Shown here piece after piece: positions 1-18,258 of a DNA stretch of 18,258 nucleotides. The DNA comes from a virus: the UHGV virus genome UHGV-0093038. One strand, given 5' to 3'. The notes beneath the pieces are model-generated. The model was not told the origin of the DNA. It saw nothing but the letters and a program-made list of their open reading frames with translations, and searched no databases. Position 1 is the stretch's first letter. Every line of letters begins with the position of its first letter. The position numbers and the translations under genes were made by a program.

Positions 1-462
1 GCTGTACGTGGAAACCATGAGCAAATGATGATTGATGGCTTATCAGAGCGTGGAAACGTCAATCACTGGCTGTTTAATGGCGGTGGCTGGTTCTTTAATC
101 TCGATTACGACAAAGAAATTCTGGCTAAAGCTCTTGCCCATAAAGCAGATGAACTTCCGTTAATCATCGAACTGGTGAGTGAAGGTAAAAAATATGTCAT
201 CTGCCACGCCGATTATCCTTGTGACGAATACGAATTTGGAAAGCCAGTTGATCATCAGCAGGTAATCTGGAACCGCGAACGAATCAGCAACTCACAAGAC
301 GGGATCGTGAAAGAAATCAAAGGAGCTGACACGTTCATCTTTGGTCATACGCCAGCAGTGAAACCACTCAAGTTTGCCAACCAGATGTATATCGATACCG
401 GCGCAGTGTTCTGCGGAAACCTCACATTGATTCAGGTACAGGGAGAAGGCGCGTGGGCATAA
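1..462 (+). CDS. Ser/Thr protein phosphatase, lambda PPase-like (C-terminal part; 5' end lies outside the window)
   Basis: Frame 1 is open from base 1 with no stop before the ATG at 25, so the gene is cut by the window edge. The translation [13 protein letters not shown]...FIFGHTP carries the metallophosphatase GNHE and GHTP motifs and matches from memory the C-terminal two-thirds of phage lambda protein phosphatase (orf221). Confidence 0.85.
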
Positions 463-941
463 GAGAACTAAACCTCACCAAAGAGCAGCACGAGTGGCTG
501 AATGGCTGGCTTGAACTGTGGGGCGCATGGGTTTATTCAGGTCGTCTGGAAAAGCGCATGAGCAGCGTAATAGCTAAGTTCATGGAGAGCGTAGAGCCGG
601 GAAGAGTTATGACAAGGCCAATGTGTAATGATGATGATGGAATGTTGATTTCTCAGGTCGTCGATTCCGTCATGTACATTGACAAGAAAGCCTTTGGTAT
701 CCTCCTCAGCTACTACGCCCACGGCTCTTCCAAGCACGCCATTGCATCTTACTATCATCGCGTCGCAAGACCTCGCAAGATGTTATGCCGGGGCGGCGGG
801 CGCATTCAAAAACCATCGCTCGCAACCTGTCGACGGGAAGTTGACGAAATCCTCAATGCCTCGTTGTTTATGATTTACCCGGTTCTGGATAGTGCGTTTA
901 AAAACCGGAAACGTGTAGAGAAAATTAAACATGTAGCATAG
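453..941 (+). CDS. Q: Late-gene antiterminator Q, phage-82 type (Phage_antitermQ family), not lambda-Q type
   Basis: 162-aa ORF directly after the phosphatase gene and before the lysis cassette, the canonical Q position. Motifs [19 protein letters not shown] and LLSYYAHG resemble the phage 82 Q family as I recall it. GTG start at 453 overlaps the phosphatase stop and is preceded by GGGAGAAGG. Confidence 0.7.
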
Positions 942-947
942 AACGTG

Positions 948-976
948 TTGACATCATTGAGCAAATGAGCAACACT
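948..976 (+). promoter_or_regulatory. Candidate Q-dependent late promoter (pR'-like): TTGACA -35 hexamer 7 bp after the Q stop, weak -10
   Basis: Perfect TTGACA at 948-953. The best -10 candidates at 17-18 bp spacing (AACACT/ACACTA) are poor, so the call rests mainly on position relative to Q and the downstream terminator. Confidence 0.3.
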
Positions 977-985
977 ATTCGCATA

Positions 986-1028
986 AGCTGCCGTTAGTGA
1001 CTCTTAAGTTGCAACGGTGGCTTTTTTT
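986..1028 (+). terminator. Candidate tR'-like intrinsic terminator of the late leader
   Basis: AGCTGCCGTT (986-995) can pair with AACGGTGGCT (1013-1022) as a 10-bp stem with two G-U wobbles and a 17-nt loop, followed by T7 (1022-1028). It lies about 40 bp downstream of the TTGACA element. Confidence 0.4.
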
Positions 1029-1032
1029 ATTT

Positions 1033-1107
1033 GGGTCAGTCGTATAAAGGTCATTACGGAAGGCTGTTAACCTTCTTATCGTGGTTCGAGTCCACGCTGT
1101 CCCGCCA
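1033..1107 (+). tRNA. tRNA-like gene, anticodon GUU (Asn), with imperfect acceptor and D stems (possibly degenerate)
   Basis: 75-nt hand-folded cloverleaf: acceptor GGGTCAG/CTGTCCC with one T-T mismatch, perfect anticodon stem GAAGG/CCTTC, loop CTGTTAA (U33, GUU, A37), perfect T stem CGTGG/CCACG with loop TTCGAGT, discriminator G and encoded CCA. The D stem is only 3 bp. Confidence 0.5.
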
Positions 1108-1112
1108 AATAT

Positions 1113-1188
1113 GCTGGTTTAGCTCCAATGGTAGAGCAGTCGCCTTGTAAGCGAATGGGTAGCGGTTCAAGTCCGTTAACCAGCACCA
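1113..1188 (+). tRNA. tRNA-Thr (anticodon UGU)
   Basis: 76-nt cloverleaf: perfect 7-bp acceptor GCTGGTT/AACCAGC, U8, perfect D stem GCTC/GAGC with GG in the D loop, anticodon loop CTTGTAA (UGU), 5-nt variable loop, T arm AGCGG-TTCAAGT-CCGTT, discriminator A and encoded CCA. Confidence 0.85.
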
Positions 1189-1408
1189 TAACTGAGCCGT
1201 AGCCACTGGCTATCCTGAATTCATCAGTGATAGTTACGCTGCGGCATTCTACGCATGACCTTCGTGAAAGCGGGTGGCAAGAGGCTGCGCTAACAACCTC
1301 ATGCCGTTTTGCCCGTGCATATCGGTCACGAACAAATCTGATTACTAAACACAGTAGCCTGGATTTGTTCTATCAGTAATCGACCTTATTCCTAATTAAA
1401 TAGAGCAA

Positions 1409-1436
1409 ATCCCCTTATTGGGGGTAAGACATGAAG
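1409..1436 (+). promoter_or_regulatory. S translation-initiation control region (sdi-type stem-loop over the SD, dual start motif Met1-Lys2-Met3)
   Basis: CCCC-TTATT-GGGGG hairpin (1411-1424) overlaps the SD GGGGGTAAG immediately before ATG-AAG-ATG (1431-1439). The arrangement is as I recall it upstream of lambda S, where it sets the S107 (antiholin) to S105 (holin) ratio. Confidence 0.55.
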
Positions 1437-1754
1437 ATGCCAGAAAAACATGACCTGTTAGCCGCCATTCTCGCGGCAAAGGAACAAGGCATCGGGGCAA
1501 TCCTTGCGTTTGCAATGGCGTACCTTCGCGGCAGATATAATGGCGGTGCGTTTACAAAAACAGTAATCGACGCAACGATGTGCGCCATTATCGCCTGGTT
1601 CATTCGTGACCTTCTCGACTTCGCTGGACTAAGTAGCAATCTCGCTTATATAACGAGCGTGTTCATCGGCTACATCGGTACTGACTCGATTGGTTCGCTT
1701 ATCAAACGCTTCGCTGCTAAAAAAGCCGGAGTAGAAGATGGTGGAAATCAATAA
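1431..1754 (+). CDS. S: Holin/antiholin S (class I holin; S107 from 1431, S105 from the ATG at 1437)
   Basis: 107-aa product [20 protein letters not shown]... is essentially identical to lambda S from memory, with three predicted TM segments and a charged C-terminus. Confidence 0.96.
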
Positions 1755-2214
1755 TCAACGTAAGGCGTTCCTCGATATGCTGGCGTGGTCAGAGGGAACT
1801 GATAACGGACGGCAGAAAACCAGAAATCATGGTTATGACGTCATTGTTGGCGGAGAGCTATTTACTGATTACTCCGATCACCCTCGCAAACTTGTCACGC
1901 TAAACCCCAAACTCAAATCAACAGCAGCCGGACGTTACCAGCTTCTTTCCCGTTGGTGGGATGCCTATCGTAAGCAGCTTGGCCTGAAAGACTTCTCTCC
2001 GAAAAGCCAGGACGCTGTGGCATTGCAGCAGATTAAAGAGCGTGGCGCTTTACCGATGATTGATCGCGGTGATATTCGTCAGGCAATTGACCGTTGCAGC
2101 AATATCTGGGCTTCACTGCCGGGCGCTGGTTATGGTCAGTTCGAGCATAAGGCTGACAGCCTGATTGCAAAATTCAAAGAAGCAGGCGGAACGGTCAGAG
2201 AGATTGAGGTATGA
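1738..2214 (+). CDS. R: Endolysin R (lytic transglycosylase)
   Basis: 158-aa product [24 protein letters not shown]... is near-identical to lambda R from memory. Start overlaps the 3' end of S, as in lambda. Confidence 0.96.
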
Positions 2215-2648
2215 GCAGAGTAACCGCGATTATCTCCGCTCTGGTTATCTGCATCATCGTCTGCCTGTCATGGGCTGTTAATCATTACCGTGATAACGCC
2301 ATCGCCTACAAAGAACAGCGCGATAAAGCCACGTACATCATCGCTGATATGCAGAAGCGTCAACGTGATGTAGCAGAACTCGACGCCAGATACACAAAGG
2401 AGCTTGCTGATGCTAACGCGACTATCGAAAGTCTCCGTGCTGATGTTTCTGCTGGTCGTAAGCGCCTGCAAGTCGCCGCCACCTGTGCAAAGTCAACGAC
2501 CGGAGCCAGCAGCATGGGCGATGGAGAAAGCCCAAGACTTACAGCAGATGCTGAACTCAATTATTACCGTCTCCGAAGTGGAATCGACAAGATAACCGCG
2601 CAGGTTAACTACCTGCAGGAGTACATCAGGACGCAATGCCTGAAATAA
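2211..2648 (+). CDS. Rz: Rz i-spanin (inner-membrane spanin subunit)
   Basis: 145-aa product with N-terminal TM helix [31 protein letters not shown] identical to lambda Rz over the first ~31 residues, then a divergent coiled-coil periplasmic domain. ATGA overlap with the R stop. Confidence 0.9.
2410..2595 (+). CDS. Rz1: Rz1 o-spanin (outer-membrane lipoprotein) embedded in the +1 frame of Rz
   Basis: ORF lies entirely inside Rz in another frame. ATG at 2410 is preceded by AAGGAG (2397-2402). Product [27 protein letters not shown]... has a signal peptide with lipobox VSAC and a Pro-rich mature region, the same architecture as lambda Rz1. The ORF track begins it at a TTG at 2404. Confidence 0.8.
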
Positions 2649-2680
2649 TTTTTTTTGCAAATCACAAAGTCCATTTAATG

Positions 2681-2703
2681 AGCCTCGCGATGCGGGGCTT
2701 TTT
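2681..2703 (+). terminator. Intrinsic terminator after the lysis cassette (first of a tandem pair)
   Basis: AGCCTCGC / GCGGGGCT 8-bp GC-rich stem (one G-U) with 3-nt loop, followed by a U-run (CTTTTTG). Confidence 0.55.
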
Positions 2704-2710
2704 GCAATAA

Positions 2711-2735
2711 ATGCGTACCGCAACGCATGTTTTTT
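2711..2735 (+). terminator. Intrinsic terminator (second of the tandem pair)
   Basis: ATGCGT-ACCGCA-ACGCAT perfect 6-bp stem, then G plus T6 (2730-2735). Confidence 0.6.
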
Positions 2736-2850
2736 ACACCGAACCTGACCCTTTGGAATGGGCCTTTGAGGATACCAGTTAGTGCTGGCGAGCCTCGGTG
2801 GGCTGGTTTCCTGTGCGGCAAAGGTTCATTTCAAATGGTAGGTAAACGTT

Positions 2851-3363
2851 ATGAATATCGTGCCACTTAACTACAAAGGTGAAATTGTCAGTTTCAACAC
2901 TGATGGTTGGATCAACGTCACAGGTGTTGCTGAGAGATTTGGGAAACGCATTGATAACTGGATGCGTTTGGCAGAAACGCTTGAATACGTTCGTGCTTTA
3001 GACGAAGCGTTGACCGGGAAAGAATCTCAAATTTTACATCCCTCACAATCGAGGTATGTAAAAACCAGCAAGGCACGAAAGGACAGGGGTGGTGGTACGT
3101 GGCTACATCCAGTTGCATTTGCCCGTTGGTGTGATGCTCGTTTTGCTGTGTGGTGCGACCTGCACATTGATAGTCTGCTTCGCGGTGAACTGACTGAGCA
3201 GCAGAAATATGAGCAAGCATGTCGCATTCGCGATGACCGGAAATCAAAAGCCAGCAATGGGGCAAGAGAGATGGCTCGCTGGCGATGGGATAAGCCGGTT
3301 ATTGAAGCAAATGTCGAGTACTGGCGCGAGCAACTGCAGTTGACTCTCGATATCGCGTGCTGA
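2851..3363 (+). CDS. KilA-N / APSES-type DNA-binding domain protein (putative), accessory gene
   Basis: 170-aa ORF with the N-terminal pattern GEIVSFNTDGWINVTGVAERFGKRIDNWMRLAETLEYVRALDEAL, which resembles the KilA-N consensus (DGY-N-T..C.A.GKR...W.R....E.I..L) as I recall it. Sits between the lysis and packaging modules where lambdoid phages carry accessory genes. Confidence 0.6.
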   Translation: MNIVPLNYKGEIVSFNTDGWINVTGVAERFGKRIDNWMRLAETLEYVRALDEALTGKESQILHPSQSRYVKTSKARKDRGGGTWLHPVAFARWCDARFAVWCDLHIDSLLRGELTEQQKYEQACRIRDDRKSKASNGAREMARWRWDKPVIEANVEYWREQLQLTLDIAC

Positions 3364-3652
3364 TGGCAAACGCAAAACTGCGTTATCGAAAAAATCAAAG
3401 CATTACGAGAACTGAGCAACGGCTATCCATTACAAAGCCCATCTACGGGTGGGCTTGATAATGAAACCGGAATTTATTCTGGGCAACCAATTAACGGCAG
3501 TACAGCGAAACAACCCAAGCCAGTAAGCGGGGAAATAACACTGGCAGCCACTGAAAGATGAACCTCCTGCCTTATGGCAAAAAAGATTCTTTGTGGTGGC
3601 GGACTGATGGAAAGACATCCTAATCAAGCAACCACTCCACAGGGGCATAATT

Positions 3653-4027
3653 ATGAACGACCAGCAAATCGAAAAAGAAATCGTTGAGAAAGGCAAAACG
3701 GCACCGCGTGTAACACCCGAGAAAATTGAAGGCCTCATTTGCAGTGAGCATTTTTTCACTGCTGCGCAGGGTGACCACCAGGCTAAAGAAGATGACCTTA
3801 TTTATAATCCGGAGCCTTATGTCGAAGCCACCCCTGATGCTCTGCACCTTCTCACTTTCTGCGTATTGGTACTGAAGAATGGCTTCACCGTTACCGGAGA
3901 GAGTGCCTGTGCGAGCCCGGAAAACTTTGATGCAGAAATTGGTCGGAAGATTGCCCGGCAGAATGCTGTAAACAAAATCTGGATGCTCGAAGGTTACTTG
4001 CTGAAGCAGAAGCTAAGCGAACAGTAG
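3653..4027 (+). CDS. N4 gp49 / Sf6 gp66-family phage protein, function unknown
   Basis: 124-aa ORF with an AGGGG RBS 8 nt upstream. The segment LTFCVLVLKNGFTVTGESACASPENFDAEIGRKIARQNAVNKIWMLEGY resembles my recollection of the Phage_gp49_66 family. Confidence 0.55.
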   Translation: MNDQQIEKEIVEKGKTAPRVTPEKIEGLICSEHFFTAAQGDHQAKEDDLIYNPEPYVEATPDALHLLTFCVLVLKNGFTVTGESACASPENFDAEIGRKIARQNAVNKIWMLEGYLLKQKLSEQ

Positions 4028-4083
4028 TTATTACAAAAGCCATTCCCTACAGAGTGGCTTTGATAATGGCTTATACCCTACAC

Positions 4084-4109
4084 GGGATAACTTAACTGAT
4101 ATCCCTTTT
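4084..4109 (+). terminator. Weak hairpin plus T4 between the gp49-like gene and the next ORF (possible attenuating terminator)
   Basis: GGGATA (4084-4089) pairs with TATCCC (4100-4105) around a 10-nt loop, followed by TTTT (4106-4109). AT-rich and short, so weak. Confidence 0.25.
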
Positions 4110-4130
4110 AACGGATAAACGGAGCCAACA

Positions 4131-4373
4131 ATGGCAGAGATTATTCCCATGACTGAAGAACAGAAATTCCAGTTAGAGATTTACAAACTGGTCATGAACC
4201 AGAACGCAGCCGCAGAAGAAGCATTTCAGTTCATTGGCACTGACGAGCTGAAGCTTGAGCTATTTAAAATTCACTTCCAGTCAGGCGGCGCTAATTCAGA
4301 TATCACGACCCGCACTATCGAAGCAGTGCGTAAATCGAAGGAAGCGTTAGACCTGTTCACTACCGGAGCATGA
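4131..4373 (+). CDS. Hypothetical small acidic protein (80 aa)
   Basis: ORF with GGAG 7 nt upstream of the ATG and a plausible helical, acidic product. No motif I can name. Confidence 0.5.
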   Translation: MAEIIPMTEEQKFQLEIYKLVMNQNAAAEEAFQFIGTDELKLELFKIHFQSGGANSDITTRTIEAVRKSKEALDLFTTGA

Positions 4374-4374
4374 T

Positions 4375-4554
4375 GTGAGCCGCGTAATCAATTTTGGTAA
4401 GGAGAAGAAATTCCCAATTACTCAAGAGCTATACGAGCGGCTGGAAAGCGTCATTCATGATTACGATGGTGAAATCAGTTTATGTGAGGCGATTGGCACA
4501 CTCGAATTGCTGAAGCAGTCACTGATTGAAGGCGCGAAAGAGTCCTCAGCCTGA
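4375..4554 (+). CDS. Hypothetical small protein (59 aa), GTG start, translationally coupled to the upstream ORF; absent from the ORF track, apparently because it is just under its length cutoff
   Basis: GTG at 4375 sits inside the junction ATGTGA (the upstream stop TGA is 4371-4373), with GGAG 6 nt upstream. Open frame runs to TGA at 4552-4554. Product VSRVINFGKEKKFPITQELYERLESVIHDYDGEISLCEAIGTLELLKQSLIEGAKESSA. It fills the otherwise empty gap before terS. Confidence 0.35.
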   Translation: MSRVINFGKEKKFPITQELYERLESVIHDYDGEISLCEAIGTLELLKQSLIEGAKESSA

Positions 4555-4577
4555 AATAACAACTAAGTGAGATGAAT

Positions 4578-5000
4578 ATGGCGACTGAACCAAAAGCTGG
4601 TCGCCCCTCTGATTATATGCCGGAGGTGGCTGACGATATCTGCTCGTTGCTTTCTTCTGGCGAAAGTCTGCTGAAAGTATGTAAGCGTCCTGGTATGCCG
4701 GATAAGTCCACTGTTTTCCGCTGGTTGGCAAAGCATGAGGATTTTCGCGACAAGTACGCGAAGGCAACTGAGGCACGAGCTGATTCTATTTTCGAAGAGA
4801 TATTCGAAATTGCTGACACTGCGATTCCAGATGCTGCTGAGGTGGCAAAGGCAAGACTTCGCGTAGATACCCGTAAATGGGCGTTGGCCCGAATGAATCC
4901 CCGTAAGTATGGCGACAAGGTAACTAACGAGCTTGTCGGTAAGGACGGCGGCGCAATCCAGATTGAAACATCACCGATGAGCACTCTATTCGGAAAATGA
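4578..5000 (+). CDS. Terminase small subunit, Sf6 gp1 type
   Basis: Product MATEPKAGRPSDYMPEVADDICSLLSSGESLLKVCKRPGMPDKSTVFRWLAKHEDFRDKYAKA... matches Shigella phage Sf6 gp1 (140 aa) from memory. An alternative in-frame ATG at 4572 adds MN. Stop overlaps the terL start (ATGA). Confidence 0.9.
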   Translation: MATEPKAGRPSDYMPEVADDICSLLSSGESLLKVCKRPGMPDKSTVFRWLAKHEDFRDKYAKATEARADSIFEEIFEIADTAIPDAAEVAKARLRVDTRKWALARMNPRKYGDKVTNELVGKDGGAIQIETSPMSTLFGK

Positions 5001-6412
5001 CCTCGATTAATCCTATCTTTGAACCGTTCATTGAGGCGCATCGCTACAAAGTCACCAAAGGCGGTCGAGGTAGCGGTAAATCATGGGCAATTGCGAGGCT
5101 GCTTGTTGAAGCGGCGCGCCGACAGCCTGTGCGTATTCTCTGCGCTCGTGAACTGCAAAACAGTATCAGCGATTCGGTAATCCGGTTGCTTGAAGACACC
5201 ATCGAGCGGGAAGGGTATTCGGCTGAGTTTGAAATTCAGCGTTCAATGATTCGTCATCTCGGAACTAATGCTGAATTCATGTTCTACGGCATCAAAAACA
5301 ACCCGACGAAGATTAAATCGCTCGAAGGCATTGATATCTGCTGGGTGGAAGAAGCGGAAGCGGTAACGAAGGAATCATGGGATATCCTGATACCAACCAT
5401 CCGCAAGCCGTTTTCCGAAATATGGGTGAGCTTTAACCCGAAAAACATCCTCGACGATACCTATCAGCGATTCGTCGTAAATCCTCCCGATGATATTTGT
5501 CTGCTGACCGTGAACTACACCGACAATCCGCATTTTCCTGAAGTTCTCCGTCTGGAGATGGAAGAGTGTAAACGCAGAAATCCGACACTGTATCGTCACA
5601 TCTGGCTTGGTGAGCCGGTAAGCGCAAGTGATATGGCAATCATCAAACGAGAATGGCTTGAAGCTGCAACCGATGCGCACAAGAAACTCGGATGGAAAGC
5701 GAAAGGCGCTGTTGTTTCTGCGCATGACCCATCAGATACAGGGCCAGATGCTAAAGGTTATGCATCGCGTCACGGTTCGGTAGTTAAGCGCATTGCCGAA
5801 GGTCTGCTGATGGACATCAACGAGGGTGCTGACTGGGCTACTTCGCTGGCGATTGAAGACGGCTCTGACCATTACCTGTGGGATGGTGATGGTGTTGGTG
5901 CGGGTCTACGCAGACAGACAACGGAAGCGTTCTCCGGCAAGAAAATCACCGCCACGATGTTCAAGGGCAGCGAATCGCCATTCGATGAAGATGCGCCATA
6001 TCAGGCCGGAGCATGGGCTGATGAAGTCGTACAGGGCGACAATGTTCGCACTATTGGCGATGTATTCCGCAATAAGCGAGCGCAATTCTATTACGCGCTG
6101 GCTGACAGGCTGTATCTGACATATCGGGCGGTTGTTCACGGTGAGTATGCAGACCCCGACGACATGCTGAGTTTCGATAAAGAAGCGATAGGCGAGAATA
6201 TGCTGGAGAAGCTGTTTGCAGAACTGACGCAGATTCAGCGCAAATTCAATAACAACGGGAAGCTGGAGCTAATGACTAAGGTCGAAATGAAGCAGAATCT
6301 CGGTATTCCATCTCCCAACCTGGCTGATGCTCTGATGATGTGTATGCATTGCCCGGAGTCGGCTGCGCAACCCGACTATTCCAGTTACTCAATTCCTTGT
6401 GGTGTAGGTTGA
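4997..6412 (+). CDS. Terminase large subunit (ATPase plus nuclease), Sf6 gp2 type
   Basis: 471 aa. Walker A KGGRGSGKSW and Walker B-like IDICWVEEAE. N-terminus MTSINPIFEPFIEAHRYKV matches Sf6 gp2 from memory. Confidence 0.95.
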   Translation: MTSINPIFEPFIEAHRYKVTKGGRGSGKSWAIARLLVEAARRQPVRILCARELQNSISDSVIRLLEDTIEREGYSAEFEIQRSMIRHLGTNAEFMFYGIKNNPTKIKSLEGIDICWVEEAEAVTKESWDILIPTIRKPFSEIWVSFNPKNILDDTYQRFVVNPPDDICLLTVNYTDNPHFPEVLRLEMEECKRRNPTLYRHIWLGEPVSASDMAIIKREWLEAATDAHKKLGWKAKGAVVSAHDPSDTGPDAKGYASRHGSVVKRIAEGLLMDINEGADWATSLAIEDGSDHYLWDGDGVGAGLRRQTTEAFSGKKITATMFKGSESPFDEDAPYQAGAWADEVVQGDNVRTIGDVFRNKRAQFYYALADRLYLTYRAVVHGEYADPDDMLSFDKEAIGENMLEKLFAELTQIQRKFNNNGKLELMTKVEMKQNLGIPSPNLADALMMCMHCPESAAQPDYSSYSIPCGVG

Positions 6413-6413
6413 T

Positions 6414-8612
6414 ATGGCAGAAAAAAAGATGACTGACTGGCATCGCAAGGTGCTGTGCAACTTTGATAATGCCTGGTCAGCAACGCAGGATATGCGTGAG
6501 CAGATTATTGAGGCTCAACGTTTCGTCCGGGTATCCGGCGCACAGTGGGAAGGCAGCACAAACGCTGGTTACTCATTTGATGAAGGCAGGTTTGAGCATT
6601 ACCCGCGCTTTGAACTGAATAAGATTGCCCGTGAATGTGATCGCATCATTGGCGAGTATCGACAGAATCGCATAAGCGTTAAATTCAGACCGAAGGACGA
6701 TAAGGCATCGGAAGCGTTAGCCGAAAAAATGAACGGCAAATTCCGCGCTGACTATCAGGAAACATCCGGTGGCGAAGCGTGTGATAACGCATTTGATGAT
6801 GCTGTAACGGGCGGATTCGGTTGTTTCCGCATGTGTGCCGATTACGAAGATGAAATGGATCCGAGTAACGAGCAACGCCGTATAAGCCTTCTCCCGGTTT
6901 ACGACCCAGCGACATGCGTCTTCTTCGATCAGGACAGCAAGCAATATGACCGCTCTGATGCTATGTGGGCTATGGAAATGTTCTCCATGACGCCTAAAGC
7001 GTTCGAGGCTGAATACCCTGATTCCATCGCGGCAAGTCTTTCTCGTGATGACACTGGCACTCAATATGACTGGTCAACGCCTGATGCTATCTATGTTGGT
7101 CGCTACTACGAAGTTCGCATAGAGAAGGTGAAGCTCACGGCGTGGCGTAACTCTGTTAGCGGAGAAACGGCAATCTATGATGAAGAGCAAATCAAAGATA
7201 TTGTCGACGAGCTAACCGATGGTGCATTCGAACTGATCGGTGAGCGGACAGTGAAGAAACGCCGAGTTTATTGCGGTCTTCTGTCTGGCGCTGAATGGCT
7301 GGAAGAACCAAAGCGTATTCCGGGAGAACATATTCCACTCATCCCGGTATATGGGCGTCGCTCATTTGTTGATAATCAGGAGCGAATCGAAGGCCACGCA
7401 GCAAAAGCGATGGATGCACAGCGTCTTGAGAACCTGATGGTTTCCATGATTGCAGATAACGCTACTCAGGCTGGCGGTGATGGCATTCCTATCGTGGATG
7501 TTGATTTCATTCCCGGTCCATTAATGAATCACTGGGCAGAGAGGAATAAGAAAAGACCTGCAGTTCTTCCCATGACCAGCAAGAAGGACAAAAACGGAAC
7601 GGTCATTTCAGAGGCTCAGGTTGCTGGCTGGACACCTCCGACACAAATGCCTCCTGCTCTTGCCGGGCTATTGCAGTACACCGGAACGGCTATTCAGCAA
7701 ATTACAGGCGCGTCGCAGCTTGAGAACATGCCGAGCAACGTCGCTACCGATACCGTTGATAGCATCTTTAACCGGATGGACACGCAGTCCTATATCTACA
7801 TGGACAACATGGCTAAATCCATGCGCCGTGCTGGCGTCGTGTGGCTTTCTATGGCTCGTGAAGTCTATGGCAGCGATACGCCAATGCGCATCGTTAATGA
7901 GGACGGCAGCGATGACGTGGCGCTGATGACTGGTGAAGTGGTTGACCGTCAGACAGGGCAGGTTATCGCACTTAACGACCTTTCGCAGGGTAACTATGAA
8001 GTGACTGTCGATGTCGGTCAGTCGTTCGCTACTCGCCGTGACGCAACGGTTAAGTCGTTACTTTCCATGCTGGCACTTATCCCACCAGGAACGCCGAAGC
8101 ACGACCTTGTATCGTCGATGATTCTCGACAATATGGACGGCGAAGGGATGGACGACCTTAAAGAATACAACCGCAATCAGTTGCTTCTGTCTGGAGTTAT
8201 CAAGCCGAGAACGCCAGAAGAACAGCAAATGGTTGAGCAGGCGAAACAACAACAGGCCAGTCAGCCAGATCCGGCTATGGTTGCAGCGCAAGGTCAGCTG
8301 CTTGCTGGTCAGGCTGAATTGCAGAAAGCGCAGAACGAACAGGCAGCCATTCAGGTTAAAGCATTCCAGGCACAGACTGATGCTCAGGTTGCAGCGGCAA
8401 ATGTTGTGAAAATCCTCGCATCTGCCGATAGCCAGCAGAAATCTGATATCCGCGAGGCTCTGAAACTGCTCGGACAGTTCCAGCAACAGCAAGGAGACAA
8501 TGCCCGTGCTGATGCAGAGCTTGTCCTGAGAAGTCAGGCACAGGGCCATGCGCAGCGCATGGACATCAGCAGCATCCTGCAAAAATCAACTCAACAACAA
8601 CCACAGCAGTAA
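6414..8612 (+). CDS. Portal protein, P22 gp1 type
   Basis: 732 aa, immediately after terL. Motifs GEHIPLIPVYG and DPAMVAAQGQLLAGQAELQKAQN plus a long Gln-rich helical C-terminal tail match P22 portal (725 aa) from memory. Confidence 0.95.
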   Translation: MAEKKMTDWHRKVLCNFDNAWSATQDMREQIIEAQRFVRVSGAQWEGSTNAGYSFDEGRFEHYPRFELNKIARECDRIIGEYRQNRISVKFRPKDDKASEALAEKMNGKFRADYQETSGGEACDNAFDDAVTGGFGCFRMCADYEDEMDPSNEQRRISLLPVYDPATCVFFDQDSKQYDRSDAMWAMEMFSMTPKAFEAEYPDSIAASLSRDDTGTQYDWSTPDAIYVGRYYEVRIEKVKLTAWRNSVSGETAIYDEEQIKDIVDELTDGAFELIGERTVKKRRVYCGLLSGAEWLEEPKRIPGEHIPLIPVYGRRSFVDNQERIEGHAAKAMDAQRLENLMVSMIADNATQAGGDGIPIVDVDFIPGPLMNHWAERNKKRPAVLPMTSKKDKNGTVISEAQVAGWTPPTQMPPALAGLLQYTGTAIQQITGASQLENMPSNVATDTVDSIFNRMDTQSYIYMDNMAKSMRRAGVVWLSMAREVYGSDTPMRIVNEDGSDDVALMTGEVVDRQTGQVIALNDLSQGNYEVTVDVGQSFATRRDATVKSLLSMLALIPPGTPKHDLVSSMILDNMDGEGMDDLKEYNRNQLLLSGVIKPRTPEEQQMVEQAKQQQASQPDPAMVAAQGQLLAGQAELQKAQNEQAAIQVKAFQAQTDAQVAAANVVKILASADSQQKSDIREALKLLGQFQQQQGDNARADAELVLRSQAQGHAQRMDISSILQKSTQQQPQQ

Positions 8613-8702
8613 TTAACCCATAACGTGCAATGGCTGTCTTTATGAGGCCTGGCACCCTATTGCCTTCCGATGGGCTGAACATCGAGTAAACAGGGGTAAC
8701 AA

Positions 8703-9596
8703 ATGGACCAGATGGCAGAAAACACACCAGAAGTTGAAATCGAAACCGACGCGTCAGAGCAGATTCCTGATGATGTCGAACTGGCTGAAGAAGTCGAAAC
8801 AGAAGATGGCAGTGAGTCCTCCGGCAATGATGCAGAGGAAGCTACTGAAACTGATGACGACGAATCAGAACAGGAATTCTACTTTGGTGACGAAAAGCTG
8901 GATTCGCCAACCAGCGAAGATGGCGCAGAGCATGGACTGGTAAAACACCTGCGCAAGACGATTAAAGAGAAAGACCGCGAGCTGAAAGAGCTGATGCGTC
9001 AGTCTCAGAAACCCGTCGAGCAGCAGCCGGTAATCACTCAACCACCGCGAATGCCAAAACTGGACGATGAGGACATCGGTTTCGATGAAGAAATCTACCA
9101 GCAACGCATGGCTAAGTGGGCAGAGGAAAACGGCAAATACCAGGAGCAAGTACGAGAGCGGAAACGAGAGGAAGAGGCGCGTACCGCAACGCTTCAGCAG
9201 AAAGCAGCCAATTACATGCAGAGAGTAAAAGCACTGAAAGTGGCTGGCTACCAGGATGCAGAGCAGGCTGTACGCGAAGATGTTCCTGTTCATATTCAGG
9301 ACATGATCCTTCTTGAGTCAGAGAAGCCGGAAATCGTTGTTCTGGCGCTCGGCCGCAACGCTGAACTGCGCAAGCAACTGGCAGAAGCTACCAACCCCGT
9401 AGCAATTGGTCGTCTGCTGGAACGTATCGAATCGAAGGCCAGAATCATGCCAAAAGCAAAAACCACGGCAGCCACAACCCCGACAGTTAAGGGGAGCAAC
9501 GGCGCAGTAATCAATAACCTCGACAAACTGAAAGCCAAGGCGCTGGAAACTGGTGACTGGACGCCGTATTTCGCCGCTAAAAAGGCAAAAAAATAA
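8703..9596 (+). CDS. Scaffolding protein
   Basis: 297-aa ORF between portal and coat, the conserved position. Highly acidic N-terminus, predicted helical charged body and a basic C-terminal coat-binding-like tail (KLKAK...KKAKK). Size is similar to P22 gp8. Confidence 0.7.
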   Translation: MDQMAENTPEVEIETDASEQIPDDVELAEEVETEDGSESSGNDAEEATETDDDESEQEFYFGDEKLDSPTSEDGAEHGLVKHLRKTIKEKDRELKELMRQSQKPVEQQPVITQPPRMPKLDDEDIGFDEEIYQQRMAKWAEENGKYQEQVRERKREEEARTATLQQKAANYMQRVKALKVAGYQDAEQAVREDVPVHIQDMILLESEKPEIVVLALGRNAELRKQLAEATNPVAIGRLLERIESKARIMPKAKTTAATTPTVKGSNGAVINNLDKLKAKALETGDWTPYFAAKKAKK

Positions 9597-9614
9597 CCTA
9601 TCGGAGCATTAAGC

Positions 9615-10868
9615 ATGGCTAACCAATTAGCAAAAGACCTTGAAATCATGTTCGAAAACTACGTTGAAGGCTTTGAGGCCGCCTGCGTAGTTTCCCGTAA
9701 CGCTAAAAAATTCCGTCCCGGTGATACAGCAATGCAGCGAGCAGGTGATGTTCTGTATCGTCCGCAGCATTACCACATGAACATTGAGGAAGGCCTCGAT
9801 CTCAGCAGCAAAACGCCAACAGCACTGGTTCAGCGCCTTGTTCCTTCAGTGTTCAAGGAGCCGAAAAACATTCTGTACACTCTGGATGCGCGTGAAATGC
9901 GTGACCCGGAACATAAAACTGAAGCTGGTCGCGCCGCAGGTATGCGCCTTGCTGCACAGATTGACTCTGACCTGATTTCCATGGTCACGCAGCGTGCTAC
10001 TAACGTGATCACAATGGCTGACTCAACCACTGGTTCACAGGGCCGTGATTTGTGGAACTGTGCGGCAGGTATTGATGCCACCATGACGGCGATTGGTGTA
10101 CCACAGGGTATCAACCGCCGCTCTTTCTGGAACCCCTTCAACTACAAAGACCTTGCTGGCGAGCTTGGTCACCGTGCCTATGCTCAGGGCGCAACCCTGA
10201 CAGCATACGAAAAAGCGCAGATCCCTCCGGTTGCGTCCTTCGATAGCTACAAGACCGATATTTCTGGTCGTGTTCCGAAGGGTACAGCAACTTCCATTAC
10301 GCTGGCAGCAGCACCTGCGCACAAAGTTGAAGCGAAAGATGCTAACGATATGCCAGTTGATAACCGGCAGGGGACCATTACGGTATCTGCTGAAGGTTTG
10401 CAGGTTGGCGATGCGTTTACCATCGCAGGGGTGAATTCTGTACACCAGATCACCAAAGATACCACCGGGCAGCCGCAGGTATTCCGCGTTCTGGCAGTAA
10501 GCGGAACGACAGTAACTATCTCCCCGAAAATTCTGCCGCCTGACAACGCGGATGTCGCCAGCCGACCATATGCAAACGTTGATGCTAATGCGGCAAGTAG
10601 CGCAGCAATCACCATTCTCAACAAAAATGCCGCACCGGCTAACCTGTTCTGGGCTGATGGTTCTGTTGAACTGATGTACGGCAAGCTGGCGTTCCCAACT
10701 GGTCAGGGTCCACAAGTAATGACAGCAACCACCGAGCAGGGCGCTACGCTGATCATGTCTTACGCCTTCGACCACATCAAAGGCGTAACCACTGCTCGTT
10801 TCACCACTCTGTATGGTTGCTCTGTACTTGTTCCTGAATATACGGGCATCGTTATTGCCGGGCAGTAA
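9615..10868 (+). CDS. Major capsid (coat) protein, P22 gp5-like
   Basis: 417-aa ORF with a GGAG RBS, followed by a strong terminator. Position and size fit the P22-like coat protein, and the region NLFWADGSVELMYG parallels the P22 coat C-terminal region from memory. Confidence 0.88.
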   Translation: MANQLAKDLEIMFENYVEGFEAACVVSRNAKKFRPGDTAMQRAGDVLYRPQHYHMNIEEGLDLSSKTPTALVQRLVPSVFKEPKNILYTLDAREMRDPEHKTEAGRAAGMRLAAQIDSDLISMVTQRATNVITMADSTTGSQGRDLWNCAAGIDATMTAIGVPQGINRRSFWNPFNYKDLAGELGHRAYAQGATLTAYEKAQIPPVASFDSYKTDISGRVPKGTATSITLAAAPAHKVEAKDANDMPVDNRQGTITVSAEGLQVGDAFTIAGVNSVHQITKDTTGQPQVFRVLAVSGTTVTISPKILPPDNADVASRPYANVDANAASSAAITILNKNAAPANLFWADGSVELMYGKLAFPTGQGPQVMTATTEQGATLIMSYAFDHIKGVTTARFTTLYGCSVLVPEYTGIVIAGQ

Positions 10869-10875
10869 TTTTGGT

Positions 10876-10895
10876 GGGGCTTCGGCCCCATTTTT
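10876..10895 (+). terminator. Intrinsic terminator immediately after the coat gene
   Basis: GGGGC-TTCG-GCCCC (10876-10889; the loop TTCG belongs to the UNCG tetraloop class) followed by ATTTTTATT. Confidence 0.65.
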
Positions 10896-10909
10896 ATTGG
10901 GAGAAGACA

Positions 10910-11098
10910 ATGGCACGAACAATGCTCTATAAGCCAGGCAACATGATCACCTGTGGTCAGTTTGCTGTCGATTACATCATTGTTGATGACGAAGAAGTTA
11001 AATCTCACCTGAAAAAAGGTTGGGTAAAAACTCCTGAAGAAACCGCAACGAAGCAAAAAGTGGCTAAGGCGGAAGAAGATGGCGAAAACGAAGGGTGA
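10910..11098 (+). CDS. Hypothetical small protein (62 aa) between coat and gp4
   Basis: ATG at 10910 preceded by GGGAG at 7-nt spacing. Product MARTMLYKPGNMITCGQFAVDYIIVDDEEVKSHLKKGWVKTPEETATKQKVAKAEEDGENEG. Its 3' end overlaps the gp4 start by 20 nt in another frame. The ORF track's TTG start at 10871 lies inside the terminator hairpin. Confidence 0.45.
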   Translation: MARTMLYKPGNMITCGQFAVDYIIVDDEEVKSHLKKGWVKTPEETATKQKVAKAEEDGENEG

Positions 11099-11540
11099 TC
11101 TCGTTCTTAAGGCTTTACGAAAAGCCGGGCTGTATTCCAATGCCACGTTGACAGATGCTGACCCTCAGGCAATTGAAGATGCCATTAATGACCTCGAAGA
11201 CATGATGGCAGCATGGCAGGCTAAAGGTATCGAGCTTGGATATCAGTTTGCTGATACAGAAAACGGCATCATGCCGTTACCTGACGATGATTCAGGTATC
11301 CCTGCATGGGCAAATGATGGCGTCGCTTTGAAACTCGCTGTGCAAGTGTGCATGGATAACGTCATTCAGCCGTCAGACGCTCTCCTTACCGCTGCTGACA
11401 GTGCATATCAGACAATCTGCATCGCTTTAACCAAAATACCACCACTTGAGCGGCGAAATGACATGCCTCGCGGTAGTGGTAACAAAAGCGCGTTTACGTG
11501 GAATCGGTTTTACATCGAGAAAGATGATCCGAGTACGTGA
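11079..11540 (+). CDS. Head-completion / tail accessory factor gp4 (P22 gene 4 homolog)
   Basis: 153-aa product MAKTKGDLVLKALRKAGLYSNATLTDADPQAIEDAINDLEDMMAAW matches the P22 gp4 N-terminus from memory and is in gene order with gp10 and gp26. Confidence 0.88.
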   Translation: MAKTKGDLVLKALRKAGLYSNATLTDADPQAIEDAINDLEDMMAAWQAKGIELGYQFADTENGIMPLPDDDSGIPAWANDGVALKLAVQVCMDNVIQPSDALLTAADSAYQTICIALTKIPPLERRNDMPRGSGNKSAFTWNRFYIEKDDPST

Positions 11541-11549
11541 GGTGAATAA

Positions 11550-12968
11550 ATGCCGATTCAGCAACTTCCGCTCATGAAAGGTGTCGGCAAAGACTTCCGA
11601 AATGCCGACTATATCGACTATCTGCCAGTGAATATGCTGGCTACCCCCAAAGAAATCCTGAACAGCAGCGGATATCTTCGCTCATTCCCGGGCATTGCCA
11701 AACGTTCTGATGTGAACGGCGTATCGCGCGGCGTCGAGTACAACATGGCGCAGAGTGCTGTTTATCGCGTGTGTGGTGGCAAGTTGTATAAGGGCGAAAG
11801 CGAAGTCGGTGATGTTGCCGGAAGTGGTCGTGTATCAATGGCGCACGGTCGGACATCTCAGGCTGTAGGCGTTAATGGTCAACTGGTCGAATACCGCTAT
11901 GATGGCACGGTTAAAACCGTCTCAAACTGGCCTACAGACAGTGGATTTACGCAGTATGAGTTAGGCTCAGTCCGCGACATTACGCGCTTACGTGGGCGTT
12001 ATGCGTGGTCAAAAGACGGAACTGATTCATGGTTCATCACTGACCTTGAAGACGAATCGCATCCTGACCGTTACAGCGCACAATATCGCGCAGAATCGCA
12101 GCCGGACGGCATCATCGGCATAGGTACATGGCGAGACTTCATCGTCTGCTTTGGTTCATCGACGATTGAATATTTCTCCCTGACAGGCGCAACTACCGTT
12201 GGTGCTGCTTTGTATGTCGCACAGCCATCACTGATGGTGCAGAAAGGTATTGCCGGGACTTACTGCAAAACGCCGTTTGCTGATTCGTATGCGTTTATCA
12301 GCAATCCGGCAACAGGTGCGCCGTCTGTATACATCATCGGCTCCGGTCAGGTGTCACCAATCGCCAGCGCGAGCATTGAGAAAATACTACGCTCCTACAC
12401 TGCTGATGAACTGGCTGATGGCGTGATGGAGTCTCTGCGATTTGATGCGCATGAGCTGCTGATTATTCACCTGCCGCGCCACGTCCTCGTGTACGACGCA
12501 TCTTCAAGCGCCAATGGTCCGCAATGGTGCGTACTGAAAACAGGACTGTATGATGATGTGTACCGCGCTATCGACTTCATTTACGAAGGCAATCAGATAA
12601 CGTGCGGCGATAAGCTGGAGTCCGTGACCGGGAAATTGCAATTCGATATCAGCAGCCAGTACGACAAGCAACAGGAACACCTGCTGTTTACTCCGTTGTT
12701 CAAAGCGGATAACGCCAGAGTTTTCGACCTTGAAGTTGAATCTTCAACTGGCGTAGCTCAATACGCCGACCGCCTGTTCCTCTCTGCAACCACTGACGGC
12801 ATAAATTACGGTCGTGAACAGATGATTGAGCAGAATGAACCGTTCGTTTACGACAAACGCGTTTTGTGGAAGCGAGTTGGGCGCATCAGGAAAAATGTCG
12901 GCTTCAAATTGCGTGTTATCACGAAGTCACCTGTCACTCTGTCTGGTTGCCAGATAAGGATTGAGTAA
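11550..12968 (+). CDS. Head-completion / tail hub protein gp10 (P22 gene 10 homolog)
   Basis: 472-aa product [46 protein letters not shown]... matches P22 gp10 (472 aa) from memory along most of its length. Confidence 0.92.
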
Positions 12969-13669
12969 TGGTTGATTCATCACTGAATGATCCTGTTGTG
13001 GTTCAGGCTACGCGGCTTGATGCTTCAATTTTGCCACGCAATATATTCAGCCAGTCTTACCTGCTGTATGTCATAAATCAGGGAGCTGATGTCGGCGCAA
13101 TTGCCGGGAAGGCAAATCAGGCTGGTCAGGGCGCTTACGATGCCCAGGTAAAAAACGATGAACAGGACGTCGAACTGGCTAATCACGACGCAAGAATCAC
13201 CGCAAACACAAAAGCGATAAATCTCCTTGAGGTCAGGTTAACAACCGCCGAAGGGAAGATAGTCGTACTGCGTAGCGATGTTGATTACTTGCTGGATGAG
13301 GTTATCGATATTCAGGCGCATCTGGTCACTGTTGACCAAAGACTGGATGACGTAGAAAACGATGTCTCTGGCATTAAGAGTGATTACGTATCGAAAACCG
13401 TAACCGAATCGCAGTCTCTTGCGTCACCGCTGGATGTAAAAACATCATATTCAGTTGATGGAATTCAGGTCGTTGGAGCAAGGCATACCGGATGGACAGC
13501 TGCCACAGGCACACCACTTCTTGGCTCATTCAACGCTAACCAGTCATACACGATCGGCACTACGTACACACAATCCGAAGTCGCAGCTATCGCTACAGGT
13601 TTGGAGCAGGCGCGGCAGCGTATTCTGGCGCTTGAAACAGCACTTAGATTACATGGGCTGATTGACTGA
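12968..13669 (+). CDS. Tail needle protein gp26 (P22 gene 26 homolog)
   Basis: 233 aa, the same length as P22 gp26. N-terminus ...[31 protein letters not shown]... and C-terminus ...[30 protein letters not shown] match from memory; the central coiled-coil segment differs. Start overlaps the gp10 stop. Confidence 0.92.
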
Positions 13670-14124
13670 TGATTACATTCAAACCAACGCGAAACATCGA
13701 CCTGATAGAAGCTGTCGGAAATCACCCTGACATTATCGCTGGTAGCAACAACGGTGATGGATACGACTACAAACCTGAATGCCGTTACTTTGAGGTGAAC
13801 GTGCACGGACAGTTCGGCGGCATTGTTTACTATCAGGAGATTCAGCCGCTGACATTCGATTGCCACGCCATGTACCTGCCAGAGATTCGCGGCTTCAGCA
13901 AGGAAATCGGGCTGGCGTTCTGGCGATACATTCTGACTAACACCACCGTTCAGTGCGTCACATCGTTCGCTGCGCGCAAATTCCGCCACGGGCAGATGTA
14001 CTGCGCAATGATTGGCCTTAAGCGTGTAGGAACCATCAAGAAATACTTCAAAGGCGTGGATGACGTGACATTTTACAGTGCTACACGCGAAGAACTAATC
14101 GACTTCCTGAATCACGGGAGATAG
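13669..14124 (+). CDS. Gene-14-like virion protein (position of P22 gene 14; ejection/assembly-associated)
   Basis: 151-aa ORF between the tail-needle and gp7 homologs, start overlapping the gp26 stop. Assigned mainly by synteny with the P22 order 26-14-7-20-16. Confidence 0.65.
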   Translation: MITFKPTRNIDLIEAVGNHPDIIAGSNNGDGYDYKPECRYFEVNVHGQFGGIVYYQEIQPLTFDCHAMYLPEIRGFSKEIGLAFWRYILTNTTVQCVTSFAARKFRHGQMYCAMIGLKRVGTIKKYFKGVDDVTFYSATREELIDFLNHGR

Positions 14125-14126
14125 CC

Positions 14127-14819
14127 ATGTTATATGCATTTAAGCTGGGCAGAAAACTGCGCGGCGAGGAACCTTATTGCCCTGAAAAAGGCGGGAAAGG
14201 TGGCAGTTCTGATAAAAGTGCAAAGTATGCCGCAGAAGCTCAGAAGTATGCCGCAGACCTGCAAAATCAACAGTGGCAGACGATCATGAAAAACCTTGCT
14301 CCGTTCACGCCGCTTGCGGAGCAGTATGTTAACCAGCTTCAGAATCTTTCCAGTTTAGAAGGTCAGGAGCAGGCACTTAATCAGTATTACAACTCTCAGC
14401 AGTATAAAGACTTGGCAGGTCAGGCTCGTTACCAGAGTCTTGCTGCTGCGGAGGCGACTGGCGGACTTGGTTCGACAGCTACAAGCAATCAACTGGCTAC
14501 GATTGCTCCGACTCTCGGTCAGTCGTGGTTATCAAACCAGATGAGCAATTACAACAATCTGGCAAACGTTGGGCTTGGTGCGCTGCAAGGTCAGGCAAAC
14601 GCTGGGCAGACATACGCCAACAACATGAGCAGCATTGCACAGCAAAGCGCAGCACTTGCCGCTGCTAATGCCAATAAACCATCAAGTCTTCAGACTGCAA
14701 TTAGCGGTGGCACGTCTGGTGCGATTGCCGGTGCAGGTCTTGCCAGCCTTTTGGGAACATCAACACCTTGGGGCGCTGGCATTGGTGCTGGTATCGGATT
14801 GCTTGGCTCGTTGTTTTAA
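14127..14819 (+). CDS. Ejection (DNA transfer) protein gp7 homolog
   Basis: 230 aa (P22 gp7 is ~229 aa). N-terminus MLYAFKLGRKLRGEEPYCPEKGGKGGSSDKS as recalled for gp7; Gln/Ala/Gly-rich body with a Gly-rich hydrophobic C-terminus. GGGAG RBS. Confidence 0.82.
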   Translation: MLYAFKLGRKLRGEEPYCPEKGGKGGSSDKSAKYAAEAQKYAADLQNQQWQTIMKNLAPFTPLAEQYVNQLQNLSSLEGQEQALNQYYNSQQYKDLAGQARYQSLAAAEATGGLGSTATSNQLATIAPTLGQSWLSNQMSNYNNLANVGLGALQGQANAGQTYANNMSSIAQQSAALAAANANKPSSLQTAISGGTSGAIAGAGLASLLGTSTPWGAGIGAGIGLLGSLF

Positions 14820-14828
14820 GGGGTAATC

Positions 14829-16235
14829 ATGGCTACTTGGCAAGGATCAAATGGCGGATTGTTGGCTGGTATCGGTGGCGTCAACTCAAACGCCCCTAGC
14901 GTAAATGACATCGGAAATACGCTTCAGCTTATCAGGCAGAACAATGATATTGAGCGTTCAGGCGCTAACAATGTTGGACTGACGGCTTTGCAAGGTCTTT
15001 CAGGTATTGCGGGTGTTTTTCAGCAGGAAAAGCAGGCTCAACGGCAGAAAGAATTTCAGCAGGCGTACGCTAATGCTTATGCGTCTGGTGATCGCGGTGC
15101 TTTGCGTCAGTTGGCTACTCAATATCCAGACCAGATTGAATCTGTTCGTAAAGGCATGGGATTCATTGATGAAGACCAGCGCAATTCTATCGGCACCTTA
15201 GCGGCTGGCGCACGCCTTGCATCATCGTCTCCAGAAGCAATGCAATCATGGCTGCAAAACAACGCCAAGGAACTGGCGCGCGTCGGTGTTGACCCTAACA
15301 ACGTTGCTCAGATGTATCAGCAGAACCCTTCAGGATTTGGTGAGTTTGTTGATCACCTTGGAATGGCTGCACTTGGTCCGATTGACTACTTCAATGTTCA
15401 GGACAAGATGGCTGGTCGTGAAATTGACCGAGGCAGGCTGGCAGAGACAATCCGCAGCAATCAGGCTGGAGAAGCACTTCAGGCGAGAGGGCAAAACCTT
15501 TCCTATCAGTCAGCAATGACTGGGCACAATATCGCAGCACAACGCTTGGCTCTGGATCAGCAAGAGTTCGGGTTTAAGATGCAGCAAGCGCAGGAAAAGG
15601 CTCAGCAGTTGATTAGCGAAGCACCTAAGCTGTCAGTAAACATGGAAAAAGGCATCGAGACGGCTGTAAACAATGCCACAGCATCATCAAACTCAGCCAA
15701 TTCCATGAGTGCGCTTGCTCAACAGTTCAGAGCAGAAAAACCAACGACAGGTTTGTTCGGTAACGCACAGAACATGTTCGCAAAACTTACCGGAAGCGAT
15801 ACGACATTGCGTGATTTGCGCATTCGCCAAAATGCCCTTGTTAACAGTCAGGTTCTTAAATTCCTACCTCCCGGCCCAGCAACGGATAAAGACGTTGAGA
15901 TCGTTCGACAGGGTGCGCCAACTGACATGGATAACCCTGAGACGGTCGCAAGATGGCTTGATGCAATGGCAAACCTTGAGCGACGAAACGCGCAGTTTAA
16001 TGAGTTTAAAGCCGAGTGGATGAGCGCGAATGGCAACCCTGGACAATCGCGTAATGGCGGTCAGATATTGGGGTTGGATGTTAAAAAAGGTGAATCATTG
16101 GGGAGTGCCGTTAAGCGGTATATGTCATTGAATACTGACGCAGCGCCAGCACAAGATTCGACACCTTCAGGAGAACCACGTAATCAGGTTGGATCATATA
16201 CCTCAAAATCAGGCATTCAATTTACGGTGGAATGA
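14829..16235 (+). CDS. Ejection (DNA transfer) protein gp20 homolog
   Basis: 468 aa (P22 gp20 is ~471 aa), in synteny after gp7, AGGGG RBS. Confidence 0.82.
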
Positions 16236-18073
16236 TGAAAGTTACTGCAAACGGTAAGACATTTACCTTTCCTGATGGTACGAGCACCGAAGATATTGGC
16301 ACCGCCATTGATGAGTATTTTGCTGGTCAGGCTGTTCAGCAACAAACAGTTAATCAGGCCAATAATGCACCAACACGGGAAGAACCATCATTGATGCAAC
16401 AAGCTGGTGATTGGCTCACAGGTGGTCAAAGTGCAGGGCAAATTGCAGAACAGGCTGGTCGTGGTCTGGTAAACATACCATTTGACGTATTGCAGGGTGG
16501 CGCAAGTCTGATTAATGCAATCAGCCAGGGGCTTGGTGGCCCCAAGGTTTTGGATGATGTTTATCGCCCTGTCGAGCGACCGACAGACCCTTATGCGCAA
16601 GCTGGAGAAACAATTGGCGGGTATTTAGTTCCAGGAGTTGGAACGGCAGGAAGCATGGCTATTGGATCACTGGCAGAGGCCGCAAATCAGAAAGGCGATT
16701 TCGCACAAAATGCAGCTAAAAATGCCGGAGTTAACCTTGCCGCTCAGGGTGTTCTTTCCGCAGCAGCAAAGGGAATAGGGCGTGGAATAACGGCTATAAA
16801 AGGTGATATTGCGCCAGAAGTGGCGAAGAAAATTGCCACATCAGAATCGATGGGCGTGACACCAATGACATCTGATGTTATCCCGCCGAAAAATGCTTTC
16901 ACTCGCGGACTTACTCAGGATGCTGAGGGGGCTTTGCTCGGGACAGGCTCAAAGCGAGCTGAGCAATATGCAACGCGTAGTAAGCTGGTAAGCAATTATT
17001 TTGACCGTTTTGGTGAGTACAACCCTGATGATGTGGTGAAATCTCTTACCACCACGTTAAGGGGGCGGAAGGATGCCGCTGGCGCTGTTATCAATGACGT
17101 CACCAATAAAATGGGTAATGCCGCAGTTGATACCACAAATACCATGAATGCTCTGAATACAGCGATCGCAAGACAGGAACGGCTTGGGACGTCTGCCAAT
17201 CAAAGCCTGCTTACATCCTTGCGTAACCTGCGTGAAGAATTAGCAAACCCTGCAACTGATTTGGATGTTACGTTTGATCTCTTGCGTCAGCACAGAACAG
17301 CATTTAGATCTAATGTTCAGGGAGATGCTATGGTCTTCCCCAACCAGGCAAAAGCAGCTACCAATATGGTAGAGAATGCAATGTCAAAAGACCTTCGTAA
17401 CGCAGTTGCAAAAAACCTCGGTGCGTCAGACGCAGCAAAATACCTTAAAGCAAATTCCGATTATGCAAACGTTTATAATAAGGTGCTTAATAAAAACATT
17501 GCTAACAAGCTCAACAAGGCAAGCAGTGAAGCCAGTCCTGAACTTATAAATACTGTTGTATTAAGCAGAAAACCATCTGACGTGAAACGAATCTGGAGCG
17601 CATTGGATGATAAAGGGAAAGATGCTATGCGTGCAGCTTACGTCAGCAAAATAGCGGAAAAGGCCGGGGACTCTCCAGCCAAGTTCATCACTGAAGTTAA
17701 TAAGCTGAAATCTCAGTCAGGCGGTGAAATTTACAACACTATTTTTTCTGGAAAGCACATGAAAGAGCTTGATGCTCTTCATGAAGTTCTACAGCAAACA
17801 GCAAGGTCAGACACCGCAAATGTAGTAACTCAGACGGGGCAATCGCAAGCCAACAGGATAAGGACGATTGGCGCAACTGCGACCCTTGGCGTATCAATGG
17901 GGCTTGAGGCTGGTTTTGGTGCAATGATGCGCTTGTATGAGTCCAAAGCAGCAAGGAATGCTCTCTTACGTCTGGCAAACACTAAAGCTGGAACGCCAGC
18001 CTATGAAAGAGCGTTGAGTAACGCTGCAAATGCCATCAGGCCGCTGCTTGCTACTGAGGCAACACAGCAGTAA
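16232..18073 (+). CDS. Ejection (DNA transfer) protein gp16 homolog
   Basis: 613 aa (P22 gp16 is ~609 aa), start overlapping the gp20 stop (ATGATG), last gene of the P22-type ejection-protein block. Confidence 0.82.
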
Positions 18074-18141
18074 CGTATGGGAAATTGGATTCAATCGCTA
18101 ACATTTTCTTTTTACTTTTCCAACAAAAGCTTTGGTTGAAT

Positions 18142-18170
18142 CCATATTTCCATAACCGGAAATGGTTTTT
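18142..18170 (+). terminator. Candidate intrinsic terminator about 70 bp after gene 16
   Basis: CCATATTTCC-ATAACC-GGAAATGG hairpin (core TTTCC/GGAAA, outer CCA/TGG with a 2-nt bulge) followed by T5 (18166-18170). AT-rich stem, so moderate strength. Confidence 0.45.
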
Positions 18171-18258
18171 GACATTAAAACTGTTCCAGTAGGATGTATT
18201 ACCCATGAGTCGATAACGCGTTGAGTTTCGCCATTCGCGCCGATTCCTATGATGGAGT

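Follow-up and report, generated by a model that had tools for sequence, protein, structure and literature searches.

Between the gene for the late antiterminator Q and the lysis genes of the virus genome UHGV-0093038 lie two sequences that fold as tRNAs, one of them with apparent flaws in its cloverleaf. The locus raises the question of whether both are working tRNA genes, how they would be expressed and what they would do for a phage. ARAGORN called exactly two tRNA genes in the window (the whole 18,258-base stretch of DNA analysed here), both on the + strand, and reproduced to the base the coordinates given in a preliminary description of this DNA:

1033..1107, + strand: tRNA-Asn(GUU), 75 nt, with encoded CCA, G73, U4.U69, U13.U22 and a 4-nt variable loop (ARAGORN, Rfam)
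1108..1112, + strand: inter-tRNA spacer AATAT, 5 nt (direct sequence reading)
1113..1188, + strand: tRNA-Thr(UGU), 76 nt, with encoded CCA, G1-C72, C2-G71, G27.A43 and U28-A42 (ARAGORN, Rfam)

Both exceed the gathering score of 29 bits of the Rfam family RF00005, tRNA-Asn with 55.3 bits (E 9.6e-10) and tRNA-Thr with 61.5 bits (E 2e-11). Beyond the two tRNAs, no Rfam family rose above threshold anywhere in the window. Called by ARAGORN and by the covariance model alike, the two sequences are confirmed as real tRNA genes.

In the Rfam alignment tRNA-Asn has two non-standard pairs, of which U4.U69 lies in the acceptor stem and U13.U22 closes the D stem; they correspond to the T-T acceptor mismatch and short D stem noticed earlier. 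Its U8, A14, G18-G19 and T-loop TTCGA are all intact. tRNA-Thr had been taken for a textbook example; it is indeed a real tRNA gene, but it is not free of irregularity, since the same alignment marks a non-standard G27.A43 pair at the top of its anticodon stem. The identity elements of E. coli AsnRS are G34, U35, U36 and G73, and those of E. coli ThrRS are G1-C72, C2-G71, G35 and U36; the full set is present in the respective window tRNA. The locus very probably holds a functional two-tRNA cassette in a P22-like/lambdoid phage with the Q-pR′-tR′ module of phage 21, and the cassette is placed at the 5′ end of this phage's late operon.

Late control region and proposed expression

The tRNA genes are located, as had been proposed, between Q with its terminator tR′ and the lysis cassette, which is borne out by the Pfam match of Q, the folded terminator and the holin and Rz genes. 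The features of this region are as follows:

453..941, + strand: late-gene antiterminator Q, phage 21 type (Pfam PF06530 Phage_antitermQ, 87.4 bits)
948..983, + strand: late promoter pR′ (annotation transferred from phage 21 record OL657228, sequence read directly)
948-953, + strand: −35 element of pR′, TTGACA
956-971, + strand: two-part Q-binding element (QBE), ATTGAGCA+AATGAGCA
971-976, + strand: −10 element of pR′, with transcription start at about 983
984..990, + strand: putative sigma-dependent pause element for loading of Q onto RNA polymerase (transferred from the phage 21 annotation)
985..1032, + strand: leader terminator tR′, with the hairpin at 985-1023 and the U-run at 1022-1032
1189..1430, + strand: untranslated stretch of the late transcript from tRNA-Thr to the holin gene, with a mosaic junction near 1250
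1431-1754, + strand: S holin, lambda type (Pfam Phage_holin_3_1)
1738-2214, + strand: open reading frame in the position of R in the Sf6 annotation, with no Pfam match
2211-2648, + strand: Rz (Pfam Phage_lysis)

Coordinates of the control elements were transferred from OL657228 (window = locus − 561), whose annotation of the −35 element, QBE, −10 element, start, pause element and terminator goes back to experiments and gives literature references. The Q protein of the window is identical to that of phage 21 at 162 of 162 residues, and window positions 940-1250 are 99.0% identical to phage 21. A Q21 protein, a two-part binding element and an intrinsic leader terminator, as in a phage 21-type late leader, are all found here. 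The tR′ hairpin comprises 17 bp, with interruptions, and has a folding energy of −20.2 kcal/mol (z = −6.1), a stability reached by 0 of 200 shuffles. It is followed by a U7-A-U3 run, UUUUUUUAUUU (1022-1032), whose last base is 1032, while tRNA-Asn begins at 1033. The earlier remark that the T-run of the terminator adjoins the first tRNA is thus exact, and in OL657228 tRNA-Asn likewise starts at the base directly after the terminator feature. A leader terminator is annotated in both phage 21 and Sf6, the Sf6 record adding "similar to phage 21". A consensus promoter and terminator scan of 800-1500 found no site, and it missed pR′ and tR′ themselves, because the −10 element is weak and the hairpin loop rule of the scan is narrow.

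With the lysis cassette (1431..2648, + strand) the protein genes of the late operon begin. On its 3′ side Pfam matches identify a KilA-N protein, an Sf6 gene 66-family protein, a DUF2560 protein and a small terminase of the Sf6 type, and the remainder of the window is a P22-like virion module. CUS-3 is the top match to the whole window, with 69% coverage, and coverage of 80% was reached by no record. To judge by this P22-like module and the limited coverage by CUS-3, the window is an ordinary mosaic P22-like/lambdoid phage or prophage.

Transcription from pR′ would begin at about 983 and, without Q, stop at tR′ (985-1032), one base before tRNA-Asn. Polymerase modified by Q21 would read through and produce one transcript comprising the leader, tRNA-Asn, tRNA-Thr, the lysis genes and the virion genes; for this phage we infer Q-dependent read-through of tR′ from the sequence that it shares with phage 21, where this region was studied by experiment. 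Cleavage at 1032/1033 and 1112/1113 would fall to host RNase P, which in E. coli prefers U at position −1; trimming by the host on the 3′ side would uncover the encoded CCA ends, and the products would be charged by the host AsnRS and ThrRS. Both tRNAs would thereby sustain late-protein synthesis. tRNA-Thr(UGU) would supply a decoder of ACA, encoded just once in E. coli, and, being resistant to cleavage, would stand in for the host copy once this has been destroyed by a Toprim nuclease such as P2 Old. tRNA-Asn(GUU) would add Asn decoding, and may have a stand-in role of the same kind.

Phage 21 has the same Q, QBE, promoter, leader terminator, tRNA-Asn and tRNA-Thr sequences as the window, in the same order (Q, pR′, tR′, Asn, 5-nt spacer, Thr, lysis). 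The spacer differs by one base, AACAT in phage 21 and Sf6 against AATAT in the window. Past about 1250 the two phages diverge: the window continues with an S-R-Rz cassette of the lambda/Sf6 type, phage 21 with a pinholin/SAR-endolysin cassette, and the P22-like virion genes of the window, closest to CUS-3 at 69% coverage, are unlike those of phage 21. In Stx phages such as 933W, tRNAs lie at a similar site, between the late promoter and terminator and the first late genes. The Stx set ileZ-argN-argO consists of rare-codon decoders, one for Ile (CAU-derived) and two for Arg (UCU/UCG-type), whose anticodons differ from those of the window and whose sequences are unrelated; only Asn(GTT) and Thr(TGT) were called here, in keeping with the earlier view that this is another set.

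The preliminary description did not recognise the pair, which is base for base the long-annotated one of phage 21. It is annotated in phage 21 (OL657228), Sf6 (AF547987), SfI, BTP1, SPN9CC and many others. A search with the 500 bases that surround the tRNAs gave matches in 176 phage records, and tRNA-Asn and tRNA-Thr are annotated in many of these. Of 5426 complete E. coli genomes, 369 contain a 171-base core, nearly always on the chromosome. The SfI genome paper describes tandem Asn(GUU)/Thr(UGU) genes 3′ of Q, found also in Sf6, ST64T, PS3 and phage 21 (PMC3636060), and the phage L paper discusses the same tRNA site (PMC8022706). Given these annotations and discussions, the pair is the classical phage 21/Sf6 pair and already known. 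As a discovery it carries little weight, its genes, position and control being already in GenBank and in papers that reach back to the work on phage 21 and Sf6. P22 has no tRNAs at this site (PMC8022706), and the cassette is therefore dispensable in some hosts.

The anticodon stem of tRNA-Thr and the supply of codons

The window tRNA-Thr is identical to that of phage 21, which is the tRNA-Thr21 assayed against P2 Old (PMC12445682). Lambda-infected cells die because Old cleaves host tRNA-Thr(UGU) at a paired CNG motif (28-30/40-42), the cuts falling after positions 28 and 40; phage Thr(UGU) tRNAs rescue the affected cells (PMC12445682). tRNA-Thr21 both protects and resists cleavage through C28U/G42A together with a shortened anticodon stem. 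The two changes are required together, alteration of the CNG motif alone being insufficient, and the anticodon dependence of the rescue implies that tRNA-Thr21 decodes ACA (PMC12445682). Host thrU has a full 5-bp anticodon stem and CNG on both strands. The window gene combines the UGU anticodon with U28-A42, which replaces the host C28-G42, and with G27.A43, which shortens the stem. On the strength of the identical sequence, G27.A43 with U28-A42 is the published basis of P2 Old resistance. In the protection experiments the tRNA was expressed from a plasmid (PMC12445682), whereas the window copy lies in a late leader.

Among the Thr(UGU) genes found 3′ of the Asn gene, 103 of 113 are of the phage type, and U28/A42 and G27.A43 are invariant in all 103. 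These copies reduce to 19 distinct sequences, in every one of which G27.A43 is unpaired and U28-A42 invariant. G1-C72 and C2-G71 are likewise invariant across the 19, and double changes occur at four pairs, those in the acceptor stem being 3:70, 5:68 and 6:67. The covariation score is 0.145, compared with 0.077 in shuffles, with 0 of 500 shuffles as high. The supposedly perfect Thr gene is thus the one that carries the functionally important irregularity.

Codon usage was compared between 19 late genes of the window (5222 codons) and 40 annotated K-12 core genes (15,080 codons), the latter being a sample of genes and not a genome:

ACA share of Thr codons: late genes 26.0%, host sample 10.5% (odds ratio 3.0, p = 5e-10)
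Asn residues: late genes 4.77%, host sample 3.53% (p = 1e-4)
AAT per 1000 codons: late genes 23.2, host sample 12.5
AAC share of Asn codons: late genes 51%, host sample 64.5% (p = 5.5e-4)

Only one codon of the late genes is more enriched than ACA, so that the enrichment suggested as a check in the earlier description was found for Thr. For Asn the share of AAC is lower in the phage, and AAT and total Asn, the latter 1.35 times the host level, are higher. A single GUU tRNA reads both AAC and AAT. E. coli has one tRNA gene for Thr(UGU) and four for Asn. Codon supply thus fits tRNA-Thr well and tRNA-Asn only loosely.

These figures bear on the alternative that both tRNAs are kept purely for the ACA and Asn usage of the late genes, nuclease resistance being incidental, which we regard as possible but rather unlikely. 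It draws on the ACA and total Asn values above and on SfI, in which ACA stands at 17.3% against 7.1% in the host (PMC3636060). Related arrays add Arg(UCU), a decoder of the rare AGA codon, and in the coat gene of phage L 24 of 25 Asn codons are AAC (PMC8022706). For SfI, however, no Asn bias was found by its authors, who left the significance of the Asn gene unclear (PMC3636060). E. coli has four tRNA-Asn genes, and in the window AAC is not enriched. Enrichment equal to that of ACA is seen for CTT, TCA, GCT and AAG, codons for which the phage carries no tRNA. Codon supplementation also does not account for G27.A43 and U28-A42 of tRNA-Thr remaining invariant while the acceptor stem drifts, nor for the fact that precisely these features confer resistance to Old.

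Cut-site determinants and a possible counter-defence role of tRNA-Asn

A second nuclease, AriB of the PARIS system, targets Lys(UUU), Thr(UGU) and Asn(GUU), Lys(UUU) being the primary target. It cuts between positions 40 and 41, with U39 and position 41 as determinants, and is neutralised by the tRNA-Lys(UUU)/Thr(UGU)/Asn(GUU) set of phage T5 (PMC12409363). Positions 36-40 and 41 of the host, window and T5 tRNAs are given below, with a slash at the cut site:

Host thrU: UAAUC/A
Host asnT: UAAUC/C
Window Thr: UAAGC/G
Window Asn: UAACC/U
T5 Thr: UAAGC/A
T5 Asn: UAAGU/U
T5 Lys: UAAAC/C

The position numbering holds, because the T5 Lys pattern reproduces Mut1 and Mut2 (U39A/A41C) of the published work (PMC12409363). 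Both window tRNAs belong to targeted isoacceptors and, in this plain sequence comparison with the host tRNAs, are substituted at U39 and 41. No published AriB test of the two window tRNA sequences was found in the literature. With respect to Old, the window tRNA-Asn lacks the CNG motif (A28/U42), which host asnT has, but it retains a full 5-bp anticodon stem, so that only one of the two changes of tRNA-Thr21 is present.

A tentative reading of these substitutions is that the Asn-Thr pair may be a compact cassette against Toprim nucleases instead of a codon accessory, with tRNA-Asn as a cleavage-resistant replacement like tRNA-Thr21; we consider this possible without favouring it. Thr(UGU) is the main target of Old, and AriB attacks both Thr(UGU) and Asn(GUU). 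In both phage tRNAs the determinants of the cut sites, 28:42, 39 and 41, are substituted. The T5 set has the same Thr and Asn anticodons, and the two tRNAs of the window resemble the T5 variants in replacing U39 and N41 beside the cut site. T5 nevertheless differs in several respects: it carries Lys(UUU), which is missing from the window cassette and thus speaks against a counter-defence role of tRNA-Asn; its tRNA genes have no homology to those of the window beyond general tRNA similarity; and they are scattered in a large early-region cluster, unlike the late leader pair. Also against such a role, the anticodon stem of tRNA-Asn is not shortened, and a CNG change alone does not suffice for Old (PMC12445682). 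Moreover, CNG is restored in 14 of 126 related Asn copies, and the Asn tRNA of P1 looks sensitive.

If the counter-defence reading of tRNA-Asn were true, a nuclease-resistant stand-in would explain the retention of the Asn gene without a codon bias, the repeated pairing of Asn with Thr in lambdoid, P1-like and N4-like phages, and a position of the cassette that lets it fire with the late genes. The conserved U4.U69 could then be part of nuclease evasion, or it could be a neutral passenger. Resistance of tRNA-Asn would move the cassette, which about 7% of complete E. coli genomes contain, from 'codon helper' to 'counter-defence module'.

Pairs with the same two anticodons, in the order Asn-then-Thr and closely spaced, occur in P1, N4-like phages and CMS-2020a, outside any Q-controlled leader. 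Their Asn gene is of another lineage (GATGGTG...CACCATC, with a perfect acceptor stem), and the idea that the P1/N4-like pairs are the same cassette was rejected for Asn on account of this different sequence lineage. In P1 the CNG motif of Thr and the UAAUC/A of Asn are both retained, and from their sequences the two tRNAs look nuclease-sensitive.

Q dependence, mosaicism and conservation of tRNA-Asn

By analogy with lambda, pR′ is likely constitutive. As intrinsic terminators always let some polymerase through, a small amount of the tRNAs should be made from prophages even in the lysogen, and the pair is a prophage element in the 369 E. coli genomes. It might accordingly be the lysogen that the tRNAs mainly serve, their transcription being independent of Q and coming from a leaky tR′ or a promoter that has escaped recognition. 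The phage L paper left open whether the tRNAs at this site are freed by cleavage of the late mRNA or have a promoter of their own (PMC8022706), and no published expression data for the cassette in BTP1 or other carriers were found in the literature. There is, however, no room for such a promoter, because the terminator U-run adjoins +1 of tRNA-Asn, and this junction is kept behind different leader hairpins, at least three unrelated ones ending in the same TTTTTTATTT directly before Asn +1. The scan of 800-1500 also gave no promoter-like site, a weak argument since pR′ escaped it too. Q-independent expression is thus improbable, and expression with the late operon remains the preferred reading.

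The edges of the cassette are mosaic. Homology of HK446, Kapi1 and mEp506 to the window begins at 1023, inside the U-run; the phage 21 match ends at 1250, and those of Sf6, HK446 and Kapi1 run on to 1440. On its left side the mobile unit is bounded by the terminator U-run. The Thr gene has recombined with host thrU-glyT in L116 and JLK-2012. Such junctions might suggest that the genes matter chiefly as RNA or DNA architecture, RNase P cuts detaching the Q-loading leader or the tRNA genes being recombination hot spots. This is very improbable, since a purely architectural role would not keep anticodons, identity elements and tertiary bases unchanged, and a plasmid-borne Thr tRNA works on its own (PMC12445682).

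The suspicion that the Asn gene may be degenerate is contradicted by its conservation. The gene is 100% identical in phage 21, Sf6, JLK-2012 and ST64T. Copies were collected from IMG/VR contigs and phage records by an exact D-arm motif (n = 124); the invariance of positions 10-27, including U13.U22, is by construction, as the search motif covered these positions. The copy of the window is matched exactly by 88 of the 124, and U4.U69 is kept in 116 of the 124 independent copies, the others comprising two with a wobble pair (U.G, G.U), three intact genes with U.C and three disrupted ones. G73 occurs together with the GUU anticodon in 119 of the 124. Compensatory double substitutions were found at pairs 5:68, 6:67, 7:66, 28:42 and 29:41, and the covariation score of 0.150 (0.060 in shuffles) was equalled by 0 of 500 shuffles, with slid partners at 0.05 or less. 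Pairing holds in 90% of cells, compared with 33-53% in slid controls. Taken together with the intact remainder of the molecule, U4.U69 is an old feature, tolerated or selected, of a structurally constrained tRNA. The supposedly flawed Asn gene is the one under clear structural selection.

A decaying or non-functional tRNA-like remnant, as U4.U69 and U13.U22, a single-sequence fold no stabler than shuffles (z = −1.7) and the lack of a role in the SfI paper (PMC3636060) might suggest, is hardly credible and already largely refuted by a score nearly twice the Rfam threshold, by identity across phages with differing flanks, by the five compensatory pairs and the share of paired cells, by the retention of G73, GUU, CCA and the bases of tertiary contacts, and by the ST64T and JLK-2012 types, in which the Thr gene is altered and the Asn gene stays identical. 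The folding z-score is −1.7 for both tRNAs, and such scores were set aside as uninformative for tRNAs.

In ST64T the second gene gave no ARAGORN call. The idea that it has simply decayed was dropped, as it still scores 42 bits in Rfam; since, in addition, its equivalent in phage L has been called Leu(UAA) (PMC8022706), it is described here only as divergent. Expanded arrays are found in JLK-2012 (Asn, Thr, Gly) and in Klebsiella phage Mulock (Asn, Phe, Thr, Arg).

Junctions and location of the tRNA cassette

The tRNA cassette is flanked by mosaic junctions at window positions 1023 and about 1250. Several phages carry different Q/leader modules, and the sequence they have in common with the window begins only at position 1023, within the terminator U-run. 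At the other edge, identity to phage 21 ends near position 1250, where lambda-like sequence 5′ of the holin gene S starts. In E. coli genomes, 6 of the 393 matches to the cassette are located on plasmids and not on chromosomes; these six could be phage-plasmids.

Exchange and divergence of the second tRNA gene

Sequence comparison indicates that host tRNA is captured via recombination within the phage Thr gene in an IMG/VR contig (L116), in JLK-2012 (L003 489-642) and in the locus L016. The Thr gene of the IMG/VR contig is phage-type at its 5′ end (26/26 positions) and matches E. coli thrU at its 3′ end (50/50). A Gly(UCC) gene with 74/75 identity to host glyT lies 3 bases past this Thr gene; tyrU and the spacers are absent. 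JLK-2012-type Thr copies, of which 9 were seen, additionally carry G42U/U43C. These changes disrupt the 27:43 and 28:42 pairs, with loss of the 3′ CNG of the paired cleavage motif of P2 Old, and would represent either decay or re-acquired Old-type resistance.

In ST64T, the gene 3′ of Asn (L004 489-557) is a shortened, diverged tRNA-like sequence with a counterpart in phage L. It obtained an Rfam score of 42.1 bits and no tRNA call from ARAGORN; the phage L counterpart has been named Leu(UAA) (PMC8022706). The adjoining ST64T Asn is 100% identical to that of the window.

Enlarged arrays and Asn-Thr pairs in other phages

The same site holds bigger arrays of Asn, Phe(GAA), Thr and Arg(UCU) in Klebsiella phage Mulock (L005 401-720) and in the loci L072, L096 and L100, some of which also include Gly(UCC). 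The Asn variant of these arrays shows three compensatory pair changes, retains the acceptor-stem mismatch U4.U69 and has the paired CNG motif restored.

Asn(GUU) is also found directly 5′ of Thr(UGU) in P1 (L007 525-678), an N4-like phage (L008 437-686) and CMS-2020a (L006 261-507). However, their Asn belongs to another lineage than the window Asn, with a perfect acceptor stem. Since these unrelated phages share the gene order but use a different Asn lineage, the pairing of the two anticodons suggests convergent selection.

Other ORFs of the window

Three products encoded after the lysis cassette and ahead of the terminase genes gave Pfam matches:

2851-3363, KilA-N domain protein
3653-4027, N4 gp49 / Sf6 gene 66-family protein
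4131-4373, DUF2560 protein

A 59-aa ORF in this interval (2851-4554) has no Pfam match. Pfam searches at E <= 0.001 were also empty for the incomplete ORF with which the window starts (1-462) and for ORF 1738-2214. Synteny with Sf6 would make the former NinI phosphatase (Sf6 gene 58) and the latter R endolysin (Sf6 gene 62).

Follow-up and report, generated by a model that had tools for sequence, protein, structure and literature searches.

What does a run of four short genes, lodged between Rz and the small-terminase gene terS, do for the phage that carries it? The DNA analysed here, a stretch of 18,258 nucleotides from UHGV virus genome UHGV-0093038 (the window), carries the four ORFs on its + strand, within a late operon of P22-like (Lederbergvirus) type whose Rz and Sf6-type terS flank them (Table 1). 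An earlier note, made from the letters of this DNA, had described the four as a moron-like accessory cluster of products lacking any assigned function, and had pointed to this position as the likeliest place in the window for an undescribed function such as host takeover, anti-defence or exclusion. Based on the collective evidence, we consider it probable that the region is a variable slot of the late operon in which ORF2 encodes an Acb4 anti-CBASS sponge and ORF1 a Rha-like regulator, ORF3 is a conserved resident by terS, and ORF4 is optional.

Table 1. Positions of the features in and around the Rz-terS slot of the window.
Feature	Position	Strand	Description
Q antiterminator gene	453-941		Upstream of slot
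Rz	2211-2648		Left neighbour of slot; PF03245
Two tandem intrinsic-terminator-like hairpins after Rz	2676..2735	+	2676-2704 and 2711-2728, T run after each
ORF1	2851-3363	+	170 aa, basic; KilA-N domain (aa 7-111) and probable C-terminal ORF11CD3/Rha-type module (aa ~115-167)
Conserved non-coding block in ORF1-ORF2 gap	3424/3486-3619	+	Includes HP1 (3428-3463) and a 21-codon ORF (3558-3623)
acb4 insertion/deletion cassette	3620..4026	+	407 bp; 33 bp leader with Shine-Dalgarno-like sequence, then gene
ORF2 (acb4; N4 gp49 / Sf6 gp66 family)	3653-4027	+	124 aa; PF13876; putative cyclic-dinucleotide sponge, anti-CBASS by homology
Hypervariable insertion in acb4	3764..3844	+	aa ~38-64, ~27 residues, beta1-beta2 turn; wider divergent segment aa 23-66 (3719-3850)
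Stem-loop HP2	4029..4068	+	Directly after acb4 cassette; -16.0 kcal/mol, z -4.35
ORF3, DUF2560 (P22 orf80, Sf6 gp67, HK620 hkbM)	4131-4373	+	80 aa, acidic; PF10834
ORF4 (P22 orf59c / Sf6 gp68 / HK620 hkbN)	4375-4554	+	59 aa, acidic; GTG start, GGAG 7 nt upstream; phrog_3546 E 2.8e-42
terS, Sf6-type small terminase	4572..5000	+	Right boundary of slot; PF20901 Sf6_terminase E 1e-44; phrog_1482

The assignment of ORF2 carries the argument. Its placement in the gp49/Sf6-gp66 family, proposed in the earlier note, is confirmed by a match over the full 82-position model of PF13876 (Phage_gp49_66; E 2.4e-34, 118.1 bits against a cut-off of 27). The accompanying statement that no product of the slot has an assigned function does not hold: Chang et al. 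(2024) defined PF13876 in December 2024 as the family of Acb4 anti-CBASS sponges, and Table S3 of that work contains Sf6 gp66 as well as A0A2S5UE91, a homologue just 1 residue different from ORF2 (PMC11722364). Searching the PDB with phmmer retrieved SPO1 Acb4 (9E4W) at E 0.004. The AlphaFold2 model of ORF2 (pLDDT 88.7), with the elements H3-12, H22-28, E29-36, [H37-51, H62-66], E67-74, E79-85 and H94-123, agrees with the SPO1 Acb4 fold of N-terminal helices, three-stranded antiparallel sheet and C-terminal helices. Foldseek comparison of the model with the PDB placed chains of 9E4W in all of the top 13 positions at a probability of 0.99-1.00, followed by the next match at 0.35, so that Acb4 is the only good structural match. 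The Foldseek E-values are modest (about 3e-3), and the TM score reaches 0.71 when normalised to the target but only 0.4-0.5 when normalised to ORF2, because of the insertion and the long helices of the latter. By profile match and modelled fold, ORF2 is an Acb4-family protein, and the window's acb4 constitutes a new instance of a family already described.

Binding of CBASS cyclic dinucleotides and rescue of phage have been reported for Acb4 of the Bacillus phage SPO1 (gp1.3) and eight homologues; 3'3'-cGAMP was bound by each of the eight tested, and 3'3'-cAA only by those from phages of Gram-negative hosts (PMC11722364). Both properties are likewise on record for N4 gp49, also an Acb4, which binds c-di-AMP at 111 nM. 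By homology, ORF2 would assemble into a homotetramer, the inter-subunit pockets of which would bind and sequester the products of host CBASS cyclases, namely 3'3'-cGAMP and 3'3'-cUA, and probably 3'3'-c-di-AMP as well, as do the homologues from Gram-negative-host phages. Deprived of its signal, the CBASS effector would not become activated, and the infection could proceed to completion.

The ligand contacts suggest a qualification. Among the eight alignable contacts of SPO1 Acb4, three are identical (F78, F92 and I96 of ORF2, equivalent to F48, F62 and I66 of SPO1); the remaining ones, E49, V56, Y57, N63 and T70, are substituted in the phmmer alignment (Y57 to A, N63 to D, T70 to I), K36 is located at the edge of the ORF2 insertion, and K81 falls outside the alignment. 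Given that the guanine-reading E49 is T79 in ORF2 and that few contacts are identical, the ligand preference of ORF2 may differ from that of SPO1 Acb4. Taken further, ORF2 could share the Acb4 fold and yet have its main ligand outside CBASS, the insertion serving to retarget the protein (to Thoeris, Pycsar or type III CRISPR products, or to decoys) or to keep it from binding decoys. The loss of the guanine contact E49 would fit with this, as would the position of the insertion at the beta1-beta2 turn, the guanine-edge reader K36 of SPO1 lying immediately before beta2; besides, c-di-AMP binding differs between Acb4 homologues, and PanDA or Panoptes is triggered by N4 Acb4 and by an Acb4-Sequestin fusion, which bind 3'3'-cAA or 2'3'-cAA. 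However, the 3'3'-cGAMP binding common to all homologues tested so far, together with the retention in ORF2 of the core motif (ESACASPENFDAEIG) and of the aromatic contacts, makes a non-CBASS ligand improbable in our judgement, and we continue to read ORF2 as a candidate sponge of CBASS signals.

The insertion itself is the most variable part of the gene. At least five unrelated cassette types of it occur among 12 unique acb4 alleles, between flanks that are near-invariant: DNA identity amounts to 88-94% in the N-terminal part, drops to 40-47% in the middle and recovers to 83-97% in the C-terminal part (92-97% apart from one allele type). The insertion is missing from short Acb4 homologues, and an alignment of 86 homologues leaves the consensus undefined at its columns. 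Judged by these alignments, the hypervariable beta1-beta2 insertion of enterobacterial Acb4 is a new detail of the family. Bordered by 90-97% identical DNA, it might be an arms-race determinant that retunes cyclic-nucleotide capture (e.g., keeping cGAMP/cUA while avoiding the 3'3'-/2'3'-c-di-AMP decoys of PanDA, Panoptoo and Panoptes), within a Rz-terS slot that as a whole would represent an unexploited anti-signalling island; we regard this combined proposal as unlikely. If the island were real, the KilA-N/Rha-ORF11CD3 proteins, hkbL, orf59c and the gp65-like peptide would include new counter-defence proteins, and if the insertion affected the choice of ligand, its alleles would allow sponge specificity, and the evasion of sponge-sensing guard systems, to be studied as a natural experiment.

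Phages devoid of the gene join 3619/3620 directly to 4027/4030, with a single G standing between 3619 and 4027; this junction is shared by four reference phages (Emek, HK620, Kapi1 and P22) and by almost all (about 50) of 56 acb4-less loci. The gene was gained as a presence/absence cassette of 407 bp with constant breakpoints. Across the slot as a whole, more than 40 gene architectures are present among 72 related loci, and it is a highly variable accessory slot, in keeping with the earlier description of it as a classic variable one. Acb4 occupies 16-18 of 72-74 related loci (~24%), and anti-defence genes of other families take the same position in relatives: a Tad2-like protein (PF11195) at the place of ORF1 in phages Huey and Kapi1 and in 4 loci, and an Acb2/Tad1 hairpin protein (PF24729) in the slot of one locus (L020). 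Since relatives hold Tad2-like and Acb2/Tad1-like sponges there, the interval from Rz to terS constitutes, in P22-like phages, a hot spot of genes for immune-signal sponges. For an anti-defence gene, a possibility that the earlier note had raised for this position, there is a plausible candidate in ORF2, as a member of the Acb4 sponge family by profile and model.

The treatment of the four genes as one cluster, by comparison, did not survive the survey of relatives. A single co-functioning four-gene system could be read from the adjacency and common orientation of the genes and from the near contiguity of ORF3 and ORF4, which a one-base spacer separates (the TGA at 4371-4373 precedes the GTG at 4375, hence the stop/start overlap claimed previously does not exist). 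ORF1, ORF2 and ORF4 are, however, each present or absent independently in related loci, which already contradicts such a reading, and the near-universal ORF3 stays. At 80% or more, the 2.2-kb arrangement recurs in just 2 of 5,426 complete E. coli genomes and in 0 phage records, and none of the phage records combines the window's four genes. We consider a unitary system scarcely credible; the slot is a mosaic of independently exchangeable genes.

These genes look like passengers of the late operon rather than autonomous units, since no promoter was found, GC is as in the rest of the window and the slot lies downstream of Q. A crude consensus scan for sigma-70-like promoters in 2400-4800 gave 0 sites against 2.4 expected, GC of the slot (0.46-0.49) shows no compositional difference from that of the window (0.493), and all four genes are co-oriented with the late operon. 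P22 rha has been described as a late-operon gene (PMC4936722). Transcription of acb4 would probably occur together with the late genes, under Q antitermination. SPO1 Acb4 activity can be detected starting at about 15 min post infection, and late expression of acb4 would be unusual relative to it. The tandem terminators noted earlier after Rz are well founded: there are two terminator-like hairpins, each with its T run (RNA fold -21.5 kcal/mol, z -2.3), of which a terminator scan recovered the second, and the annotation of phage Emek gives the first as a rho-independent terminator. Rfam models matched the two tRNAs of the window only; raising the limit to E 1 still gave no match in 2600-4650.

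Alternatively, the four might be morons in the classical sense, or lysogenic-conversion genes, which the prophage would express to the benefit of its host (by excluding other phages) rather than of the infecting phage. Lambdoid morons were defined for HK97 and HK022, and the epithet moron-like is justified in one respect: acb4 is an indel whose flanking sequences lie side by side in relatives, ORF1 and ORF4 are replaceable or absent, and a stem-loop follows both ORF1 and acb4, in a variable slot between terminators that resembles the bor/lom region of lambda. It fails as regards an own promoter and terminator and a deviant GC, for acb4 differs from lambdoid morons in lacking a detected promoter of its own, a compositional difference, and a T run after its stem-loop. 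In addition, the genes follow the orientation of the late operon, and a sponge expressed in the lysogen would disarm the host's own CBASS; PADLOC defence models gave no match to ORF2-ORF4 and a sub-threshold one (E 0.0056) to ORF1. Prophage-expressed exclusion genes therefore appear very improbable to us, and passage with the late operon remains the reading that we adopt.

The two stem-loops deserve description in their own right. HP1, in the gap after ORF1 (-20.6 kcal/mol, z -4.8), and HP2 lack a T run and have a common architecture and flanks, ATTACAAA(A)GCC...GGCTT(T)GATAATG, of which GGCTT(T)GATAATG occurs twice in the window against 0.01 expected. In related loci, hairpins of this type are restricted to less than 1 kb upstream of DUF2560. 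A series of integron-like units, each consisting of a gene plus a hairpin, was considered and rejected: there are just two hairpin types, HP1 is missing from Rha-type loci, and no hairpin marks the left end of the acb4 cassette. The gap between ORF1 and ORF2 (3364-3652, 289 bp) contains a block that is kept, whatever the flanking genes, in Emek, HK620, Kapi1, P22, Sf6, Huey and most of 74 IMG/VR loci. That the gap has no ORF of 60 aa or more is correct for the + strand but not for the - strand, where mechanical ORFs of 109 aa (3430-3759) and 130 aa (3027-3419) exist; the former is unlikely to be a gene because it spans the acb4 junction absent from most relatives. The small ORF of the block, 21 codons here and 28 in acb4-less phages, was likewise examined as a possible small protein; of 33 sequences, 4 show it frameshifted or truncated, the similarity of the set is too high for a test of codon-position bias, and it is probably not a gene.

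Regarding ORF1, the KilA-N-like call is upheld by PF04383 (E 1.5e-17, 63.8 bits against a cut-off of 23.8). The C-terminus matches PF10549 weakly (E 0.012, 16.2 bits against a cut-off of 25) and phrog_518 ('Rha-like') at E 3.8e-9, and is homologous to the ORF11CD3 region of HK620 hkbK (BLASTP E 1e-9); the protein also matches phrog_129 ('transcriptional regulator'), and BLASTP detected no direct similarity between it and P22 Rha. ORF1 is at the position of P22 rha, and its DNA is 97% identical in phage Emek. From position and domain content, ORF1, a predicted KilA-N DNA-binding protein whose C-terminal module would be shared with Rha, most likely resembles P22 Rha in being a non-essential regulator or a protein of the antirepressor type. 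Its pI of 8.7 is basic; ORF3 (4.7) and ORF4 (4.8) are acidic as described earlier, and so is ORF2 (4.9). NCBIfam models matched none of the four. None of the four matches a virion component, which agrees with the earlier view that they are not part of morphogenesis: the modelled structures of ORF2 and ORF3 match no such protein, and none of the four has a structural annotation in Pfam or PHROG.

ORF3 is a real gene of the DUF2560 family (PF10834, E 1.1e-43, 147.7 bits against a cut-off of 25). Nearly all enterobacterial P22-like phages have the family (171 phage records), which counts no more than 72 representatives at the 50% identity level in a set of 1.84 billion proteins and is restricted, like that of ORF4, to Enterobacterales. 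Its AlphaFold2 model (pLDDT 92.4) is a four-helix protein for which PDB sequence and profile searches gave nothing below E 0.1, and Foldseek no informative PDB fold and, in BFVD, uncharacterised viral proteins only. The idea that DUF2560 might be a distant Sequestin (PF21825), both being short helical proteins encoded near Acb4, is unsupported, with no Pfam match at E up to 0.1. ORF4 comes from a family of 63 protein clusters, lacks a Pfam family and gave nothing in a sequence search of the PDB; it is optional, with 45 phage records against the 171 of ORF3 and presence in 19 of 80 loci. Both would be small acidic helical proteins, ORF3 a resident next to terS and ORF4 an optional companion. 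The constancy of DUF2560 argues against ORF3 as an exchangeable anti-defence gene. It may instead belong, with or without ORF4, to the packaging/head module, as an accessory to terminase or late gene expression: the 171 records approximate the number of enterobacterial P22-like phages (portal relatives number 248 over all taxa), DUF2560 invariably directly precedes terS, or dec plus terS, irrespective of the terS type, and its start is coupled to a conserved leader. We hold this rather unlikely, though, for ORF3 resembles no known packaging protein in sequence, profile or fold searches, DUF2560 is kept beside unrelated terS types and is hence not a specific terS partner, and roughly three quarters of relatives have no ORF4. 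To our knowledge, P22 packaging has been described with gp3 and gp2 alone, which we also count against it.

Lastly, our study has consequences for annotation and for experiment. A gene labelled 'Gp49 family' or 'hypothetical' (in one record, 'anti-CRISPR') can be assigned a concrete, testable function, and the relabelling reaches P22-like phages together with thousands of enterobacterial prophages. In the P22/Sf6/HK620 group there is now a defined slot where sponges (Acb4, Tad2-like, Acb2-like) swap in and out, and P22 in Salmonella, Sf6 in Shigella and HK620 in E. coli provide tractable genetics for the confrontation of temperate phages with CBASS and Thoeris. The neighbouring genes of the slot that are still uncharacterised form a short list to screen.

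There exist clear analogies to systems already described. ORF2 shares with SPO1 Acb4 the PF13876 domain and the arrangement of helices, three-stranded sheet and long C-terminal helix, with the family at large the ENFD-EIG core and the aromatic contact residues, and, like other members, it is phage-encoded amid small accessory genes; it differs from SPO1 Acb4 in being only ~25% identical, in its length (124 aa vs 96), with the ~27-residue insertion and a longer N-terminus, and in the location of its gene within the late operon, SPO1 acb4 lying among early genes. N4-like (Schitoviridae/Migulavirinae) phages possess a hot spot of anti-signalling genes (bioRxiv 10.64898/2026.06.04.730250), which the present slot resembles in its fixed position between conserved genes and in the different sponges (there Acb4, Tad2 and others) found across relatives amid genes of unknown role. 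The P22-like slot is distinct in belonging to temperate podoviruses, in its flanks of Rz and terS, in its place in the late operon, and in its repertoire of Acb4, Tad2-like and Acb2/Tad1 proteins, Sequestin, Tad3, Bes1/2 and fusion proteins not having been detected in it. The closest parallels are rha-orf25-orf80-orf59c of P22, genes 65-68 of Sf6 and hkbK-hkbN of HK620, all at the same position and with the same right-hand genes as the window. P22 has Rha (Phage_pRha plus ORF11CD3) in place of the KilA-N protein and is without acb4; Sf6 lacks a KilA-N gene, and its acb4 belongs to a different cassette type; HK620, likewise devoid of acb4, combines a different KilA-N gene with hkbL. All three have the intergenic block and the leader that follows Rz in conserved form.

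The second of the four genes in the variable cluster between Rz and terS (2851-4571, hereafter the slot) is understood, from sequence and predicted structure together, as a homologue of the anti-CBASS sponge Acb4, with fold and family both secure. According to an earlier note, none of the four products had an assigned function; ORF2 already has one at family level, through PF13876, which is Acb4 (Phage_gp49_66; E 2.4e-34). Its sole PDB sequence match is 9E4W, 'anti-CBASS 4 (Acb4)'. AlphaFold2, given 86 homologues, yielded a confident model (pLDDT 88.7, pTM 0.79), whose best 13 matches in a Foldseek search of the PDB were all 9E4W chains (probability 0.99-1.00; next 0.35). SPO1 Acb4 forms a tetramer that sequesters 3'3'-cGAMP and related CBASS signals, and it rescued a T4 mutant from Yersinia CBASS (Chang et al., PMC11722364). 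The same authors equate the Acb4 family with PF13876 (1,331 homologues) and report binding of 3'3'-cGAMP by 8/8 homologues tested, of c-di-GMP by 0/8, and of 3'3'-c-di-AMP only by homologues from phages of Gram-negative hosts; Sf6 gp66 and the E. coli protein A0A2S5UE91 appear in their Table S3 (PMC11722364). The latter and ORF2 differ at a single residue. PF13876 is also named after N4 gp49, which binds c-di-AMP (111 nM) and sets off the PanDA guard system. Among the alignable ligand contacts of SPO1 Acb4, ORF2 keeps F48, F62 and I66 and has replacements at E49, V56, Y57, N63 and T70; with only some contacts conserved, the exact ligand preference is not secure, unlike fold and family.

Alignment of 12 unique acb4 alleles from P22-like loci revealed near-invariant residues 1-22 and 66-124 and central segments unrelated between alleles, of at least five types. 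Compared with the other types, the DNA of the window's acb4 is 88-94% identical over the N-terminal part and 83-97% over the C-terminal part (92-97% except for the type of related locus L013), and 40-47% identical between the two. The wider set of 86 homologues has no consensus at the hypervariable columns, and short family members place the segment as an insertion of ~27 residues in the beta1-beta2 turn. Given this placement, and the guanine-contacting K36 of SPO1 Acb4 immediately before beta2, the insertion may retune cyclic-nucleotide capture.

Clustering of all ORFs between Rz and DUF2560 (the ORF3 family) in 72 loci confirmed variable occupants, in more than 40 gene architectures. The ORF1 position is held by Rha (Phage_pRha + ORF11CD3) in 26 of these loci, HK620-type KilA-N with hkbL in 8, another KilA-N type in 5, Tad2-like proteins (PF11195; also in phages Huey and Kapi1) in 4, and the window's own KilA-N type, T5orf172/MUG113 proteins and DUF551 in 3 each. 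The Huey and Kapi1 Tad2-like proteins match PF11195 at E about 1e-24 to 1e-26 and carry an N-terminal extension of ~75 residues. One locus, L020, has in its slot a 94-aa protein with the Acb2/Tad1 hairpin domain (PF24729, E 3.5e-18). With Acb4, Tad2-like and Acb2/Tad1 proteins all found there, one slot is used by three unrelated sponge families and is a hot spot for signal sponges; our literature search found no paper connecting P22-like phages with these sponges. The Huey record labels both its Tad2-like gene and acb4 'anti-CRISPR protein', which looks like misannotation. The L020 ORF is adjoined by three other unknown ORFs. Loci L045, L057 and relatives have, between Rz and DUF2560, ORFs of 161-162 aa that fuse an hkbL-like N-terminus to a T5orf172/MUG113 (GIY-YIG-like) domain.

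The window comes from a P22-like (Lederbergvirus) genome; 2600-4800 matched 234 phage records by megablast, mostly P22-like phages of Salmonella, Escherichia and Shigella. The gene order Q, tRNAs, lysis, slot, terminase sets the slot within the late operon and downstream of Q. A scan of 2400-4800 for sigma-70-like promoters found none, and the slot's composition is that of the rest of the window, so acb4 would be expressed as part of the late transcript; both observations speak against autonomous morons. Sf6 and Kapi1 show the same tRNA placement. A 145-aa ORF upstream of Q (25-462; no match in Pfam at E 0.001 or below) reaches the window start and may be 5'-truncated. A gene for a ~50-aa hydrophobic peptide (Sf6 gene 65 family) overlaps the Rz end in 35/72 related loci; it is absent from the window, where terminators lie directly 3' of Rz.

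Features of the window and of related loci
Feature	Position	Remark
Q antiterminator	453-941	PF06530
tRNA-Asn(GTT), tRNA-Thr(TGT)	1033-1188	between Q and holin genes
Holin, endolysin, Rz	1431-2648	
ORF1, KilA-N	2851-3363	170 aa
Stem-loop after ORF1	3428-3463	z -4.8
ORF2, acb4	3653-4027	124 aa
Stem-loop 2 nt after acb4 cassette	4029-4068	z -4.4
ORF3, DUF2560	4131-4373	80 aa
ORF4, orf59c	4375-4554	59 aa
Sf6-type small terminase	4572-5000	after slot; then large terminase, portal
Tad2-like gene; acb4	L001 1771-2271; 2506-2886	Escherichia phage Huey
Tad2-like gene	L006 1970-2491	phage Kapi1
Acb2/Tad1 ORF	L020, start about 408 nt into extracted slot	upstream of DUF2560; IMG/VR P22-like contig
Divergent DUF2560 homologue + dec	L088 2387-3540	Salmonella phage MG40 (phage L-like)
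Divergent DUF2560 homologue + dec	L089 2387-3150	phage L-like relative

Within the slot, acb4 is a discrete cassette of a 33-bp leader plus the ORF. Emek, HK620, Kapi1 and P22 are without it, window 3619 being joined to 4027 with a single G between; of 74 DUF2560-anchored loci from IMG/VR, 18 have acb4, and almost all of the 56 that lack it show this same junction. The two stem-loops share architecture and flanks, ATTACAAA(A)GCC ... GGCTT(T)GATAATG, and are very stable, without a T run. Their 3' motif GGCTT(T)GATAATG has exactly 2 copies in the window and in relatives is confined to the 1 kb upstream of DUF2560. One possibility is that the stem-loops form RNA 3' ends or processing sites; another is that they mark recombination boundaries. 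As first described, the slot has four ORFs and a 289-bp gap, and Rz is followed by two terminator-like hairpins. The gap is not free of ORFs of 60 aa or more, however, since it is crossed by two mechanical minus-strand ORFs (109 and 130 aa), and it holds a conserved block (3424/3486-3619) whose 3486-3619 part is kept in nearly all P22-like relatives regardless of flanking genes, with no Rfam match. It contains a 21-codon ORF (3558-3623) that, in phages without acb4, spans the junction and reaches 28 codons; 4/33 sequences have this ORF truncated or frameshifted.

ORF3 (P22 orf80) and ORF4 are genuine, conserved proteins found in Enterobacterales only; one base separates the stop of ORF3 (4371-4373) from the GTG start of ORF4 (4375), so the two do not overlap. 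DUF2560, a small family with 72 representatives (50% identity) in a set of 1.84 billion proteins, is present in 171 phage records and invariably sits immediately upstream of terS of any type, or of dec + terS in phage L-like genomes. ORF3 is confidently modelled as a four-helix domain (pLDDT 92.4), for which no informative structural or profile match was found; an accessory role in packaging or late expression and an anti-defence role are equally plausible. Optional status is indicated for orf59c by its presence in only 45 phage records and 19/80 loci. In phage L-like relatives DUF2560 is represented by a diverged homologue (43% identity; 118 aa as annotated), with dec and then terS after it; the ORF4 position can thus hold a virion gene. 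Lambda-like mEp234 and mEp235 (phage-record matches H41, H42) keep only the first 27-28 DUF2560 codons, 93% identical, as if recombination at a module boundary had left a scar.

The window's precise set of four genes is rare, with at least 80% of it in 0 phage records and 2/5,426 complete E. coli genomes, and each component is common. The accessory-slot reading of the earlier note stood as to variability and the presence of anti-defence genes; the four genes form no unit and do not look like autonomous morons. ORF1 joins KilA-N (aa 7-111) to a C-terminal module whose homologue is the ORF11CD3 part of hkbK in HK620 (E 1e-9); PHROGs label the module 'Rha-like'. It appears to have this C-terminal domain in common with P22 Rha, whose N-terminal DNA-binding domain is different. 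P22 rha is a late-operon gene harmful to lytic growth in IHF-deficient hosts (PMC4936722), and by analogy ORF1 is probably a non-essential DNA-binding regulator. The region is a further case of known kinds; what is new, modestly in both cases, is the sponge hot spot in P22-like phages and the hypervariable insertion in Acb4.
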